In this document: positions 1-64,000 of the stretch, in pieces
Numbering within the stretch: position 1 is the stretch's first letter
How the letters are laid out: every line of letters begins with the position of its first letter
Source of the DNA: a virus
Taxonomy: Duplodnaviria; Caudoviricetes
Strand: one strand, 5' to 3'
Length of the DNA stretch: 64,000 bases
Virus record (IMG/VR): IMGVR_UViG_3300049198_000021
Location: 32,001 to 96,000 of that record
Program-made: the position numbers and the translations under genes
The notes under the pieces: model-generated
Told to the model about the DNA's origin: nothing
Seen by the model: the letters and a program-made list of their open reading frames with translations, nothing else
The model's database searches: none

Positions 1-712
1 CGTTCCCCGCCCGGTTGGCTTCGGTGTCGATCATGACGATCCCCTTGGCACCCAGACCCTTCGATGCGATCGCGATGTTCTTGTTCGGACCGAACAGCCG
101 GTCGTCGCTGACGTGGCGACGATAGCTGATCCGGGTGAAAGTGCCGTGCAGCTTTTCGGTGACGACAACCGGCTCGCCCGGCTCGAAGAAATCGGGCCAG
201 CGCTGAATCGAGTCGAAGTCGTAGGTCAGTGCGAACTCGGGAATGCCGGCTGCGTCGCCGTTCATTCCCGCCGGGACTGGGGGCTCATACTTCGTGATGC
301 CGAAGAGTTCAGCCACGTCGCTGCCTTCGGTGAAGTAGATGTCGTAGCCTGCCCGATCGATCTCGTCGAACACGCCGAAGTCTTCGTCAGGTGTCGGCAG
401 CGGCCAGACGAGCCCCTGCGAGTAGACGCCCCGCAGGCGGATGATCTTGACGCGATCACCCTGCTTGCCGGCCAGCATACCGGTGTCCTTCTCTTCGTTC
501 CAGTATCCATAGCGCTTGAGCAGGTCGTGAGGGACCACAGCCGCTTCGGGCACGTAGATGATCAGATCGCCGGTTTGGTAGCGGTGGCTCCCGTCCTCGT
601 TCTTGGCTGTGATTGCCCGGTAGCCGAGGATGGTGCAGATCGACAGGCGATCCGCATCGGGATGATCTTCCACCGCGTCGATGCGGCGAACCTTGACTTC
701 GAAGTTGCTCAT
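1..712 (-). CDS. ATP-dependent RNA ligase, DRB0094/Rnl2-like with N-terminal OB-fold (runs off window start)
   Basis: Own translation from ATG at 712: MSNFEVKVRRIDAVEDHPDADRL...LRGVYSQGL...FGITKYEPP...VVVTEKLHGT (ligase motif I, KxHG). GGAGA RBS upstream. Not in the ORF track. Confidence 0.85.
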   Translation of the reverse strand, partial: MSNFEVKVRRIDAVEDHPDADRLSICTILGYRAITAKNEDGSHRYQTGDLIIYVPEAAVVPHDLLKRYGYWNEEKDTGMLAGKQGDRVKIIRLRGVYSQGLVWPLPTPDEDFGVFDEIDRAGYDIYFTEGSDVAELFGITKYEPPVPAGMNGDAAGIPEFALTYDFDSIQRWPDFFEPGEPVVVTEKLHGTFTRISYRRHVSDDRLFGPNKNIAIASKGLGAKGIVMIDTEANRAGN

Positions 713-730
713 GTTGTGTCTCCCTGTTTC

Positions 731-946
731 TCAGTCGTCAGCGTTGACGCGCTCGATGTAGTTGATGATCCCTGCGATCTGGGTGTCCGTCGCATCGAGA
801 ACGACGAACTGGCTATCCAGAATGCCCTTGTCTTCGATGAACCGGATGCCGGCTCGTTGAAGAGCCCGCCGGAACGGACCGCGAATCAACAAGCCGGCAG
901 TTACCGGGAAGCGTGATGTGTCTTCCGGGAAGGTATAGATTTTCAT
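731..946 (-). CDS. hypothetical protein
   Basis: Packed between neighbours in the minus-strand operon. Confidence 0.6.
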   Translation of the reverse strand: MKIYTFPEDTSRFPVTAGLLIRGPFRRALQRAGIRFIEDKGILDSQFVVLDATDTQIAGIINYIERVNADD

Positions 947-947
947 C

Positions 948-1925
948 TCAGGTGGTCAACTGGAAGTGATGAAGCTGGATGACCAGTTCATCGATTCCCA
1001 CCTGATCAGACTTGCCCGGTAGCGGAGAGGCCAGTGCGGCAGCATCCACTTCCTCCACCATCTGTTCGAGGATGGGGGCCACGTCGTTGTAGTTGAACTC
1101 GCCGCGCTTGACGGCCAGAAGGTAGGCGGCGTCCGGGCGGGGAAACGTGATGTGACCGGTCAGCAGCAGTTCCTTGGCCTGCCCGGCGACGCGGATCGCA
1201 TGGCTGATTGCCTTCCAGTCGATGCCTTGGTTGTCCATGGCAGCGCGGGCCCGATCGCCGTAGTTCTCGTAGACCTTCGAATAGATGTCCAGAGCGTTCT
1301 TGATCGAGTTGGTGAATGGCACCTTGCGATCCACCACGTCGAGGTGGAGGATTTCCTTACCGGCTTGGCTCGGGATGTTGATGATCTCCGAGAACTCGTG
1401 AGTCCCGCAGAAGATCGTAAGCTCTGTGGAAAGCTCGCTCAGCTTGGCCGTCGTTCCGTGTTCACGCACAGCGTGATCCAGCATGACGACGAGATCGCGA
1501 CAAGCGGCCATGCGCGAGCCTTTGATGCCATACTTGGCAGCCTGCCGCTGGCAGTAACCGACGAATCCTTTGCACTGCTTGTTGAGCAGCAAGTGCTTGT
1601 TGTCCCGGATCAGTTCCCAGTCGGGGTCCATCTCGACGATTGCCCAATCTGGGGCGAACAGAAGTTCAGTGCCGACGGTATCACCGCTGGTGACCATCTT
1701 GAGGAACTTCTGGAGCGGGAACGACTGATCGTCCACGTCATCCTGCGTGTTCTTCGTGGTGTTGTCGCCGGTTCCCTTGTCGATGACGTTGGGAACACGC
1801 TGGAGCAGGATGTCACGCCCGGAGGGCAGGAACACGCCCTTGAAGTCCAGATCGGACGTTGGGGTGTTGGTGCCGTAGAGGTGCGATCCGTGCTGAATGC
1901 GGAGGAGTGTCTTTGCGGGTTGCAT
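948..1925 (-). CDS. Pol-beta-superfamily nucleotidyltransferase (RlaP / T4 NrdC.11-like)
   Basis: HGSHLYGTNTPTSDLDFKGVF motif (GS...DxD); C-terminal KAISHAIR...LLAVKRG helical domain. Confidence 0.85.
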   Translation of the reverse strand: MQPAKTLLRIQHGSHLYGTNTPTSDLDFKGVFLPSGRDILLQRVPNVIDKGTGDNTTKNTQDDVDDQSFPLQKFLKMVTSGDTVGTELLFAPDWAIVEMDPDWELIRDNKHLLLNKQCKGFVGYCQRQAAKYGIKGSRMAACRDLVVMLDHAVREHGTTAKLSELSTELTIFCGTHEFSEIINIPSQAGKEILHLDVVDRKVPFTNSIKNALDIYSKVYENYGDRARAAMDNQGIDWKAISHAIRVAGQAKELLLTGHITFPRPDAAYLLAVKRGEFNYNDVAPILEQMVEEVDAAALASPLPGKSDQVGIDELVIQLHHFQLTT

Positions 1926-2104
1926 CAGCGAATGGGTTCCTTGTATTGGGCGACGGTCACCTTGAGGACGCCGCCATCGTTGTCATAGACGAAAAAGGTC
2001 GCTGCATCGGCTTCGACCTTGACCTCGCTGGTGTCCGTTATCGCGGCACGCTGTGCGGTCTTGTTACGAAAAGCCCGTGCAAGGCTGCTGGGTGTGACGC
2101 TCAT
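1925..2104 (-). CDS. hypothetical protein (59 aa)
   Basis: Own translation MSVTPSSLARAF...QYKEPIR; start/stop overlaps with both neighbours. Confidence 0.6.
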   Translation of the reverse strand: MSVTPSSLARAFRNKTAQRAAITDTSEVKVEADAATFFVYDNDGGVLKVTVAQYKEPIR

Positions 2105-2661
2105 GCGGCTTTCTTCATGTCAGGGACGTTCTTCATCCGGCGGGTCGGCCATTGGTTGAAGGGCTTACCCAGCTTCGAGTAGTTGACGATCTGCTGGGTT
2201 TTCCATGCCTGAACTTCCCCGTCCGGCTTGGTGACAACCAGCGTCGAGTATCCCCACACATGGTTGCCGTGCAGTTTCGCGTTTTTCACCTCGCCGATCT
2301 TTTTGACCAGCTTGATCACGAATGAATCGTAGTCGGCTGCCGCCCATTCCATGCGCTGTTCGATGAAGCGCTTGGCCTTATCTTCGTCGATAACCACGAA
2401 GTAGGGTTCGTTGCTCCGATAGCTGGGGCGGTGATCCGGGTGGGCCTTGGTAACCGAGTGGAACTCGTTGTAGCGCATCCGGGAAGTGGCGTAGGTCATC
2501 CCGTAAGACGAGTGCTTCGGATAAGGGGCGGCTTGGTTGATGTCGCCTCCAGCCGCTTCCAGATCGGAACGTATGCGTTCGATGTCCCGTTCGGCCGTTT
2601 CCTTGGCACGAGCGATGGCATCTTTCTTGAGCGGCAAGACGGCTTTTTCGATGGGGTTCAT
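2101..2661 (-). CDS. hypothetical phage protein
   Basis: GGAGA RBS, first gene after a class-2 promoter. Confidence 0.75.
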   Translation of the reverse strand: MNPIEKAVLPLKKDAIARAKETAERDIERIRSDLEAAGGDINQAAPYPKHSSYGMTYATSRMRYNEFHSVTKAHPDHRPSYRSNEPYFVVIDEDKAKRFIEQRMEWAAADYDSFVIKLVKKIGEVKNAKLHGNHVWGYSTLVVTKPDGEVQAWKTQQIVNYSKLGKPFNQWPTRRMKNVPDMKKAA

Positions 2662-2696
2662 GTGTCTGTCTCCTGTGATTCGTTGTCGATGACCGG

Positions 2697-2725
2697 CAAT
2701 TAGGACAAATCTTCCGGTTCGTCAA
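2697..2725 (-). promoter_or_regulatory. class-2 phage promoter, copy 1 of 10
   Basis: TTGACG-AACCGGAAGATTTGTCC-TAATTG, 17-bp spacer with conserved CCGGAAGAWT core. Confidence 0.75.
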
Positions 2726-2735
2726 CCGCTTTTTA

Positions 2736-2996
2736 TCAACCAGCGACTGAGTGAACAGCGGCGGGGAATATGAGACTAGCGGTGCTTCCGGCCCCGGCAT
2801 CATCTACGGCACTGCCGTAGTCGCAGTTGCTCTTATCCATCAAGCGGTCGATTTCCGAATCCTTCGTCCGATCATAGATCGTCACATCAGGATCGCCGAT
2901 GGTATAGAACCCGAGGCGATTACTGGGGCAGGAATCAAGGACGGTCTGCACGTCCTTTATCCATTTCAATTCGGCCTTTGTGAGCTTCATGGTCAT
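2736..2996 (-). CDS. hypothetical protein
   Basis: ORF track; coupled to upstream gene. Confidence 0.65.
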   Translation of the reverse strand: MTMKLTKAELKWIKDVQTVLDSCPSNRLGFYTIGDPDVTIYDRTKDSEIDRLMDKSNCDYGSAVDDAGAGSTASLIFPAAVHSVAG

Positions 2997-3271
2997 CAGT
3001 CCGTCGCCCAGTCATCGAACCGGTCGTAGGCTGCTTGCGCCGCTTCCCAGATTTCCTTGTCGAGCCCATCCAGCGTCTCTTGCAGGAACGGGCAGTCAGG
3101 GCCGCCGGGGCCGGCTTCCGCCTGCATCTCGTCGAACATCGTCTGTGCGTTCTGGATGTGGATTTCGTAGCCCGGCTTCCCGTTTGCCGTCATGAAACGC
3201 AGAGCTTGGGCGGTCGCCGGGCAGGTGTAGGGATTGGCCGGCTTGCGGAGACGGTTGACGTTGCAGATCAT
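2996..3271 (-). CDS. hypothetical protein
   Basis: ORF track; start moved to the ATG after GGAGG. Confidence 0.6.
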   Translation of the reverse strand: MICNVNRLRKPANPYTCPATAQALRFMTANGKPGYEIHIQNAQTMFDEMQAEAGPGGPDCPFLQETLDGLDKEIWEAAQAAYDRFDDWATD

Positions 3272-3282
3272 CGAGCCCTCCA

Positions 3283-3639
3283 TCACAGAAGCCAGAAGTG
3301 CCAGATAGCGGCACTCCCCCACGCCATGGTGAAGAAGGTGAAGTAGGCAAGCAATGCGCCGATGCCGCGATAGTAGGCCGGCCGTCCTTCGTCGTCGGGC
3401 GTTTTATGGATACCGAAGCTGGCCTTGAGCAGACCGACGATCAGGAAGACACCGATCGAGGTGTGCTTGGTGATCATTACCAAGCCGGCCGGGACCGCGA
3501 ACCAGCCCCAGATTTCCCGCAAAACGAACGCTCCGTAATAGACGCTCAAGAATGAGAGCGCCCCGAAGATCGCCCACATGACGGCCTTCCCGAGGATTTC
3601 CGCGACGAGCGTCGTGGTGTCGTAATCGAGCTTCTTCAT
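3283..3639 (-). CDS. membrane protein
   Basis: Three hydrophobic segments. Confidence 0.7.
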   Translation of the reverse strand: MKKLDYDTTTLVAEILGKAVMWAIFGALSFLSVYYGAFVLREIWGWFAVPAGLVMITKHTSIGVFLIVGLLKASFGIHKTPDDEGRPAYYRGIGALLAYFTFFTMAWGSAAIWHFWLL

Positions 3640-3935
3640 GCTGCATCTCCATCGCGGAAGCCAAGCAGGCCCCGCTCAAAGAAAACACCGGTAACGTAGT
3701 CTTCCGGCGAATTTCCTTCGAGGAAGAGTTCGTAGGCGAGATCGAGGGAGAACCCATCGGTCTCCTGATCACCGTCGAGGCCCTGTTCGATGGTGGTCAC
3801 ACCCGCATCGACCAAAAGGTCAACGGCGCGTTCCATGAAATCGGCGTAAGCCTTATCATCAGCCGACTGGCCGCCCATTTCGTATTCGTGTTCGCGGCGA
3901 GCAAGCTCGGCGTCAGTGTGATCGTTGTCGAACAT
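3636..3935 (-). CDS. acidic hypothetical protein
   Basis: GGAGG RBS, follows a class-2 promoter. Confidence 0.7.
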   Translation of the reverse strand: MFDNDHTDAELARREHEYEMGGQSADDKAYADFMERAVDLLVDAGVTTIEQGLDGDQETDGFSLDLAYELFLEGNSPEDYVTGVFFERGLLGFRDGDAA

Positions 3936-3965
3936 TTTGCCTCCAATTCGTTGTTGATGCGAATC

Positions 3966-3994
3966 GGATTAGGATAAATCTTCCGGCTCGTCAA
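3966..3994 (-). promoter_or_regulatory. class-2 promoter copy
   Basis: TTGACG-AGCCGGAAGATTTATCC-TAATCC. Confidence 0.7.
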
Positions 3995-3997
3995 ACA

Positions 3998-4318
3998 CTA
4001 TTTCAGCTTGGCGAGAAGATTTTCCAACCAGTCCGCCAGTTGATCGTAGGTCGAGGTTCCCATCCGGGAACCCAGCGGCTCACCCTTGTCGAACAAGATC
4101 ATGGTAGGTGTTTGACGGACTTGATAAGTGCGCGTGATGTTGGGGTTCTTCTCCACGTCGATGTCTACGAGAAGGACTTCCTCGTAGTCGTCAGCGAGTT
4201 GATCGAGAAGCGGGTCGAGCATGGCCGAAGGGCCGCAGAAGGAAGCCTTGAAGACCAGCATGACCGGTCCCTTGGTTTCCTTCAACGCCTGTTCGAACGT
4301 GTTGTCGTCGATCTTCAT
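3998..4318 (-). CDS. thioredoxin-like protein with CxxS (FCGPS) site
   Basis: MKIDDNTFEQ...FKASFCGPS...VDIDVE...YQVRQTPTMILF: thioredoxin pattern including cis-Pro. Confidence 0.85.
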   Translation of the reverse strand: MKIDDNTFEQALKETKGPVMLVFKASFCGPSAMLDPLLDQLADDYEEVLLVDIDVEKNPNITRTYQVRQTPTMILFDKGEPLGSRMGTSTYDQLADWLENLLAKLK

Positions 4319-4319
4319 A

Positions 4320-4868
4320 TCAGCGCGGCGAGAAGTTGCTGGGCATCCGGCAAGCGCCGCGAGATTCCTTGATCGCCTGCGACGGCTTTGCCTTCGGCTG
4401 GCCCGGCGTGTAGGGCTTGGTGACTTCCACGAAGGCCGCATCGACGAAGTAGCCTTCCGGCATCTTCTTTTCCTTCGCATCCCACTTGGGATCGATGCTG
4501 ACCTGAATGGCCCCGTAGAGCGGCACATGGATGATGGTCACCGTCCCGGTCAATCCGTGGATAAGCGACTTGCACTCGTCACCCAGCTTGGTGTGAAGGT
4601 CCGCAGGGACTTCATCAGGCCGATGCCGGTCGGGTAGCGACTCGACCAGTTCGAGTCGGTTTCCGTCAAGCGTGTAAAATTCCCCCGGCTTGTTCCCTTC
4701 GGGAGCAAGTTCCAATGCGAAACGATCGCACCCCGTCATGTGATAGAAACGGGCGGTCGCGATACCTTCAAGGCCATTGATCTTGTCGCGCACCTTGTCG
4801 CCGAGGCGGAAAGGCCACGTCAGCGAGCCGGGCTGCTGGATGATGGGTTTATCGCTGTTCTTCGCCAT
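4320..4868 (-). CDS. hypothetical protein with two internal repeats (SH3/KOW-like)
   Basis: LGDKVRDKINGLEGIAT versus LGDECKSLIHGLTGTVT; GGAGA RBS. Confidence 0.7.
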   Translation of the reverse strand: MAKNSDKPIIQQPGSLTWPFRLGDKVRDKINGLEGIATARFYHMTGCDRFALELAPEGNKPGEFYTLDGNRLELVESLPDRHRPDEVPADLHTKLGDECKSLIHGLTGTVTIIHVPLYGAIQVSIDPKWDAKEKKMPEGYFVDAAFVEVTKPYTPGQPKAKPSQAIKESRGACRMPSNFSPR

Positions 4869-4879
4869 GAGTTGTCTCC

Positions 4880-5236
4880 TTAAAGATTGGTTCCGAGTTC
4901 AAGAATATCTTCCGGGACTTCGTAATCATCCCATGCTTTGTTGATATTCCCTGCGTTGTCTGTTTCGTCAAGCGCAAAAGCCATACCAGCCTCAAACCCG
5001 CTTCGGAAAGCGTGTTCACCAGTGCCAACGAGAAGATCGGAAACCCGTCCGCTGTTTGCGAACATATCCTGATCACCGACAGGGACAATTGCGATGCCGT
5101 CCAGTGGGATAGCCACGGTGTTCTTCCCATCAAAGTGGGTGATCATGTGACCGGGGTATCCCGCTTGTTCGAGCGCGACTGCGATGTATTCCCACGCCGC
5201 GAGGGGGACTGGTAAATAGGCGACAGTGTTGGTCAT
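4880..5236 (-). CDS. hypothetical protein
   Basis: ORF track; ATGA overlap. Confidence 0.6.
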   Translation of the reverse strand: MTNTVAYLPVPLAAWEYIAVALEQAGYPGHMITHFDGKNTVAIPLDGIAIVPVGDQDMFANSGRVSDLLVGTGEHAFRSGFEAGMAFALDETDNAGNINKAWDDYEVPEDILELGTNL

Positions 5237-5469
5237 TGAGCCCGTTCTTTCTTCCATAGATACCAAGCATATTGCCGGGCTTCTGCTGGCATTTTCATCA
5301 GCGCTGCGATGCGTAGCTCTTGTTCCCGCCGGAACAGAGCCGGGAGTCTTTCTAGGATTCCCTGCTCAATCCGGATTTGATCATCGAGTCGTTCAACTTG
5401 GCGCTTGGCGGCGTGAGGGCAATCGGCTGTTGGGCCGGTCCCGCTTGTCATGAACTCTGGTCTCTTCAT
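5233..5469 (-). CDS. hypothetical protein
   Basis: ORF track; coupled. Confidence 0.55.
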   Translation of the reverse strand: MKRPEFMTSGTGPTADCPHAAKRQVERLDDQIRIEQGILERLPALFRREQELRIAALMKMPAEARQYAWYLWKKERAQ

Positions 5470-6350
5470 CAGTAGTAGCTCCGCAAGAACTCGCGCTGAG
5501 GGTCGCTTAGTCCTTTTGCAACCCGCGCTGTGCTGTGTCCTCGAAGCTCCCGGTTGATTCGTTCCTCACTCCGCCCTCGTAATTCACGGGCCTTGTGTTG
5601 GGCTGCCCGGAAATCTTTCCGAGAGACCTGAATGGTCCGATCATCAAGAACCAGAAGAGCAATCGGGTGGGGATCACCGAAGCGCTGTAGTATCAACCCC
5701 TCGTCGAAACCCATATCGTTATAGATCAGGTATTCAACAAGTTGTTGAAAATCCGTGTCAGGTGAAATCTCCTCAGGGAGAGGGGCGGGGTCGTGCATCC
5801 AGAATGGCTGCCCGGATGCCCGTGCTTTATCCCAGTCAGGGTTCAGCCAGAAGGCGCTCGGATGCTTCTTGAAGGCTTCCAGACGCGCCCGGTCTTCGTC
5901 CCAGTCCGTTGTCTCAGGACGAAGGACATGCTCTGGCTTTGGTTCGGGCTTCGGTGGTGTCCGTTCATTGTAGAACCAGATCACGGATTCACTCACACCT
6001 TCCGGGTTCGCCCATCGGCCGGGGCTCTTTTTCCCAGCATAATTATAGGACGCATATTTGTAGTCGATCGACCAATGTGTGTAGACCCCAGTGAACTTCT
6101 TCCGGATTTCCCGGTCAAGTCCCGCCGGGCCACCGGTGGCGAGCGCCGAACGAATCTCATAGCGAGCCATTCGCGCACTCGCCTTGAGATCGAGTTCGGT
6201 CTTTCGCATCCGGAAGATGTCACCAATCGTCGGCTGGCCGCTTGCCCGTCGATCCGGTGTGATCACACGAAGGGTCCAGATTGCTTCGGCAATCACGTAG
6301 GCGGACAGAAGAGCCACGCATCCATAGATAACCATAGCCAGCGTCGTCAT
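5469..6350 (-). CDS. membrane-anchored hypothetical protein
   Basis: N-terminal TM segment; ATGA overlap with kinase gene. Confidence 0.65.
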   Translation of the reverse strand: MTTLAMVIYGCVALLSAYVIAEAIWTLRVITPDRRASGQPTIGDIFRMRKTELDLKASARMARYEIRSALATGGPAGLDREIRKKFTGVYTHWSIDYKYASYNYAGKKSPGRWANPEGVSESVIWFYNERTPPKPEPKPEHVLRPETTDWDEDRARLEAFKKHPSAFWLNPDWDKARASGQPFWMHDPAPLPEEISPDTDFQQLVEYLIYNDMGFDEGLILQRFGDPHPIALLVLDDRTIQVSRKDFRAAQHKARELRGRSEERINRELRGHSTARVAKGLSDPQREFLRSYY

Positions 6351-6814
6351 ACGTAGAGCCGATCGAAATCGGAGTTCTTCCACCACGCCTTGGGGTCTTC
6401 GAACTCGGCGATCTTTTCCAGCAAAATCTCTTCCGGAACGCGGTGTGCGTGCGGCCGGATGCGATTGCAGGTCAGTAGGAACTCAGCCGACCGTTCGATG
6501 ATCATCAGCTTCACATCCTGACGCTGCGAGATCGCGTAGTAGATGAACGGCTGGACGGCCTCGTAGACAAGGCCCGTGTCGGTCACTGCCCACTCAGGGG
6601 TCGGCCACTTCTCCATGGCACTGAGCATGGTGTGCGTGATGATCTGCGAGCGCTGGTCACGAGGCATCGCGCTCTCGTGGTAGGCTCGCCGGCTTCCCCA
6701 CAGAGCTTCCCGGAAGCGGTCACGCTCCAGACGCAGGTAGTTCTCCGGGAGATGCTTGTCAGCCCAAGTGGACTTACCAGCGCCGGGGCAACCGATGGTG
6801 ATGAACAAACTCAT
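6347..6814 (-). CDS. stand-alone polynucleotide-kinase-type P-loop kinase (T4 PNK kinase domain-like)
   Basis: GCPGAGKST Walker A, RDRFR motif, RNxxR-like lid CNRIR; no phosphatase domain. Confidence 0.75.
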   Translation of the reverse strand: MSLFITIGCPGAGKSTWADKHLPENYLRLERDRFREALWGSRRAYHESAMPRDQRSQIITHTMLSAMEKWPTPEWAVTDTGLVYEAVQPFIYYAISQRQDVKLMIIERSAEFLLTCNRIRPHAHRVPEEILLEKIAEFEDPKAWWKNSDFDRLYV

Positions 6815-7506
6815 TCGCCATTGCTCCCTTCGAGGCTGAGGACGATCGGGTCAGTCGGACCGGCGAGGGCTTCCACACCGGCACGCTGGATCAGGTTCTG
6901 GATGTAGCCGTGGATTTCGACCTTGGCTCTCTCAGTCTCGGCTTCCATGTGTTCGCCGAACTGATCGACCACGAAAGGAGCAGACGAATTGATCTTGGCC
7001 TTGGCTGTTCGAGCCCGGCTAACCAGATCGTCGATCTTCTTCTTCGACAGCCCGCTTGCCAGCAAGGCTTCTTCGAGTTCATCCAGAGCGCCCAGAGCTT
7101 CGTCGAAGTCTTTCTGGAACTCTTTGCCGAACTGATCGGCCCGGCTCTTGGGATTCGGCAACATCGGCAAACGCCCCTTGCCTGCGATCCATTCAAGGGT
7201 GCAAGGCACGCCGCTGCCGTTGTTGAGCGACGATACGAAGGTTGCCCACTGTGCCTCAGAAAGCGCGATCTGAATCAACTGCTCCCGCTCGAAGTGCCAG
7301 TCACGCGACAGGTCGCGGTTCAATTCGCTGGCCTTGATCGTGATGTTGATGAAACCGTTGTGGGTGAAGTCCGAACCATATAGGTTCGTATGTCCATTCA
7401 CCCGGCTGGCGCTGATCTGCCCGAACGCGGGGTGTGTCGTGACGGTCCGCTCTTTGCCTCCAAAGCCGTCGGCCGGCTTGGTGATGGGTTCTTCGACGTT
7501 GCTCAT
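6811..7506 (-). CDS. hypothetical phage protein
   Basis: ORF track; start MSNVEE. Confidence 0.7.
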   Translation of the reverse strand: MSNVEEPITKPADGFGGKERTVTTHPAFGQISASRVNGHTNLYGSDFTHNGFINITIKASELNRDLSRDWHFEREQLIQIALSEAQWATFVSSLNNGSGVPCTLEWIAGKGRLPMLPNPKSRADQFGKEFQKDFDEALGALDELEEALLASGLSKKKIDDLVSRARTAKAKINSSAPFVVDQFGEHMEAETERAKVEIHGYIQNLIQRAGVEALAGPTDPIVLSLEGSNGE

Positions 7507-7508
7507 GT

Positions 7509-7805
7509 TCAACCAACCATCTCCGGGAGTTTGTAGGTGTGGGCGATCAGCCAGCGGCGAAGCTCGACGAATGCCTGATCCTTCGACTGGTAGGTGAGAC
7601 CGACATTGATGATCTTGGTGTCCGCCTTGTTGGCCGGGATCGCCCGGACCTGCTTCGTCCACTTGTCGGTGGAGATGCTGCCAATAACGGTGTCGCTCGC
7701 GTCCTTGATGATCTGGAAGCGCTGCACACCATCCTTGGTCTCAGTTATGGTCACCGGGATTCCGAGGATGAGGCGCTTGAAGGTCATTTCCTTGATACCA
7801 GCCAT
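7509..7805 (-). CDS. hypothetical protein
   Basis: GGAGA RBS after class-2 promoter. Confidence 0.7.
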   Translation of the reverse strand: MAGIKEMTFKRLILGIPVTITETKDGVQRFQIIKDASDTVIGSISTDKWTKQVRAIPANKADTKIINVGLTYQSKDQAFVELRRWLIAHTYKLPEMVG

Positions 7806-7838
7806 TTGTCTTGTCTCCGATTCGTTGTTGATGACAAA

Positions 7839-7867
7839 CGAATAGGAAGATTCGTCCGGCTGGTCAA
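7839..7867 (-). promoter_or_regulatory. class-2 promoter copy
   Basis: TTGACC-AGCCGGACGAATCTTCC-TATTCG. Confidence 0.65.
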
Positions 7868-7870
7868 GCG

Positions 7871-8188
7871 CTATTTTAAGACATCAGTGGGATGCCAACC
7901 TCGGCTCGGAAGCTTACGATCGGGCCAGACTACTTCGGGGCCAGACAACCACCGCCACTGGACATTACCTGTCTCTTGCACCTTACCATCTGCACGCAGA
8001 GGATGCGACGTATGGTTATGATAGTAGCCGCCGATGATGTAGGGCTCGCCCCAAGCGTCGTAGTGGACTTGGGTGGTCCAGAACTTCGCAGGAATCTGTA
8101 GTCCCCGGACTTGGACAAAAGTCTTTTCCGTTGCAAGCGACCGACGGGTTTCACCGCCGAATAGGAGTCTTTCGAAGAACTTCATCAT
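7871..8188 (-). CDS. hypothetical protein
   Basis: ORF track; coupled. Confidence 0.6.
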   Translation of the reverse strand: MMKFFERLLFGGETRRSLATEKTFVQVRGLQIPAKFWTTQVHYDAWGEPYIIGGYYHNHTSHPLRADGKVQETGNVQWRWLSGPEVVWPDRKLPSRGWHPTDVLK

Positions 8189-8433
8189 GAGTCATCCCCT
8201 TCTTCGTGGCAGCAATCTTCACATTTCCACTCATCGTGGTCGGCACACATCTCGCTGATCTCGAACCACCACTCACAGCCTTCGCAGCAGAAGACCAGCG
8301 AATCGATCCCGTAGCAAAACTCGGAATCCAGTTCCGCATCCTCCATCTCGTGGCGCTCTAAGATGGCCGCCAATGACATACACGTCCCTTGGAGTTCGTA
8401 GGCGATGTCTTCGGAGGTCTTCGCCCAAGTCAC
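8185..8433 (-). CDS. acidic Cys-rich (Zn-binding) protein
   Basis: CEGC...CEDC pairs. Confidence 0.65.
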   Translation of the reverse strand: MTWAKTSEDIAYELQGTCMSLAAILERHEMEDAELDSEFCYGIDSLVFCCEGCEWWFEISEMCADHDEWKCEDCCHEEGDDS

Positions 8434-8675
8434 TTACGAAGCTCCTTCTTGGTCTTCCGAAAACGGGCGGGGAGGTTGGGCAAAGCCTTGTAGAGATCGG
8501 TCTCCTTGCAGTGCTTGCAGGTCACCTGCTCACGATAAAGGGCGTTGGCGTGGTGGCTTGGCGCACCACACGCCACCTGAGTGGTGAACGGGATCAGGAC
8601 GTGGCACTTAGGGCGAAACTTCTTCACGGCCAACCACCTTCCATATACCAGTGACGCAGCGCTAGAGCGTCCCAT
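8430..8675 (-). CDS. hypothetical protein (start uncertain)
   Basis: H...ACG...VTCKHC pattern. Confidence 0.5.
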   Translation of the reverse strand: MGRSSAASLVYGRWLAVKKFRPKCHVLIPFTTQVACGAPSHHANALYREQVTCKHCKETDLYKALPNLPARFRKTKKELRK

Positions 8676-9115
8676 GCCGCGTTGTGCTGGACCGCTCCGG
8701 GCAATGTGGTCGGATACACATCGAGATGGCGCAGACAGACCAGATGGGTTTCGTTCCCCATCGGGACACCGGTGCCGGGTCCGGTGATGAACAAGTTCAT
8801 CAGGTCGGCGATGTCGCTCATCCAGTCAGCGTAGATCGTAGGCATGGCCCCATCGTCGTAGATGATGTCAGAGATCGCCGCGCCCCACTCGCTCGTCGGC
8901 ATGTGATACAAGATCGTCTGGGGTGGGACCGCATAGAGGATCGGCAAGACGTTCGCTTCCACCCACGGATCGAGCGTCTTCGACATGATCAGGTCGTTGA
9001 GCTTTTCGTCGTCGATGAAGTAGATGGTCTTCCCGTCTTGGCGCGTGATGGCGGCCGAGATGAGATCACCTCCGAAGCCGTTGAACTCAGTGTCGAAGAA
9101 AAAGCGCTTGTTCAT
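8624..9115 (-). CDS. DEDDh 3'-5' exo(ribo)nuclease-like protein
   Basis: FFDTEFN (Exo I), ADWMSD, HNAAWDA (Exo III). Confidence 0.75.
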   Translation of the reverse strand: MNKRFFFDTEFNGFGGDLISAAITRQDGKTIYFIDDEKLNDLIMSKTLDPWVEANVLPILYAVPPQTILYHMPTSEWGAAISDIIYDDGAMPTIYADWMSDIADLMNLFITGPGTGVPMGNETHLVCLRHLDVYPTTLPGAVQHNAAWDALALRHWYMEGGWP

Positions 9116-9116
9116 T

Positions 9117-9605
9117 TCATTCCTCCAGATCGATCAGGCTCATCCAGACGGTAAGGTCGGCTGCTCGGTCGTCAAAAAATAGTCGATAGCTCGAAATCGG
9201 ACTATCCTCATCAACGCGCTCAACGCGCATTGTCGGGCTAGTAAACCGCCGGGCAATGAAGGCATGAGCCTTCTCGATGTTGAGGCAAACAGCTTCCGTA
9301 TTCTCCGGACCGACGTTCTCCCCATCATCGAAGATGGTCGAGACCAACACCACTTGCTTGCGTCCATCCTGCATCAGCACATGGTCTGGGAAGTCCATGA
9401 ACGTGAAGCCGCAGGGATCGGAGTAGAGGGTGATCGGATCATCTTCCACGGCGGCGCGGGCGGCCCCGAAAATGGCAGCACGCTGGAGCCCGGCGATGAA
9501 GCCTTCCCGTTCTTCGGGCATCATGACACAGATCGTCCCATGCTCGCGTTCCCAATCGGCGATCGCTTGGAGAAGCGGGCGGCCGTATCGATCGAGGTTC
9601 GTCAT
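9117..9605 (-). CDS. hypothetical protein
   Basis: ORF track; coupled. Confidence 0.6.
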   Translation of the reverse strand: MTNLDRYGRPLLQAIADWEREHGTICVMMPEEREGFIAGLQRAAIFGAARAAVEDDPITLYSDPCGFTFMDFPDHVLMQDGRKQVVLVSTIFDDGENVGPENTEAVCLNIEKAHAFIARRFTSPTMRVERVDEDSPISSYRLFFDDRAADLTVWMSLIDLEE

Positions 9606-9937
9606 GCTACCTTCTTTCTGCGATCATGATGCATGTCAACGTAAGCGGTGACCAGAATCCATTCGTCTGGATCGGTGATACCGGTCGGGTAGCTGACGCT
9701 GAACCGATAGTCATACTTGCCGGTCAGGGCACCGTGCTTGAGGCGATCGACGATCTGCTGCTTTCGGGATTCCCGACATTCGACGACGACGGCGAGGTAG
9801 GTGCCGTTGCGCCACTGGATCGTGATGTCCACCATGAATGGTTCCAACAGGATGGAGACCGCGTGATGTAGCTTGGAAAGCTCCCCGTGGATGTCCAAAA
9901 GGGGAACCTTCTGGGCGCTGGTGTATCGGTCGGTCAT
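9602..9937 (-). CDS. hypothetical protein
   Basis: ORF track. Confidence 0.55.
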   Translation of the reverse strand: MTDRYTSAQKVPLLDIHGELSKLHHAVSILLEPFMVDITIQWRNGTYLAVVVECRESRKQQIVDRLKHGALTGKYDYRFSVSYPTGITDPDEWILVTAYVDMHHDRRKKVA

Positions 9938-9941
9938 ACCA

Positions 9942-10277
9942 TCAGGTCCCCAACGCCCGGCCACGGTTAGCCATCATGTAGACCAGAGCGTCGGCGTTCT
10001 TTTCGGTTTCGCGGATGGTCTTCATCGTGTTCTGGGCGATCAGGATCAGTTCCTCGCGGATCGCAAGCAAGTCCTCAGTGGTTGGCTCACCTGCGATGAA
10101 CATGAATCGATCGACCTTCCGGAAGCTCGGCTCACCCCAGCTACCATCCGGCTGGAGAGCAGCGACTTGCAGACGATGTTCGGTGGCCTTGACCACTTTC
10201 ACCACGGTGTAGTGATAGTTCATGGCTCTGTGATCGATGATCCCGAGATCGCCAGCGGTTGGGTTGATCTTAGGCAT
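9942..10277 (-). CDS. hypothetical protein
   Basis: ORF track; TGATG coupling. Confidence 0.6.
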   Translation of the reverse strand: MPKINPTAGDLGIIDHRAMNYHYTVVKVVKATEHRLQVAALQPDGSWGEPSFRKVDRFMFIAGEPTTEDLLAIREELILIAQNTMKTIRETEKNADALVYMMANRGRALGT

Positions 10278-10420
10278 CAGGCAGCCGCCTCCCAATCAGC
10301 CGCGTGCCGGCGAAGGATCGCGGCAATCTCGGTGTTGTCGAGGACGTGTGCCACAGCGTCGGCCGCCGCGTCCACGGCGTCTTCGAAATGCTGGGCGAAG
10401 AGTTCCTTGTCGGTCGCCAT
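10277..10420 (-). CDS. hypothetical protein (47 aa)
   Basis: Own translation MATDKELFAQHF...; coupled at both ends. Confidence 0.55.
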   Translation of the reverse strand: MATDKELFAQHFEDAVDAAADAVAHVLDNTEIAAILRRHAADWEAAA

Positions 10421-10743
10421 CAGAGTCCCCGTCCCTTGATCTCAGCCGCAGCCAGCTTCTTGGCTCGCCGGGTAAGCTGGTATTCGATCTCGCGTTCGAG
10501 GATCGCGGCGAACTTCTCGTCAATGATGCGTCGAGTTTGGTTGGCGATTTCGTCGCCACAGATGAGTTCGTCGATCTGTTGCTCGATCGCCATATAGCCG
10601 ACACCCTTGGGCTGCTGCCAGTAGGAGCCGTTGTGGAAATGCTTTTCGATCGCGGCGCGGGCGGCGGACTCGGCCTTTTCTCGGGCAGTCTTGAGAGCAA
10701 GTGCCCGGATCGCGTCCATATCGATATTGATGTCGAGGTTCAT
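10420..10743 (-). CDS. hypothetical protein
   Basis: ORF track; GAGG RBS. Confidence 0.65.
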   Translation of the reverse strand: MNLDINIDMDAIRALALKTAREKAESAARAAIEKHFHNGSYWQQPKGVGYMAIEQQIDELICGDEIANQTRRIIDEKFAAILEREIEYQLTRRAKKLAAAEIKGRGL

Positions 10744-10943
10744 GTCTGTTCCTCAGGCCACGTAATCGGCGATTTCGCGCCAAATACCGTTGCGACGAAC
10801 TGCGATCAGGAAGCAGCAACCTGCTTCTCGCATGGCACGAGCCATCTCGAAGGCCAGCTTGCGGCTGAACCCTGTGTAGCTGTAGGGTGCGTCAGAAATG
10901 ACTCGATACATTTGGTTGTCTCCGATTCGTTGTTGATGCGAAT

Positions 10944-10972
10944 CGGATAGGACAAATCTTCCTAGTCGTCAA
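10944..10972 (-). promoter_or_regulatory. class-2 promoter copy
   Basis: TTGACG-ACTAGGAAGATTTGTCC-TATCCG. Confidence 0.7.
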
Positions 10973-11460
10973 CCGGTTTCGTTGAGAACGACGCCTTGCA
11001 GGGTGAGTGTGATGATCTGGTCAGTGAGATCAGACAGGTAGTCTCCCCGTCCTTGCACCGAAACATCTTTGACGATGTAGCACTGCCCCTCGAAGGAAAC
11101 AGTCTCACGGTTATAGAACAAGTCCTGCACTTGGCTGTCCATGTCTATGACATCCACAACAGCTATCCGTTCATGCATCATCCGCTGTTTGCGAATTGAT
11201 ACATCAGAGGAGACAATACCAAGACGCTCGATCTTGAACATCCCCTCGTGTGCTGCCGAAGCTCCTTCGGTTCGTCGATCGTTAGCTGCCTCGACTTCAA
11301 GATATGCGCCGTAAAGCTCGTCTCGGGTCATGGTTAGTTTTTGACGCAACTTGCGTCGGAAAAGAATCACATCGAAGAACCGACGCCAGCGTGTGTCTCC
11401 CAAATCAGGGGGAGCTACCGGGCGAGGCGTAACGACGATTGGTTGGTGTCTCAGCATCAT
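10969..11460 (-). CDS. hypothetical protein
   Basis: ORF track. Confidence 0.55.
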   Translation of the reverse strand: MMLRHQPIVVTPRPVAPPDLGDTRWRRFFDVILFRRKLRQKLTMTRDELYGAYLEVEAANDRRTEGASAAHEGMFKIERLGIVSSDVSIRKQRMMHERIAVVDVIDMDSQVQDLFYNRETVSFEGQCYIVKDVSVQGRGDYLSDLTDQIITLTLQGVVLNETG

Positions 11461-11915
11461 TCTTCCCACGTCCGCTTCTTATCCGCTTCTTCCTGCTCAT
11501 CAGCCCACGCCACAGCGTTGCTGATCAGAAGCTCCAGCGTCTCACCGAAGATCAGTTTGTGGTAGGTGTGTCCCCACGAGAAAGAGGCGGAGTTGTCCGA
11601 GGTGTAGGTCAGGACCGGAGTCGAGAACACACCGAGGAAGCCTGAGACTCCCATGCGGTGAGCCGACGCCGACAGCATGTCCATGGCTTCGGAAAAGTCG
11701 CTACCGTCGTGACCGCAGAAGAGCATGTCCAGTTCTTCCTCGCCCCAGTTCTTGAGCAATTCAGCCAACGGCCCCGGTAAGTCTTCGGGCTTGTCCGCCA
11801 TCATGTCGATCGTGTCGGCCAAGTCCTCACCGCCATTCCACGCCGGGAACAACCACATCTTGTCCAGACGCAGGTTGTTCTCGAACAATTCGTCAGTCGC
11901 CTTCATCGGTGTCAT
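11457..11915 (-). CDS. acidic hypothetical protein
   Basis: ORF track; TAATG coupling. Confidence 0.65.
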   Translation of the reverse strand: MTPMKATDELFENNLRLDKMWLFPAWNGGEDLADTIDMMADKPEDLPGPLAELLKNWGEEELDMLFCGHDGSDFSEAMDMLSASAHRMGVSGFLGVFSTPVLTYTSDNSASFSWGHTYHKLIFGETLELLISNAVAWADEQEEADKKRTWEE

Positions 11916-12139
11916 TAGTTGTTCTCCCGGAGTTCCCAAAGTTGCCGCGTCCCAGCCTCGCAAAGTCCTTCGCGATCCATCGCTCCGTGTGATGCACCGT
12001 AGGGGCTGATCTTTCGAAAAGCCTCCGGGTGGCCGCAGTAGAGATCGCTGTCAGGTTCCCAACCGCAGTGCCGGCACTTCGTGCAGTGCTTCTGCTCAAT
12101 GGCTTCCCGGTTCCAGCGCTCGGTTGGTGTCTCGCTCAT
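11915..12139 (-). CDS. Cys-rich small protein
   Basis: CxxCxxC...C pattern. Confidence 0.6.
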   Translation of the reverse strand: MSETPTERWNREAIEQKHCTKCRHCGWEPDSDLYCGHPEAFRKISPYGASHGAMDREGLCEAGTRQLWELRENN

Positions 12140-12408
12140 GTGCGCTTCACCGGTGCCAATCCGGCGCTCACCATCCCCGCCAGCCAGATGGCGACTTCGG
12201 AATCATGGAGGGCAGACTCCAGCGCGATCCGATCAAACTCGTGGCCGTTCGGTCCCGCCAGTTCGTCGGCGTGGACAGCGATCGATGCCAGCTTACAGAG
12301 AAGTGCCGGTGGTGGGTTGAGAATGTCCATATCAGCGGTCATATTGGCTCTCGACAGGGTTTCCGAAGCGATCCTCGCTTTGCGGTCGGCTGCTGCTGTT
12401 GCTGTCAT
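12136..12408 (-). CDS. hypothetical protein
   Basis: ORF track. Confidence 0.55.
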   Translation of the reverse strand: MTATAAADRKARIASETLSRANMTADMDILNPPPALLCKLASIAVHADELAGPNGHEFDRIALESALHDSEVAIWLAGMVSAGLAPVKRT

Positions 12409-12604
12409 ACATCGGCGGCCCTAGGTCGATCTGGTGGGATGCCATCGAGTTTAGGCCCCCTGCAATCGTGAAGTGATCAGCCGCTTCCCGGAGCCATTTG
12501 GAATCCCGGTCGCACGGTTTGCTGTTTTGATGCATCTGAGCAAGGGAAGCTCCCCGCTGCTGGTGATACCGAGCAAGTGCCCGGAGTTCGCTAGGATTGC
12601 TCAT
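12332..12604 (-). CDS. hypothetical protein
   Basis: GGAGA RBS before MSNPSEL. Confidence 0.5.
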   Translation of the reverse strand: MSNPSELRALARYHQQRGASLAQMHQNSKPCDRDSKWLREAADHFTIAGGLNSMASHQIDLGPPMYDSNSSSRPQSEDRFGNPVESQYDR

Positions 12605-12808
12605 CGGATAGTCTCCCAAAGCCAATCTCCGTAGAGCTTGCGATCCAACAGGACGGCAAAGATCAAGCCGAAAAAGAAGCAGAGGATAGTGGCAAGGGTC
12701 AGGCTCATGTCCGTTTCTCCCACAACCAATCTCCATATACCTTACGATCCATCAGCAAGCCGAACGAAACAGCCCCTGCGAGAGACAAGATAATAATGAA
12801 CAATCCGT

Positions 12809-13309
12809 TCATGAGAAGAACCCCTTGAGGCCGGAGCCCGACTTGCGAGGCTCCTTCTTGCAGCTATAGGGGTCTGCCAGTCGTGCTGTCATCGTGAAGC
12901 CACGAGCCGTCTTGGCGAAACGCAGGGTTGCCCGCGTGATGTGCCAGCCGGCTGGGTTGGTGGACTTCTTGTCGGGTTGGATGTGATGGATGCAGAACAG
13001 GCCGAAGTTCCACCGACGTTCCATTGACCAGTCCGGATTCAACTGGTTGTAGTGATAGACGCACCACCCCCGGCCCGGACGGTCAGCGAACAAGCGGACG
13101 TGGCCGGCGACTTGGCGCTGATTGTCTGACTTGTAGAACAGGTGAGGGATGCGGGTGATCTTGAATTGAGAACCACGGCTCAGAGGATCAGGCGTCATAC
13201 GTTGGATGCCGAAATGCTCGCGGATCATGGCGAAGCCATCGAAGCCTTCCTTGAAGTCACGAACTGGTTCCTTGAGACCGCCGTCGTCGGGATATTTGTG
13301 CTTCATGGT
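12809..13309 (-). CDS. hypothetical protein
   Basis: GGAG RBS before MKHKY. Confidence 0.65.
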   Translation of the reverse strand, partial: TMKHKYPDDGGLKEPVRDFKEGFDGFAMIREHFGIQRMTPDPLSRGSQFKITRIPHLFYKSDNQRQVAGHVRLFADRPGRGWCVYHYNQLNPDWSMERRWNFGLFCIHHIQPDKKSTNPAGWHITRATLRFAKTARGFTMTARLADPYSCKKEPRKSGSGLKGFFS

Positions 13310-13370
13310 AAACTCCGAGATAAGGGCTGGGGTGATCAGGGGCGTGGAAGACCACGCCCCTGACAATCGG

Positions 13371-13973
13371 TTACTGGCGCTGTGCCACCACGCTGGTTTC
13401 CTTGGCGTCGGTGACCTTCGCCGGGTCCACGTCGCCGGGGCACGGGATGGAAACCGCCGAGGCCGGCAGCTTGTTCGGGGTTGTCACCACGTCGGGCTCG
13501 ATCAGCGCCGTGCGGGCCTTACCAGTCAGCGGGTCCACGATGTTGACGATCGTCGCCGCACCGCTCTCGGGCATGAAGAGGCCGTTGGGTTCCGGCTGTG
13601 CCTGCTCGAAGATGCCAACTTCATCAGCGTAGCCTTCGCTGTGCATACGGATGCGCTGCGGATAGGTCGGGGACGTGAACTGGGTGCCGAGGCTGACGCC
13701 GTAGCCGACGGCCTGACCGAGGCACACGAAGCGACCGTCGATCGCCTGAGTGTAGACGTAGACGAGGGTCGTCTGGTCCATATCCTCGTAGGCATTCTTG
13801 AGGAGCTTACGCTGAGCGTAGTTGGCGATGCGGGGCATCCCGATCTCGCGATCGGCCGTGTCCATGGCGGTGCGGGTTGCGTCTGCCTGACGGGTTGCCG
13901 CCGGGTTGGTATCGGTGCGGCCGCAGGCGGAGAGCGAAAGGGCGAGAGCCCCAATCATGATAAGCTTCTTCAT
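13371..13973 (-). CDS. lipoprotein
   Basis: MKK + hydrophobic core + LSAC lipobox. Confidence 0.8.
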   Translation of the reverse strand: MKKLIMIGALALSLSACGRTDTNPAATRQADATRTAMDTADREIGMPRIANYAQRKLLKNAYEDMDQTTLVYVYTQAIDGRFVCLGQAVGYGVSLGTQFTSPTYPQRIRMHSEGYADEVGIFEQAQPEPNGLFMPESGAATIVNIVDPLTGKARTALIEPDVVTTPNKLPASAVSIPCPGDVDPAKVTDAKETSVVAQRQ

Positions 13974-13977
13974 GGTG

Positions 13978-14313
13978 TCAGTTTCCGATCTGCGCGGTGC
14001 AGCGCTGGTTGGGAGGCGTGAGATCGCCTTCGTAGGTGTCGAGGGTGGTTGCGATCAGGTCTTCCAGCGCCTTGCGGGCCGGGCCTTCGGTGGTGGCGAG
14101 ATCACGGCAATAGCGGGCGATGTCGCGATTGATGCCTTGTTGGTATTGCCGGCTGTTGTCGGCCACCTGTGCGGCGGTCTCGGCGTCGAACTTCTGTGCT
14201 TCGCGGTTGACCACCTTGCCGGCTGCGAGGAGCGGGAGCAAGAACGCCCAAGCGAGTGCGATCGTGAGCGCCGCGAGAGCCAGTCCCCCGATCAGTTTTC
14301 CATATTCTTTCAT
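13978..14313 (-). CDS. membrane-anchored protein, paired with the lipoprotein
   Basis: N-terminal TM helix, periplasmic Cys pair; GGAGA RBS. Confidence 0.75.
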   Translation of the reverse strand: MKEYGKLIGGLALAALTIALAWAFLLPLLAAGKVVNREAQKFDAETAAQVADNSRQYQQGINRDIARYCRDLATTEGPARKALEDLIATTLDTYEGDLTPPNQRCTAQIGN

Positions 14314-14357
14314 GTGTTGTCGTCTCCTTGTTGCTTTGCCCTCAATGGGTGCCGAAT

Positions 14358-14386
14358 CGATTAGGACGATTCTTCCGGCTCGTCAA
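14358..14386 (-). promoter_or_regulatory. class-2 promoter copy
   Basis: TTGACG-AGCCGGAAGAATCGTCC-TAATCG. Confidence 0.7.
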
Positions 14387-14582
14387 GCGAGAATGACAGT
14401 GAAGAGTAGTAAGACCGTCCGTCTCGGACTTGCTTGGTGATCTCACCCTCCTGCACCATCTCCAACAATGGGCTCGCCAGTCCTTCACCGCCTCTCAGCG
14501 CAATGTCGGGATAGGTAGCCTCGCCTCCCATGTGCTTTAGGATGGTCCGGATAGCCCGGCGATCGCGCTGGTTCTGGTTCAT
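14361..14582 (-). CDS. small possible winged-helix protein
   Basis: ATYPDIA...LLEMVQEGEITKQVRDGRSYYS. Confidence 0.5.
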   Translation of the reverse strand: MNQNQRDRRAIRTILKHMGGEATYPDIALRGGEGLASPLLEMVQEGEITKQVRDGRSYYSSLSFSLDEPEESS

Positions 14583-14938
14583 TGCTCCTCCGGTAAGCCA
14601 GCCATGAACAGGAGATTCCCGATGATGTGTTTGCGAAGCAACTCGACCGGACCAAGCTGGGACTTGGTAAGTCCCCACGGCTGGATCGTCTTGATCATCT
14701 CAATGGCGGCCAAGATAGTCGCTTCGTCGATCGAAGCGTTCGCCAAATACTCCTCAGCCTGTTTGTTCAGATCATCGGTTCCACAGTTGCAGAAGGGTTT
14801 CGGAAGTTCCTCGTCTTCGTCTTCTTCGTCGATCCAGTATTCTCGTTCGAGATTATCTTGGCCGAACTCCGGGTCGAGGTAGCACCCTTCGTCGTGCGCG
14901 ATCGGATAAGCCGCTGCGATGAGATGCCGGGCGATCAT
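14579..14938 (-). CDS. acidic hypothetical protein
   Basis: ORF track; coupled. Confidence 0.6.
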   Translation of the reverse strand: MIARHLIAAAYPIAHDEGCYLDPEFGQDNLEREYWIDEEDEDEELPKPFCNCGTDDLNKQAEEYLANASIDEATILAAIEMIKTIQPWGLTKSQLGPVELLRKHIIGNLLFMAGLPEEQ

Positions 14939-15249
14939 CAGAGTGCCGCAATCATCTTTTGGACGAACACTTCGTATTCGCCTCGGCCGTAATCTAGCAC
15001 TTCAATGAAGTCCTCGTCAGAATCATCCTCGTCGATCTTACCGGGAATGCAGTGGTGTTGGATCAGGACGCCGGCGAGGACGCTGAACCACCCTGAGTTT
15101 CCGAACGGGTATTTTCCAGAGAAGCTTTCGTTCCGTTCCCACAGCGTGGAAAGCTGGAGCTTGAAGTAATCCCGGATCGTCATCATCGATCCGGAATCGC
15201 CGTCGTAGAACTTAAGATCGAGTGCGTCAGCAGGTTGCAGTGCCATCAT
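14938..15249 (-). CDS. hypothetical phage protein
   Basis: ORF track. Confidence 0.65.
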   Translation of the reverse strand: MMALQPADALDLKFYDGDSGSMMTIRDYFKLQLSTLWERNESFSGKYPFGNSGWFSVLAGVLIQHHCIPGKIDEDDSDEDFIEVLDYGRGEYEVFVQKMIAAL

Positions 15250-15259
15250 TAAAATCCCC

Positions 15260-15502
15260 TTAAATCAACCAAGAGAAGACCTCTTGCGACCAATAGAGCG
15301 GCCAGAACACGCCACACGGAAGAGCTAACAAGACCGTAAGGTCTGCTCCGTTTGCTGCAATGATTTCTTCGGCATTCGCTGTGTAGCCGAATGTCAGTAA
15401 TGCTATGACGCAATACCACTTGACCTTCGCGGCGAAGGACATGGCGGCGGTGCTGTAATTGGCATCGTAACGAAACCAATTCACCACGTCACGAATCAGC
15501 AT
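15260..15502 (-). CDS. membrane protein (paralogue of 15489-15809)
   Basis: Shared TFG...GVFWPLYW. Confidence 0.65.
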   Translation of the reverse strand: MLIRDVVNWFRYDANYSTAAMSFAAKVKWYCVIALLTFGYTANAEEIIAANGADLTVLLALPCGVFWPLYWSQEVFSWLI

Positions 15503-15809
15503 CGTCCATGCCCTCCCAAGTCCAATAAAGCGGCCAGAATACTCCGGCCATTGCTGATTCCACCGATGTGCCGATACGGTTTACTTCTTTAGGGAGCCCA
15601 TGCTTCTCTTCATAGTAGCTCGGATAATCCATGACCGGATAATTCGAAGCGCAATGCCCGAACGTGTAGACCCCAACAAGAGGGTAAAGCCACCACAGAT
15701 ACACCCGCTTCTCCCAGAGATCGCGGCGGCTGTAGAAGCGCTGGTGCGATCGTTCGTCGCCAACGGTTGGCGTGCCAACCAACCAGTTCCAGATTTCCCG
15801 GATGATCAT
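15489..15809 (-). CDS. membrane protein (paralogue of 15260-15502)
   Basis: Shared TFG...GVFWPLYW. Confidence 0.65.
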   Translation of the reverse strand: MIIREIWNWLVGTPTVGDERSHQRFYSRRDLWEKRVYLWWLYPLVGVYTFGHCASNYPVMDYPSYYEEKHGLPKEVNRIGTSVESAMAGVFWPLYWTWEGMDDADS

Positions 15810-16093
15810 ACGGTCTCCTCAGACACGATACCACAATCTTCGACTTCGACATCGTTTCGGATGAGCTTGATCCCCATCTCGTTGGCTGGGCCGTAGCCTT
15901 CGATGAACTCGTTGGGGTTGAACTCCAGATCGATCACCCCGCGAGCTTGGAGTTGAGCGATATGCTCGACGTGTTCCACCAGATCGTGGAACGGGAAGAA
16001 GCTCGCACGGAACTCTTCCATGAACTGCTCATCGAATTTCGTCTCATCCACCGAAATGCGGATGGTCTGGACGACGTGGGTATCATAAATCAT
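15806..16093 (-). CDS. hypothetical protein
   Basis: ORF track; coupled. Confidence 0.65.
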   Translation of the reverse strand: MIYDTHVVQTIRISVDETKFDEQFMEEFRASFFPFHDLVEHVEHIAQLQARGVIDLEFNPNEFIEGYGPANEMGIKLIRNDVEVEDCGIVSEETV

Positions 16094-16296
16094 CAGTAAC
16101 CATCCTTTTCTCGTTCGTAACCAGCAGGTTCGATGTAAACATCTTCCTTGGCGATTTCCTCACCATGGAAAGTCAGTTTGACTTCCAAACGGTTCTCAGG
16201 GGAAGACCAACTCCACCCGTGGAATGTAAGGTCCAGCTTGAGCCCTTCCATGAGTTCTCTCACGGTCAGGGGTGTGTCAAGGTCGCTCTCAGTCAT
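16093..16296 (-). CDS. hypothetical protein
   Basis: ORF track; coupled. Confidence 0.6.
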   Translation of the reverse strand: MTESDLDTPLTVRELMEGLKLDLTFHGWSWSSPENRLEVKLTFHGEEIAKEDVYIEPAGYEREKDGY

Positions 16297-16708
16297 GTAA
16301 GTAGCGCTCCCCTTTCAGAACTTCGGCGACGTGTTCGGTGAACGCCTTGGCGTGGCGATACATCGAAAAGAAGATCGATGGAACCCGGTCTGCATTCTCC
16401 ACCGGTGGGTATCCCCAACCGGGACAGTTTTCGTCGAGCCAACCGATCCAGTAAGGACGGAGACGATACATCGTCTTGTGAATCTTGAAGTCGCCCAGCG
16501 TCCCGTCAGGGACCTTGATAGGATCGAACAGCAACTGCTCAGCGGTCGATCGGATGCCGGCGTGGAGCGATGAGTAGTGGTCGTAATATAGCTCGGAAAC
16601 CCCCACGATGCAGGAGAAATACCGCATATCGCCGTCTTCATCCCGGTAGAAAAAGGTATTCCCTCGGCCGATCGTCATGCCGTGTGGTTTCTTGATATAC
16701 TGGCTCAT
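16289..16708 (-). CDS. hypothetical protein
   Basis: ORF track; coupled. Confidence 0.6.
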   Translation of the reverse strand: MSQYIKKPHGMTIGRGNTFFYRDEDGDMRYFSCIVGVSELYYDHYSSLHAGIRSTAEQLLFDPIKVPDGTLGDFKIHKTMYRLRPYWIGWLDENCPGWGYPPVENADRVPSIFFSMYRHAKAFTEHVAEVLKGERYLHD

Positions 16709-17094
16709 GAAATCATGCCCACCACATCCACGATCGCGTCCATTTGCTCGATCTCATCGGCATTAAAACCGCCCGCTGATTTGCTATCAGTTGCATCTTT
16801 CCCATCGGTGAGCCAAGCGCACGTCTGGTCCAGAGTGTCGATAGCCATACGAAAGGCGTGCGGGGATTTTTCACACAGCATGATGTAGAACGCCTTTCGA
16901 TCGATTTTCTTGAGCTTGGCGGCTCTATTTATGATCTTCCAGACCAACCAAGCGTTGAATCCTCGCGGCTGTATCAACCCTTTGTCCATTACGAACGCTG
17001 AGAAGAATATCTTCTGACGATCCGAGAGAGATGTTATCTTCAACTTCAAAAGTTCAAGAGAAAAGGGATCGGTATAGTCGGTTGCGGGATTCAT
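16705..17094 (-). CDS. hypothetical protein
   Basis: ORF track; ATGA overlap; locally AT-richer. Confidence 0.55.
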   Translation of the reverse strand: MNPATDYTDPFSLELLKLKITSLSDRQKIFFSAFVMDKGLIQPRGFNAWLVWKIINRAAKLKKIDRKAFYIMLCEKSPHAFRMAIDTLDQTCAWLTDGKDATDSKSAGGFNADEIEQMDAIVDVVGMIS

Positions 17095-17199
17095 TCGCTT
17101 TTTCCAAACTCTTCTTCGAGCCAACGCTCCAGCCGGAGTTCCGCCAGATAGTCAGCAGTCTTCGCATTGAAGCGATCGAGATAGGACTCTGGTGGGAAA

Positions 17200-17631
17200 T
17201 TACTCACCAGTAAGAGCCTTATTGATCGCCCGGCGGGCGGCTTCCCACTCGGGCGGGTCCTTCCACTCCGGCTTACCGCCTTCGTCATCGGCCCACATGG
17301 CACCACATTGGTCGCAGATTTCCCAGAGAACACCGCCCCGGTGCGTATCTTCGTGCTGACAGGTGTTGCCTTCATCTCGCCGGAGAAGGCCCACCAATGC
17401 GTCGAGGAGTTCACGGGATGCCGCCATGAGGCGAGCATCGCCTTCCGCATTGGGTCCGGGGATGATCCCCTCACAACCGACCACACATTCTTTTTCGGAC
17501 ACAATGTCCCAGCCGGCGAGATATTCTTCACCCTCGTCGAAGGCTTCCATCCAATACCGGTTCTCCACCGGTCGCATGTCTGGCGTAGCCCGCCACGGCC
17601 CGTCAGTGATGGGTAGACGCTCAGCAGCCAT
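17200..17631 (-). CDS. hypothetical phage protein (TxGPW...DARLMAAS family)
   Basis: GGAGA RBS; motif shared with 28588-28986. Confidence 0.65.
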   Translation of the reverse strand: MAAERLPITDGPWRATPDMRPVENRYWMEAFDEGEEYLAGWDIVSEKECVVGCEGIIPGPNAEGDARLMAASRELLDALVGLLRRDEGNTCQHEDTHRGGVLWEICDQCGAMWADDEGGKPEWKDPPEWEAARRAINKALTGE

Positions 17632-17884
17632 GACTATCTCCTTCATCCGGTGAGAGTCCGCAAAAGGCACAGATACCGGCGAATACCAACCACGCCACCA
17701 CGATAGGGCCCAAGATCAGGAGACACGGGCCCCACATGATCGTGAACATGATCAGAGTCCCGACAGGGCTCTCGCCCGGTCCCCAGAGCTTGAGGATGAT
17801 CAGACCCATGACAAGACCCAGACCCAGATACACCGGGAAGAAGAGCGGATGGCTCATCATCGGATCGAGATATTCATGCAGCAT
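17621..17884 (-). CDS. membrane protein
   Basis: Two to three TM segments. Confidence 0.6.
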   Translation of the reverse strand: MLHEYLDPMMSHPLFFPVYLGLGLVMGLIILKLWGPGESPVGTLIMFTIMWGPCLLILGPIVVAWLVFAGICAFCGLSPDEGDSHGC

Positions 17885-18140
17885 CGTTTTGTCCGTTCTG
17901 GAAGAGCAAGGTGTCGCCGTCAATTCGGTTTCCGTCACGGTCCTTGACGCTGTAAGCGCCGGCGCGGGTGTCGAGGAACAAGGTGACATACTTGCACCGG
18001 GTGTTGCGCGTCCACGTCCAGCGGCCGGTGTTCACGTCAGCGACCCACTTCGCGATGACATCCATCGGGACCAGATAGCGATCCGGAAGGCCATCACCGT
18101 AACCGGTATCGCATTCGAAGCTGGGTCCGCGATCGGGCAT
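17874..18140 (-). CDS. hypothetical protein
   Basis: ORF track; coupled. Confidence 0.6.
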   Translation of the reverse strand: MPDRGPSFECDTGYGDGLPDRYLVPMDVIAKWVADVNTGRWTWTRNTRCKYVTLFLDTRAGAYSVKDRDGNRIDGDTLLFQNGQNDAA

Positions 18141-18355
18141 CAGATATTCCCCATCAATTCGCCGATCACGCCGCAGGTGGCGACTACGATCGTGCCGATG
18201 ACCACAACAAGCGTCCAGAACTTGGCCCAGCGCTTCTGCTCCCAGAGATATTGTGCATCATCAGCGATCTCCTTCAACGAGATCGTCATGATCCCGATCA
18301 AAGAGAGGACAGTGAAGATTTTGACACCGGCGAGCCATGTCTCAGGGTTGCTCAT
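18140..18355 (-). CDS. two-TM membrane protein
   Basis: Hydrophobicity. Confidence 0.6.
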   Translation of the reverse strand: MSNPETWLAGVKIFTVLSLIGIMTISLKEIADDAQYLWEQKRWAKFWTLVVVIGTIVVATCGVIGELMGNI

Positions 18356-19044
18356 TCGGATTCCCCTGCGACAGATGCGATACGATCAAGGCCGATCGCG
18401 ATCTCGCAGACCAAGAGGTCGGGGCCGAAGTCTTCCCGGATCGAGCAGGACGCCATTTCGGTCCACTTATCCCCACGCAGTGCTTCGATGTCGAGCGTGC
18501 TTTGGCTGTAGGACGGCAGCCGATCGCTTGCGATCACCCGCGTCTCCGTCTTGCAGAAGCGCTCGATCTCCCGCTGAACATCAGGGATCAGGGCGGCCCG
18601 ATAATCAGCCTTGGAATCGGCCCGGTAGATGGCCTGAAACTCAAGCTGCCAGAACGAATTGAACCGCAGCTTGGCGGCGCTGGCACCGTCATTGGTTTCG
18701 CGGCGTGCGCTGATACCAGCCTGCCAGACGCACAGGGGCATCTTACCGCCCAGATGACGGGCATAGGCATAGCTGCTCGGCGTCGTCTCGGCGCGCAAGC
18801 ACAGGGGTTCACCACCACGGATGTCGTTCGTGATGAAGATGTCATTGTCATCGTAGGCCGCGCTGATCTGCGAGCGAGGGTGAAGGATCGGGCCTTCGCA
18901 GCGAGCGAAGCGCCATGCCGGATTGACAGCCAGCAAGCGGCGCTTGATGACGTTAGTCACCCGCGCTTGGAATGCCTCACGTAATTCGATCTCGTCCTCA
19001 GACCAGAAGCGCAGGCCGCCGAGTTTGAACAGGGCTTCGCTCAT
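18352..19044 (-). CDS. class II aminoacyl-tRNA synthetase-like catalytic core (GlyRS/ProRS-like), no anticodon domain
   Basis: LRAETT, motif 2 QAGISARRE...LRFNSFWQLEFQ, EMASCSIR, motif 3 EIAIGLDR; only 230 aa. Confidence 0.75.
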   Translation of the reverse strand: MSEALFKLGGLRFWSEDEIELREAFQARVTNVIKRRLLAVNPAWRFARCEGPILHPRSQISAAYDDNDIFITNDIRGGEPLCLRAETTPSSYAYARHLGGKMPLCVWQAGISARRETNDGASAAKLRFNSFWQLEFQAIYRADSKADYRAALIPDVQREIERFCKTETRVIASDRLPSYSQSTLDIEALRGDKWTEMASCSIREDFGPDLLVCEIAIGLDRIASVAGESE

Positions 19045-19045
19045 C

Positions 19046-19240
19046 TCAGAGGTCCCAGATCGCGGCGACGATAGTGGTGACGAATGCGATAATCCCGATC
19101 AGAATGCAGCCGCCGCCGATGATAGCATACCAGTCATTTTTGTCGCTGTAGCGGCCGTAATTCGCCTCATCCAGCTTTGCCATGCAGTAGCCGATTGCGC
19201 CGAAGATGACGGCAATGGTCGCGGCGATCTTGAGAATCAT
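19046..19240 (-). CDS. two-TM membrane protein
   Basis: GGAGA RBS after class-2 promoter. Confidence 0.65.
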   Translation of the reverse strand: MILKIAATIAVIFGAIGYCMAKLDEANYGRYSDKNDWYAIIGGGCILIGIIAFVTTIVAAIWDL

Positions 19241-19268
19241 ATTAGCTGTCTCCTGTTGTTGTCAGAAT

Positions 19269-19297
19269 GGCGTAGGATGATTCTTCCGGATCGTCAA
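19269..19297 (-). promoter_or_regulatory. class-2 promoter copy
   Basis: TTGACG-ATCCGGAAGAATCATCC-TACGCC. Confidence 0.7.
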
Positions 19298-19300
19298 CAG

Positions 19301-19519
19301 CTATTCTTTGAGGTATTCCGCCATCAGCGCCATGGCAGCATTCCATGTCTTCGACGCGCCTTGGGCTACCCCGTTGATGTAGAAGACGTAGGCACCACCC
19401 GGCTGGCGTGTGATGATGATTTCTTTGTCCCCCACCTTCATCTCCAGAAGCAGCCCTCGGCGTCCTGTGATGTGGATCGCATCGGGGATGGGGATGCTTG
19501 GGTCTCCGTAACGTGGCAT
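19301..19519 (-). CDS. hypothetical protein
   Basis: GGAG RBS. Confidence 0.6.
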   Translation of the reverse strand: MPRYGDPSIPIPDAIHITGRRGLLLEMKVGDKEIIITRQPGGAYVFYINGVAQGASKTWNAAMALMAEYLKE

Positions 19520-19530
19520 GTAGGCTCCTA

Positions 19531-19896
19531 TCAGTGTGGGTCGAAGACCTTGACGCCGTTTAGCTGGAAGAACTCATCCACCTCATGGGTTTCGCATTTG
19601 ATGATCTGCGATCGGAGCCATCGTGTCCAATCATAATCAGAATAAGCGATCTTATCCAAGGTGTATTCGGCTCGTAGTGTGATCATCCGATCAGATGTTG
19701 GATTATCCGCATCTATCGCATCCATTTTGATCGTCAGATAAATATACTGACTATCTTCATCAAATATGAACTGCCAGCCCGGCTTGTAGGTGAAGTTGTC
19801 CAGAAGGTCTTTCAGTGAATGCTTCTCGTCTGGCTCTCTGTGCGCTAAATTGGCTAGGCTGTAATGCTCAAAGCCTTCATAGTATGTCATCGCCAT
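19531..19896 (-). CDS. hypothetical protein
   Basis: ORF track; HEVDEFF motif. Confidence 0.6.
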   Translation of the reverse strand: MAMTYYEGFEHYSLANLAHREPDEKHSLKDLLDNFTYKPGWQFIFDEDSQYIYLTIKMDAIDADNPTSDRMITLRAEYTLDKIAYSDYDWTRWLRSQIIKCETHEVDEFFQLNGVKVFDPH

Positions 19897-19903
19897 GACA
19901 GGT

Positions 19904-20320
19904 TCACTCTTCCGTGTCCGGTCCTTCGAACAGGACATTCATGAAGGGCGAACGCCCGATCGTCAGCATGTCGCGGGCGTGGTCGAGAGCCTGTTCGCGC
20001 GTTAGGCCGGCTGTCACCAGTTCGTCGTCGCTGGCGTCAATATAGAAGTGAGCCGCCCGCAAAGCGTGCATGGCTTCCGTAAAGCCAGACGAGAACAACG
20101 CGATCTCACCAGCCCGCTCGCGTGCTTTGGTGCGCCATTCATCCCGTTCATCGATCAGCCGCTGCCGGTCACTCAGAAGCTCTTCGATCAGCTTCGCGGC
20201 ATCCAAACCGTCCGGGTTGATCAGGTATTTTTCGTTGCCTTTGAATCCTTTACGCGAGACGTAGCGGTGGCTCGTCGTCGTCAGGCGGGTCAGTAGGGCG
20301 TCGATTTGGCGGGGGTGCAT
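19904..20320 (-). CDS. hypothetical protein
   Basis: AAGGA RBS before MHPRQ. Confidence 0.6.
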   Translation of the reverse strand: MHPRQIDALLTRLTTTSHRYVSRKGFKGNEKYLINPDGLDAAKLIEELLSDRQRLIDERDEWRTKARERAGEIALFSSGFTEAMHALRAAHFYIDASDDELVTAGLTREQALDHARDMLTIGRSPFMNVLFEGPDTEE

Positions 20321-20336
20321 GTAGGTGTTCCTTCTG

Positions 20337-21578
20337 TCAACGGGGGAGGATAATGCGAGAATCGTCGAAATATCGGCGAAGCGCCGGCGGGATCGTGATG
20401 CACCCATCCTCGTGCTGGTAGTTCTCGATGATAGCCGCGACGGTGCGGCCGACGGCCAGCCCAGACGCGTTGAGAGTGTGGACGAACTTCGCCTTATCCT
20501 TGTGGTGTTCCTTGTAACGCGTGTTCATGCGGCGCGCTTGGAAGTCCCCGCAATTCGAGCAGGATGCCACTTCCACCCAACGCTTCATGCCGGGGAACCA
20601 GACCTCCAGATCATAGGTGATCGCCGCGCCGAAGCCCGTCTCTTCCTCGCTCAGAAGGACTATCCGATACGGGAGTTCCAGCTTGTCCAAGATCGAGATC
20701 GCCGAGCCACGAAGGAAGTCATGCTCAGCGGCGCTGTCTTCGGGGCGTGTGATGCTGACCAGTTCGACCTTCTCGAACTGGTGTTGACGCAGTAGGCCGG
20801 TCGCGTCCCGGCCCAGCGATCCCACTTCCGAACGGAAGCACTGGGTAAGAGCCACCATGCGGATCGGAAGCTCTTCCCCATTGAGGATACGGTCGGCGAC
20901 GCTCGCCACCAACGGCACCTCACCAGTCGGAATCAACCAACCGCCCGGCACCTTGAAGCTGTCCTCAGCGAACTTGGGAAGCTTGTCAGTCCCAAACATG
21001 GCGTCCTCATTGACGATCACAGGTGGGATGCATTCGATGAAGCCGCCCACGCTGATATGGGTATCAAGCATGAACTGCCCCACGGCCCGGTGCAGCCGGG
21101 CCATGTCACCACGCAGGAAGGGGAACCGCGATCCGGCCAGCGCCGCACCAGTCTCCGGTTCGAAGCCGATCTTTGCGCCTAGTGTGGCGTGATCCTTGGG
21201 TTCGAAGAACGGAATCGTGGGCTCGTAAAGGGTCGCCTGATTGTCCACCGGGACGAACTTGTCGAGAATGTTGGGAAGCTCGCACAGAAGCTGGTTGAGG
21301 TCCCCTTCGTAGATCGCTATGTGTTCTTCTTCGCGTTTGATCTTCTCGTTGAGTTCCCGCACCTTCGCTTTGGCGATTTCCGCCCAGTCCGATCCGCCTT
21401 TGCCGATTTCCTTACTGATCCGATTTCGGTCGGAGAGGAGTTCTTGTGCGCGTGCCTTGTGATGCCGAACGTATTCGTCCAGCGACAAGATTTCAGCCGA
21501 CACAGGAGGAAGCCCGCGTCGCGCCATCTGGCGATCGAACTCAGCCGGGTCCGCCCGAATCATACGGATGTCGTGCAT
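20337..21578 (-). CDS. serS: seryl-tRNA synthetase
   Basis: N-terminal coiled-coil arm MHDIRMIR..., LIPTGEVPL, FRSE...GLLRQHQFEKVELV, TYDLEVW, SCSNCGDFQARR, HTLNASGLAVGR. Confidence 0.95.
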   Translation of the reverse strand: MHDIRMIRADPAEFDRQMARRGLPPVSAEILSLDEYVRHHKARAQELLSDRNRISKEIGKGGSDWAEIAKAKVRELNEKIKREEEHIAIYEGDLNQLLCELPNILDKFVPVDNQATLYEPTIPFFEPKDHATLGAKIGFEPETGAALAGSRFPFLRGDMARLHRAVGQFMLDTHISVGGFIECIPPVIVNEDAMFGTDKLPKFAEDSFKVPGGWLIPTGEVPLVASVADRILNGEELPIRMVALTQCFRSEVGSLGRDATGLLRQHQFEKVELVSITRPEDSAAEHDFLRGSAISILDKLELPYRIVLLSEEETGFGAAITYDLEVWFPGMKRWVEVASCSNCGDFQARRMNTRYKEHHKDKAKFVHTLNASGLAVGRTVAAIIENYQHEDGCITIPPALRRYFDDSRIILPR

Positions 21579-21859
21579 TACCAGATGTTCCGTCCGAGGG
21601 GATTGTGTTCGAAGACGTGCCAGATGTAAGCCCCATCATGGATCGTGCCATGATAGTGGTGCGTGTTGGGGACATCTTCACCAGTGGCGAAAATTTCAAA
21701 CGTTCGGTCGGTCACTTCTCCGCCGTGTTGTGCGGTCAATGCCCAGAGGCAGTGATTTCCATTTGGATCGAGACCGACGTGCATGATCTGGCAGCCAACC
21801 GGCATCTGGATAGTGGTCAGGGTTTCCAACCGGTGCTTGAGGATGCGATGAGGAATCAT
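21578..21859 (-). CDS. conserved-looking phage protein
   Basis: CLWAL...FATG...YHGT...WHVFE. Confidence 0.65.
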   Translation of the reverse strand: MIPHRILKHRLETLTTIQMPVGCQIMHVGLDPNGNHCLWALTAQHGGEVTDRTFEIFATGEDVPNTHHYHGTIHDGAYIWHVFEHNPLGRNIW

Positions 21860-21862
21860 TAT

Positions 21863-22123
21863 TTACCCTTCCCAGTCAACGATGTCGTAACCCGTCTCCG
21901 GGTCTTCCCATTCCACCCATTCACCGTCCTCGAAGACTTCGAGGCCGCCGGCGTTGGCGTAGTCAGGCTTGATGTTGTTGTTGTATTGAAACAGATCGTA
22001 GCGCGCTAGGGCTTCGATCATCTTGACGGCTTCCTCAGGGCTCTCCACAGGGACGTGGAAAGACTTCATCGGCACCTGAGGGCACCACCAGACGCGGAGA
22101 TCGCCGTGCTTAGGGTCGGTCAT
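21863..22123 (-). CDS. P22 gp17-like anti-exclusion protein
   Basis: LRVWWCPQVPMKSFHVPVESPEE...ALARYDLFQYNNNIKPDYANAGGL, near-verbatim to the P22 gp17 core as recalled. Confidence 0.75.
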   Translation of the reverse strand: MTDPKHGDLRVWWCPQVPMKSFHVPVESPEEAVKMIEALARYDLFQYNNNIKPDYANAGGLEVFEDGEWVEWEDPETGYDIVDWEG

Positions 22124-22365
22124 GCCAAGGACTCCGCATAGGCCCGGATCGCCGCGCCTTCTCGGGTAAGGGCGAACTCCTTGTAGCGTTCACCCTGACG
22201 CATCTTGACCAGCGCCGGACGACGCCCGTTGGCCTTGGTAAGCCGGATCGCACACGCCTCAGCGCAGCCAAGGATGCAATAGGTATCATCCAGACCCGCG
22301 ATGGTCGAGATTTGTGCCCGGCTCAGCTTGCCATAGATCGCCGAAGTTTCCAGAAGATGATACAT
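22120..22365 (-). CDS. hypothetical protein
   Basis: AAGGA RBS before MYHLL. Confidence 0.55.
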   Translation of the reverse strand: MYHLLETSAIYGKLSRAQISTIAGLDDTYCILGCAEACAIRLTKANGRRPALVKMRQGERYKEFALTREGAAIRAYAESLA

Positions 22366-22491
22366 CAGAACGTCCTTACCAGATTTGATCGAGCTTAGAG
22401 GCGGCGATGCCAACGAACACGCCAAGAACATACCAAGCGAAGATGTGGCCTCGCGTTGTGTGGACGATCTCGCCGGACCAGTCGAAGATGT

Positions 22492-22794
22492 TCATAGTTC
22501 CTCCATCAGCTTCTGACGCACCCACGCGAGGCGCTTCGGGTTTTCATGCATCAACCCATCGTCACCTTCCTGCCAGTAGTCGATCTCGTAGTTGAAGGGC
22601 GTGTCGCAGTCGTTTTCAAACTGCTCTTTCAACAGATCACGAAGCTCGTAATATAGCTTTACCGAGCGTTTTTCAGCATGATAGCACAACCCAAAATGCC
22701 GGCAGAAGCCACCTTCGGAGGGTTTTCCGGGTGTGGCCCCGCTGGTAGCCCAGTTGTGCCAGTCGGCGAGGAAGGTGCTGAGAGCGGGGCTCAT
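22492..22794 (-). CDS. hypothetical phage protein
   Basis: ORF track. Confidence 0.65.
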   Translation of the reverse strand: MSPALSTFLADWHNWATSGATPGKPSEGGFCRHFGLCYHAEKRSVKLYYELRDLLKEQFENDCDTPFNYEIDYWQEGDDGLMHENPKRLAWVRQKLMEEL

Positions 22795-22801
22795 GTTGCG
22801 A

Positions 22802-23254
22802 TTACTTCGACTTGAAGCCGCCGCCCGACGAAGGACGGTAAGCCGGCGCGGAGGGGCGATAGGTGGAAGGCTTGTAGGACGAAGACGACGGCTTGTAGGA
22901 CGACGACTTGGCGGCGTTCTGGCGCTGCTGTTGTTGCTGACGACGAAGTTCGACCTTCTGACGCTCGATCTTCACCTTCAAGCGCTTGATTTCCTGCGAC
23001 TGCGAGCCATACTTGTTCGCCATGCTGGGATGGTAGCTGCCCCGGTAGCCCGGATCGCGGTAGATGTAGCTCTGGCCGGACGAGTTGCTGCCGATCATGT
23101 AACCCACCATACCGTAGAGCAGGTAGTCATTCACGTTCCCACCGGCGTCGGACCAGTTGCGGCATTCGGTCGGATTCGAGGCGGACGCGCATTCGTCTTG
23201 GATGCTGCAAGCGGAGAGAGCGGCACAGGCTGCGAGGGCAATCAACTTCTTCAT
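22802..23254 (-). CDS. lipoprotein with Ser/Tyr/Lys low-complexity tail
   Basis: LSAC lipobox; SSSYKP repeats. Confidence 0.75.
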   Translation of the reverse strand: MKKLIALAACAALSACSIQDECASASNPTECRNWSDAGGNVNDYLLYGMVGYMIGSNSSGQSYIYRDPGYRGSYHPSMANKYGSQSQEIKRLKVKIERQKVELRRQQQQQRQNAAKSSSYKPSSSSYKPSTYRPSAPAYRPSSGGGFKSK

Positions 23255-23281
23255 GGGTGTCTCCTTAGATTGGACCTTGAT

Positions 23282-23558
23282 TCAGGTGGTGATTTCTTCG
23301 AGGGCCGGCACGCCAAACTTGCCTTCCATCTTCATGACGATGAACTTCTGGCCGGGGTGTTTGATCGCCAGCCGCTCAGCTTCCGCCATGGCGAGTTCGC
23401 GGGTCGGGTGGTAGAACTGGGGTCGGCGACCGAACTTGGTCCAGACGCAGTAGGTGCCGATCTCTTCAAAAGGCGGCGCGGGGCGGGGAGGTGTTGATCT
23501 CGTTGGCGGTCACAGTGCCGGGTTCGTCACTGGTCATAAGGTCAGCCATCAGATTCAT
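23282..23558 (-). CDS. small gene interrupted by a +1 frameshift (TTT TGA)
   Basis: Frame A MNLMADLM...PRAAF* meets frame +1 EEIGTYCVWTKFGRRPQFYHPTRELAMAEAERLA... at 23466-23471. Confidence 0.45.
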
Positions 23559-23839
23559 AGGTTGAACTCCTTTTGAGGGTTGTCGATTTCAGCGAGAAAA
23601 GCCTTGATAGCAGTCGCAATCCCTTTGACTCGGGGAATATCGATCAAGTCACCATCGCGTTCGGCCCGCTCGATTTCTTCTTGGAAGAGTTCGAGCCCGT
23701 GGCGCTTGACCAGAACGTATCCGGCGGCCCGGTCAGAGTCAGCAACGGCTTGTGCCAGACCACGCTCGAAACCGGGGGCGATGTCTTCGAACGCAAAAAC
23801 GATAGCAGCGGCCCGCCGGTGGTTGATCTCGTCGTTCAT
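23555..23839 (-). CDS. hypothetical protein
   Basis: ORF track; start MNDEIN. Confidence 0.6.
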   Translation of the reverse strand: MNDEINHRRAAAIVFAFEDIAPGFERGLAQAVADSDRAAGYVLVKRHGLELFQEEIERAERDGDLIDIPRVKGIATAIKAFLAEIDNPQKEFNL

Positions 23840-23841
23840 GG

Positions 23842-24129
23842 TCAGAACTTCCGATCGGCATTGATGAGCGAGACCTTGGTGCCCGGCTGGAGCAGGGCAG
23901 CCGCGTGTTCGCCCACCTCGCAGACGCGGACCAAGCCGCCAACTTCGACGAGGACTGTAGTCCGTTTGATTACGATGTCGGGGCCACGGAAGCCGGGGCG
24001 GATCTCGGTCCAATCGGCCGCGTCCTTGATGATGCCCGATTCCTTGGGTGTCATGCACTTCTCGACCGGGACAGGCTCAGCGCAAGCGGACAGGCCGAGG
24101 AGCGCCGACAGGATGGCGAGCTTCTTCAT
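23842..24129 (-). CDS. lipoprotein
   Basis: LSAC lipobox. Confidence 0.7.
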   Translation of the reverse strand: MKKLAILSALLGLSACAEPVPVEKCMTPKESGIIKDAADWTEIRPGFRGPDIVIKRTTVLVEVGGLVRVCEVGEHAAALLQPGTKVSLINADRKF

Positions 24130-24428
24130 GCGACTTCCTTCTTGATGTATTTGTCGGCGATCGCAACGAGATCGTCCCAGCGGCTTTGGTCGAACGCAGC
24201 CTGCATTGCGATTGCGTCCACATATTGATCGTCCGGGATTTCCAGAACCCCTTCCTTTTTCAAAGAAACCACAGAGGCGAACAGCCGGTAGTTGCGTTCG
24301 TCCCGCGTCATCAGCGTGCCGATGATGCAGGGCGCGGCGTTGCTACACGTCCCCAGCGCCGGGGCGCATTCGTCGAGATGGGCTTGGGTTAGGTCGCGAA
24401 GATCGATCTTGATCGTAGGCTTGCTCAT
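24126..24428 (-). CDS. paralogue family A member 1
   Basis: IKIDLRDLT...APCIIG...MQAAFD...WD. Confidence 0.7.
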   Translation of the reverse strand: MSKPTIKIDLRDLTQAHLDECAPALGTCSNAAPCIIGTLMTRDERNYRLFASVVSLKKEGVLEIPDDQYVDAIAMQAAFDQSRWDDLVAIADKYIKKEVA

Positions 24429-24817
24429 GCGCCTTCCCCCGTGTTGGGGATCATGTCGTCCAGAGCGCGGCACATCTGCCGGACAGGACACCGATCGATT
24501 TCGCCCTTCATGGCCCGGCCCTGTTCGATCAGGCGGTCCGGCTCCAGTTGGGCGCGGATGTTCTGGATCATGGTGATAGGGACAAGCACCATCCCACTCG
24601 CTACCTTAACCTGCTCGAAAGCCGTCCAGTCACGATAATGTGTGATGCACATGGTAGGGTTGTTCGGCCAATCCTTCCAAACGTAAGAAGAAGCATGTTC
24701 AGAGCGCCGTTCAGTTGAACCATCGCCCCATTTGATCTCCACATCGTGTCCTTTAGGGACCGGGCAATTTCCGGAGCCGTCGTGTGGTAGCCAAGCAGGC
24801 TCGGTCTTGGTCGTCAT
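24425..24817 (-). CDS. paralogue family B member (WxxHxGxxCPV)
   Basis: GGAGA RBS after class-2 promoter. Confidence 0.65.
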   Translation of the reverse strand: MTTKTEPAWLPHDGSGNCPVPKGHDVEIKWGDGSTERRSEHASSYVWKDWPNNPTMCITHYRDWTAFEQVKVASGMVLVPITMIQNIRAQLEPDRLIEQGRAMKGEIDRCPVRQMCRALDDMIPNTGEGA

Positions 24818-24844
24818 TAACTGTCTCCCTGTTGTTGTGCGAAT

Positions 24845-24873
24845 CGAATAGGACGTTTCTTCCGGTTAGGCAA
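24845..24873 (-). promoter_or_regulatory. class-2 promoter copy
   Basis: TTGCCT-AACCGGAAGAAACGTCC-TATTCG. Confidence 0.6.
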
Positions 24874-24896
24874 GCGCCATTTTCACTGACCCGGTG

Positions 24897-25184
24897 TTAT
24901 TCTGAGGATACCGGCAGGGGCCGTGGTTCACCGATCAACCAGAAACACCGGGTGATGCGGGGCCGTCCCCGGCTGTCGTGACCATGGATGCGCGTCTTGC
25001 GAAACAGATCAGGAGCCTGCTCGCAGGAGTTGATGGCTGCTTGGATGCGATCCAGCGGGTGGACATGCTTGGTGCCGTGCTGGCAGGCCGCCTCTGCTAG
25101 GACGCCATCGCCCCACACCACGGACTCAACTCCGTCGGCGATCAGCAGGTGCGCCACCCGATCGGCGATCCGCACCTTAGCCAC
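24897..25184 (-). CDS. hypothetical protein
   Basis: ORF track. Confidence 0.55.
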   Translation of the reverse strand: MAKVRIADRVAHLLIADGVESVVWGDGVLAEAACQHGTKHVHPLDRIQAAINSCEQAPDLFRKTRIHGHDSRGRPRITRCFWLIGEPRPLPVSSE

Positions 25185-25389
25185 GCGGTTTCACCAGTCG
25201 CAGACCGTCGAGGAGCCCATCAGCGTCCGACGAGATGTTATCCGCCCAGTCGCTCAAGCGCATCTGGTCGATCGGTTCAGGAGCCAAGGCTTCGGTGTCC
25301 ATCATCTCATCCATCAGGCGTTCAGCGCTGCGCTTGATCGTCTCGGCGCGTTGCCGCCATGAGCGTAGCTGGTTGGGCGTGATGCTCAT
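25177..25389 (-). CDS. hypothetical protein
   Basis: ORF track; coupled. Confidence 0.6.
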   Translation of the reverse strand: MSITPNQLRSWRQRAETIKRSAERLMDEMMDTEALAPEPIDQMRLSDWADNISSDADGLLDGLRLVKPRG

Positions 25390-25760
25390 TGAGCCATCTC
25401 GGCGTCGGCCAGTTCAAGGAACTTCTCGAAGAACTTCGGAGCCAGATCGTCGTAGTCCGGTCGGTTGTCGAAGACCGGGAAGCCGATTGCGGTGTCCATG
25501 TGAGAGGTCATCGCCTGCGTGGCATCGTGGACCTTCATCTGGATGTCATACATATCGTCGCGATCTTCCAGTCCGTAATCCCAGCCGAGGCCCAGTCGGA
25601 CCTTGACGTAGATTTCCGAAAGCTCAAGATGGCGCTGTGCCTTCTCGAAGCCGTCTAGCCGGCCTTGGGTGTTGGACATGAGATAGCGGTGGATGTGAAA
25701 CCGCATGAGTTGCCACAAGGCTCGCTTGTTCTCGGCGCGAAGCTGCTCGATCTCGGTCAT
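25386..25760 (-). CDS. hypothetical protein
   Basis: ORF track; coupled. Confidence 0.65.
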   Translation of the reverse strand: MTEIEQLRAENKRALWQLMRFHIHRYLMSNTQGRLDGFEKAQRHLELSEIYVKVRLGLGWDYGLEDRDDMYDIQMKVHDATQAMTSHMDTAIGFPVFDNRPDYDDLAPKFFEKFLELADAEMAQ

Positions 25761-26296
25761 GGCTTCTGTCCATTCGTGATCCGGGCAGACTGCATATCGT
25801 ATGCGAGCAGCGTCAGCTTGTCAGCAAGACCAACCGCATCCGCCGGGTCAGTGAAAGCCAGCCACCATTCCGGTGCGCCACGGCTGGCTTCCCAAGCTTC
25901 CTCAGGAGTCTTTCCGTCGGACTCCTGATAGCCGTCGCGGCAGCCGCGAATGACGATGGTGGAGGCTTCGGCCGAAACCGCCGATCCGATCAGGATGACG
26001 CCCCCGCCAAAGGGGATGATGTGTGGTCGCACTTCGGGCTCGGTCTTGGCGGTCCGCTTCTTACGGGAAGCGGCTTCCTCGATCCGGGCCAAAAGACCCT
26101 CCGCCGCGTCGATGCGCGTCTGTTCACTCACCGTCAGGTTTTCGTGATCGGCAACCGGGAGCAGCCGATACATGGCATTCATCAGATCAGCCACCAGCTT
26201 GTTGCTGGCAGCCAGTTCCTGTTGGAGGCGGCCCGCTTCATGCAAGGCGGCAAGAAGCTCGCCGGCAAGCTGGTCATCAGTGTTCGGTGTGTTCAT
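25757..26296 (-). CDS. hypothetical protein
   Basis: ORF track; coupled. Confidence 0.65.
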   Translation of the reverse strand: MNTPNTDDQLAGELLAALHEAGRLQQELAASNKLVADLMNAMYRLLPVADHENLTVSEQTRIDAAEGLLARIEEAASRKKRTAKTEPEVRPHIIPFGGGVILIGSAVSAEASTIVIRGCRDGYQESDGKTPEEAWEASRGAPEWWLAFTDPADAVGLADKLTLLAYDMQSARITNGQKP

Positions 26297-26580
26297 CCTT
26301 CACCCCCTGAGATCGTGGTGCGGGCGATGGTGGCCGCCGCACAGTAGCCTTCCAGCCAGTCGAGTGAGCGCGTCTGGCCGTTCATGCCGCGATTGAGGGC
26401 ATCATCCAGTCGTTCGGTGATCTGGCTGTTCATGGTAGTGATGATTTTGGAGACCTGCTCCATGTCAGCACGAGCCATCTTGGCATCTTCGAAGGATGCA
26501 TATGAGCCCAGCCAGATACCGTTGTCATCGACAAGATCGTAGAAGCCGAACTTCTTGTCATGATTGATGTGGATGATCAA
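26293..26580 (-). CDS. hypothetical protein
   Basis: TTG start after GGAGA RBS and class-2 promoter. Confidence 0.6.
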   Translation of the reverse strand: MIIHINHDKKFGFYDLVDDNGIWLGSYASFEDAKMARADMEQVSKIITTMNSQITERLDDALNRGMNGQTRSLDWLEGYCAAATIARTTISGGEG

Positions 26581-26613
26581 AGTGCTGTCTCCTGATTCGT
26601 TGTTCATGCGAAT

Positions 26614-26642
26614 CGGTTAGGACGAATCTTCCGGTTCGTCAA
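26614..26642 (-). promoter_or_regulatory. class-2 promoter copy
   Basis: TTGACG-AACCGGAAGATTCGTCC-TAACCG. Confidence 0.7.
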
Positions 26643-26912
26643 TCAGTATTCGAACGACTCGTCCCACTCGTCATTGATCCCACAAATCTTGACCTGATCC
26701 CAGAGCAATTCTCGTGAGTATTCAGTTGTGTATTTCAATAGCTCGCAACGTGCGTGGTCGTCGGGAAGCGCACGGAAGTGCGGACATTTCTTGACCGGCA
26801 TTCGGCCGTTATCATCGAAGTCACCAAGGCGGGTATAGCAATACCACCCTTTGGGTATTTCATTGCGCTGTTCGTCGGTCAGCGCCGCGACTATGCGCTC
26901 TTCCTCAGTCAT
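26643..26912 (-). CDS. Cys-rich hypothetical protein
   Basis: IPKGWYCY...CPH...LLWDQVKICGIN. Confidence 0.65.
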   Translation of the reverse strand: MTEEERIVAALTDEQRNEIPKGWYCYTRLGDFDDNGRMPVKKCPHFRALPDDHARCELLKYTTEYSRELLWDQVKICGINDEWDESFEY

Positions 26913-27537
26913 TTTGTTCTCGTTTCATGTTCGCCGCTTTGTCTTCGGCTTCCATGGATTCCACGGCGTCCTTCATGATGGCGATCGTGACCTTACGGTA
27001 GTCCGAGAAGGTCCGGCTGTAGCCTTTACGCTCGTCGTCAGTCAGCGCCCAGCGGACGGACATACGCACGGTGACCTCGTTACCGCTGAACGTGCTATCC
27101 ATCGTCCGCATTGCCGAATGCTTGTTGACCACCCGGTTCCAGCGCTTCTGAAAATCGAATTGGCGATCGGTCCACTTGTAGCGTTCGCGGACTTGCCGGG
27201 GCGGCATGAAGGACAGGCCGACATTGGTCCACCAACAAAGCGAACCGTCTTCGAGGCTTTCGATCAGGTAGCGTCGGCTGTATCTGTTACCATCTTCGAT
27301 CTCTCGCAGCCAGCCGATCTGCCACTTCGACGGCATGGCGGATTCGAGGATCACCAGATCGCCGACTACAGCGTCGCGGGTGCTGTCATATCCGGCTGGT
27401 GTGAAGCCGTTGAGTGATGGCGAGTTCTTACCGTATTCGGCGTCGGGTTCCCAGTTGCGCGTGATGTAGAACGACAGGATGTCGCTCATGATCAGGGTCC
27501 GGGCCCGGTTGCGATCGAACGGACGCGGCTTGCTCAT
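26905..27537 (-). CDS. hypothetical protein
   Basis: ORF track; coupled. Confidence 0.7.
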   Translation of the reverse strand: MSKPRPFDRNRARTLIMSDILSFYITRNWEPDAEYGKNSPSLNGFTPAGYDSTRDAVVGDLVILESAMPSKWQIGWLREIEDGNRYSRRYLIESLEDGSLCWWTNVGLSFMPPRQVRERYKWTDRQFDFQKRWNRVVNKHSAMRTMDSTFSGNEVTVRMSVRWALTDDERKGYSRTFSDYRKVTIAIMKDAVESMEAEDKAANMKREQND

Positions 27538-27857
27538 GCAATGTCCTTTCTGAAACGATCAGCAATTTCAAGGACTTCATCCCAGTATGAGAGATCGAAA
27601 GCATTCTGCATTTCACGAGCAGCTTCATGCTGCTCGGCTGGGAGGATGATGAACCCTTGGTTGATCAGGTTTCCGATGTTGTCTTGAACACCACACCCCT
27701 CAGGGTCAGCCATCTCAGCCAGCCACTTACGTCGCGCCGGGGGAACCAAAGAGCCGATGATGCAAGGTGCAGCATAGTCACACAACTTCATATGTGGTTT
27801 GGCCTCTTCCAGCTTCTCGGCCGTCAGGTCGCGCAGGTCGATCTTGATGTAGCTCAT
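27534..27857 (-). CDS. paralogue family A member 2
   Basis: IKIDLRDLT...APCIIG...MQNAFD...WD. Confidence 0.7.
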   Translation of the reverse strand: MSYIKIDLRDLTAEKLEEAKPHMKLCDYAAPCIIGSLVPPARRKWLAEMADPEGCGVQDNIGNLINQGFIILPAEQHEAAREMQNAFDLSYWDEVLEIADRFRKDIA

Positions 27858-28273
27858 GCCGGGGCTCCCACCGGTGGTGTGTAGCTCAGGTCGTAGCTCC
27901 GGGCGAGATCGATTGCCCCCAGTTCCATACCGTCCAAGAAGTCTCGGACATCCAGTTCGGTTGGGCGGGCCGGTGAGTCGTGTAGGTTGGTCTGTGCGTC
28001 GCACAAGAAGTCGAGGAGCTTATCATCGACATCGAAGCCGAGTTCGTCGTAGATCGAACTCAAGGAGTGGCGCTCCAGTGTCGGATTATACTGGTCGTCA
28101 GGGATCAAGGCACCGACAGCACACGCGCATCCATCGTCCCCGCGATAGGCGCACACCAAGCGCCCATCGTCAATCACCATTTGCGAGGGCTTACCTTGCC
28201 GACGAAGGTGGTTCACCATCGCGTCGAAGGCTTCCTGCAAGGTGTAGCTGGTGATCGGTTTGGCGGCGGGCAT
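27854..28273 (-). CDS. hypothetical phage protein
   Basis: CAYRGDDGCACAVGALIPD; GGAGA RBS. Confidence 0.7.
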   Translation of the reverse strand: MPAAKPITSYTLQEAFDAMVNHLRRQGKPSQMVIDDGRLVCAYRGDDGCACAVGALIPDDQYNPTLERHSLSSIYDELGFDVDDKLLDFLCDAQTNLHDSPARPTELDVRDFLDGMELGAIDLARSYDLSYTPPVGAPA

Positions 28274-28304
28274 CGGCTGGTCTCCATGTAATTGCTGTTC
28301 GAAT

Positions 28305-28333
28305 CAGGTAGGACAAATCTTCCTAGTCGTCAA
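28305..28333 (-). promoter_or_regulatory. class-2 promoter copy
   Basis: TTGACG-ACTAGGAAGATTTGTCC-TACCTG. Confidence 0.7.
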
Positions 28334-28587
28334 CCGCAATCTTGACTTCACGCTGGTGCGGATAGTAGAAGCAGTGATGCTCTCCGTGGACCACCGTGAA
28401 GGGTCCCTCGTAGAAGGCCACGTCGGAGTGAGTGACATCCACCCGACCGCAGGTGCAAGCTATTTGGCGCACGGGTCGAGCGGTCCGCCCATAGGCCAGC
28501 CGCAGCACATGACGGTCTTCGTCCAGCTACGCTTGGTCTTCTTACAGCTACGGCATTGCCGTAGTGGTGCCTTAGGTTTCTTGGTTG

Positions 28588-28986
28588 TCATGGTAGGCCA
28601 ACAGCTTCCTTTGCTATCCGTCGGCAGTCTTCCCGTGATAGCTCTAAGCCGCGCATGGCGATCAATACCAAAGCTTCCTGTAGCTTCGCGGTGATGACAC
28701 TCAACTCTTGTGTTTGCTCGAACCACAGGAGCGCTTCGGCGGCGTTCTTGTGTTTCTCTTCCATCTGCAAGCCGATGGCTTTTTTCAACCGCTCGATCTC
28801 AGCGGCTGGGTCTTTCATTCCCACACACGCATTGACGCAAGCGACGATCCGGGCCGCGTTGGCTTCGGAACAGATCGGGTCGCGGCACCAGTTATCCCGC
28901 AAGCAGCCGTCGTAGAAGACGCGCTCGATGTTGTCCGGCTGGTTGGGATCGAGCCGCCACGGCTCCTTGGTATGGGGCTTGGTCAC
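28588..28986 (-). CDS. hypothetical phage protein (HTxEPW...ANAARIVACVN)
   Basis: ORF track. Confidence 0.65.
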   Translation of the reverse strand: MTKPHTKEPWRLDPNQPDNIERVFYDGCLRDNWCRDPICSEANAARIVACVNACVGMKDPAAEIERLKKAIGLQMEEKHKNAAEALLWFEQTQELSVITAKLQEALVLIAMRGLELSREDCRRIAKEAVGLP

Positions 28987-29219
28987 AGCATCGGTTCCTT
29001 GTTGCCGATCCCATTGATCATGTAGCCCAGCGCGGTCGATCCGGCGGCGTCGTTAAGGTTAAGGCGGCTGTCGGCGACGCGCTTGTCCAGTCGCTCGATC
29101 GTCTTGAGCAAGGCGGCGGATTGCATGATGTCGCCACAGTTCAAGGCGAGACGCTGCATCGCCAAGACGTGCTTCGCGATCTCGTCGAGGTGGTTGTTCC
29201 AGTCGGGCGTGACGCTCAC
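28983..29219 (-). CDS. hypothetical protein
   Basis: ORF track; coupled. Confidence 0.55.
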   Translation of the reverse strand: MSVTPDWNNHLDEIAKHVLAMQRLALNCGDIMQSAALLKTIERLDKRVADSRLNLNDAAGSTALGYMINGIGNKEPML

Positions 29220-29380
29220 GACACGCTCTCGTAGAAGGCCAAGGCGCGGGCGGCCTTCTCGGCAACATCACCGGGGCTGGTTCCGTGGATGGCGAAGGCC
29301 GGGTTGGCGTCTCGCACTGCAAGGAACGTGCCATCAGGGGCGGAAAGGATGCGAAATAGTTCGTTGGGCGTGATGGTCAT
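29216..29380 (-). CDS. hypothetical protein (54 aa)
   Basis: Own translation MTITPNELF...; overlaps at both ends. Confidence 0.5.
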   Translation of the reverse strand: MTITPNELFRILSAPDGTFLAVRDANPAFAIHGTSPGDVAEKAARALAFYESVS

Positions 29381-29964
29381 TTCGTCGTGTCCTGAACCAG
29401 ATTGGTGAAACGGTCGTGAACTGCCACGGCGATCTCGTAGGGCGTGATGTCGTTGCCGGAGTTCACCGTGTTGGCGATCAGCTTCTCCAGTTCCAAGAGC
29501 GTGGGTTTTTCCGGGGGAGCTTGGGTGGTGTAGGTTCCTGCACCTATTTCCTCGGCTGCATTCTCCAGACTGGTGAAGTAGCCGGCCCAGTAGCGTCGCC
29601 AGAACACGTCGCCCATGTCCGGCTTCAACTCTTCGTCGCGGCAGGCTTCCTTGGCCTTACCAGCCGTGAAGAGAAGCCACGCCACTATGTTCTTCTGCGT
29701 CACCGATTCTGCTCGCTTGAAGCCGGCGCGGAAGCCGTTCATGTAAGGAACCCGCGTGGCGTAGGTCGAGAACTCGCACGTCTCCATGGCCTTCGCCAGT
29801 TCATCCTCCACCAGTGAGGGAGGCTTCGGGTCGGGAGCAATCAAGCCACGAGCGCGCCACCGCTCCAGTTCTTCTTCGACGAAGACGGCCGGCGCGTTGA
29901 CCTTCGCCAACAGAGCGCGGAACTCATCAGCAGTGATCTTGGTGGGCGGCGGCGTCTGGTTCAT
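29377..29964 (-). CDS. paralogue family C member 1
   Basis: Similar to 30163-30606 (RGLI...LV..ELAKA...NGFR.GF.RA). Confidence 0.65.
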   Translation of the reverse strand: MNQTPPPTKITADEFRALLAKVNAPAVFVEEELERWRARGLIAPDPKPPSLVEDELAKAMETCEFSTYATRVPYMNGFRAGFKRAESVTQKNIVAWLLFTAGKAKEACRDEELKPDMGDVFWRRYWAGYFTSLENAAEEIGAGTYTTQAPPEKPTLLELEKLIANTVNSGNDITPYEIAVAVHDRFTNLVQDTTK

Positions 29965-30170
29965 TCGACAAGTTCCTCGCGGATGATTTGGGTGAGGTGG
30001 CCGATCATGGCGAACAGAGTTCGTTCGAGGCCGGGGGTCAAGAGATAGCTGCTCGATTTGGCGGCTTCTTCTATTGCCGAGAGGCGCGTGATGATCCGGT
30101 GACGCTTTTGAGCCGCCAAGAAAGCCTCGCTTTGCGTGTCGATGGTGTAGGTTTCTAGCTCATCAATCAT
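29961..30170 (-). CDS. hypothetical protein
   Basis: ORF track. Confidence 0.55.
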   Translation of the reverse strand: MIDELETYTIDTQSEAFLAAQKRHRIITRLSAIEEAAKSSSYLLTPGLERTLFAMIGHLTQIIREELVE

Positions 30171-30606
30171 TGACCAGCTCCATCAGAGCAGTGTGGAGAC
30201 GGGTGACGAATGCTTCACCCATGTCTCGGGATGTATCGCCTGCCTCGTAATCGAAATCGCTTTGTTCGATCATATCGGCTTCATCGAGCGAAGCTACCAC
30301 AGCCGCCCACACCTTTCCCCGTGTCAGCGCCGGGCGTTCGGCTGGTGTGATCTCCAGCGCACGATCGAAACCCTTACGGAACCCATTGGACCAAGGGATG
30401 CGGTTGCGCTCGTCTTGAAACACAGCACCTTCAATGGCTTTTGCGAGTTCGCTATCCACCAACGGGACAGGCTCGGGCTCCGGCTCAATCAGGCCGCGTT
30501 CTCGGAGATCGTTAAGGACCTTCTTCCGCATGTTCGGATAGGCCCAATCGTCCATAGCCTTCAAGAACTCAGCCTCAGTCAGTGGAGTGGTGTTTGTGGT
30601 GGACAT
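30163..30606 (-). CDS. paralogue family C member 2
   Basis: Similar to 29377-29964. Confidence 0.65.
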   Translation of the reverse strand: MSTTNTTPLTEAEFLKAMDDWAYPNMRKKVLNDLRERGLIEPEPEPVPLVDSELAKAIEGAVFQDERNRIPWSNGFRKGFDRALEITPAERPALTRGKVWAAVVASLDEADMIEQSDFDYEAGDTSRDMGEAFVTRLHTALMELVND

Positions 30607-31055
30607 TAGCTTCCGCCTCCGTGGTCAATGATATGTTGGGCTTGTTTGAGGGCGTCTTGATTGACTTCCCGATGGAGTTGCCCTTCCATTCGCAGGCGGC
30701 GCTTGGGATCGATCTGGCGGCAGAACTCCACAGCTTCCTTCACCGCAGAGTCGTTCGGGTAATCACCAGCCGCGTAGAGAAGCAGGCTATCGATGTGCCG
30801 CCACGCCTCGTGTTTCAAACGGTCGTTGTCCCGTTCAAGAGACATTCCACGGTCGGTAGCCAGCCCAGCGGTCTCAGCCAACCACGCATTGCGTTCCAGC
30901 AGCGGTGCTTTGATGTCCTCTTCGAACTGTGCGAAGACTTCGGCCGTCGTCCGGAAACCCTTACGCTCGCGGATCGTCTTGGCGACGCCGTGTTGGTTAA
31001 GGAACTCGTAGAACTTGGCGGCAGCTTCGATGGCGGCTGGCGACGGGGTGATCAT
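30606..31055 (-). CDS. hypothetical protein
   Basis: ORF track; coupled. Confidence 0.6.
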   Translation of the reverse strand: MITPSPAAIEAAAKFYEFLNQHGVAKTIRERKGFRTTAEVFAQFEEDIKAPLLERNAWLAETAGLATDRGMSLERDNDRLKHEAWRHIDSLLLYAAGDYPNDSAVKEAVEFCRQIDPKRRLRMEGQLHREVNQDALKQAQHIIDHGGGS

Positions 31056-31366
31056 GCTTCGGTCTTCATGTATTTGTTGGCGATCGACAGGACGCCATCC
31101 CAGTCGGCGGAATCAAAGTATTCTTGGATGTCGCCTGCATCTTCCAACTGCTCGGGCGGGATGTCGAAGACGCCCTGCTCGGCGAAGTATCGCACGCAGT
31201 CCTGCGATGCCGTCTCAGCCAGCCCGGCCACGAAGTAGCGCTCGGTCTCGGTCATCAAAGCGCCGATGACGCAAGGGGCGGAATAGAGGCACTTCCCCAA
31301 CTCGGGATCGCATTGCGCCAGCAGTTCCGGGGTGAGGTTGTTGAGGTCGATCTTGATCTTTGTCAT
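31052..31366 (-). CDS. paralogue family A member 3
   Basis: IKIDLNNLT...APCVIG...IQEYFD...WD. Confidence 0.7.
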   Translation of the reverse strand: MTKIKIDLNNLTPELLAQCDPELGKCLYSAPCVIGALMTETERYFVAGLAETASQDCVRYFAEQGVFDIPPEQLEDAGDIQEYFDSADWDGVLSIANKYMKTEA

Positions 31367-31584
31367 GGGCTTCTTTCTCTTTTACGATCCCAGTCGGACC
31401 AGTTGCAATACGAGATCACATCATCCCATGAGATATGATCAGCTTGAATTTGTTCGATACGTGATCGGTCGGTGAACAATCCGAACAACCACTTACGTTC
31501 TTTGATAACACTCACCTGATCGGTTGGTGTGACAGGGCAATTAGGTCCGCTGTGTTTCTTCCACTCAGGTCCCACCATTTTCAT
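31363..31584 (-). CDS. paralogue family B member
   Basis: WKKHSGPNCPV. Confidence 0.55.
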   Translation of the reverse strand: MKMVGPEWKKHSGPNCPVTPTDQVSVIKERKWLFGLFTDRSRIEQIQADHISWDDVISYCNWSDWDRKRERSP

Positions 31585-31816
31585 CCTCCACCGGCTCGGG
31601 CATGTAGGCGATGATCTTGGCCGGGAGTTTGCCCGGTTGGTTGGGTCCGCGCTTCCCGGTCCATCGGGCACTCACCCACGAATCCGCCCGCCAGATGTGT
31701 GCCGGCCAGACAGAGCCGTCAGCCAGCATCACCGCAGGGCGTGTGTGACCGGGCACCGGGCAAGGGCCGAGTGTGTGTTCGGTCCAACCATCAGGGATGG
31801 GGTTGGGGTTGTTCAC
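31565..31816 (-). CDS. paralogue family B member
   Basis: WTEHTLGPCPV. Confidence 0.6.
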   Translation of the reverse strand: MNNPNPIPDGWTEHTLGPCPVPGHTRPAVMLADGSVWPAHIWRADSWVSARWTGKRGPNQPGKLPAKIIAYMPEPVEDENGGT

Positions 31817-32229
31817 ACAGGATCGCTTGCGAACATATAAGGTGTTGCACCATGTCGCTGCTCGAAATCATCTTCCGGAAGACCGTGGTCGAGGAGATAA
31901 CGGATGCGCTTGGCGGCACCATGCGGGGTGTTATCCACCACGGTCCACTGGCTATCAAAGCACCACGCCCATTCCTCGGGCGCGAGTTGGAAAGCCTTCT
32001 CCCCATAATCTGTCCACCAAACCGTTCCTTCATCCGCCGGGATACCAGCAGCAGGGCCGTGACCGACCGCGCACGCGATCGTGCCGCAGGAGCCGGCGAG
32101 AGGGGCTTGGTTAATGAAGAAGTGAGCGCGATCAACGGACTGCATATAGGCACTCATCCCGAAGTGCCGATAATCAGCCGGCAAGCCTTCAAGGTAGGTG
32201 GCGAGCTTGTCGAGGTTGGTCCGGTTCAT
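31813..32229 (-). CDS. tandem paralogue D1
   Basis: CGTIACAVGHGPAAGIP...VDNTPHGAAKRIRYLLDHGLPED. Confidence 0.75.
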   Translation of the reverse strand: MNRTNLDKLATYLEGLPADYRHFGMSAYMQSVDRAHFFINQAPLAGSCGTIACAVGHGPAAGIPADEGTVWWTDYGEKAFQLAPEEWAWCFDSQWTVVDNTPHGAAKRIRYLLDHGLPEDDFEQRHGATPYMFASDPV

Positions 32230-32645
32230 GCTGCTTCTTCCTGTGCGAACAGATAGGGCGCGTCACCATACATTTGATATTCCGCGTCTTCCGGAAGTCC
32301 GTGATCCAGCAGATAACGAATGCGCTTGGCAGCCCCGTGCGGGGTGTTGTCCACGTTCACCCACAAACCAGCGAAGCACCAATCGTTCTCGCAGCCTTTC
32401 AGTTCGAACACGCGGCGGGCATAATCAGTCCACCACTCTTCTTCCAGCTTAGCTGGAATACCAGCCGCCGGTCCGTGTCCAACGGCGCAAGCAACCGTGC
32501 CACAGGCCCCGGCGAACGGCGCACCGCTGGCGTAGTTGAACAGACGGTCATCCTTCATGACGTAGACGTTCATGTTGAAGTGCTGATAGTCAGCCGGGAG
32601 CCCTTCGAGGTAGGCGGCGAGGGTTTCGAGGTTGTCACGATTCAT
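32226..32645 (-). CDS. tandem paralogue D2
   Basis: Highly similar to D1; GGAGA RBS. Confidence 0.75.
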   Translation of the reverse strand: MNRDNLETLAAYLEGLPADYQHFNMNVYVMKDDRLFNYASGAPFAGACGTVACAVGHGPAAGIPAKLEEEWWTDYARRVFELKGCENDWCFAGLWVNVDNTPHGAAKRIRYLLDHGLPEDAEYQMYGDAPYLFAQEEAA

Positions 32646-32672
32646 GGCTGTCTCCTGTTGCTGTGTCAGAAT

Positions 32673-32701
32673 GGCGTAGGATGATTCTTCCGGGTCGTCA
32701 A
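32673..32701 (-). promoter_or_regulatory. class-2 promoter copy
   Basis: TTGACG-ACCCGGAAGAATCATCC-TACGCC. Confidence 0.7.
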
Positions 32702-32702
32702 T

Positions 32703-33734
32703 CTATAAATCGACCCGTTCACCACGCAGCGTGCGCTCGGTGATATTGAGGGCGTGTTCTTCCGCGCCCCAGATGGAAACGAAGGTGGCGATCGACAGGG
32801 AGAGTTCTCGATTGTCGGACGTATCATCCATGGCGGCCAGCTTGCGGTTGAAGTCCAGCGCCGCTTTCTCCTCAGCCGTGCTGGGCATGAACTCGCCGCC
32901 CGCCTGCAAGCGCCCGGCCTTGGCATAGGTCTTCTTGCGATACCCAGCCATGACGGGCTTGTTGTATTTGGGGACATAGAGGTAGAAGGGCCGCTTGATC
33001 GAGGTGTCCACGTTGTTCGGATCGAACATGATGTTGACGTTGGCGGTGCGCGCCACACAGGGCTCGTCCTCTTGCCAGAAGATGCGCTCTTCCTCGTCGG
33101 CTTCATAATAGAGGTTGAGGGCGAAATCCTCTGCTGCCTGCCACGTCGGAAACACCCGGACATCACCGTCGGGATCGCGAATCGGCTCCTTCCATACAAG
33201 GACAGCACATTCACCTTTAGTGTGATTAAAGCGTGCCTGTGTGGGAGCCGCCCCGTTAGCTTTACGCCGCCCTACGGGTGCAGTCTCGCCCGGTAGGGAG
33301 ACGCATTGCCAGACCTGAGCGATCGGATTGGCCCGGATACAGTCGAAATGGGTGATCGCGAAGGGCGGGAGAGCCTTTGGCTTGGGCTTCGGCAGGACGC
33401 GATACTCTTTCGGAAGCTGATCCGGCTGTATGCTGGATGTCGGCGACACAGTGGGCGGGTTGAAGAATGCCTTGTTCTCAGGGTAAGCCTTGAGGTGCTT
33501 GCGAGTCGCACGGATCGCGAGCAGGATGGCTCCTTCCATGGTAGGTGCATAACGCTTGAGCGAGGAACGCAGGCGCTTATGTGCGGCAACCACCCAGCGC
33601 ATAGGGTGATCATCGTCCGGATGGGCCGGACGGACCAAGTGGATACCATCACTCCACACTCGTGCAGGGGTCTTATTGGATAGAGAGCCACGGCCGGCCA
33701 TCACGCGTTCTCCTATATAGGTGCATGATGTCAT
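32703..33734 (-). CDS. hypothetical protein (343 aa; start may be 33701)
   Basis: Long ORF, first gene of the leftward arm. Confidence 0.65.
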   Translation of the reverse strand: MTSCTYIGERVMAGRGSLSNKTPARVWSDGIHLVRPAHPDDDHPMRWVVAAHKRLRSSLKRYAPTMEGAILLAIRATRKHLKAYPENKAFFNPPTVSPTSSIQPDQLPKEYRVLPKPKPKALPPFAITHFDCIRANPIAQVWQCVSLPGETAPVGRRKANGAAPTQARFNHTKGECAVLVWKEPIRDPDGDVRVFPTWQAAEDFALNLYYEADEEERIFWQEDEPCVARTANVNIMFDPNNVDTSIKRPFYLYVPKYNKPVMAGYRKKTYAKAGRLQAGGEFMPSTAEEKAALDFNRKLAAMDDTSDNRELSLSIATFVSIWGAEEHALNITERTLRGERVDL

Positions 33735-34240
33735 TATGCCGAGACGACCGACGAGTCAAGATGGCGATGGGATGCTATCGCATTGCTCCGCAGAAAACAT
33801 CAAAAAGTGTCGATAAAAGAAAATGCCGATATATCAAGATGGTAGTGATGTCGTGATGCCTTTTTGCGTTTTAACAAGGAAATGTGATGTGAAATAGGCG
33901 TCATGGAAATGGACCGAGGCGTGAAATCGTTGGGTTGTCGTGATGGGCGTGATGCAGAGGACGTGATGGCGTGATGGAAGAGGGTGTGATGGTGAGTTGG
34001 GCGTGATGAGGGTGTGTTTGGGGTCGTTTTTTACATCGATTTCTTTTTGTCGAAAATAACATTCCTTAATGTTCTCAACAGTTTGTCGCGATCCTGATTT
34101 TTAGCAATAGTTTCTCCAAAATCCCCCGGTGAATCGGCGGTGTCTGGCGGAGCCTCTGTCTGGGCTGTCAGTCCGGTGGTGTGTTCTCCTGTTTATCTAT
34201 TTTATTTATTAAAAGTATATAATATACATACACAGGGGGC
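33735..34240. repeat. non-coding region with GTGATG iteron-like repeats and an AT-rich tract
   Basis: About 10 GTGATG/GATG units at 33840-34010; AT tract at 34192-34230; lies at the strand switch. Confidence 0.6.
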
Positions 34241-34431
34241 TTGACCGGCTGAGACCCGCAGAGATCAGCCGTTTTTGAGCAATTCGACTTTCCGAGATAT
34301 TTCTCAAACTTTTTCGAACCTCAATGTTTTCAACACCTTATTCAATCTGTCCCGATCACCGACATTCTGGCTTGACACCGCGCTCATTCTGACTGATCAT
34401 TGGGCTTCAAAACGAGCCAAGGAGTCGCTCA

Positions 34432-34779
34432 ATGACGCTTACTGGATACCGGCTGGCCGGCACCGCCAAGACTGCCCCGCCAGACTACATTCCCTCACTG
34501 ATCGGGATCGATCCTCAACAGGTAGGTCCGGCCGCTACCGATACCTACTTCGAGCAGATCAGCCTCCCCGCCACCGCCATTAACCTTAACACCGCCGCGT
34601 TAACGCGCTGGGTGTCCTACGACAGTTTGCCGCTGGATCACCGGGACCCAATCGTCGCAGTAAAGGGGGTGGGTGCTGACTTCTACATCCCACTGAGCGA
34701 ACTGGTGGAGATGACCGAGCAATACGGCACCCCGTCTGGTAAGCTGATCGTCGATGGGCTCTTGAAGCTGGTGCGCTGA
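34432..34779 (+). CDS. hypothetical protein
   Basis: AAGGAG RBS; first gene of the rightward operon. Confidence 0.7.
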   Translation: MTLTGYRLAGTAKTAPPDYIPSLIGIDPQQVGPAATDTYFEQISLPATAINLNTAALTRWVSYDSLPLDHRDPIVAVKGVGADFYIPLSELVEMTEQYGTPSGKLIVDGLLKLVR

Positions 34780-35108
34780 TGGAGACGCTTTCCATCACTG
34801 ACCTGATCCGGATCGCGAACGAGGCCCAAGTCCTCCAGCGTATGTCGATCGATCGAACAACGCGGGTGGTGGTGGATCACATCCCAGCACGCTCCAGCAT
34901 GTCGATCGCTCGCGAACCGGGCGAGGATGATAAACTGGAAGCTTACGTCCCAGAAGTCATCACCATCACATACACCTTGGCGGATGCGATGTTCGGGGGT
35001 TCGATCTACGTCGCCCTGACATGCGGCAACCGCGTTATCGTCCACCCCTTCCTCTGGAGCGGTTATGAACACCTCGGCACCGTCAGCATCGCCATCTCGC
35101 AACATTAA
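34779..35108 (+). CDS. hypothetical protein
   Basis: TGATG coupling. Confidence 0.6.
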   Translation: METLSITDLIRIANEAQVLQRMSIDRTTRVVVDHIPARSSMSIAREPGEDDKLEAYVPEVITITYTLADAMFGGSIYVALTCGNRVIVHPFLWSGYEHLGTVSIAISQH

Positions 35109-35160
35109 GATCGAAACCGAACGAACGGCCCTCCGCCAATTGTTCTGGAAGGAAGATGTC

Positions 35161-35442
35161 ATGGCCCTAATGCGGGCCGGGAACTACGACACTTTCCAGA
35201 TCAACATCCCGCACAGCATGTCGGCACAGGAACTCATGGAGATGGTCTTCGGCTCTGGGCCGATCGAACGTCTCCCCGACGATCATGTCACCTTCATGCT
35301 CTCGACGTTCAACATCGGCGATGAGATGTGGGGCGGGATCGCGGCTGGTCTCAACTTCGACGCACCTCTGCGGATCATCGAACCGTTTCACATACCTGAT
35401 CGGACCGTCGCTGGTATCCCGCTCTTCAAGGAAGAACTCTGA
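35161..35442 (+). CDS. hypothetical protein
   Basis: AGGA RBS before MALMR. Confidence 0.6.
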   Translation: MALMRAGNYDTFQINIPHSMSAQELMEMVFGSGPIERLPDDHVTFMLSTFNIGDEMWGGIAAGLNFDAPLRIIEPFHIPDRTVAGIPLFKEEL

Positions 35443-35829
35443 ATGTTCTCATTCCCGGTGACCGTCCCGGTCCGCAAAAACGAATCGATCTTCCCCATCA
35501 TCGTCAGTGTGAATTGCGATGATGTGCTGGTTGTCAAGCCCCTACTTGACAAAGAACCACCTTTTGGTGTAGAGTCTGCTTCTTCTGACATGATACCCCT
35601 CACGGAGATATTGTTTCAGGACGGGCGGAAGCTGCCTGTCTTGGAAAATCACGAAATCATCTGTGGCTATCTCGACGCTTACCTTGCGCTCGAAGAGTTC
35701 TACACCGACCCTATGTTCGTTTGCGAAGAGGAAGTGGTGGAGGATATGGCCGACAGAGGGGATAATGTCGTTCCTCTGTTCGGCTCCAGAAAACCATGCG
35801 ATACATCGGAGGGATCGACCCCGGATTAA
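35443..35829 (+). CDS. acidic hypothetical protein
   Basis: ORF track. Confidence 0.6.
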   Translation: MFSFPVTVPVRKNESIFPIIVSVNCDDVLVVKPLLDKEPPFGVESASSDMIPLTEILFQDGRKLPVLENHEIICGYLDAYLALEEFYTDPMFVCEEEVVEDMADRGDNVVPLFGSRKPCDTSEGSTPD

Positions 35830-36332
35830 CCGGGGCTTTAGCGGTCCTCGACTTCCAAGACTTCCTCCTGCATTTGTGGGACACACCCGTCAACATCACA
35901 AAGGTTGGCGGCAAGCTCCGCAAACGCTGCGACCCGTCCGCTTTCGCGGATGCAATGGCGCACTTCCCCCTCGACTACGCTACAATCGAAAACGTCCAGT
36001 CCCTACCCAGCGACGGTCACGTCGGTGCCTTCACCTTTGGTAAGGTTACCGGGATCGCGATTGGTGTAGCGGCTGGTCTTGACATCCCACTCGCCTCGGT
36101 CGCCCCCGCGAAGTGGAAGATGCAAATGCAGGTGCCGGCCGACAAGAAGGCTGCCAAGCACAGGGCGTCCCAACTCTTCCCTCATTGCACGTCCGGCTGG
36201 TCCCGAGAAATGGACCATGGCCGGGCCGAAGCTGCAATCATCGCGCTCTACACCGCGATCGTCGCCGGGCTCCAGCCCACCCAACCCTTCCAACTTGGTC
36301 TCATCAACGGGACCTTACCTAAACGGAAATAG
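35796..36332 (+). CDS. RuvC-like Holliday junction resolvase
   Basis: GIDPGLTGA, IENV, AFTFG, PAKWK, HGRAEAAIIA catalytic pattern. Confidence 0.85.
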   Translation: MRYIGGIDPGLTGALAVLDFQDFLLHLWDTPVNITKVGGKLRKRCDPSAFADAMAHFPLDYATIENVQSLPSDGHVGAFTFGKVTGIAIGVAAGLDIPLASVAPAKWKMQMQVPADKKAAKHRASQLFPHCTSGWSREMDHGRAEAAIIALYTAIVAGLQPTQPFQLGLINGTLPKRK

Positions 36333-36335
36333 GCC

Positions 36336-36914
36336 ATGTCCCGAAATGAAAGAAACCCCGACAAACCCCAAGGCTATCTGAACAAGAAGCAGGAACTCTT
36401 CTGCAAGTTCATGGCCGAAGGTTGCAACCAACTGGATGCCTACACGAACGCTGGTTACGAACCATCATCGGCCAACGCCTCGACCATGGCGAACAAGCCG
36501 CTGATCAAAGCCCGGATCGAAGAACTGAAACAACAGGCGGAACGCCGCGAGCTTGAGTTTCAGGTCATGCGCCGCGAAGCTGCTGGTGCCCCGGAGAAAC
36601 TGGTGGAGGTCGCTGAGTGGACCATGCAACGCGTCATGGACATGATGGCTGAGAACGTCAAGCTAGCACAGATCGCTGGGGAATACCGAGCAGCCAACGA
36701 AACCTTCAAGATGATGGGCGAAGCCCTCAATATGTTCAACAAGGCAAAAGCAGATGCAGATCAAAGAAACACGTCGGGAGCGAAAAACACGCTTGCTCTC
36801 ATCGAGCAAGTCACTAACGTCTTTACAGAGGCGAGTGGAGGAAGCGATCCATCAGAACACAACGCTCTCCGACCAAGACTGGCACGCGCTGGTAACGCTG
36901 ACGCAATCGACTGA
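36336..36914 (+). CDS. terS: terminase small subunit
   Basis: LNKKQELFC...DAYTNAGY...IKARIEEL HTH pattern; directly upstream of terL. Confidence 0.8.
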   Translation: MSRNERNPDKPQGYLNKKQELFCKFMAEGCNQLDAYTNAGYEPSSANASTMANKPLIKARIEELKQQAERRELEFQVMRREAAGAPEKLVEVAEWTMQRVMDMMAENVKLAQIAGEYRAANETFKMMGEALNMFNKAKADADQRNTSGAKNTLALIEQVTNVFTEASGGSDPSEHNALRPRLARAGNADAID

Positions 36915-38487
36915 TCTCGATCTCCAGATCGAACTTCTTGAACAAGTCGTTGAACAGGTCAACGATCTTCTCGAAGAGGTCTGGATCGAACTTGCCCGCG
37001 AAAGCTACCATGACTTCTACGAGTTCATGGAGCGGGAAAATCAGTATGAAATGAGCCCGCACCAGAAGCTGATCGGCGACCTTCTCATGTCGTCGGCCAG
37101 TAAGGAAACCATGCGGTTCATGCTTTCGCTCCCACCGGGCCACTGTAAGTCCACCCATTCGTCCCACTACTTCCCGGCGTGGTGGTTCGGTAAGATCGGG
37201 ACCAAGCAGCGCTTCCTTCAAGCAGGGCACAGTCAGGACTTCGTTGCCAAGGAAATCGGCGCGAAGGTCCGGCAAATAATCCAGTCCGAAGACTACCAAC
37301 GTATCTTCCCCGATGTCGTTATCAAGCACGACATGCGGGCGATGGACTATTGGGCTCTCACAAACGGACGCGGGAAATACGTGGGGAAAGGGGCCGGGCA
37401 GGGTATTTCCGGTTTCCGTGGAAACTACGGCATGGTCGATGACCCCTACAAAAGCCGCAAGGATGCTGAAAGCCCAACAATTCGCGACAGCGTTTTCAAA
37501 TGGTATTCCGATGACTTTTCAACGCGTTTGCTCCCCGGCAGCCCTTTAGGCATTATTATGACGCGGTGGCACTCTGATGACCTTTGCGGACGGATCACCG
37601 AACGCGAGGAAAAAGAGGCTCGCGAAGAGTCAGAAAAGTTGGAAGCATCACTATCGAAACAACTCGTTGAAAAACTTGAGGAACAGCAAGGAAACAACAA
37701 AAAATACCGATTTGAGATCATTAACCTTCCCGCAATTTGTGAAAGTGAAGACGATCCTCTAGGTCGGGCGGTCGGAGAAGCACTTTGGCCTGAGTTATTT
37801 ACGCTCGACGCGCTGGAAAATCTCAAAGCTGACATGACTCCTTCGTCATGGAACTCGCTCTACCAAGGGACCCCTATGGACGTGAGCGGGGGTGCCGTCG
37901 AATCGGCATGGTTCCAGCGCTACGACCGGGCTCCCAGCCGAGGCGACGCCGAGAAGGGATTGAAGAACGAAGTCCGGCGCTGCGTGGTTTCAGTGGACGC
38001 GGCCAACACCGCGAAGGAGCGATCCGACTTCACGGTCATCACGGTCTGGTATGAAGACTTCAACAAACGCCACTATCTGATCGACGTGATCCGGAAACAG
38101 ATGGAATTTACCGAAATGTCGGCCGAGATCGCCCGCGTCTGCAAGCGATACAACGCCGATGCGCTGCTGGTCGAAGCGAAGGGCAACGGCTTGGCCTACT
38201 GCCAGTTGAAGAAGGACGGCGGCGCTCCGGCTCCGCTGATCGCGATCGAAGTCGGTATCTCGACCAAGGAGTTCCGCTTCGACGAAGTGACTCCCATGAT
38301 CGAAGCCGGGTCTGTCTTCCTCCCGAACCAAGCCACATGGCTCGCCGACTACGAGAAGGAACTGGTCGCGTTCCCGAACGGCAAGCGAGATGACCAAGTG
38401 GACAGCACCTCGCAGTATCTGAAATGGGCGCGGCAGAAGGGCCGGCGCGGAACGAAAAAGCTGGGCGGCACCGGAAACCGGCGTTAA
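36754..38487 (+). CDS. terL: terminase large subunit (start may be GTG 36835)
   Basis: PPGHCKS Walker A, MVDDPYK Walker B, MTRWH coupling motif, nuclease VSVDAA...SDFT...DDQVDS. Confidence 0.95.
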   Translation: MQIKETRRERKTRLLSSSKSLTSLQRRVEEAIHQNTTLSDQDWHALVTLTQSTDLDLQIELLEQVVEQVNDLLEEVWIELARESYHDFYEFMERENQYEMSPHQKLIGDLLMSSASKETMRFMLSLPPGHCKSTHSSHYFPAWWFGKIGTKQRFLQAGHSQDFVAKEIGAKVRQIIQSEDYQRIFPDVVIKHDMRAMDYWALTNGRGKYVGKGAGQGISGFRGNYGMVDDPYKSRKDAESPTIRDSVFKWYSDDFSTRLLPGSPLGIIMTRWHSDDLCGRITEREEKEAREESEKLEASLSKQLVEKLEEQQGNNKKYRFEIINLPAICESEDDPLGRAVGEALWPELFTLDALENLKADMTPSSWNSLYQGTPMDVSGGAVESAWFQRYDRAPSRGDAEKGLKNEVRRCVVSVDAANTAKERSDFTVITVWYEDFNKRHYLIDVIRKQMEFTEMSAEIARVCKRYNADALLVEAKGNGLAYCQLKKDGGAPAPLIAIEVGISTKEFRFDEVTPMIEAGSVFLPNQATWLADYEKELVAFPNGKRDDQVDSTSQYLKWARQKGRRGTKKLGGTGNRR

Positions 38488-38680
38488 CCTTAACAAAGGC
38501 CAAATTTGGCCCGTTAACCATATTCGTTAAGGTTAACGGGCCACCTCAGGACCATTAACCATTTCCGTTAAGGTTAACGAAACGAGGATTCCGGCCGTTA
38601 ACCATATTCGTTAAGGTTAACGGATTCCCTCCACGCGTTAACCTTAACAAACTCCACCACTTCGTTAACCTTAACAGGGG
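38484..38680. repeat. dense cluster of GTTAAC / TTAACCTTAAC / TTAACCAT units
   Basis: More than 12 TTAA half-sites, including duplicated CGTTAACCATATTCGTTAAGGTTAAC. Confidence 0.8.
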
Positions 38681-38865
38681 ACCCATTGCTCCACGGCTCT
38701 GGGTCCCTTCGTTTGCGTCCAGCCGGGACCCGAGCCCACAGATCACCGGCCGGGACCCGAGCCCACAGATCACCGGCCGGGACCCTGACGCTCAGAACAC
38801 AGGCCGGGGTCCCTTTTTCTACGACCTCCGGGACCCTACGCGTCAGGCCATAGGCCGGGGTCTCG
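38677..38865. repeat. GGGACCC-containing tandem and inverted repeats
   Basis: CCGGGACCCGAGCCCACAGATCACCGG x2 plus further GGGACCC/GGGTCCC. Confidence 0.75.
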
Positions 38866-39254
38866 ATTTACGATTTCCTCCACCCCAGCACCAGCCGCTC
38901 AGACAGCCTTCAAGCCTGTTTGCTCCATATCTTGGGCACTAACCCCGATAAGGCTCAAGATAACGAGCAGTCGGCACCAGCCGAAGCTCACCGATCGCCG
39001 GCTCCCATCACGCCCAACTCCCACCACCCCAACCAGACGCCCCGCCGTAGAGCCGGATCGACCACTGACTCTTTTCGCGTTTTTACGATGAACTTTCGCG
39101 TTTTTACCGTGGAGTAAGTCGTTGATATATCTCATGGTAGCATCTAAACTTCCAGTCTACCCGATAAGCAAGTTAACTCAAGCCCTGCCGGCCGAGGTGG
39201 AGCCCGGATCGAGACCCGACAGTATGGATGACGGTCATTTTGACTACCAGCCGC

Positions 39255-39375
39255 CTAAACTTGCGAAAGAATCGCGTTTTGGAAGATAATTTTCGCCGAA
39301 AATCGGCTATAAATGCCTGAAAATGCTCATTTTTCGTTAAAATGTCGGTGAAAATCGACCGATTCAGCCAAAATG
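39255..39375. other. helically phased A/T tracts (predicted bent DNA)
   Basis: Tracts at about 39257, 39266, 39277, 39289, 39299, 39311, 39320, 39330, 39339, 39351 (about 10.4-bp period). Confidence 0.6.
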
Positions 39376-39504
39376 GCGGTGAATCCAAGCCGTTTTAATC
39401 CCGCTCAGCGACATTCTGGCTGATCCAGTGATCACCGAGCCCGGCTAAGCCTGTTGGACGCTCCAGCGGCTCCCAGCTTCGGCTCAGCCATGATCGATCG
39501 ACTT

Positions 39505-39667
39505 TATGGATCGAGGCCATTTTGCTTTCGTATGGATCGAGGCCATTTTATGGATCGATCTCGTTTTATGGATCGAGGTCATTTTGCCTTGCTATGGATC
39601 GAGGTCATTTTGCCGGCCGTATGGATCGAGGCCATTTTGCCCTGCTATGGATCGAGGCCATTTTGCC
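39505..39667 (+). repeat. tandem repeat TATGGATCGAGGYCATTTTGC x7
   Basis: Seen directly; one copy is degenerate; 0-6-bp linkers. Confidence 0.9.
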
Positions 39668-40058
39668 TACGCGGCGCGTGACCCCTCCCGGAGGCCCCTT
39701 CCGCGCCGGTCCCGGTAAGGTTAACGGCCCATTAACCTTTCTCCACCAGTAAGGTTAACGAAATCGGTCAATTTGTTAAGGTTAACAGCGCGTTAAGGTT
39801 AACAAACCCCTAATTTACTGCTCGTTAACCTTAACGAATATGGTTAACGGGCCATTAACCATGTTTGTTAACGTTAACGACTCGTTAAGGTTAATATGCG
39901 GAGCGATTTCGTTAAGGTTAACAGATTCGGGGCATCCGTTAACGTTAACGAGGTCTCCCCTCCCCGTTAACCATTGATCTGGAAAAAGTGCTTGACCGAA
40001 TCGGTTGCTTCTGCGACTCAGGATGCACGGCGAATCACCGCCGCTTGGAGACGACCTA

Positions 40059-40304
40059 ATGCCTTTGAAACCCGCCGCCGCTCTCAGCAAGGATAAGCTG
40101 GGCGCAAGCCACCCCGCCGCCCTCCAGCACCGGCACTTCGCCGTCATCGCTGGAATCCTCGCCAACCTCGACCGGGACAGCCTCGGCTTGACGCAAGGGC
40201 AGCACCTCAACATCTGCCAAGACTTCGCGTCCGAACTCTCCGGAACAAACCCGAAATTCGACGAGCGTCGATTCATGGTCGCTTGCGGGTTCGCGGCCCC
40301 CTGA
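40059..40304 (+). CDS. cassette gene, hypothetical
   Basis: GGAGA RBS; HF..IA...NPKFDERRFMVAC. Confidence 0.75.
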   Translation: MPLKPAAALSKDKLGASHPAALQHRHFAVIAGILANLDRDSLGLTQGQHLNICQDFASELSGTNPKFDERRFMVACGFAAP

Positions 40305-40402
40305 TGGGGTGTCTCGACGCTATCGCCCGGTTCTTTCTGGGCGTCTTTCTGTTGATCCTTGCAACTGGGCTGGCCGCGTGCCAGCCCCTTTTCTTACGGT
40401 AA
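40304..40402 (+). CDS. 32-aa lipobox micro-peptide
   Basis: MGCLDAIARFFLGVFLLILATGLAACQPLFLR; TGATG coupling; two paralogues. Confidence 0.55.
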   Translation: MGCLDAIARFFLGVFLLILATGLAACQPLFLR

Positions 40403-40568
40403 CCAGCCGTTAAGGTTAACGCGGCGGGTAATTCGTTAAGGTTAACGCGGCGGGGTAATTCGTTAAGGTTAACGCGCCGGTTGAAATCGTTAACCATCAA
40501 AGTGGAAAAGTGCTTGACCGAATCGGTTGGACCACCTAGACCCGAATCACCAACAACGGAGACAGACC
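40399..40568 (+). promoter_or_regulatory. representative cassette promoter: GTAA-N7-TTAA, TTAACCAT, A-tract, TTGACC-N17-TAGACC, two GANTC, RBS
   Basis: Direct reading; 17-bp spacer GAATCGGTTGGACCACC. Confidence 0.85.
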
Positions 40569-40820
40569 ATGAAACTGCAAGAAATTAGCACCACCGAGGT
40601 GGATGAATCGTGCCTCGACGACGACGGGAAGGTTCCTTACATCGCCTTGCATTGTGCAGCGACGGAAGCTGACGCGGCGTTCGTTATCGCACAAACGACC
40701 GACGGCTACGACGGACGCAGCGATTGGCGCTGGATTCGCCTCCCGAACGGCGATCTGATCCTTGGCGTGTTCCCGCAAGGCGACACCTATCTGCAATTCG
40801 CCGACACCATTGGCATTTAA
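40569..40820 (+). CDS. cassette gene, acidic hypothetical
   Basis: Module RBS. Confidence 0.75.
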   Translation: MKLQEISTTEVDESCLDDDGKVPYIALHCAATEADAAFVIAQTTDGYDGRSDWRWIRLPNGDLILGVFPQGDTYLQFADTIGI

Positions 40821-40834
40821 GGGGAGGCAAGTAA

Positions 40835-41203
40835 ATGAACCGCTATTTTTACGACCCGGCGACCGCCTCGTGGGGCTCGGCTGACGACCTCGAAATCTTC
40901 GAACTCGACGACCAGAACATGGACGCCGACGAAATCGAACAGGCGCTGTGCGACGCCTCGCACGTCGGGGCCGGGCTCGGCCTGAAATACCTGCTCGACC
41001 GCCGGGCCAAGAATGAGCCCTACCGCCGGGAGAACATCGGGATTCGCGCCGTGAAGGACAACGGCAAGACCGAATGGGAAGTGGTGGAGGACGACGCCGA
41101 CGCCGACGCCTTCGAACTTTACCGGCATGACACCGGGACGCTTGTCGAAGTTTGCGCCACCCGCGAAGACGCTACCGAATACTGGGAAGCGATCACCACC
41201 TAA
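40835..41203 (+). CDS. cassette gene, acidic hypothetical
   Basis: GGAGG RBS. Confidence 0.75.
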   Translation: MNRYFYDPATASWGSADDLEIFELDDQNMDADEIEQALCDASHVGAGLGLKYLLDRRAKNEPYRRENIGIRAVKDNGKTEWEVVEDDADADAFELYRHDTGTLVEVCATREDATEYWEAITT

Positions 41204-41208
41204 GGATT

Positions 41209-41234
41209 GGCGGGCTTCGGCCCGCCTTTCTTTT
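41209..41234 (+). terminator. intrinsic terminator (representative; similar hairpins close most cassettes)
   Basis: GGCGGGC-TTCG-GCCCGCC followed by TTTCTTTT. Confidence 0.85.
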
Positions 41235-41464
41235 ACCGGTAACTATTCGTTAAGGTTAACAGATTGGCTTTAGACGTTAACCATTAAAGTGGAAAAATTA
41301 GTCGAAATAGTGCTTGACCGAATCAGCGAATCATCCTAGACCAAATATCGGAATGACCCCTCCGGCGGGCCGCTCGATGACGGGGCGGATGGGGAGGAGG
41401 CGATGGGATAATCCGAAAGGATGAAGCCCACGTTAGCCCGCCAAATTGTAACAGGAGACAGACC

Positions 41465-41842
41465 ATGCAAACCATCTGGCAATTCGAAACCAAGAACTTC
41501 ACCGTCCGAATGTCTTGCGACTACGATCAGGACACCACAGACCTTTCGTGGGATGACACCGGCGAAGTCGCTGAAAAGCTGGCAAGCGGTGAATGGGCCT
41601 GCTATACCTTCCACGCCGAAGTTATCGAAAACTCCACCGTTAACACCATCGGGGAAGACTACCTCGGCGGTTCTATCTATGCCAACCCGGAAGACTTCCG
41701 GGACCATGTGGGGCTCGCAATCAAGAGCCGCGAAGATGGGCGCAACTATGGCAGCTACTTCACGGACATGATCCGCGAAGCGATCCGCGAGGCTCGCAAG
41801 ACCTACGCCGAACAGCGCCCGCGCCTTCGCGTTCCAGCCTAA
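41465..41842 (+). CDS. cassette gene, hypothetical
   Basis: Module RBS. Confidence 0.8.
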   Translation: MQTIWQFETKNFTVRMSCDYDQDTTDLSWDDTGEVAEKLASGEWACYTFHAEVIENSTVNTIGEDYLGGSIYANPEDFRDHVGLAIKSREDGRNYGSYFTDMIREAIREARKTYAEQRPRLRVPA

Positions 41843-42023
41843 GGGAGAGGGGCCTAGCGCCCCTCTTTCTTCGCCGGTAACTATTCGTTAAGGTTAACGC
41901 ATCGGGGTAATTCGTTAACCATCAAAGTGGAAAAAGTGCTTGACCGAATCACTTGAGACACCTAGAAACGAATCAGCAATGCAGGGAGCGACTCGCACCG
42001 GGCAGCTACAACGGAGATAGGCC

Positions 42024-42413
42024 ATGCCGCAAATTTTGATCGAATACACGAAGACGGAAGTCACCCGCGAACGGGTGTGGATCGAAGCCGACTCGCCCGC
42101 TGAGGCGTTGCGGGTTGTCGAGGAATATGAATTTGACAATTCGGACGCCTACGAAGTCGATTCGCTGCGCTGGGAAATCAGCGATGCTTCTGTGCATGAG
42201 GTGGAGCCCGTGGAAGTGGAAGTGCTTGTGCGCCTCCCCGTCGCCATCACATGCGAGCGCGACAACGTGGAGACCGTGGTCCACCGCGTGGCGACCGTCG
42301 CCGAAGCCGAAGAGTGGATTGCCGTGGGTCTTGCCGACGGGTTCCTTGACGAAGACGACGTGGAACAGGGCACCTACGGAATCGATGCCCCTGAGGAGAT
42401 GATAAACCCATGA
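42024..42413 (+). CDS. cassette gene, very acidic
   Basis: Module RBS. Confidence 0.75.
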   Translation: MPQILIEYTKTEVTRERVWIEADSPAEALRVVEEYEFDNSDAYEVDSLRWEISDASVHEVEPVEVEVLVRLPVAITCERDNVETVVHRVATVAEAEEWIAVGLADGFLDEDDVEQGTYGIDAPEEMINP

Positions 42414-42670
42414 CCATCATGCGCCCATTCGTGAACATAAACGGCACCAGCCGGGCCGCTCTTGTCGATCAGCGCCGCGCCGCGATGGAAGCCGTCCGGC
42501 TTGCCATGACGGCCCTGCAAGAGACCTGCCCGCATGGCCGCGACTACATCGGCGATCCGGCCCGCTTCGACCATGACCGGGGCGTCTATAACCGGCGGTT
42601 CGCCAAGCTGGACGAATTGCACAACGACTTGCTGGACGAAGCGTTAGCGATTCAGAATGGAGGGGCTTAG
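42410..42670 (+). CDS. cassette gene, hypothetical
   Basis: ATGA coupling; NGTS...PHGRDY. Confidence 0.75.
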   Translation: MTIMRPFVNINGTSRAALVDQRRAAMEAVRLAMTALQETCPHGRDYIGDPARFDHDRGVYNRRFAKLDELHNDLLDEALAIQNGGA

Positions 42671-42804
42671 GCCCCTCTATTTTTACCAGTAACTCGGCGT
42701 TAAGGTTAACACCACAGAGATCGGCCTTAACCATTAAAGTGGAAAAAGTGTTTGACCGAATCGCTTGTTTGTCATAGAACGAATCATCACAACGGAGACA
42801 GACC

Positions 42805-43134
42805 ATGAAAGACTTGCTTGACCGCTGCCTCGCCCGTCCGGGTAAAAACTTCGGAGCGGGCTATGGCTTCGCCCTCGCCTATCTGGACGACAAGATGAAC
42901 CCCGCTCACTTGCGGGACGCCGCTTGTCACATGGTCGGCAAGGCATACGGTCCCCACGGCTGGGCCGCTGCCCGTAAGAGCCCTGATCTGGCGTCATTCG
43001 TGCTGGCATACAGCGAAGCGGAATGCTTCGAAGACTTCGCAATCGAAGCGGCACAACTGCTGCTGGAATGGGGAATGCGTGGCGATCCGGACGCCGCCGC
43101 CGCGCTTCGCCTTTGCGGCCATCCGGGTTATTGA
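42805..43134 (+). CDS. cassette gene, hypothetical
   Basis: Module RBS. Confidence 0.75.
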   Translation: MKDLLDRCLARPGKNFGAGYGFALAYLDDKMNPAHLRDAACHMVGKAYGPHGWAAARKSPDLASFVLAYSEAECFEDFAIEAAQLLLEWGMRGDPDAAAALRLCGHPGY

Positions 43135-43281
43135 GGGAGGGGCTTCGGCCCCTTTCTTTTTATTCCTAACACATCGTTAAGGTTAACGCGCCGCCATTCT
43201 CCGTTAACCACTGGGATGGAGAAAGTGCTTGCTCGAATCACTTGATTGGTCTAGGGTGAAACTATCAAGAGGAGATTGCCC

Positions 43282-43515
43282 ATGAAAAACTTGCTCAAGG
43301 AATACCACCAAGCTGCTGACAGGGAAATCCAACGCTGGCCCGGCGTTGCGATTATCGAACGCAGGATCGGCAAACACGCCCGGCTGAGTCTGGAGTTTCA
43401 GGGCCGCAGGCGCTTTGTGATTCACCCGGCCTCACCCAGCGACGTTCGGGGAGTCCATCGCCACGTTCAGGATATTAAGCGCGTCCTGACTGAATTAGGT
43501 GCGAACCGGGTCTAA
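43282..43515 (+). CDS. cassette gene, possible HicA-like fold
   Basis: GKHARL...SPSDVRG...IKR pattern; AGGAG RBS. Confidence 0.5.
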   Translation: MKNLLKEYHQAADREIQRWPGVAIIERRIGKHARLSLEFQGRRRFVIHPASPSDVRGVHRHVQDIKRVLTELGANRV

Positions 43516-43597
43516 AAATAAGTGGAAAAAGTGATTGACCGAATCACTCTAACCGCCTAGACACGAATCACCGCAATCAAGCGGACGGAGACAGACT

Positions 43598-43954
43598 ATG
43601 AAAAACCTCGAAACCCGTATGAATAAGGGCCGGGACGGCTGGCAGGCAAAGACGGAAATCCCTCTCGAAGGGATCAGCATCACGGACGGCGACAAGGTGA
43701 AGCCGGCGATCCTGACGATCAGCACCCGCAAGCATTCGCGTGGCGGCCTCTCCACCGGTTGCAGCGTCGCCTTCCGCGACGGTAACTTCATGACGCACCG
43801 CGTCTATACCGACTTCAACGTCGCCTATACCCGCGACCCGAACGCTCGCTGCACCGAAAAGGCAATCGAGCGGATGCACTCCGAGGCGCTGGCGGACATT
43901 GCCACGATCGAATCAGCGGTTCGCGACCACTACGCCGCGCTCGAAGCGGAATAA
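43598..43954 (+). CDS. cassette gene (paralogue of 44115-44510)
   Basis: W.A.T..PL...ST.K.SRG.L...R.TEK.....H.E.L. Confidence 0.8.
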   Translation: MKNLETRMNKGRDGWQAKTEIPLEGISITDGDKVKPAILTISTRKHSRGGLSTGCSVAFRDGNFMTHRVYTDFNVAYTRDPNARCTEKAIERMHSEALADIATIESAVRDHYAALEAE

Positions 43955-44114
43955 GGGAAGGCGGGGAAACCCGCCTTTTCTTTTGCCCTTAGCCCGGTGT
44001 TAACCTTAACAAATCGGCCGCATTCGTTAACCATCAAAGTGGAAAAAGTGCTTGACCGAATCGCTTGTTCAACCTAGACACGAATCACCGCAATCAAGCG
44101 GACGGAGACAGACT

Positions 44115-44510
44115 ATGAACGAGACCACCGTCAAAAAAGACCACTGGGGTAAGTGGATTGCTGAAACCCGCACCCCGCTTCCCGGCATTCGCAGCATGAG
44201 CGCCACGAACAACGAAGAGCGCAACGAACCCGCCGCCTTGCTTGTCAGCACCTACAAGGACTCGCGTGGCGATCTGGTCAGCAACGCAATCGTGATCTTC
44301 ATCACGGACAGCGGCCACCGCACCGCAATCGGCGGCCCGACCGGCGACTACAGCCGCACCATCCGCCGCGAACGCGGCGCACGCGTCACCGAGAAGAAGC
44401 TTCGCAGCTATCACGCCGAATCGCTCGGCTATATCCCGCAGGTCGTCGCTGATCTGGCGAACCACTACAATCAGGGCGACCCGCTCGCCGAACGGGCGAA
44501 GGCGGCCTAA
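44115..44510 (+). CDS. cassette gene (paralogue of 43598-43954)
   Basis: Same motifs; identical leader. Confidence 0.8.
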   Translation: MNETTVKKDHWGKWIAETRTPLPGIRSMSATNNEERNEPAALLVSTYKDSRGDLVSNAIVIFITDSGHRTAIGGPTGDYSRTIRRERGARVTEKKLRSYHAESLGYIPQVVADLANHYNQGDPLAERAKAA

Positions 44511-44674
44511 AAAGACTGGCGGGCTCCGGCCCGCCTTTCTTTTGCCGGTAACCAACCGTTAAGGTTAACGCGACGAGATAATTAGTTAACCATTAAAGTG
44601 GAAAAAGTGCTTGACCGAATCAGCGAGTCACCTTATCAACGAATCACCGCAATCAAGCGGACGGAGACAAGACC

Positions 44675-45025
44675 ATGTGCAACATCGGCGGGCAGATTGG
44701 CCCCTTCATGTATAACCCGGCCTGCAAGCCGGTTGAACGCAAGGTCGGCAAGGTGACGTTCCTTGTCGGCATCGCGACCGCCTACAACGCGTTCGGCCTG
44801 ATTGGCACCGAACACAACGGCATCTTCATTCTCGACGACACGAACATGACCGTCGTCATGGACCGTCACAGCGAAGGCTCGGCTGGTGGCTTCGGCCCCT
44901 ACGGCTCGCAAGTCGCTGAGCGTGACCGCCTGCTCGCCCTGAGCGACGCGGACTTCCTCGCCTTCATTCGCAGCAACCCCCGCTTCCGTGGTGTGGACCT
45001 ACCGAACGTGGGGAAGGCCGCATGA
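44675..45025 (+). CDS. cassette gene, hypothetical
   Basis: Module RBS. Confidence 0.75.
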   Translation: MCNIGGQIGPFMYNPACKPVERKVGKVTFLVGIATAYNAFGLIGTEHNGIFILDDTNMTVVMDRHSEGSAGGFGPYGSQVAERDRLLALSDADFLAFIRSNPRFRGVDLPNVGKAA

Positions 45026-45324
45026 TCGACCGGGACAAGTTTCTCGCCATGCTCGACACACTGGAGTGTCGCGGCCTCATCAACGCACCAACAGCCTATT
45101 CAGGACGGGGAATGTATGGAAAGCGTTGCATCGCCCTGACTGGGGATTCGGTCAGCGAATGGGGCCTCGCAATCCAAATGGCGGCCATTGCCGACGAATA
45201 CGACGTGACGCCCTACGACCTGCCTGAGCCCTCGACCGATTCGATGGGACGGGGCATCGTCCTCTATTGGCGGGGCCTCGAATGGCCGGAAGACCGCCGC
45301 GATCCGGACGAAGACGAATACTAA
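45022..45324 (+). CDS. cassette gene, hypothetical
   Basis: YSGRGMYGKRC...DSMGRG; ATGA coupling. Confidence 0.75.
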   Translation: MIDRDKFLAMLDTLECRGLINAPTAYSGRGMYGKRCIALTGDSVSEWGLAIQMAAIADEYDVTPYDLPEPSTDSMGRGIVLYWRGLEWPEDRRDPDEDEY

Positions 45325-45474
45325 GGGAAGGCGGGGCAACCCGCCTTTTCTTTTGCCCTTAGCCCGGTGTTAACCTTAACAAATCGGATCAAGTAGTTAA
45401 CCATCAAAGTGGAAAAAGTGCTTGACCGAATCGCTTGTGCAACCTAGAACCGAATCACCAACAGGAGACAGACC

Positions 45475-45783
45475 ATGCGAATCAGTCACATTGAAATGAC
45501 CATCACCCTCGAAGACGGCCAGACCGTGCAGGGCCTTATCAGCCCGGAAGGCGAATCGCGCTGGGGCAATGACATTCCCCACCTCGCCGCCGCCGTGATA
45601 CCCATGGAAGCCATGGCCGCCGCCTTGCAGGAAAACGACGCGTGGGAACGCGAAGAAGAAGACGAAGACGAATACCACGGCGAATGCGGCCAGTGCGAAG
45701 GCACCGGCACAATCGAAGGCGGGCTTGGCGGTGATGGGGACGACGAAGAATGCCCTGTCTGTGACGGAAGCGGGGAACTCTGA
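45475..45783 (+). CDS. acidic protein with DnaJ-type CxxCxGxG zinc finger
   Basis: CGQCEGTG...CPVCDGSG. Confidence 0.75.
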   Translation: MRISHIEMTITLEDGQTVQGLISPEGESRWGNDIPHLAAAVIPMEAMAAALQENDAWEREEEDEDEYHGECGQCEGTGTIEGGLGGDGDDEECPVCDGSGEL

Positions 45784-46025
45784 TGCACAAGACCCCGCCC
45801 GCAATCGACACCAGCGTTACCGTCCAACTCTGGACGCCCGGCGGCTTGATTGTCAGCATCCCCGCCGGGTTCATTACGTCCGATCCCGTCCGGGCTTCGC
45901 TCGACAAGCGGACGCAAGAAGGCGACACACACGCGGCAATCACCATGGCCCGGCACACCGGCCTAGACGTAACCATCCGCCGGGAAACCCAGACCACCGT
46001 TCGCGCCTCCGATCTGGAGGCGTGA
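45783..46025 (+). CDS. cassette gene, hypothetical
   Basis: TGATG coupling. Confidence 0.6.
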   Translation: MHKTPPAIDTSVTVQLWTPGGLIVSIPAGFITSDPVRASLDKRTQEGDTHAAITMARHTGLDVTIRRETQTTVRASDLEA

Positions 46026-46151
46026 GCGCCCGTTTACCAGCCGTTAACCTTAACAAATTGAACTAACTTGTTAACCGCTGATCTGGAAAAAGTGCTTGAC
46101 CAAATGCAACGGCTCGCCTAGAAACGAATCAGTTGAAACGGAGACAAGACC

Positions 46152-46709
46152 ATGTTTGATGCACTCGACCAGAAGACTTTCATCCTTTGCGGGCTCGCAA
46201 TCGAAGCGGCGGCGGATGACGACGAATCAATCGACAAGCGCGACCCGTCAAAGCTGGAATATCAGCGCGGCTCCGAAGTCACCGGGGTGGCATGGCTGAG
46301 CGGCTATGACTCACGGGGTGACGCCCCGCCTTGCCTGCAAAAGGTGATCGACTCGCACTATGACGCGCAAAACGCCGAATGGAAGCGGCAATATCCGGAC
46401 CGCCCCGATCTGCACCTTTGCGTGGATTATGCCGACGCCCTCCCCTACGCTGGGGAAGCTGAGGAATGGCTGGACGCCGTGCTGAGCGGCCCGGACGGGC
46501 GCGGGGAAGCCGCCTATCTGCAAATCGAAGTCACTTTCGACGACGATACGGTTCAATGGTGGGCGCGCTTTACCGATGAAATCAACGCCCCGCTATCCGA
46601 AGGCGGGCGCGGCGAAATGGACGCCGAAGCGTTCCTTGCGCTGGACGACGACGCGCTGGAAACGCTCGCAAAGGAGATTGCCGAGTCGGCTTATGACTAC
46701 GGCGCTTGA
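46152..46709 (+). CDS. cassette gene, acidic
   Basis: Module RBS. Confidence 0.8.
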   Translation: MFDALDQKTFILCGLAIEAAADDDESIDKRDPSKLEYQRGSEVTGVAWLSGYDSRGDAPPCLQKVIDSHYDAQNAEWKRQYPDRPDLHLCVDYADALPYAGEAEEWLDAVLSGPDGRGEAAYLQIEVTFDDDTVQWWARFTDEINAPLSEGGRGEMDAEAFLALDDDALETLAKEIAESAYDYGA

Positions 46710-46850
46710 AGACTGGCGGGCTCCGGCCCGCCTTTCTTTTGCCGGTAACCAGCCGTTAACCTTAACAAGTCGTTACCACTAGGTGGAAAAAGTGATTGAC
46801 CGAATCGGTTGTGTCTCCTAGAAACGAATCAGTTGAAACGGAGACCGACC

Positions 46851-47147
46851 ATGAGCATCACATACCACACCACCCTGCCCGCTTGGGAACACGGTGAACT
46901 CGATGAAAGAGGCTGCCTACGCCCGACGAAAGGTAAGCTGATCTGGAGCAATACCAACCCGCCTCCGGCGATTGGCGACCGCGTTCGCATCCGCGTCAAC
47001 GGCATCGGCATGGCGACCGTGGAGTCCTACTTCGAACAGGAAGGCTATCTCGGCATCCTGACGACCGTTGACGCTTGGCCGACGTTCTTCGCCAAGCAGA
47101 ACGGCGAGGACCGCTCCTGCCACGCGTTCGGCGCTGAAATCGCTTAA
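46851..47147 (+). CDS. cassette gene, hypothetical
   Basis: Module RBS. Confidence 0.75.
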   Translation: MSITYHTTLPAWEHGELDERGCLRPTKGKLIWSNTNPPPAIGDRVRIRVNGIGMATVESYFEQEGYLGILTTVDAWPTFFAKQNGEDRSCHAFGAEIA

Positions 47148-47309
47148 AGACTGGCGGGCTCCGGCCCGCCTTTCTTTTGCCGGTAACCAGCCGTTAACCT
47201 TAACAAATCGGCCTAAGTTGTTAACCATCAAAGTGGAAAAACTACTTGACCGAATCGGCTGGAACGCATAGAAACGAATCACCGCAATCAAGCGGTTGGA
47301 GACCTGACC

Positions 47310-47732
47310 ATGCCTAAGTGGCAATACACCGGCGATATGTCGCTTGAATATGGCGGCTTCTACTGGAAAGACGAGGGTGATCCCGAGTCGGTGGAAGCCC
47401 TCAAGGTCACCCCTTGCAGCGACGCGGGCGGCCCCGACAACCTGTTCCACGTCGAATCGGGAACGGTCTACATGAACCCCGAACGCCTCGAATCGGCACT
47501 GGATGTCATCGGGCTCACGCCTGAAACGGCAAGCCGGGATGATGTGATCTACGCGTTCCAAGCCTATTCAGGACTGGACCGGGACGCCTACGGCGGCGAG
47601 CGGGTGATTCGCATCGGTCCGGATGAATCCGACTACATGCGCCGGTCCGGCGGGTGGAACCCGGAACCCGACGTAATCCTGCGCGCTGGGACCGATCTTC
47701 GCAAGTGGATTGAACGCAACTGGCTGGATTAG
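47310..47732 (+). CDS. cassette gene, hypothetical
   Basis: Module RBS. Confidence 0.8.
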   Translation: MPKWQYTGDMSLEYGGFYWKDEGDPESVEALKVTPCSDAGGPDNLFHVESGTVYMNPERLESALDVIGLTPETASRDDVIYAFQAYSGLDRDAYGGERVIRIGPDESDYMRRSGGWNPEPDVILRAGTDLRKWIERNWLD

Positions 47733-47864
47733 GTTAGGGGCTTAGGCCCCTTTCCTTTCCCGGTAACCTGCCGTTAACCTTAACAATCGGTTACCATTAA
47801 GTGGAAAAAGTGCTTGACCGAATCGGTTGTCTAACCTAGAACGAATCATCTAAGGAGACAGACC

Positions 47865-48200
47865 ATGAAACCTAAAGACATTGCCGTCGATTATTACAGA
47901 CAAACCCGCACCTATCATTGGCTTCCCCTTGACCCCACAAAAGCCGACTACGGCGCATCGTGGGGATTGCGGGGACCGCAAGGCACCACCTATCTGCTGA
48001 TCGCCGATCAATCCTATCCGGATTGGACACATCGCTTGGTTGCTATCGGGCAATACTCTGGACTCTATAACATGGAGACCGGGCGCGGCTCGGATGAGAT
48101 CGCCCGCGACATCGCATCCATCCTGAAAGCACACCCCGGCAATCTCGATATTGACCGCAAGATCAAGAAGGCTGACTTCGATTCGTGGGTGCTGGTATGA
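47865..48200 (+). CDS. cassette gene, hypothetical
   Basis: Module RBS. Confidence 0.75.
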   Translation: MKPKDIAVDYYRQTRTYHWLPLDPTKADYGASWGLRGPQGTTYLLIADQSYPDWTHRLVAIGQYSGLYNMETGRGSDEIARDIASILKAHPGNLDIDRKIKKADFDSWVLV

Positions 48201-48388
48201 CCACCGCCCTATTCCCCGCCCATTGGGGACCGCAAGGCCGGTTCTATCATCGCTCAAACGGGACGGCCTACGGACCTTCCCAACCGGGCGAAACGTTGGA
48301 GCAATACAAGGCCCGGATCAAAAACGCCTATGGCAACTTGCGGGGCGTTACGTTCCACGACGCAAACGAGGAGAGCCCCGGCGAATAG
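48197..48388 (+). CDS. cassette gene, hypothetical
   Basis: ATGA coupling. Confidence 0.6.
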   Translation: MTTALFPAHWGPQGRFYHRSNGTAYGPSQPGETLEQYKARIKNAYGNLRGVTFHDANEESPGE

Positions 48389-48508
48389 CCGGGACGATCC
48401 CGGTAACCAGCCGTTAACCTTAACAAGTCGTTACCACTAGGTGGAAAAAGTGCTTGACCGAATCGCTTGTGTTGCTTAGAAACGAATCAGTTGAAACGGA
48501 GACAGACC

Positions 48509-49009
48509 ATGCCAGACGCACGCGACTACACCGCCTTCCACGAAGTGGACGATGCAACATATGGGCGGGAAGCCCTACGCAAAGCCGACTTTGCCGCTTG
48601 CCCTATCCTCGCTGATTTCATCGCCACCATGCTGCAAGACTTGCAGTATCGGGAAGCGGATGAAGCTTGCGAGGAAGAGCGGGAAGAGGGCGACACCGGC
48701 ACCATCTACACCCTTGAAGAGGGTGTCTATCAGCGTTGCAAGACCCTCTGCGAAGAGTTCATGGAACGCAACGCAACGCACATCGCCGAAGCGCTTGATC
48801 TGGAACCGGGCTCCGATGGACTCCGCTATACCAGCAATCACATCACGCACGAACGAATCGGCTCAACGTTCTACATGCTACTTGTCGGGCACGGGGTTAG
48901 CTTCACCGATGATGGCAACGCCCCTTGCCTCGAAGCCTTGAACGCAGACACCCGATGCGAGCGCGGCGCTGAGTTCTACTTTGACGGGGAGCGCGTCTAT
49001 TACTGCTAA
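48509..49009 (+). CDS. cassette gene, acidic
   Basis: Module RBS. Confidence 0.8.
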   Translation: MPDARDYTAFHEVDDATYGREALRKADFAACPILADFIATMLQDLQYREADEACEEEREEGDTGTIYTLEEGVYQRCKTLCEEFMERNATHIAEALDLEPGSDGLRYTSNHITHERIGSTFYMLLVGHGVSFTDDGNAPCLEALNADTRCERGAEFYFDGERVYYC

Positions 49010-49160
49010 GGGAAGGCGGGGCAACCCGCCTTTTCCTTACCGGTAACCGATCGTTAAGGTTAACACACCAACCGATCTTGTTAACCATCAAAGTGAAAAA
49101 AGTGCTTGACCGAATCACTTGGCTGTCCTAGAAACGAATCACCAACAACGGAGACAGACC

Positions 49161-49400
49161 ATGCAGACCGCAGTTCAACGCCTTAACGAAGCCGCTAAGA
49201 CCTCATTCATGAAGCCGCAGTGCTTCAAGGGTGGTGAGATTCAGGAAGCTATCATGGAAGCTGGCCTCGATCTCGAAGACGACAAGGTTTATGCCCGCCT
49301 GTCGGCAAACGGCTATCTGGATTGCACCGATTGGAGCGGCCCTTACGATAGCGTGGAAGAGGCGGCGGAAGGCTTGCTTTCCCTATACTTCGAAGATTAA
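49161..49400 (+). CDS. cassette gene, hypothetical
   Basis: YARLSANGYLDCTDW; module RBS. Confidence 0.75.
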   Translation: MQTAVQRLNEAAKTSFMKPQCFKGGEIQEAIMEAGLDLEDDKVYARLSANGYLDCTDWSGPYDSVEEAAEGLLSLYFED

Positions 49401-49722
49401 GGAGAGCTTGACGTGGTGCAAATGAACGAAACAGCAATCCAAGCGCCGCGCTATGACGGGCGAATCATCCGGGCGATTAACGGCGGAACCGTCAAGGTAG
49501 GTGGCGGATGGGACCCGGAACGACCGCGACGACTCGACTTCGACACCATGCCTTGTGTGTGGGTGTGAGGGGCTTCGGCCCCTCTCTTTTTGTCTGGTAA
49601 CCAGCCGTTAACCTTAACAGCGCGGTAACTAAATGGAAAAACTTCTGGACGAATTGGCTTGCGAATCGCTGGCGACTCACCTAGGAAGAGTTCAGCGCAA
49701 TTCCGCGCTTGGAGACGACCAA

Positions 49723-50157
49723 ATGTCATCACCTTTCCTCCCGTCGGTGCAAGAGCAACTGCAATCGCGCCGCGACGAATCCGAAACCGAGTTCGCTGTG
49801 ACCCACATCGATACTTGCCTTTCCTCATTCCTGAATGACCACCACAATCGCGATGGCGAATTGCTGCTGGGCGTTTTCGTGGATGGTAACGCCACTGTCG
49901 GGCAAGTGCTGGACGGCTTGCGCGACGAATATCGCCAGATCGCCTACGAGATGGGCGAGAATCGGCTGGGCTTCGATTACGACGCCGGCTTGGCTGCCAT
50001 CGATTCGGTGATCGCCGAGAACGACGATAATCGTGACAAGCCGTTTGACGCTTCGCTGGACGTTCTGGGCGAAGACGACGATTGCAGCGAATCGTGCCAA
50101 GCGTGGTTCCTCATCCACTGGGACGTTCCGGAAGAGGAGGACGGCTCATCGGATTGA
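49723..50157 (+). CDS. cassette gene, very acidic
   Basis: Module RBS. Confidence 0.75.
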   Translation: MSSPFLPSVQEQLQSRRDESETEFAVTHIDTCLSSFLNDHHNRDGELLLGVFVDGNATVGQVLDGLRDEYRQIAYEMGENRLGFDYDAGLAAIDSVIAENDDNRDKPFDASLDVLGEDDDCSESCQAWFLIHWDVPEEEDGSSD

Positions 50158-50246
50158 TGGATGCGGTTGTCCGCTTAATCGTTGGAGTTCTTTTCCTGAT
50201 CCTTGCAACTGGGCTGGCCGCGTGCCAGCCCCTTTTCTTTGGGTAA
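50157..50246 (+). CDS. 29-aa lipobox micro-peptide
   Basis: MDAVVRLIVGVLFLILATGLAACQPLFFG; TGATG coupling. Confidence 0.55.
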   Translation: MDAVVRLIVGVLFLILATGLAACQPLFFG

Positions 50247-50347
50247 CCATTCGTTAAGGTTAACAATACGTGGAGCCCGGTGGAAAAAGTGCTTGACCGA
50301 ATCGCTTGCGTCACCTAGGAACGAATCAGTTGAAACGGAGACAGACC

Positions 50348-50605
50348 ATGAAGCCGCATCCATCTCTTGAAGTAACCCGCCCGGATGAAGTCGCCGAGTG
50401 TTGGGAAGGTATCTACGAAGTTCCCGGTCTTTATCAGGCGCTGTGGGGTTGCGTGGGTGATTACAAGGCCCCTTCGCCGGAAGTATCGGAAGAGCCCTGC
50501 CACGGCATGGATTCGGTGGCTGACTTCTGGGATCGGTTCTCGGACGATCACAAGGCGGCGCTCAATGCAGCCGCCGAGGCGCAAGACGCGCTCTGGGGAG
50601 AATGA
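50348..50605 (+). CDS. cassette gene, acidic
   Basis: Module RBS. Confidence 0.75.
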   Translation: MKPHPSLEVTRPDEVAECWEGIYEVPGLYQALWGCVGDYKAPSPEVSEEPCHGMDSVADFWDRFSDDHKAALNAAAEAQDALWGE

Positions 50606-50856
50606 CCATGAAGATTTTCGTTATCACCGACACCGACTGCAACGGGGAAGACCGGAGCCTTATCGTGGCGGCTCGCGACACCGAAGGAGCCCGCCAAGAG
50701 TGGCAGGCATACTACGAGATCGAAGACGATGACGAAGACGGCACCATGCCCGACCGCATCTTCAAGACCGAATTGATGCTACCACCCGGTTACAATCAGC
50801 CCTTCCCGCTGGGATGGCACAACGACCATATGCATCAGGTCGCCGGGTTGCTTTGA
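50602..50856 (+). CDS. cassette gene, acidic
   Basis: ATGA coupling. Confidence 0.7.
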   Translation: MTMKIFVITDTDCNGEDRSLIVAARDTEGARQEWQAYYEIEDDDEDGTMPDRIFKTELMLPPGYNQPFPLGWHNDHMHQVAGLL

Positions 50857-51012
50857 GGGGAGGGGCTTAGGCCCCTCTCTTTTTACCTGTAACCCTTCGT
50901 TAAGGTTAACAGCCCGACAAGCTCTGGAAAAATAAATGGAGAAAGTGCTTGCGCGAATCGAATCACTGGCCTATTACCGAATCACCGGCACGGAGCCGGA
51001 AGGAGAAAGACC

Positions 51013-51459
51013 ATGCAAGACGCCTCAATTTTCAAGCGCCGTGAAACGACCTTCAACGGTGGCGAATCGACCACTGGGACATTCATCCCCAAGCAGACCG
51101 TCACGATCGGGCGGTGTGTTGACGAAAACGAAGACATCTGGACCGTTACGGACGTGAACGGCAAAACCCACCGGGTTGATGGATGCGAGTTGCACCCGCA
51201 CCCGGAAGCCGCGCTGACCAACATCGAGTTCATGAATCTGGTCATGACGTGGTGCAAGACCCCGTTGATGCACGCCTTCATCTTTCAGGCGCTGGATCAA
51301 TACGCCAAGGCTGTCGTCAAGGCAGACGTGGCGACGCTCGAAACCCCGTTCATCGCCGGGGCGGCGTGGCAGGAAACGGCCCGTGAATATATGGGCTTCG
51401 CTGTCGCCCGTGAATACGTGGAGAAAGAGCGCCACAAGGAATTGACTCCGGCCGATTGA
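51013..51459 (+). CDS. cassette gene, hypothetical
   Basis: AGGAG RBS. Confidence 0.75.
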   Translation: MQDASIFKRRETTFNGGESTTGTFIPKQTVTIGRCVDENEDIWTVTDVNGKTHRVDGCELHPHPEAALTNIEFMNLVMTWCKTPLMHAFIFQALDQYAKAVVKADVATLETPFIAGAAWQETAREYMGFAVAREYVEKERHKELTPAD

Positions 51460-51638
51460 GCCTTCGGGCTCTCGGCAGAGGGGCAGGGTTTGGTCGCCCT
51501 GCCCCTCACCTTTTTCTGGTAGGGACCCGTTAACCTTAACAAATAGGGCCGGGTTGTTAACTCTGAAAGTGGAGAAAGTGCTTGACCGAATCACTTGCTT
51601 CGGGCAGAAACGAATCACCACAACCGGAGATAGACCAA

Positions 51639-52055
51639 ATGGACGTTTATGTTTTCCAAGCCGCGCTGATCTGCGACACTTGCGGCACGCTCTACAAGCA
51701 AGGCACGGACCGCCCGGCTCACGTCGATGAAAGCGACGAGTCCAGCTACGACTCGGACGATTGGCCCAAAGGCCCTTACGGGGATGGCGGCGGTGAGGCT
51801 GATAGCCCCTGCCACTGCGATCACTGCGGGGTGTTCCTCGACAATCCCTTGACCGGCGACGGGGAGACCTATGTCCGCGACGCTTTCCGGGAGTTCGTGG
51901 AGACCGGGCGGGGAAGCCTCGAAGTTCTCGCCGAGTGGAAAGCGGCCTATGACTGGGTGTGGTCGGACTTCGAGTCCATCACCCTCGAAGGGATGCGAGA
52001 GGAAGGTATCACCGATATTTGCGAGCGCCGCGCCGCGTCCCTCGAAGCGGCCTAA
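51639..52055 (+). CDS. cassette gene, acidic Zn-finger
   Basis: CDTC...CDHC; module RBS. Confidence 0.8.
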   Translation: MDVYVFQAALICDTCGTLYKQGTDRPAHVDESDESSYDSDDWPKGPYGDGGGEADSPCHCDHCGVFLDNPLTGDGETYVRDAFREFVETGRGSLEVLAEWKAAYDWVWSDFESITLEGMREEGITDICERRAASLEAA

Positions 52056-52168
52056 TGGGTTGCCTTGACGCAATCGCCCGCGCCCTTCTGGGTGTGCTAC
52101 TGCTGATCATGGCTGCCGGGGTTGCGTCATGCACCCCGGCATTTTTATTTCTGGTAACGGTTCGTTAA
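52055..52168 (+). CDS. 37-aa lipobox micro-peptide
   Basis: MGCLDAIARALLGVLLLIMAAGVASCTPAFLFLVTVR; TAATG coupling. Confidence 0.55.
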   Translation: MGCLDAIARALLGVLLLIMAAGVASCTPAFLFLVTVR

Positions 52169-52276
52169 CCTTAACGAATACATTCACCTTGTTAACCATC
52201 TTTGAAGTGGAAAAAGTGCTTGACCAAATCACTTGCACCGCCTAGAAACGAATCACCAACAACGGAGACAAACCAA

Positions 52277-52696
52277 ATGAGCGAACATGCAATCAGCAAT
52301 GCAAGGGGCTGGCTCTCGACAATCGCGGGCGCTATCGCCGCAAGTCATGCACTTGAGCAAGGCGACGAGTCGGCTGAGTTCGACGGCGAAACCTTCACGG
52401 ATGCCGAGGACGTTCTGCAACGGATTCACGAAATGCCGCTTTCCGTGGAAGTGCGCGGGGCTTGGCATTCTCCGGGCGACGACGAAGCCACCAAACCTGA
52501 CGAGTTCCGGATTCTGCTCTCGACCGGCGGCCCTGCTCTCCAACTGGTGGGCGATCTGGACGAACACGGCCAACCATCGGAGCCGCGCTTGCAGTGGCAG
52601 GACTGGGGCACGCCGTGGACCACCTACCACGACACAAGCGAGGAAGAAGACGAAGCCTTGCAGATTTTTGCAGGCTGCTTCTACTTCGGCGAATGA
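52277..52696 (+). CDS. cassette gene, acidic
   Basis: ILLSTGGPA...QDWGTPW; module RBS. Confidence 0.8.
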   Translation: MSEHAISNARGWLSTIAGAIAASHALEQGDESAEFDGETFTDAEDVLQRIHEMPLSVEVRGAWHSPGDDEATKPDEFRILLSTGGPALQLVGDLDEHGQPSEPRLQWQDWGTPWTTYHDTSEEEDEALQIFAGCFYFGE

Positions 52697-52864
52697 ACAG
52701 GGAGGGGCTTAGGCCCCTCTCTTTTTGTCTGGTAACCAGTCGTTAAGGTTAACAGAATCGGCCGATCGCATTAACCATGTGTGCAGGTGGAAAAACTTGT
52801 TGACCTAATCCGTGGAATGTGCGAATCACAAGTCACGGCGAATCAACGCCGACGGAGACAGACA

Positions 52865-52996
52865 GTGCGAATCATCTACAAGGAAAAAGCAGACGGAAGC
52901 CTCAAGCGCGTTGATCGCGCCGACAAGCTGGAACGCCGCAAGGCCCGCCGCAACAAGGCTGAGCGCCAGCGCTTCGCCTTCGCTCACAACGCCTAA
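52865..52996 (+). CDS. cassette gene, small basic peptide
   Basis: GTG start after module RBS; Arg/Lys-rich. Confidence 0.55.
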   Translation: MRIIYKEKADGSLKRVDRADKLERRKARRNKAERQRFAFAHNA

Positions 52997-53007
52997 GGGG
53001 CTCGACC

Positions 53008-53646
53008 ATGCCGACCGAAAAAACCATCACGCTCTACACCTATGATGAATTGAGCGAGACCGCCAAAGACACCGCCCGTCAATGGTGGCTGGAAGGGCGC
53101 GACTCGACCGATTATCACGGGGTAACCGAAGACTTCGCCACAATCGTCAAGCTGATGGGCTTCGACTTGACGACTCACAGCGTGCGGCTGATGAATGGCA
53201 GCACGCGGGAAGAGCCTAACATCTGGTGGAGCCTCGGCTATTGTCAAAGCGACTTCGCAGGCTTCGAAGCCCGTTACAGCTACGCCAAGGGCGGCGCGGC
53301 TGCTGTCAAGGACTACGCCCCCAAGGACGAGACCTTGCACGCAATCGCCGCTTCGCTGCAAGAAATGCAGAAGCGCAACTTCTGGCAAATCAGCGCCAAG
53401 ATTCGGTTTGACGACCGGCGCGGCTATGACATCGCCGAAGTTCTCAAGGACGGCTGCTATATGTATGGCAGCGACGCCGAAGACGACGCCGAGTCGGTGA
53501 TCCGGGAAGCGTGCAAGGACCTTTCAAGCTGGCTCTATGCCCGACTCCGGGAAGAGGACGAATATCTCTCCAGCGATGAACACGTTGCCGACGCTATGGA
53601 AGCGAACGGCTACACCTTCCGGGAAGACGGAACGCGGGAAGACTGA
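53008..53646 (+). CDS. cassette gene, conserved mobile-element protein
   Basis: LYTYDELSETAK..AR.W...EYLSSDE.V...EANGYTF..DG; family often loosely labelled antitoxin, function unproven. Confidence 0.7.
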   Translation: MPTEKTITLYTYDELSETAKDTARQWWLEGRDSTDYHGVTEDFATIVKLMGFDLTTHSVRLMNGSTREEPNIWWSLGYCQSDFAGFEARYSYAKGGAAAVKDYAPKDETLHAIAASLQEMQKRNFWQISAKIRFDDRRGYDIAEVLKDGCYMYGSDAEDDAESVIREACKDLSSWLYARLREEDEYLSSDEHVADAMEANGYTFREDGTRED

Positions 53647-53809
53647 AAGGGACCCGGCGGCTCTGAGAAGTGCCGCCGGGTTTCTCTTTTTGGGTAACTG
53701 GTTGTTAAGGTTAACGCCGGGTTACCAGAGGTGGAAATAGTGCTTGACCGAATCACTGGAAAATGCGAATCAGGGGTTACCGGAAGAGACCGGAAACAGG
53801 AGACAGACC

Positions 53810-54118
53810 ATGAAGACAATCTTTGAAATCCCCACCAGCGGTGACGACATGACCATGCCGGGCGGGATCGCCCTTCGCTTCAACGAAAGCCGGAACGAGT
53901 TTGTGGTTCACAACTACAGCACTGACCGGGCAACCGGAACCGAGCGCAACTATTTTCAGGGAAGCTATTTCTGCTCTGAGAGCCAAAGCCTCGCTACGAA
54001 ATTCTCGGAAGCCTTGAGCGAGTTCCATTACCGCGTTGAAAAGGCTTCGCGCTATCAGACCGGCGGTTCGCTCGACATGGAAACGCTGCTGGGCTTGTCG
54101 GCAGGTATACCCGCATAA
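53810..54118 (+). CDS. cassette gene, hypothetical
   Basis: Module RBS. Confidence 0.75.
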   Translation: MKTIFEIPTSGDDMTMPGGIALRFNESRNEFVVHNYSTDRATGTERNYFQGSYFCSESQSLATKFSEALSEFHYRVEKASRYQTGGSLDMETLLGLSAGIPA

Positions 54119-54206
54119 CACCGGGACCCGGCACCCTGAGAACAGGGGCCGGGTTTCCAAACACCGGCGGGACCCGGCCCACTGAGAACAGGGGCCGGGT
54201 TTCCAA
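54119..54206 (+). repeat. tandem duplicated hairpin with CTGAGAACA loop
   Basis: GGGACCCGGC..CTGAGAACAGGGGCCGGGTTTCCAA x2. Confidence 0.75.
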
Positions 54207-54336
54207 TTCTGGTAACCAATCGTTAAGGTTAACAGAGCGGCCGAATGGGTTAACCATCAAAGTGGAAAAAGTGCTTGACCGAATCACTGGGAACGGGCAA
54301 ACGAATCAGGCGCACTCAAGCGCCGGAGACAAACCA

Positions 54337-54621
54337 ATGCCCAAACTATACAACGCGGACATCAGCATCACCGCGACCGCATACGTGATCGCTGAGAACG
54401 AAGACGAAGCACGGGAAAAGATCAGCGCCCTTCAAGGCAGCTACATCGAATTTTCCGACCGCAGCCAGCAAGTGGCAGACGACCTGTTCGTGACCGGCGA
54501 AACCTATGGCCCTGACATGCCGGAACTGTCGCTGAGCCCTGCCATGACCATCAATCACAGCGCGACGCGCCCCTACGTTTGTCTGGTCGAAGAACTGGGC
54601 GAAGAAGAGGAAGAAGCCTGA
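54337..54621 (+). CDS. cassette gene, acidic
   Basis: Module RBS. Confidence 0.75.
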   Translation: MPKLYNADISITATAYVIAENEDEAREKISALQGSYIEFSDRSQQVADDLFVTGETYGPDMPELSLSPAMTINHSATRPYVCLVEELGEEEEEA

Positions 54622-54893
54622 TGCACGAATCCAATCAAGCCCGGATCGACTGGGCAAAGAACGCCCTCGATACCTTCACCATCGAAACCTACGGCGGACG
54701 GCCTTATTCGACACTTGAAGCGCAATGCGCTGATTGCGAAGAAGGCGACGGGGACGACTACACAGCCGTGCAAGACCTTATCGGCGATTTGCTCCATGTG
54801 GCCCACGAACGGGGCTGGAACACCGCTGAGATCATTCGGCGGGCGGAAGCAAACTTCGTCTATGAAGCTGCGCCAGATTATCAAGGCGACTAA
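54621..54893 (+). CDS. cassette gene, helical (DLIGDLLH motif)
   Basis: TGATG coupling. Confidence 0.7.
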   Translation: MHESNQARIDWAKNALDTFTIETYGGRPYSTLEAQCADCEEGDGDDYTAVQDLIGDLLHVAHERGWNTAEIIRRAEANFVYEAAPDYQGD

Positions 54894-55249
54894 ACCGGGA
54901 GGGGCTTCGGCCCCTCTTTGGATCGCATTCATTTTGGATCGCCACCGCTTTGGACCGGGCCGATTTTGGATCGGGCCGGTTTTGGTTTTGGACCGTTTCG
55001 ATTTTCATGATCGCCGCCATTTTGAAGGCAGCGCGACCGGGCCGAATCAGTTGATCAAGCGTTAACCAAACCGACCGGAACCGATGGTTAACAAAACTGA
55101 TCATTCTGTTAAGGTTAACGAAATCGTGGAAATCGTTAACAAATATGGTTAACAAAATACCCCTATTTGTTAACCATCAAAATGGAAAAAGTGCTTGACC
55201 GAATCAGCGAATCGCCCTAGAAACGAATCACCAACAACGGAGACAGACC

Positions 55250-55576
55250 ATGCTTTCACTGGATCAATACACTGGCCGCCACGAAGCCGCCGCCGTTCGC
55301 CGCCTGATCGGGCACGCCCTCGCACAAGACTGGACGGTGAGCGTCAATGACGGGGAAGAATGGACCGTCAAGAAATCCCGCGACAGCGACGAAATTCTGG
55401 CGGCGCTCGCCACAACCGGCGAAGACACCCTGAAATTCCGCGACCCGGAAGGCAAGGCCGTCGGGACTATGTATCTGGTTTATCAGGGCGGCGACAACCC
55501 CGGCGACGAAGTTGTTTGCGACTACAGCGACAACGAATCGATGGATTATCTCTACCGCCGGACATTCCCGGCTTGA
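55250..55576 (+). CDS. cassette gene, hypothetical
   Basis: Module RBS. Confidence 0.8.
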   Translation: MLSLDQYTGRHEAAAVRRLIGHALAQDWTVSVNDGEEWTVKKSRDSDEILAALATTGEDTLKFRDPEGKAVGTMYLVYQGGDNPGDEVVCDYSDNESMDYLYRRTFPA

Positions 55577-55751
55577 CAACGGGCGGGGAGGGAAAACCCT
55601 CCCCGTTGCCGATTCGTTCCATGGTTAACGGAATCGGAGGATTTGTTAAGGTTAACGAATGGGTTAAAGTTGTTAACCATCAAAGTGGAAATAGTGCTTG
55701 ACCGAATCGCCTATGCCGACTAGAAACGAATCAGTTGAAACGGAGACAGCA

Positions 55752-55904
55752 ATGGCGAAAAACTGGGAAGCGTTCTTTGCAGCGATGAGCGATTCCGATC
55801 TACTATCGGCACAGCTTACTTGGGGCCGTGAGGGGGAGGACAGCGAAAACTTGGAAGCTTGGGCTGCCGTGAATCAGGAAGTTTTCGAACGGGGTTTGGA
55901 GTAG
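55752..55904 (+). CDS. cassette gene, 50-aa acidic
   Basis: Module RBS. Confidence 0.65.
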   Translation: MAKNWEAFFAAMSDSDLLSAQLTWGREGEDSENLEAWAAVNQEVFERGLE

Positions 55905-55930
55905 GGGCTGCGGCCCCTCTCTTTCTGCTC

Positions 55931-55945
55931 TTAACCCGGCGTTAA
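55931..55945. promoter_or_regulatory. perfect CtrA box TTAA-N7-TTAA (others at 39721, 39782, 39844, 39874, 56326, 58875, 60875)
   Basis: TTAA-CCCGGCG-TTAA matches the established alphaproteobacterial CtrA consensus. Confidence 0.7.
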
Positions 55946-56059
55946 GGTTAACGTAATGAGGTAAATCGTTAACCATAGAAGTGGAAATTAAATGGAAAAA
56001 GTGCTTGACCGAATCAGCGAATCACCTTAGACCGGGATCACCAACAACGGAGACGACCG

Positions 56060-56293
56060 ATGGAACTCGCTGAATACTTCACTTGCCCGGACCGCCCGAC
56101 CTTCCTGCAATTCGGCAAGCTGGTGAATGCCCGCCTCGAATCGCGCTGCGGCCTCGGCATCCTCGACTTGCCGGATCAGGATTATTCCAGCCTTCACGAA
56201 GACTGGGACGGGACCGTCCAGCACGCCTGTGACATCGCAGACGAAATCCTCGAAGAAGAAGGCTTCGGGATGGATGAAGATTACGACTTTTGA
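56060..56293 (+). CDS. cassette gene, very acidic
   Basis: Module RBS. Confidence 0.75.
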   Translation: MELAEYFTCPDRPTFLQFGKLVNARLESRCGLGILDLPDQDYSSLHEDWDGTVQHACDIADEILEEEGFGMDEDYDF

Positions 56294-56460
56294 GAGAAGG
56301 GGCTTCGGCCCCTTTTCTTTTGCCCTTAACTCCGCGTTAAGGTTAACAGATCGGACCACTTTGTTAACCATTAAAATGCAAGCAAGTGGAAAAAGTGCTT
56401 GCACGAATCAGTGGCCTAGGGCAAACGAATCAGGCGACACAGAGCCGCCGGAGACGACCT

Positions 56461-56760
56461 ATGACAACCCTGAGCATCAAGACCGCCCGCCCCGCCGCCA
56501 CCATCCGCGCCGAGCGCATCGCCTACGATCGCATCCCCGCGACGCCCGCCGAGCGCGCCACCGCCCTCGCCCTCCTGATCGACGGGGACGCATGGACCCT
56601 CGCCGAATACGTCGCGTGGATCAACCGCGACGCCGCCACCTTCGCCCTCATGGGTGCGGCTGAGTGGGCCGAGCGCGGCATCACCACCGCTTCCGCCCTT
56701 GGCGACCTTCTGGACGCCGAGAATGAGCGCAACCTGAGAAAAGAGGCCATGTATGGCTAA
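56461..56760 (+). CDS. cassette gene, hypothetical
   Basis: Module RBS. Confidence 0.75.
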   Translation: MTTLSIKTARPAATIRAERIAYDRIPATPAERATALALLIDGDAWTLAEYVAWINRDAATFALMGAAEWAERGITTASALGDLLDAENERNLRKEAMYG

Positions 56761-57157
56761 GAAACTAGCCGCCGCTTATGCGGCTGTCACCGAGGCACAC
56801 AAAGCCCACGAAGACGCCCTAAACGCCGCTGAGGCCGCTTTGACGGATCATGTGGAGCAAATGCTAACCGAACTCGCCAAGCGGTTCCCGCGCCGACGCT
56901 TCTACGCCTCATCAGGGATGGGAAGCCTTTCTATCGAAGTCTATCCCGGACCTAAGCCGCGTTACGCACACCACCCGCGCCAGCCTTACAAATGGTTCTG
57001 GGGCGGAATGTGGGGACCGGATAACACTTGGCGATTCCTGTGGCAGGATTGGGAAGACCTGCTCGATTCGTTCATCAAAGAGACCGGGCAGACCGCTAAC
57101 GATTACGTCAACTTCACCCGTGAACTTGACGTGAGGGGCACACGCTACAAGGATTAA
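56753..57157 (+). CDS. cassette gene, hypothetical
   Basis: GAGG RBS, overlap. Confidence 0.7.
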   Translation: MAKKLAAAYAAVTEAHKAHEDALNAAEAALTDHVEQMLTELAKRFPRRRFYASSGMGSLSIEVYPGPKPRYAHHPRQPYKWFWGGMWGPDNTWRFLWQDWEDLLDSFIKETGQTANDYVNFTRELDVRGTRYKD

Positions 57158-57292
57158 GGGAAGGGCGGACCGCCGCCCTTTTCCTTGTTAGTGGTTCGTT
57201 AAGGTTAACCAATCCTGCCACTTGAGTGGAAAAAGTGCTTGACCGAATCAGTGGAGCCGCCTAGACCGGGCTGACCAACACGGAGATTTTCT

Positions 57293-57544
57293 ATGACCTC
57301 GATTCGCGACCTCGCCCACGCCCGCCACCTCGTCGCCACCGGCGAAGCCGCCGCTCGCATGGCCCGCACCTCGCAGCAGGCCGAAAACCTGCGGATCGCG
57401 TTCGTGGAGCGCTGGGAGGCGCTTGGCGACCTCACCACCTGCGCCGCCATTGATGAAGGCAAATGGCTTGACAGCCAAATCAAGGAACTGGATTGCGACT
57501 GGGGCGACCCTGTATCGCCTGAATGCGAATGGCACCTGCACTAA
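57293..57544 (+). CDS. cassette gene, hypothetical
   Basis: Module RBS. Confidence 0.7.
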   Translation: MTSIRDLAHARHLVATGEAAARMARTSQQAENLRIAFVERWEALGDLTTCAAIDEGKWLDSQIKELDCDWGDPVSPECEWHLH

Positions 57545-57711
57545 GGGCGCGGGCTTCGGCCCGCCTCTTGGCTGGTAACGGTTTGTTAAGGTTAACGCCC
57601 GACCGGAATTTGTTAACCATCAAAATGGAAAGTAAGTGGAAAATTGCTTGACCGAATCGGCTTAGACTGGCACTAACGAATCACCGCAATCAAGCGGACG
57701 GAGACAAGACT

Positions 57712-57798
57712 ATGAGCCGACACCAGAAACGCCGCCTTGCCGCCAAGCGTGCGCGCATCGCCATTCTTTCCTCGTGGATCGCAAAGGGCCGCCGCTAA
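57712..57798 (+). CDS. 28-aa basic peptide
   Basis: MSRHQKRRLAAKRARIAILSSWIAKGRR after module RBS; TAATG coupling. Confidence 0.6.
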   Translation: MSRHQKRRLAAKRARIAILSSWIAKGRR

Positions 57799-58064
57799 TG
57801 GCTGGCTTCTGGGATCGCGTGGACACCCTCGAAATGGTGGAACTCTACGCCGAGGACAACGGGCAGATTGCCAGCGAAGAGGAGCTTTCCAAGCGCTTTG
57901 ACGCCGAAATCCTTCCGCTCGTGCTGGAGCAATACAGCGAGTCCGATACGGTCGCAATCAATGAGGCTTTCAACGATTGGACCGATTCGCTCTGCAAGGA
58001 CGGCGAAATCCACCCGGATCAATACGATTCTTACTGCTACGTTGGGAGGCTGGCAGACGACTAA
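57798..58064 (+). CDS. cassette gene, very acidic
   Basis: EAFNDWTDSLCKDG motif. Confidence 0.75.
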   Translation: MAGFWDRVDTLEMVELYAEDNGQIASEEELSKRFDAEILPLVLEQYSESDTVAINEAFNDWTDSLCKDGEIHPDQYDSYCYVGRLADD

Positions 58065-58173
58065 GGCGAGGGGCTTCGGCCCCTCACCAAACTTTTTTCG
58101 TAATTAGTGGAAAAAGTGCTTGACCGAATCAGTTGGCTCGCCTAGAAACGAATCAACAGCAACGGAGGCAGTC

Positions 58174-58326
58174 ATGCAGATCAACACTTACCACGTTTAC
58201 ATCAACAACACCTTTTCCGGGATCATCTCGGCGGTGTCTTACCGGCAGGCTCTCAAGCGCGCCAAGGCAAAGCATCGCGGCCCGGTTGACGTGATCGGGT
58301 TCGTCTCCGCAAAGGCGAAGGTTTAA
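58174..58326 (+). CDS. cassette gene, small basic
   Basis: GGAGG RBS; resembles the N-terminus of 63030-63302. Confidence 0.65.
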   Translation: MQINTYHVYINNTFSGIISAVSYRQALKRAKAKHRGPVDVIGFVSAKAKV

Positions 58327-58488
58327 GGGGAGGGGCTTCGGCCCCTCTTTCTTTTTGCCTGTTACGATCTGTTAACCTTAACAAATATGGTTAACAAATT
58401 AACGTTTGGCGTTAACCATTAAAGTGGAAAAAGTGCTTGACCGAAGCAGTGACTCGTGTGAAAACGAATCATCAATCGGAGACAGATC

Positions 58489-58668
58489 ATGAAGAATCGC
58501 AACACCCTTGACGCCCGTTACAGCATCCGCCTCGAATGGTGCGGACACGCCACGCAACAATGGGTCGCCCGCTTCTGTGGTGATTGGCTGGGCTGCGATG
58601 CAACCCGCTCGGGCGCTGAGGAAATCGCCCGGCTTTATGAGCGCGACCGCTGGGCGGTGGCGGCATGA
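58489..58668 (+). CDS. cassette gene (59 aa)
   Basis: Own translation MKNRNTLDARYSIRLEWCG... Confidence 0.7.
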   Translation: MKNRNTLDARYSIRLEWCGHATQQWVARFCGDWLGCDATRSGAEEIARLYERDRWAVAA

Positions 58669-58841
58669 AACCGAAACACCCTTGCAGCGTAAAGCGCGAC
58701 GCAATTTTTCTGGCCGCTGTAAAGCATCCCTTCACCCGGTGGAACGAACACACAGGCGAACAACAAGCCAGATTTATCAAGCAGGCCACGCATATCCGGG
58801 AGCATCTGCGGGATTACGAACCGGGAGCATTCATCGACTAG
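58665..58841 (+). CDS. cassette gene (58 aa)
   Basis: ATGA coupling; followed by terminator. Confidence 0.55.
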   Translation: MKPKHPCSVKRDAIFLAAVKHPFTRWNEHTGEQQARFIKQATHIREHLRDYEPGAFID

Positions 58842-58990
58842 CAAGAGGCGGGAGCGATCCCGCCTTTCGCATTGTTAACCCAGTGTTAAGGTTAACATAT
58901 TGGTCTAAGTTGTTAACCATCAAAGTGGAAAAAGTGATTGACCGAATCAGCAAATCGGCCTAGACCCGAATCATCAACCGGAGACAGATC

Positions 58991-59119
58991 ATGCAAAACA
59001 TCCGCAAGAACCCCATCGCCGCCTCGCTCGCCAGCGCCCACCTCGTCCCTCGCAAGGTTCGCGCTCGCAAGGGCAAGGGCTCTTTCCGCCGCAACCCGAA
59101 ACACCGGGGCGCGGCGTGA
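58991..59119 (+). CDS. ArfA-like (alternative ribosome-rescue factor A) peptide, 42 aa
   Basis: MQNIRKNPIAASLASAHLVPRKVRARKGKGSFRRNPKHRGAA; KGKGS(Y/F)xRxxKH signature; module RBS; missing from ORF track. Confidence 0.7.
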   Translation: MQNIRKNPIAASLASAHLVPRKVRARKGKGSFRRNPKHRGAA

Positions 59120-59460
59120 GCGACCGCATCCGCCCCGTGGTTTTCGACTCGGCCCAGATCGAGCCCTTTGCCGCTCGCATCATCGGCATAGCCGCTTCGC
59201 AATTCTGTCGCCTCAAGGAGCGCGAGAAAGAGACCGGAGAGAAGTCGGACCCCTTCGACATGGAAGACGCTCTGATGCACCTCTGGTGGGCTCTCAAGGG
59301 GCTTGACCACATCGCAATAGCGTTGCGCGGCGGCAGGGATTGCGACGACCCGTCTGGCGTTCATTTTTCCATGGTGATGAACGCAGAACACGCCCGGATT
59401 CGCCGCCTTATCATGGAAGAACTCGGAGTCGATCCCGGATCACACCCGCGCTGGAAATGA
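59116..59460 (+). CDS. cassette gene, hypothetical
   Basis: GTGA coupling. Confidence 0.65.
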   Translation: MSDRIRPVVFDSAQIEPFAARIIGIAASQFCRLKEREKETGEKSDPFDMEDALMHLWWALKGLDHIAIALRGGRDCDDPSGVHFSMVMNAEHARIRRLIMEELGVDPGSHPRWK

Positions 59461-59613
59461 GGGGCTTCGGCCCCTCTTTCTTTTCTGGTAACCGTTCGTT
59501 AACCTTAATAAACGGCCCGAAATCGTTAACCATCAAAGTGGAAAAAGTGCTTGACCGAATCAGCGAATCGGCCCATACCCGAATCACCGCAACCAAGCGG
59601 ACGGAGACAGTCA

Positions 59614-59904
59614 ATGCAGACCAACGATCCCAGCGCCGTCACCCACCACAACGGAGGCACCACCTTCACCGGCGACGCCATCCACCTCTACCGCGCCGTG
59701 ACCCTCAAGGGCGCTCTCAAGCTGCACCGCGATTGCGGCATGATCCCGACTCGCGGCATGACCATCACAAAGATGTTCGCCATCGCCCAGCAGATCACCG
59801 GCAAGAAGTATAAGCGCGGCGGCCATGATGCGGCCATCACCGACCTGACCGCGTGGATCGAAGCCGCCAAGGCATCCATGCCGATCATCGACGAGCGGAC
59901 CTGA
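59614..59904 (+). CDS. cassette gene, hypothetical
   Basis: Module RBS; ITGKKYKRG. Confidence 0.75.
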   Translation: MQTNDPSAVTHHNGGTTFTGDAIHLYRAVTLKGALKLHRDCGMIPTRGMTITKMFAIAQQITGKKYKRGGHDAAITDLTAWIEAAKASMPIIDERT

Positions 59905-60132
59905 AAGGAGATTGGTTAACGGGGAAGCCCTCCCCGTTAACCATATTTCCGGCTGGTAACCAGTCGTTAAGGTTAACAGCGCCGCAGCATTCCTTAACCA
60001 TCAAAGTGGAAAGTAAGTGGAAAAAGTGGTTGCACGAATCAGCGAATCGGTCTAGACCCGAATCACCGGGCGGCACCTACTGACTGGCAGAGCAGCGGCA
60101 AGGCTCGCCCGGTAAACAACAGGAGACAGACC

Positions 60133-60294
60133 ATGTTCGAAGTGATCACTACGCTCCGCACCTTCTATGTGCAGGCTGACACTTTCAACCTCGCCGTCCT
60201 CTCGGCTTATCAATTCATTCTGGACGACGAATCGATCCTCGGCATCAAGACCGACGGACCTGCAACGTTCATCATCGTGGAGATCGCAGCATGA
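60133..60294 (+). CDS. cassette gene (53 aa)
   Basis: Own translation MFEVITTLRTFYV... Confidence 0.65.
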   Translation: MFEVITTLRTFYVQADTFNLAVLSAYQFILDDESILGIKTDGPATFIIVEIAA

Positions 60295-60509
60295 TCAGCA
60301 AGAAAGACGCAATCGCCAAGGCAATCGCGGCTGGAGCCTCGCAAGAGGAAATCGACCGCCAAGCCGCAAACTACGTCCGCCAAGTGGGCAGCGTGCCTTT
60401 CAACAACATGATTCGCGCCCTTAACCTAGGCCCGTGGCTCAACACGGTTGACGACTGGACCCCGCTGGCAGCAGCCCTGACCGCGAGGGGATTGGCGCGA
60501 AAGCGCTAA
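60291..60509 (+). CDS. cassette gene, hypothetical
   Basis: ATGA coupling. Confidence 0.7.
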   Translation: MISKKDAIAKAIAAGASQEEIDRQAANYVRQVGSVPFNNMIRALNLGPWLNTVDDWTPLAAALTARGLARKR

Positions 60510-60629
60510 TTCCTTAACGGAATAGGGGAATTTGTTAAGGTTAACCCGAATTAAGAATAAAGTGGAAAAAGTGCTTGACCGAATCGGTTAACCATCCTAG
60601 AAACGAATCAACAGCAACGGAGACACACC

Positions 60630-60842
60630 ATGAAGATCAAGATCAAGACCACCGCCCGCTACACCGCCAAGCGCAAGGCTGCTATCATCGCCGACGTGGA
60701 CAACGGCACTACCACCCTCGAAGAGGTTTGCAGCCTGCACAACATCACAAGCGAAGAGTTCGACGGCTGGCGCAAGTCGCTGGACCGCTCGGGACAGCAG
60801 GGGCTTCGGATCACCCGGCTGCAACACTACCGGGCAGCATAA
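60630..60842 (+). CDS. sciP: SciP-like CtrA inhibitory protein (DUF1153)
   Basis: RYTAKRKAAII..V.NG...LEEVC....ITSEEF..W...LDR.G..GLRITRLQHYR aligns gaplessly with recalled SciP RWVxRRKAEVV..V.GG...LEEAC....LTxEEF..W...IDRHG..GLRxTRxQxYR. Confidence 0.85.
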   Translation: MKIKIKTTARYTAKRKAAIIADVDNGTTTLEEVCSLHNITSEEFDGWRKSLDRSGQQGLRITRLQHYRAA

Positions 60843-60972
60843 GGGAAGGGGCTTCGGCTCTTTTTCTTTTGCCTTTAACCCAGTGTTAAGGTTAACAAGT
60901 CAACTGAATTAGTTAACTAATTAGCTGGAAAAAGTGCTTGACCGAATCAGCGAATCGGCCTAGACCCAAGCC

Positions 60973-61140
60973 ATGGAAATGACCCTTTCAGAAATCCGCC
61001 ACAAGCGTGACCGGGCAATCGTTCAGCGCCGACTCGGCGAGGAACGCCGCCGCCACGTTAACCAATGCGTCGCCGACATCATCGCACAAGGAAAGATGGA
61101 AGAGCGCCGCCAGACCACCCGACGGGAGGAAGACCAATGA
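60973..61140 (+). CDS. cassette gene (55 aa), possibly leaderless
   Basis: ATG 6 nt after the TAGACC -10 hexamer; no RBS. Confidence 0.5.
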   Translation: MEMTLSEIRHKRDRAIVQRRLGEERRRHVNQCVADIIAQGKMEERRQTTRREEDQ

Positions 61141-61337
61141 CAGACCGCCGATTCGTAATTGTCGAAAACGCCGGATATGAAGGCGAGCAAGACATCACCC
61201 ACTTTCTCACCTTGCGGGAGGCATTCGCCTATCAGCGCGGCCATTATGAGCCGGACGAGATCGAAGAATTGCACGTCGATATTCGCCAAGACTGGACGGA
61301 CGAAAACGGCGATTTTCATCAGGAATATGTCTATTAG
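61137..61337 (+). CDS. cassette gene, acidic
   Basis: GGAGG RBS; ATGA coupling. Confidence 0.7.
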   Translation: MTDRRFVIVENAGYEGEQDITHFLTLREAFAYQRGHYEPDEIEELHVDIRQDWTDENGDFHQEYVY

Positions 61338-61404
61338 GTGGAAAAAGTGCTTGACCGAATCGGTGGCCTATGCGAAAACGAATCATCGAAACGGAGACAA
61401 GCAA

Positions 61405-61599
61405 ATGACCACCATCCTGATCCTCGCCGCCGCCGCCCTGATCTTCGCCACCGTGGCATTTTTCAAGGCCCGCGCCGAACTCGCCGCTCACGCCGCCGAA
61501 CAGGCAAGCAAGCATATCCCCAACCCCACCATCTACAGCGGCCCGCGCTTCACCGCACATGGCCGGGAAATCCAACAGACCGGACGGCGGATCATCTGA
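61405..61599 (+). CDS. cassette gene, single-TM protein
   Basis: MTTILILAAAALIFATVAFF. Confidence 0.7.
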   Translation: MTTILILAAAALIFATVAFFKARAELAAHAAEQASKHIPNPTIYSGPRFTAHGREIQQTGRRII

Positions 61600-61755
61600 G
61601 AAAGGGGCGGGAGAAATCCCGCCCTTTTCTTTGGCCGGTAACCGGGTGTTAAGGTTAATAAAACGGTGAAATTCGTTAATCATCAAAGTGGAAAAAGTGC
61701 TTGACCGAATCGGTTGGCGAGTTTAGACCCGAATCATTGGAAACGGAGACAGACC

Positions 61756-61953
61756 ATGAGCAAGCCCACCGAACAAGCAATCGCCGCCGACCTCGACCTT
61801 TGCGACATGATCCTTGCATTCGGAACGCCCGCCGCCAAGCGAAAGGCCCGCGCCCACCGCAAGGCTTGTTTCGCAGAAATCGCCCGGATGAACGCCGAGG
61901 CCGGGACTGACAAACTGAGCGATGATGAATTGCTCGCTGAATTGATGGCCTGA
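61756..61953 (+). CDS. cassette gene, hypothetical
   Basis: Module RBS; LSDDELLAEL tail. Confidence 0.75.
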   Translation: MSKPTEQAIAADLDLCDMILAFGTPAAKRKARAHRKACFAEIARMNAEAGTDKLSDDELLAELMA

Positions 61954-62141
61954 TAGGAACCGGCCCCTGACAACAGGGGCCGGGACCCTAATTCACTGAG
62001 AACAAGGGCCGGGCTCTAAAATCGTAAATTCAGGTTAACCTTAACAGATCGGTCGAAATCGTTAACTATTAAAGTGGAAAAAGTGCTTGACCGAATCGTT
62101 TGGCGCGTTTAGACCCGAATCATTGAAAACGGAGACAGACC

Positions 62142-62417
62142 ATGGAAAGATTCGAACTGACGGGCTCGGGCATCAGCGACGGGCAGAATCCGGAAAAACT
62201 GCTTGCTGCCGCGAAAAAGTGCGGCCTTCGGAATCCCCGACTCGCCTATCACTACGGCTGGTCCAATCAGCCGAAAACGATTCGTTTCAGCGCCGAAAAC
62301 TGGGAAGCTGCCGATAAGGTCGCCGATCTGGTGCGAACCGAGTTTTACCCGGAAAACGCCGAGGGCCGTTTGTGCCCGATGATTCGGGCCTATCCGGTAA
62401 AAGCCCCAGAAGCCTGA
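62142..62417 (+). CDS. cassette gene, hypothetical
   Basis: Module RBS. Confidence 0.75.
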   Translation: MERFELTGSGISDGQNPEKLLAAAKKCGLRNPRLAYHYGWSNQPKTIRFSAENWEAADKVADLVRTEFYPENAEGRLCPMIRAYPVKAPEA

Positions 62418-62590
62418 TCCCGGAAAAGCCCGATTCGCCGAATCGGGCTTTTTCCTTTTTCGGTAACCCTGCGTTAACCTTAATAAAACGGCGAAAATCG
62501 TTAACCCTAAAAATCGGCCTTTCTGGAAAAAGTGCTTGACCGAATCGGCCTTTTCTGGAAAAACCGGACCACCGCAAAGGGAGAAAAGAC

Positions 62591-62746
62591 ATGATCAGCA
62601 TGGAAGCGATTATTGGGGGCCTTATTTCGGGGTTCGCTGTGCGCCTCTATGGTGCAGGGCTTGCTCTCTATGTGGGCCTGTCTGCAAGCGACCTTATCAG
62701 CAGCACCTATGGGAGCGTGGCTGCTACCCTAGCCACCCTGCCCTAG
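62591..62746 (+). CDS. 51-aa hydrophobic peptide
   Basis: Own translation MISMEAIIGGLISGFAVRLYGAGLALYVGLSASDLISSTYGSVAATLATLP; GGAGA RBS. Confidence 0.55.
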   Translation: MISMEAIIGGLISGFAVRLYGAGLALYVGLSASDLISSTYGSVAATLATLP

Positions 62747-63029
62747 CCCACTCTGCCCTACCTAGGGCTGTGTGTGCGCTGCGCTCGGCTGCTATGGATT
62801 GGGGTCATTTTGCGTATGTGCGTGCGCGTGTGTGTGTGTGCGACTGACTGCCAGCGTGGCTGCCCTCGCCTGCCAGCGTGGCTGTCACCCTCCCAGCCCA
62901 TAGGGCATGGGCTGCCCTTCCCCTGCCCTAGCAGGTGGAAAAACAAACTCACAAACAAATGGATTTTGTTATTGATTTGGTAACGAATCGATGCGATAAG
63001 GGGACATCGAAAGCGAACGGAGAAACAAC

Positions 63030-63302
63030 ATGACCAACCTGATCCCCACCTTCCGCGTCTATAAGAACAAGGTCCTTGTCGGCACCGTGTCGGCCACGAC
63101 TGAACAGCAGGCACATGCCCGCGCATATGGCAAGTATGGCCGTTGCGAAGTCATGAAGGCTGACATGGAGCGCCGCCTTAGCACTGCGGGCCGTGTGGAG
63201 CGCGCTGACAGCAGCTTCACCCATGGCCGTAGCCCCTACCCCACCCCCGGCTTTGAGGCACGCCGCGCCGCTGAAATCGCCCGCTGGAAAGCGGGCGAAT
63301 AA
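63030..63302 (+). CDS. last cassette gene, hypothetical
   Basis: GGAGA RBS. Confidence 0.7.
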   Translation: MTNLIPTFRVYKNKVLVGTVSATTEQQAHARAYGKYGRCEVMKADMERRLSTAGRVERADSSFTHGRSPYPTPGFEARRAAEIARWKAGE

Positions 63303-63409
63303 GCCCACCTTAACAAACGTTAACCTAAACAAAGGGCGAGTCGAGCGATCGACTCGCCCTATTGATTCGCGAATCGATTCGGTTCGAATCACTACCTTGC
63401 GAAAAAATA

Positions 63410-63965
63410 AGACCCCCTAGGGGACCCAAAGGGGTTTACCCCCACCTGAAAAATCCGGCCCTCTTAGCTCCTACATGAATCAAAAAAGGTAGACATTCTC
63501 ATATAGCTGTGCTAGTATCCCTGTCCATGATCAACTAAGATCATGCAGCAAGTGGAGGGGGACCCAACGACCCTCCCATCACGCCCAACTCTCAATAAAA
63601 CCACCCGTATATTATATATTTTTTCATCACGCCCACTAAAGCTTTGATCCTCTCATCACTCCCATCTCGGCAAACCGGCGAACCGGCAAACCGATAAACG
63701 GACGAACCGACGATCTGGCATCGCCTCTAGCAGGCAAAGCCTCTAGCTGACAAACGGCTGCTTGATGATATGTATTTTTGCGACCCACCGGGGGACCCAA
63801 AGGAGGGGGACCCATCGCCGGGGGACCAACGAAGTTCTCGCCGCATAGCGGGGACCCAATGGCGTTACACCGCCATTATTACGTGACAGTGATGCGCCTT
63901 AGCTGTGATGCAGTGGTGTCTTCCTGACGGATGCCTATCTTCCCCACCAAAATGATTGGACCCAA
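63410..63965. repeat. non-coding region with GGGGACCCA repeats, CATCACGCCC repeats and an AT tract
   Basis: GGACC(C)A near 63420, 63558, 63790, 63806, 63821, 63850, 63958; CATCACGCCC at 63577 and 63625. Confidence 0.7.
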
Positions 63966-64000
63966 GACTCGTGGCCCACAAGAAGAAGCAGATTTTCTTT

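Follow-up and report, generated by a model that had tools for sequence, protein, structure and literature searches.

A conserved phage gene for a minimal ArfA-family peptide, probably made outside tmRNA feedback

ArfA is regarded as a tmRNA-silenced back-up factor restricted to Gamma- and some Betaproteobacteria. An ArfA-like open reading frame (ORF) of only 42 codons in a phage genome thus raises the questions of whether so small a frame is a gene, whether its product is truly an ArfA, and what such a peptide could do in an infected cell. The window analyzed here, a stretch of 64,000 nucleotides, comprises bases 32001-96000 of a 176.5-kb IMG/VR virus record that was judged complete and whose nearest isolate is Erythrobacter phage XM05. 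The DNA of the window was present in several soil metagenomes; two wastewater runs labelled 'RNA-Seq', which are probably DNA, contained just fragments of relatives. Two overlapping frames compete at the locus (window positions, as throughout unless a contig is named).

58991-59119, plus strand: arfA ORF, 42 codons, ATG start, TGA stop
58960-59391, minus strand (opposite arfA): antisense ORF of 143 aa, overlapping arfA, interrupted or split in relatives

The original prediction of a 42-aa ORF carrying an ArfA-like motif proved exact in both coordinates and content. Translation yields a very basic peptide of the pattern NPIA...L...L..R....RKGKGSFRRNPKH, with an N-terminal helix segment (N7-P-I-A-A-x-L13), a strand segment around R21-K-V23, and a C-terminal half containing K27-G-K-G-S31-F, R34, and K37-H38. 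The frame is under purifying selection: differences among close viral relatives were mostly synonymous, pN/pS lay between 0.03 and 0.26 in 14 of 15 pairs, and the copy on contig L008 differed by 8 synonymous changes and 1 non-synonymous change. The ORF could nevertheless be a chance or decaying frame, or the antisense ORF could be the real gene, given that the arfA ORF is tiny, that high-GC DNA yields long antisense ORFs (a crude GC3-based caller favored the antisense one), and that the homologous ORF is unannotated in the GenBank records of phages vB_EliS-L02 and Cr30 and listed as a hypothetical protein in XM05. Against this, selection acts on the plus frame, GC3 was higher in arfA (0.84) than in the antisense ORF (0.71), the ArfA profile score exceeds its cut-off, homologues number in the hundreds, and all 39 promoter cassettes as well as the terminators of the region lie on the plus strand. 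The antisense ORF was rejected as a real gene because it is broken in relatives. This explanation is already effectively refuted, and we leave it only a very slim chance. At the level of sequence, arfA is confirmed as a genuine, conserved phage gene encoding a minimal ArfA-family peptide.

The original prediction had named an ArfA profile as the check on family membership, and the peptide passed it: the Pfam ArfA family (PF03889; gathering cut-off, 25.5 bits) matched at 30.2 bits (E 3e-7) over profile positions 8-43 of 44. A six-frame PF03889 search of the whole 176.5-kb record returned a single copy above the cut-off (28.4 bits), and the seven homologues of 43-44 aa (76-95% identity) matched the profile in 7/7 cases. 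Alignment by hhalign of the phage short-form profile with chromosomal gammaproteobacterial ArfA (Pseudoalteromonas, Vibrio, Photobacterium, Colwellia, and Moritella) gave 98.6% probability (E 1.1e-15) over 40 ungapped columns, with 50% identity in the printed pairwise alignment. In a phmmer search of PDB chains, peptide residues 4-39 matched E. coli ArfA residues 11-46 without gaps, a match that is weak when taken alone (E about 0.5). A Pfam scan to E 10 matched ArfA alone and gave no membership of the BrfA or ArfT families; the NCBIfam library gave no match to the peptide, and PHROGs gave a weak match to one unnamed family.

The alignment also places the residues on which ArfA function is known to depend. 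In E. coli ArfA, the A18T variant binds RF2 without activating it, F25 makes a hydrophobic contact with RF2, the Q27-E30 strand pairs with RF2, and the KH motif occupies a pocket of the mRNA channel; just 46-48 residues are ordered on the ribosome, and ArfA(1-40) is inactive (PMC8012679). In the phage peptide, a small residue (A11) stands at the A18 equivalent and a hydrophobic one (L18) at F25, P20-V23 corresponds to the Q27-E30 strand, K27-S31 (KGKGS) to residues 34-38, and K37-H38 to K44-H45, so that the basic channel segment with KGKGS and KH reaches past the equivalent of residue 40. Across the phage ArfA family, N7, A10, L13, K27, G28, G30, and R34 are invariant, P8 and K29 are nearly so, and V23, K37, and H38 join them in closer sets; the conserved positions therefore fall in both halves of the peptide. 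Membership in the ArfA family is thus supported by the profile score above the cut-off, the profile-profile homology, and the KGKGS, KH, and A18-equivalent residues. By alignment the peptide covers E. coli ArfA residues 8-49, in essence the ordered, required part of ArfA with hardly anything added.

The gene follows its own copy of a repeated promoter-like cassette; the elements around it are as follows.

58847..58864, plus strand: hairpin GGCGGGA-GCGA-TCCCGCC with a weak T-tract, read from the sequence, directly past the stop of the preceding 58-aa ORF
58875..58920, plus strand: upstream boxes TTAA-N7-TTAA (58875-58889), GGTTAAC, and GTTAACCAT (58912-58920); repeat families D5, D7, D9, and D11
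58927..58966, plus strand: putative promoter core GGAAAAAGTGATTGACCGAATC, with -35 TTGACC (58938-58943), a 17-nt spacer, and -10-like TAGACC (58961-58966); family D2
58980..58983, plus strand: Shine-Dalgarno GGAG, 7 nt ahead of the ATG, in the leader CGGAGACAGAxCATG; families D13 and D18
59116..59460, plus strand: orf114, 114 aa, from the ORF list; its GTG start overlaps the arfA stop (GTGA)
59459..59485, plus strand: intrinsic terminator GAGGGGC-TTCG-GCCCCTC with a T-run (stem 59459-59476), from the terminator scan; family D12, 10 copies

The first hairpin belongs to repeat family D8, which aligns terminator-plus-promoter modules, and probably terminates the upstream unit, though weakly; because its T-run is short, it was not called by the terminator scan. 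It is followed by TTAA-N7-TTAA and GTTAACCAT, then by GGAAAAAGTG-TTGACC-GAATC, the 17-nt spacer, TAGACC, and the leader. The 22-mer core of this arrangement occurs in 39 copies between 39981 and 62546, all on the plus strand (0 expected by chance), and the arfA copy carries 1 mismatch. A strict sigma-70 scan did not call the arfA core. We nonetheless infer promoter function for the cassette because of its hexamers, their spacing, and the position of the cassette before each ORF. Downstream, orf114 is apparently co-transcribed with arfA, and a strong terminator, the stem of which overlaps the orf114 stop codon, would close a unit of promoter, arfA, orf114, and terminator. Pfam, PHROG, and Atlas contain no family that matches the orf114 product. 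Contigs L008-L010 encode it at 96% identity along the entire length, with a 59-aa gene between orf114 and arfA, and linkage of the two genes is confined to these closest metagenomic relatives and does not extend to more distant phages.

The array as a whole (core GGAAAAAGTGCTTGACCGAATC, 39981-62546, plus strand) has a regular build. The copies examined (50-63 kb) mostly have the TTAA-N7-TTAA and GTTAACCAT boxes and a terminator of the GGGGCTTCGGCCCC type ahead of the core, and behind it a stereotyped GGAG leader and then one to three small ORFs. The order of cassettes varies among close relatives, being arfA-orf59-orf114 in L008-L010 versus orf59-orf58 / arfA-orf114 here. The array also holds a 70-aa DUF1153 / HTH_Tnp_1 protein (SciP-like; 60630-60842, plus strand; E 3.5e-20).

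How, then, would this ArfA be controlled? The E. coli gene runs to 72 codons, encodes a hydrophobic tail, and contains an internal hairpin at which the mRNA is cleaved or terminated; a non-stop mRNA results, and its product is normally destroyed through tmRNA (PMC8012679). The original prediction held that the phage copy ends right after the core, and the sequence bears this out. The TGA lies 11 codons past KGKGSF, compared with 33 in E. coli arfA; the ORF contains neither a hairpin nor a terminator, and the peptide carries no hydrophobic C-terminal tail. The terminator scan found none between arfA and orf114, and the predicted RNA fold of 58975-59200 was no better than that of shuffled sequences (z -1.1). 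A non-stop mRNA with an unstable hydrophobic tail under tmRNA repression is accordingly not what the phage gene presents, although that arrangement is a regulatory feature of enterobacterial genes and lies outside the Pfam definition of the family. Given the early stop, the missing tail and terminator, and the unremarkable fold, phage ArfA would be made as an ordinary protein without tmRNA feedback, and the 'constitutive rescue' originally suggested is a reasonable inference from the anatomy of the gene.

The short form might be thought a peculiarity of this phage. Searches with tblastn found ArfA-like ORFs in phages XM05, vB_EliS-L02, Cr30, CRP-212, and RXM, and weakly in a Microcystis phage; the related phages infect Erythrobacter, Citromicrobium, Caulobacter, and roseobacters. 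The closest homologues in isolated phages are the following.

L002:2498-2626: ArfA ORF of XM05 (XM05_102), annotated as a hypothetical protein
L005:1498-1629: ArfA ORF of vB_EliS-L02, unannotated
L004:1950-2102: ArfA ORF of Cr30, unannotated, overlapping the ATG of the next gene

In IMG/VR, at least 86 contigs carry such ORFs, and nearly all of those among the matches listed stop 3-16 residues past KGKGS[FY]. An exhaustive profile search returned 776 clusters (50% identity) at E ≤1e-3; among the best 135 of these clusters with the motif, the stretch that follows it is at most 16 residues long in 84 and exceeds 25 residues in 34. As 84 of these 135 representatives are short, the stop-terminated form is the common one in this part of the ArfA family and no peculiarity of this phage. 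The original emphasis on the short form as something special stands in part: the form is real here, but it is the majority form among the nearest relatives and also occurs on SAR11 chromosomes. In more distant phage and SAR11 homologues, the equivalent of A18 is K, G, or R, which suggests that the activation mechanism may differ across the short-form clade.

Several longer or unusual arrangements were seen among these relatives. In CRP-212, a 41-aa ArfA ORF (L006:1492-1617) lies wholly inside the acidic C-terminal part of gp38, on the same strand in another frame, and is thus overprinted and unannotated. The same large ORF surrounds the ArfA match in 15 IMG/VR contigs among the matches listed (including L028 and others of L018, L021, L025-L029, L031-L033, L035, and L037), with the frame checked in L006 and L028. 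In L066, L072, L075, L084-L087, L038, and L015, the ArfA core is embedded in longer ORFs that are candidate fusions; a recurrent type places the core between an N-terminal '...QAVAIALSSAGKS' and a C-terminal 'NYTKPTMRKRLF...GQWSARKAQ', and in L015 the core continues into a 137-residue extension at the point where relatives stop.

The C-termini were also compared. The phage peptide ends in RGAA, its relatives in VAA, AWA, or YA, and marine gammaproteobacterial ArfA in LIAA or SKAA. A C-terminal Ala-Ala degron as a general rule was rejected, as the C-termini of the 135 representatives were too varied. The marine gammaproteobacterial arfA genes (L090-L163; Pseudoalteromonas, Vibrio, Photobacterium, Colwellia, and others) all end 16 residues past KGKGS, a tail length equal to that of the active truncated E. 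coli product, and their ends (...ESYLIAA or ...EPYSKAA) resemble an ssrA-type degron.

Whether the likely hosts possess an ArfA of their own bears on what a phage copy could add. A published survey found arfA in 0/2376 Alphaproteobacteria (PMC11633108). In our six-frame PF03889 search of 401 alphaproteobacterial genomes, which are evenly drawn species and include the unpublished and non-matching G044 and G244, 10 matched at E ≤1e-3 and 7 of these exceeded the cut-off; several of the 10 are small, AT-rich genomes. A profile scan of contigs further revealed a 35-43-aa ArfA-like ORF in many Pelagibacteraceae, with the stop about 5 residues past KGKGSF.

L127:2971-3102: chromosomal ArfA-like ORF of Pelagibacter sp. 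HIMB1485, with about 35 further Pelagibacteraceae loci among L091-L167

The HIMB1485 ORF sits amid housekeeping genes, namely those for endonuclease III, DapB, a response regulator, and a PfkB kinase. The SAR11 ORF scores about 23 bits, just under the Pfam cut-off, and has K at the A18 equivalent. Judging from these matches, ArfA is rare but not absent in Alphaproteobacteria, and the short form also occurs as a cellular gene.

Our data favor the view that the phage peptide actively rescues ribosomes through RF2, as a minimal factor whose synthesis escapes tmRNA feedback, and would thereby raise the capacity for tag-free rescue during infection; we regard this as probable, with moderate confidence. 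The Lys/Arg-rich C-terminal half (KGKGSF..R..KH) would enter the empty mRNA channel of a ribosome that has reached the 3' end of a truncated mRNA and stalled there. Host RF2 would gain a beta-strand in its domain II/IV from the middle segment, and the N-terminal helix with its A18-equivalent alanine would help RF2 to open, such that the GGQ loop hydrolyzes the peptidyl-tRNA. Because it would be translated from a normal, stop-containing mRNA, phage ArfA would escape tmRNA tagging and build up each time the cassette promoter is active. Extra capacity for tag-free rescue would thus be given to the infected cell, which is probably an alphaproteobacterium lacking ArfA. Phage translation would regain ribosomes caught on degraded mRNAs of the host or the phage, a contribution that would stand beside those of the 27 tRNAs, the SerRS, and the RNA-repair enzyme that the phage encodes. 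Neither tmRNA nor an RF-1-domain protein was found in the whole phage, and with no such protein of its own any ArfA activity must use host RF2. Weighing against this reading, the ArfA-RF2 pairing can be species-specific: in the presence of E. coli ArfA, Thermus RF2 does not open (PMC8012679). The missing equivalents of E. coli residues 1-7 and the altered positions at the RF2-contacting strand count against it as well.

The same anatomy could serve inhibition instead. As the original prediction also allowed, the peptide might be a mimic that fills the empty mRNA channel and/or binds RF2 without hydrolysis, like E. coli ArfA A18T, so that tmRNA-SmpB is blocked or RF2 titrated and host quality control or UGA/UAA termination is shut down. 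Its N-terminus is shorter than that of E. coli ArfA, several helix, strand, and RF2-contact positions differ from E. coli, the A18-type alanine gives way to K, G, or R in distant short-form homologues, and the C-terminal tail alone would compete with SmpB, the site of which overlaps (PMC8012679). This copy, however, keeps an alanine at the A18 equivalent and a hydrophobic residue at F25, and conservation is no lower in its N-P-I-A..L segment than in the channel tail, which argues against a pure channel plug. A near-identical architecture as a single chromosomal gene among housekeeping neighbors in SAR11 argues in the same direction, since a rescue inhibitor would be harmful there, and trapped ribosomes would hurt phage translation as well. 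We therefore consider an inhibitory role quite improbable.

Returning to active, tag-free rescue, its purpose could be a dedicated counter-defense. Here the same activity would be selected because host abortive-infection systems or toxins cut RNAs (mRNA interferases, anticodon nucleases, and Cas13 or type III accessory RNases), and ArfA together with RlaP-type repair, SerRS, and tRNAs would sustain translation and prevent tmRNA tagging of phage proteins. The SerRS and RNA-repair context put forward in the original prediction is indeed present.

20337-21578, minus strand: SerRS
948-1925, minus strand: RlaP RNA-repair nucleotidyltransferase

The window further encodes a large terminase and contains no Rfam families, and the whole linear record has 27 tRNA genes, clustered at its two ends (record bases 261-2170 and 171618-176288). 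The phage SerRS is at most 54% identical to that of any of the 401 alphaproteobacterial genomes, a level that says nothing about the host. The pairing of ArfA with RlaP, SerRS, and 27 tRNAs is consistent with counter-defense, as are the unannotated ArfA ORF of Cr30, two genes upstream of an RNA ligase, the ArfA of RXM, three genes from an ArdA anti-restriction gene, and the location of arfA among about 39 promoter-driven small cargo genes that form an array. On the other hand, RlaP and SerRS lie 38-58 kb from arfA in the window, and when genes within 3 kb on each side (less at contig ends) were clustered for 80 viral ArfA contigs, no recurrent partner emerged, whether for RNA repair, anti-defense, or otherwise. 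ArfA also requires an empty channel and does not act on ribosomes starved by tRNA cleavage. A dedicated counter-defense role thus appears unlikely, although it uses the same biochemistry as general tag-free rescue and the present data do not separate the two.

What does the locus mean beyond one phage? As a single gene, it adds modestly to an already annotated group of phage ArfA proteins. Citromicrobium phage vB_CbaS-RXM, reported to be evolutionarily close to an Erythrobacter phage, has g10 annotated as ArfA (PMC8953757), and gp30 of pelagiphage HTVC027P is an ArfA that is highly transcribed early and late in infection (PMC12753301). Neither study discusses stop-codon architecture, absence from the host class, or mechanism, and neither tested function; we found no paper that tests a phage ArfA or considers its stop-codon architecture or the mismatch with host distribution. 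The more interesting lead is the under-annotated clade of short ArfA proteins in alphaproteobacterial phages and SAR11. It is conceivable, though doubtful on present evidence, that short stop-terminated ArfAs form a large overlooked clade, mainly of these phages and SAR11, that serves as a phage takeover tool shifting tmRNA tagging toward RF2-mediated release. If so, the clade would extend through Erythrobacter, Caulobacter, roseobacter, SAR11, and related hosts, in a class now scored as ArfA-less; truncated phage products would be protected and ribosomes recycled while phage or host defenses cut RNA, and the selective value would be high enough for overprinting inside a podovirus virion-protein gene. 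A phage ArfA outside tmRNA control, in a lineage whose known hosts are mostly ArfA-less, would be an example of ribosome rescue re-wired by phages. Mechanistic work on RF2 activation could also make use of this natural, minimal ArfA of 42 residues. Published accounts of how rescue pathways are distributed may be incomplete, since small ArfA ORFs have escaped annotation in GenBank phage records and in SAR11 genomes.

Among known systems, E. coli ArfA (YhdL, PF03889; 5MDV, 5MGP, 5U4I, and 5H5U) is the reference, being of the same family by HMM and, by way of gammaproteobacterial ArfA, by profile comparison. The two share the N-x-I-x-A-x-L helix segment with the A18 equivalent, the hydrophobic residue at F25, KGKGS, the R41 equivalent, and the KH motif, and the phage peptide is likewise small and basic and should lack a fixed structure away from the ribosome. 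The E. coli gene has 72 codons and the phage gene 42, the difference being residues 1-7 at one end and, at the other, a C-terminal extension of 23 residues together with the hydrophobic tail; the phage gene has a normal stop and no RNase III or terminator hairpin in the ORF, and the non-stop-mRNA/tmRNA feedback is absent. Several positions preceding or forming the RF2-contact strand also differ (VPRKV versus RQRVE), and the gene is carried by a phage of a lineage known to infect Alphaproteobacteria. The closest isolated-phage homologues, in XM05, vB_EliS-L02, and Cr30 (56-63% identity; 42, 43, and about 50 aa), stop 5-12 residues from KGKGS[FY] and lie in small-gene regions of 150-156-kb phages; their records do not recognize the ORF as ArfA, and their neighbors differ from those in the window. 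RXM g10 is about 40% identical and is annotated at 60 aa, with a 23-residue tail past the core; like the phage studied here, RXM combines a PF03889 peptide with a SerRS, and the hosts are Alphaproteobacteria. HTVC027P gp30 is, like our gene, a phage-borne PF03889 peptide with an alphaproteobacterial host.

Outside the family, BrfA of Bacillus subtilis and ArfT of Francisella embody the same concept, that of a small basic peptide whose C-terminus enters the empty mRNA channel and through which a class I release factor is recruited. Like ArfA, BrfA contains a KH motif and contributes a beta-strand to RF2, and it is made from a non-stop mRNA; BrfA and ArfT are nevertheless families distinct from ArfA (PMC8012679), so that their likeness to the phage peptide is functional and conceptual. 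Phage translation helpers such as tRNA sets and aminoacyl-tRNA synthetases are comparable in that they, too, are phage-encoded means of supporting or re-tuning host translation. Some mycobacteriophages carry tmRNA. With ArfA the peptide is released free of a degradation tag, and the host must supply RF2.

What the first reader, a model, noticed from the sequence alone, without database searches (positions are those of the whole stretch)
60630..60842. Phage-encoded SciP homologue inside a CtrA-box regulon
Seen: a 70-aa protein matching the SciP/DUF1153 core but lacking the host N-terminal extension, in its own cassette. Known: SciP binds CtrA and blocks CtrA-activated transcription (pili, flagella, division genes, ccrM). 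Inference: the phage both reads and rewrites the cell-cycle circuit, giving feedback on its own promoters, receptor shut-off or a division block. With the CtrA and GANTC sites this is the best candidate for an undescribed system.
Basis: partly seen in the sequence, partly recalled or inferred. Interest (0 to 1): 0.92.

Follow-up and report, generated by a model that had tools for sequence, protein, structure and literature searches.

The report
Phage-borne minimal SciP-like regulator gene
A 176-kb phage of Erythrobacter-type bacteria carries a real, conserved 70-residue gene that is a shortened, divergent relative of SciP, the host protein that silences the master regulator CtrA; it sits among about 32 phage promoters full of CtrA/SciP-type DNA words, so the phage probably tampers with that circuit, but no binding or effect has been shown.

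Summary
ORF 60630-60842 (+), 70 aa, matches Pfam DUF1153 (E 3.5e-20, 72 bits against a cut-off of 23.5) over the C-terminal two thirds of the profile only. It has its own promoter, ribosome site and terminator, and it evolves under purifying selection.

It is not an orthodox SciP:
- It scores 68 bits against the 100-bit NCBIfam SciP cut-off; host SciP scores 141.
- It lacks the host N-terminal arm of about 30 residues.
- It carries fixed changes at near-invariant host positions (W to Y, Y to H, R to L/E).
- With ten other short proteins from phage-like contexts (and one of unchecked context) it forms a clade apart from the sampled bacterial SciPs.

The SciP ChIP-seq word RTTAACCAT occurs 31 times (0.39 expected), always in or beside the cassette array. 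It lies 26 bp upstream of the -35 in 12 promoters. In this gene's own promoter alone it lies inside the -35/-10 spacer. Canonical TTAA-N7-TTAA boxes are few and absent from this cassette.

I found no published phage SciP, but this scan has noted similar genes on other phage DNA. Verdict: a new phage-borne variant of a known family, with inferred function.

The parts
60534..60545 (+). GTTAAGGTTAAC element, two TTAA half-sites 2 bp apart. It is shared by 26 of 32 cassette promoters, here 41 bp upstream of the -35.
   Evidence: Pattern GTTAASSTTAAC: 48 matches against 0.01 expected; distances to the -35.
60556..60574 (+). A-rich block (AAAGTGGAAAAAGTGC type) directly upstream of the -35. It is conserved in nearly all cassettes and may be an UP-like element (inference).
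   Evidence: List of 32 cassettes anchored on the -35.
60575..60603 (+). Housekeeping-type promoter: -35 TTGACC (60575-60580), 17-nt spacer, -10 TAGAAA (60598-60603).
   Evidence: Read from the sequence. The same module occurs 32 times, on the + strand only, between 39992 and 62536. The E. coli-consensus scan does not call it because the last base of the -10 is not T.
60581..60585 (.). GANTC (GAATC) abutting the -35. A second GAATC lies at 60605-60609, just after the -10.
   Evidence: GANTC density roughly doubles across the array.
60587..60595 (+). GTTAACCAT (CtrA half-site, identical to the SciP ChIP-seq word) inside the -35/-10 spacer. This is the only one of 32 promoters with that placement.
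   Evidence: offset +12 here against -26 in 12 other promoters. The placement is kept in related contigs L003, L004, L006 and L009. The motif definition comes from PMC4083442.
60619..60624 (+). Ribosome-binding site GGAGAC, 5 nt before the ATG.
   Evidence: the same RBS occurs in most cassettes.
60630..60842 (+). SciP-like gene, 70 aa, DUF1153 helix-turn-helix core.
60841..60868 (+). Terminator-like hairpin followed by a T-rich tail (TTGCCTTT), which closes the cassette.

Best explanation
The gene encodes a minimal, phage-adapted member of the SciP/DUF1153 family: a three-helix HTH core plus the conserved basic tail GLRxTRxQxYR, without the host N-terminal arm. It is made from a host-RNA-polymerase promoter, probably early in infection (the timing is inferred). 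I think it most likely acts as SciP does, by joining CtrA and/or CtrA half-site DNA of the RTTAACCAT type and damping transcription there. Two targets follow. One is the phage's own cassette promoters, many of which carry that word 26 bp upstream of the -35; this would give a timed shut-off or cell-state gating of the array. At its own promoter the word lies in the spacer, which would give direct negative autoregulation. The other target is host CtrA-activated genes. Shown: homology, fold, selection, cassette anatomy, motif enrichment and geometry, and the presence of CtrA and SciP in the host clade. Inferred: binding to CtrA or DNA, the direction of the effect, and the timing.
For: - **Family and fold.** DUF1153 E 3.5e-20; the best NCBIfam model is 'CtrA inhibitor SciP', E 5e-19. 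A profile that includes it hits the two solved DUF1153 structures, 2JRT and 2OA4, at E 1e-25 and 4e-23. The AF2 model has three helices (pLDDT 74.5) and its top Foldseek match is 2JRT.
- **Shared residues.** Fifteen positions that are near-invariant in bacterial SciP are kept in the phage clade, including the whole C-terminal G.GLR.TR.Q.Y stretch.
- **Arginines.** Numbering back from L81/L84/I89 of Caulobacter SciP (PMC11882793), the arginines at positions 35 and 40 correspond to R10 and R15 here, and both are present. That these two residues matter for CtrA binding is my recollection of Gora et al. 2010, which is not held.
- **Selection and spread.** dN/dS is 0.03-0.39. Homologues occur in the cultured virulent Erythrobacter phage XM05, in seven close IMG/VR contigs and in three further phage-like contigs.
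- **Context.** RTTAACCAT, the SciP ChIP-seq consensus in Caulobacter (PMC4083442), occurs 31 times against 0.39 expected. Genome-wide, 31 of its 32 copies lie in or just upstream of the array. It sits at -26 from the -35 in 12 promoters and at +12 only in this gene's promoter. The related array in XM05 shows the same enrichment.
- **Precedent.** A skewed distribution of CtrA sites and CtrA control of phage promoters have been shown experimentally in other alphaproteobacterial phages (PMC9437464).
- **Host side.** An Erythrobacteraceae genome encodes both CtrA (426 bits against a cut-off of 350) and a full SciP (141 bits).
- **Dependence on the host.** The phage has no CtrA-type, GcrA or CcrM-type gene of its own.
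Against: - It fails the SciP equivalog cut-off, 68 against 100 bits.
- The N-terminal arm is absent. In the host model this arm is a confident beta-hairpin followed by LPPxxT, and it is conserved across bacterial SciP, so it is presumably functional.
- Host-invariant W, R-Y and L are fixed as Y, (E/L)-H and I in the phage clade.
- The R40 equivalent is I or V in XM05, P0014 and P0009.
- The phage clade is separated from bacterial SciP by a long, well-supported branch, so the function may have shifted.
- The repeated motifs are parts of one duplicated cassette, so their numbers are not independent evidence of selection.
- Even for Caulobacter SciP the mode of action is disputed: protein-protein only, DNA binding, or both.
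- In XM05 the homologue has no promoter of its own, and the promoters of L094 and L095 lack the spacer word.
Confidence: 0.45

Rival explanations
1. It is a CtrA-independent phage repressor or activator. The HTH core binds one of the TTAAC-rich cassette words (GTTAAGGTTAAC or GTTAACCAT) by itself and regulates the array, and its SciP ancestry says nothing about its present partner.
For: The protein is an HTH fold with net basic charge. It also matches HTH_Tnp_1 and HTH_28, which are DNA-binding domains. The phage clade is long diverged from SciP and has altered helix 2 and the turn after it. GTTAASSTTAAC occurs 48 times against 0.01 expected, is not a canonical CtrA box and has no known host binder. 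The gene and the array co-occur in XM05, L003-L009, L094 and L095.
Against: The enriched words are precisely CtrA half-sites and the SciP ChIP word. The tail conserved with bacterial SciP argues for a shared partner. P0050 (L096) lies in a phage-like context without any such array.
Confidence: 0.2
2. It is an anti-SciP decoy. A truncated SciP core occupies the SciP site on CtrA, or on CtrA-DNA, but lacks the arm needed for repression. It thereby protects CtrA-activated phage promoters from the host's own SciP.
For: The protein lacks exactly the conserved N-terminal arm while keeping the core and tail. The host clade has a full SciP that would otherwise target RTTAACCAT promoters. Most cassette promoters place the word upstream at about -60 from the start site, a position more typical of activation (inference).
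Against: Nothing is known here about what the arm does. The spacer placement in its own promoter fits repression better. There is no direct evidence.
Confidence: 0.15
3. It is a leftover HTH of an insertion-sequence transposase (IS3/IS66 OrfA type) with no regulatory role.
For: There are weak hits to HTH_Tnp_1 (28.8 bits), the IS3 transposase model and IS66 TnpA and to the PHROG transposase family. JGI names two homologues 'transposase-like'.
Against: The DUF1153 score is far higher (72 bits). No transposase catalytic ORF or inverted repeats lie nearby. The gene has a regular cassette promoter and terminator, is under purifying selection, and is conserved in many phage contigs at the same place in the array.
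Confidence: 0.03

Closest known systems
SciP of Caulobacter crescentus and other Alphaproteobacteria (Pfam DUF1153 PF06627; NCBIfam NF051866 'CtrA inhibitor SciP')
   Same: It shares the HTH core and the C-terminal GLRxTRxQxYR tail. Identity to Sphingomonadales, Hyphomonadaceae and Terricaulis SciP is 44-53% over about 62 residues. The arginines corresponding to Caulobacter R35 and R40 are present. Two of the three Lon-degron hydrophobic residues are kept (L84 as L59, I89 as L64).
   Different: It has 70 residues against 91-99. It has no N-terminal beta-hairpin and LPPxxT arm, and no Sphingomonadales C-terminal helix. W becomes Y, R-Y becomes L-H, and L81 becomes Q. It scores below the equivalog cut-off, forms its own clade, and is encoded by a virulent-type phage behind a phage cassette promoter.
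Phages with skewed CtrA-binding-site distribution ('lytic deferment': vB_BsubS-Delta, phiCbK, Cp1R7A-A1; Mascolo et al. 2022, PMC9437464)
   Same: CtrA-type words are concentrated in promoter regions of one part of the genome, including a repeat-rich, gene-poor region of about 1.5 kb at 38490-39990.
   Different: Here the words are mostly half-sites and relaxed boxes built into a standard cassette. CtrA binding is untested. That paper describes no phage-encoded SciP: it scanned only for SciP binding motifs and found no positional skew.
GcrA homologue encoded by phiCbK-like Caulobacter phages (Gill et al. 2012, as cited in PMC9437464)
   Same: It is a precedent for a phage carrying a copy of a host cell-cycle transcription factor.
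   Different: It is a different regulator family. This phage has no GcrA, CcrM-type or CtrA-type gene.
Solved DUF1153 structures 2JRT (Rhodobacter sphaeroides RHOS4_12090) and 2OA4 (SiR5)
   Same: The profile matches them at E 1e-25 and 4e-23. The AF2 model's best Foldseek match is 2JRT (probability 0.97, TM 0.56).
   Different: They are full-length bacterial proteins of 95-101 residues with the N-terminal arm, and no function was assayed in those entries.

Membership tests
Pfam DUF1153 (PF06627) | HMM score above the gathering threshold | tested here: met
   72.4 bits against 23.5, E 3.5e-20, profile positions 25-87 of 87; the genome search gave the same result.
Pfam DUF1153 (PF06627) | Three-helix HTH fold as in 2JRT and 2OA4 | tested here: met
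   The AF2 model has helices at 13-24, 30-36 and 41-58, pLDDT 74.5. The top Foldseek hit is 2JRT, though its E-value is weak because the domain is small. The sequence profile hits 2JRT and 2OA4.
SciP, CtrA inhibitor (NCBIfam NF051866 equivalog) | Whole-protein score at or above the curated 100-bit cut-off | tested here: not met
   68.2 bits. Host SciP scores 140-141 bits; the four other short homologues scanned (XM05_97, P0009, P0014, P0050) score 52-64 bits.
SciP, CtrA inhibitor (NCBIfam NF051866 equivalog) | Conserved N-terminal arm (hairpin of the V-x-G-P-x-G-x-P-L-T type followed by LPPxxT) | tested here: not met
   The arm is absent and there is no upstream coding capacity. The host model shows a structured hairpin at residues 12-20.
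SciP, CtrA inhibitor (NCBIfam NF051866 equivalog) | Near-invariant core residues of bacterial SciP | tested here: inconclusive
   Fifteen are shared (R10, K16, A17, G26, C34, E43, W47, G55, G58, L59, R60, T62, R63, Q65, Y67). Fixed departures are W to Y (position 11), R to L/E (36), Y to H (37) and L to I (39).
SciP, CtrA inhibitor (NCBIfam NF051866 equivalog) | Direct binding to CtrA and inhibition of CtrA-activated transcription | not testable with these tools
Alignments for host CtrA (A3) and the phage protein (A1) were prepared but could not be run.
SciP, CtrA inhibitor (NCBIfam NF051866 equivalog) | Groups within bacterial SciP in a tree | tested here: not met
   Eleven short proteins (ten from phage-like contexts plus this one) and P0095, whose context was not checked, form a clade with SH-aLRT 99. 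The 63 labelled Sphingomonadales SciP rows form a separate clade, also at 99. This is a quick tree on 99 columns with long-branch warnings.
SciP, CtrA inhibitor (NCBIfam NF051866 equivalog) | C-terminal Lon degron hydrophobic residues (Caulobacter L81, L84, I89) | tested here: inconclusive
   L84 is kept as L59, I89 as L64, and L81 becomes Q56. Degradation was not testable.
IS3/IS66 transposase N-terminal HTH (PF01527) | HTH followed by, or next to, a transposase catalytic ORF within an IS | tested here: not met
   The HTH_Tnp_1 hit of 28.8 bits overlaps the stronger DUF1153 hit. The neighbouring ORFs are small cassette genes with no transposase.
CtrA-site-skewed ('LPEG') alphaproteobacterial phages (PMC9437464) | CtrA-type sites concentrated in promoter regions of one genome segment | tested here: met
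   31 of 32 RTTAACCAT, 96 of 98 GTTAASSTTAAC and 43 of 46 KTAA-N7-TTAA matches in 176.5 kb lie at 64-96 kb of the genome. The caveat is that canonical TTAA-N7-TTAA occurs at only 9 places in the window.
CtrA-site-skewed ('LPEG') alphaproteobacterial phages (PMC9437464) | CtrA binds the sites and regulates the promoters | not testable with these tools
   This needs EMSA and reporter assays.

The most novel reading that the evidence does not exclude
A clade of large Erythrobacter/sphingomonad phages has evolved an arm-less SciP that, together with host CtrA, turns a standardised array of more than 30 early promoters into a cell-state-gated, self-limiting programme. CtrA half-sites at -60 would read the host state, and the phage SciP would then switch the array and its own spacer-site promoter off, while also silencing host CtrA-activated surface-appendage genes. 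This would be a phage-encoded anti-activator of an alphaproteobacterial master regulator.
Probability: 0.22. Interest if true: 0.8.

Novelty: new variant of a known kind. Interest (0 to 1): 0.6.

Why it matters
Phages that read host CtrA are a recent discovery (lytic deferment, 2022), and the only published phage copy of a cell-cycle regulator that I found is the GcrA homologue of phiCbK-like phages. A phage-made SciP would be the first viral protein aimed at CtrA's transcriptional output. It would link a viral gene directly to the open dispute over how SciP works, whether through contact with CtrA or through DNA at RTTAACCAT. It is also a natural 'minimal SciP' that shows which parts of the protein are dispensable. 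A cultured relative exists (virulent phage XM05-1 on Erythrobacter sp. JL475), so the idea can be tested directly. Without that test it remains a well-founded annotation plus a hypothesis.

Tried and rejected
- **Complex prediction.** Complex prediction of host CtrA (alignment A3) with the phage protein (A1) was unavailable and nothing was folded, so there is no computational test of binding.
- **Genome scan.** The search for related loci on genome contigs with alignment A1 failed for want of a conserved stretch; it was repeated with A2.
- **Papers not held.** Tan 2010, Gora 2010 and Gora 2013 are not held. What I say about R35 and R40 is therefore from memory. Only the numbering could be checked, against L81/L84/I89 in PMC11882793.
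- **Literature.** No paper pairs DUF1153 with phage. The 33 papers holding SciP, phage and CtrA include none on a phage-encoded SciP among those I read. The XM05 paper does not mention CtrA or the cell cycle.
- **Other regulators.** A search of the phage genome for GcrA, N6/N4 methyltransferase (CcrM type) and OmpR-type winged helix (CtrA type) found none.
- **Neighbouring genes.** Pfam found nothing in 20 other array ORFs, so no second host-regulator mimic was seen in those sampled.
- **Longer form.** A longer protein from an upstream start is rejected.
- **Transposase remnant.** Rejected; see the rival explanations.
- **Recent capture from the host.** Not supported. Identity is only 44-53%. 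Erythrobacteraceae SciP has L where the phage keeps the usual C, and the phage proteins form a separate clade.
- **Full-length SciP in viral contigs.** Whether the full-length SciP genes on four IMG/VR contigs (L010-L013) are truly viral remains unresolved.

Full report
**What the window is.** The window is bases 32001-96000 of a 176,504-bp IMG/VR virus record that CheckV rates complete. Its nearest cultured relative is Erythrobacter phage XM05 (PV416404, 152 kb), with patchy 83% DNA identity. XM05-1 is described as a virulent siphovirus of Erythrobacter sp. JL475 (PMC12014285).

**The observation.**
- ORF 60630-60842 (+) encodes 70 residues.
- Pfam DUF1153 matches at E 3.5e-20 (72.4 bits, cut-off 23.5). 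Residues 6-68 align to profile positions 25-87 of 87.
- The best NCBIfam model is NF051866 'CtrA inhibitor SciP' (E 5e-19), but at 68.2 bits it lies below the curated 100-bit cut-off.
- The frame is open for only 17 codons upstream, with no start codon there, and that stretch is the promoter. The short form is therefore genuine.
- The gene is a complete cassette: -35 TTGACC (60575-60580), 17-nt spacer, -10 TAGAAA (60598-60603), GGAGAC five bases before the ATG, and a hairpin with a T-rich tail at 60841-60868.
- Against homologues in related contigs, dN/dS is 0.03-0.39.

**Relatives.**
- The word-indexed search found eight close proteins of 68-70 aa.
- The exhaustive search found 1653 proteins at E of 0.001 or better. 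After a few short forms, the list is bacterial-length proteins that match near their C-termini.
- Three further short forms (P0009, P0014, P0050) lie on contigs made of strings of tiny ORFs, mostly on one strand and almost all without a Pfam hit, which is a phage-like context.
- Seven IMG/VR contigs carry copies that are 87-99% identical.
- Among 50,697 deposited phage genomes only XM05 has a homologue. It is XM05_97, 58% identical and annotated as hypothetical.
- The best matches in bacterial genomes are almost all Sphingomonadales, with some Hyphomonadaceae and Terricaulis, at 44-53% identity.
- Those host proteins are 99 aa (93 aa in Terricaulis) and nearly invariant within the order. They carry about 30 extra N-terminal residues and, in Sphingomonadales, about 10 extra C-terminal residues.
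- A host SciP scores 141 bits on NF051866. The four other short homologues scanned score 52-64 bits and this gene 68, all matching only profile positions 28 or 32 to 90.
- In a maximum-likelihood tree (189 rows, 99 columns, quick search), eleven short proteins, this one included, plus one of unchecked context (P0095) form a clade with SH-aLRT 99. The 63 labelled Sphingomonadales SciP rows form a separate clade, also at 99. The tool warns about long branches, so the position of the phage clade within the family is not resolved.

**Structure.**
- The AF2 model (pLDDT 74.5) has three helices, at 13-24, 30-36 and 41-58, and a low-confidence basic tail.
- Its best PDB match is the DUF1153 NMR structure 2JRT.
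- A profile that includes the phage protein hits 2JRT and 2OA4 at E 1e-25 and 4e-23.
- The model of a host SciP adds a confident N-terminal beta-hairpin (residues 12-20) and a C-terminal helix. The phage protein lacks both.

**Residue comparison.**
- Shared with at least 85% of the bacterial sequences: R10, K16, A17, G26, C34, E43, W47, G55, G58, L59, R60, T62, R63, Q65 and Y67. The tail G.GLR.TR.Q.Y is essentially intact.
- Fixed differences of the phage clade at host-invariant positions: W to Y (position 11), R to L/E (36), Y to H (37), L to I (39) and V to I (19, 20).
- PMC11882793 names L81, L84 and I89 as the Lon-degron residues of Caulobacter SciP. Counting back from them, Caulobacter R35 and R40 correspond to R10 and R15 here.
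- I recall that R35 and R40 were the residues mutated by Gora et al. 2010 to break the interaction with CtrA. That paper is not held, so this is a recollection and not a result.
- The R40 equivalent is I or V in the XM05 subclade.
- The degron positions read Q56, L59 and L64 in the phage protein.

**Context.**
- A module reading TTGACC-GAATC, 12 nt, TAGAAA-C-GAATC, about 10 nt, GGAGAC occurs 32 times between 39992 and 62536, always on the + strand. Each copy follows a terminator and precedes one to three small ORFs.
- The upstream elements are strongly over-represented:

| Word | Matches in window | Expected by chance |
|---|---|---|
| RTTAACCAT | 31 | 0.39 |
| GTTAASSTTAAC | 48 | 0.01 |
| KTAA-N7-TTAA | 45 | 0.63 |

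- Across the whole genome these words are confined to this 32-kb stretch, apart from one to three stray matches each.
- They have a fixed geometry relative to the -35: KTAA-N7-TTAA at -63 in 11 promoters, GTTAASSTTAAC at -53 in 13, and RTTAACCAT at -26 in 12.
- Strict TTAA-N7-TTAA occurs at only 9 places in the window. Four of them cluster at 39721-39888 and none is in this gene's cassette.
- (G/A)TTAACCAT(A/G) is the consensus that Fumeaux et al. 2014 derived from SciP ChIP-seq in Caulobacter. They describe it as holding half a CtrA box. The same passage sets out the unresolved dispute over whether SciP acts through CtrA only or also contacts DNA (PMC4083442).
- This gene's promoter differs from the rest. 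It lacks the -63 box and the -26 word, and it is the only promoter with GTTAACCAT inside the -35/-10 spacer (60587-60595).
- That placement is kept in four related contigs whose upstream sequence has diverged. It is absent from the more distant L094 and L095, which nevertheless have the same promoter type. In XM05 the homologue is the second gene of an operon.
- XM05, L003-L009, L094 and L095 all show the same array with the same words. L096 (P0050) has none.
- These copies arose by duplication of one module, so the counts show a shared design and not independent selection at each site.

**Host side.** An Erythrobacteraceae genome (Qipengyuania xiapuensis, reached through L079) encodes CtrA (L102:1066-1758, NF045991, 426 bits against a cut-off of 350) and a full SciP. 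A CtrA orthologue was found at E of 1e-60 or better in 28 of 41 sampled genomes of the class. One of those genomes, G041, is unpublished and nothing here rests on it. The phage itself has no CtrA-type, GcrA or CcrM-type gene, so any reading of CtrA or GANTC methylation must use host factors. Twenty other array ORFs have no Pfam family. The SciP-like gene is the only recognisable one among those sampled.

**Interpretation.** Membership of DUF1153 is secure. Membership of SciP proper is not established: the protein is below the cut-off, lacks the arm, has changed invariant residues and forms its own clade. A failed membership test does not rule out SciP-like action. The conserved tail, the arginines, and the embedding in an array built around the SciP/CtrA half-site word make a SciP-like mode of action the best single reading (about 0.45). 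In that reading the protein associates with CtrA and/or CtrA half-site DNA and damps transcription. The phage array and host CtrA-activated genes would be its targets, and its own promoter would be negatively autoregulated through the spacer site.

The one computational test available, complex prediction against controls, could not be run.

**Comparison with what is known.** CtrA-site skew in alphaproteobacterial phages, CtrA control of their promoters, and a GcrA homologue in phiCbK-like phages are all published (PMC9437464). That paper scanned phage genomes for SciP binding motifs and found no skew, and it reports no phage-encoded SciP. I found no paper that does.

Within this scan, notes on other DNA describe the same kind of gene: e1-5618368, on a related large phage, and e1-5341156, an 'arm-less' SciP-like gene in a megaphage. 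The phenomenon is therefore recurrent. Those notes are unchecked leads. My classification is a new variant of a known kind: a phage-borne, truncated SciP clade.

Noticed in passing
window 38490-39990: This is a gene-poor region of about 1.5 kb just upstream of the cassette array, packed with repeats. It holds 2.7 copies of a 41-43-bp unit (TTAACCAT, 5 nt, GTTAAGGTTAAC), 3.2 copies of a 27-bp unit, 3.9 copies of a 26-bp unit (TATGGATCGAGGCCATTTTGCC type), 12 GTTAASSTTAAC words and four perfect TTAA-N7-TTAA boxes. It resembles the CtrA-site-dense intergenic region reported for vB_BsubS-Delta and could be a regulatory hub or a replication origin.
   Followed up: partly
window 39992-62536 (each of 32 promoters): Every cassette promoter carries two GANTC (GAATC) sites at fixed places, one abutting the -35 (TTGACC-GAATC) and one just after the -10 (TAGAAA-C-GAATC). 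On the other strand they read C-GATTC-G. The phage has no CcrM-type or GcrA gene, so if methylation matters it must be read through host CcrM and GcrA.
   Followed up: partly
L010, L011, L012, L013 (IMG/VR contigs): Four viral-classified contigs carry full-length SciP genes (91-105 aa) within 4-5 kb of a contig end. L010 has a C5 DNA methylase and an ATP-dependent DNA ligase beside it. Whether these are prophage cargo or host flank is unresolved.
   Followed up: partly
L045, L073, L077-L080, L087 (Erythrobacteraceae SciP loci): SciP of Erythrobacteraceae-type genomes (Qipengyuania, Altererythrobacter, Croceibacterium, Pelagerythrobacter) and three related metagenome bins has L (E-V-L-E-R-Y) where other SciPs and the phage clade have a near-invariant C. 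This argues against recent capture of the phage gene from such a host.
   Followed up: no
L002:5817-6153 (Erythrobacter phage XM05, genes XM05_98 and XM05_97): In XM05 the SciP-like gene (64 aa) has no promoter of its own. It starts one base after the stop codon of the preceding 46-codon gene, which suggests translational coupling. The cassette arrangement therefore varies within the phage group.
   Followed up: no
window 40835-62414 (20 sampled array ORFs): None of 20 cassette ORFs of 66-185 aa has any Pfam match at E of 0.01 or better. The array is almost entirely orphan genes.
   Followed up: partly
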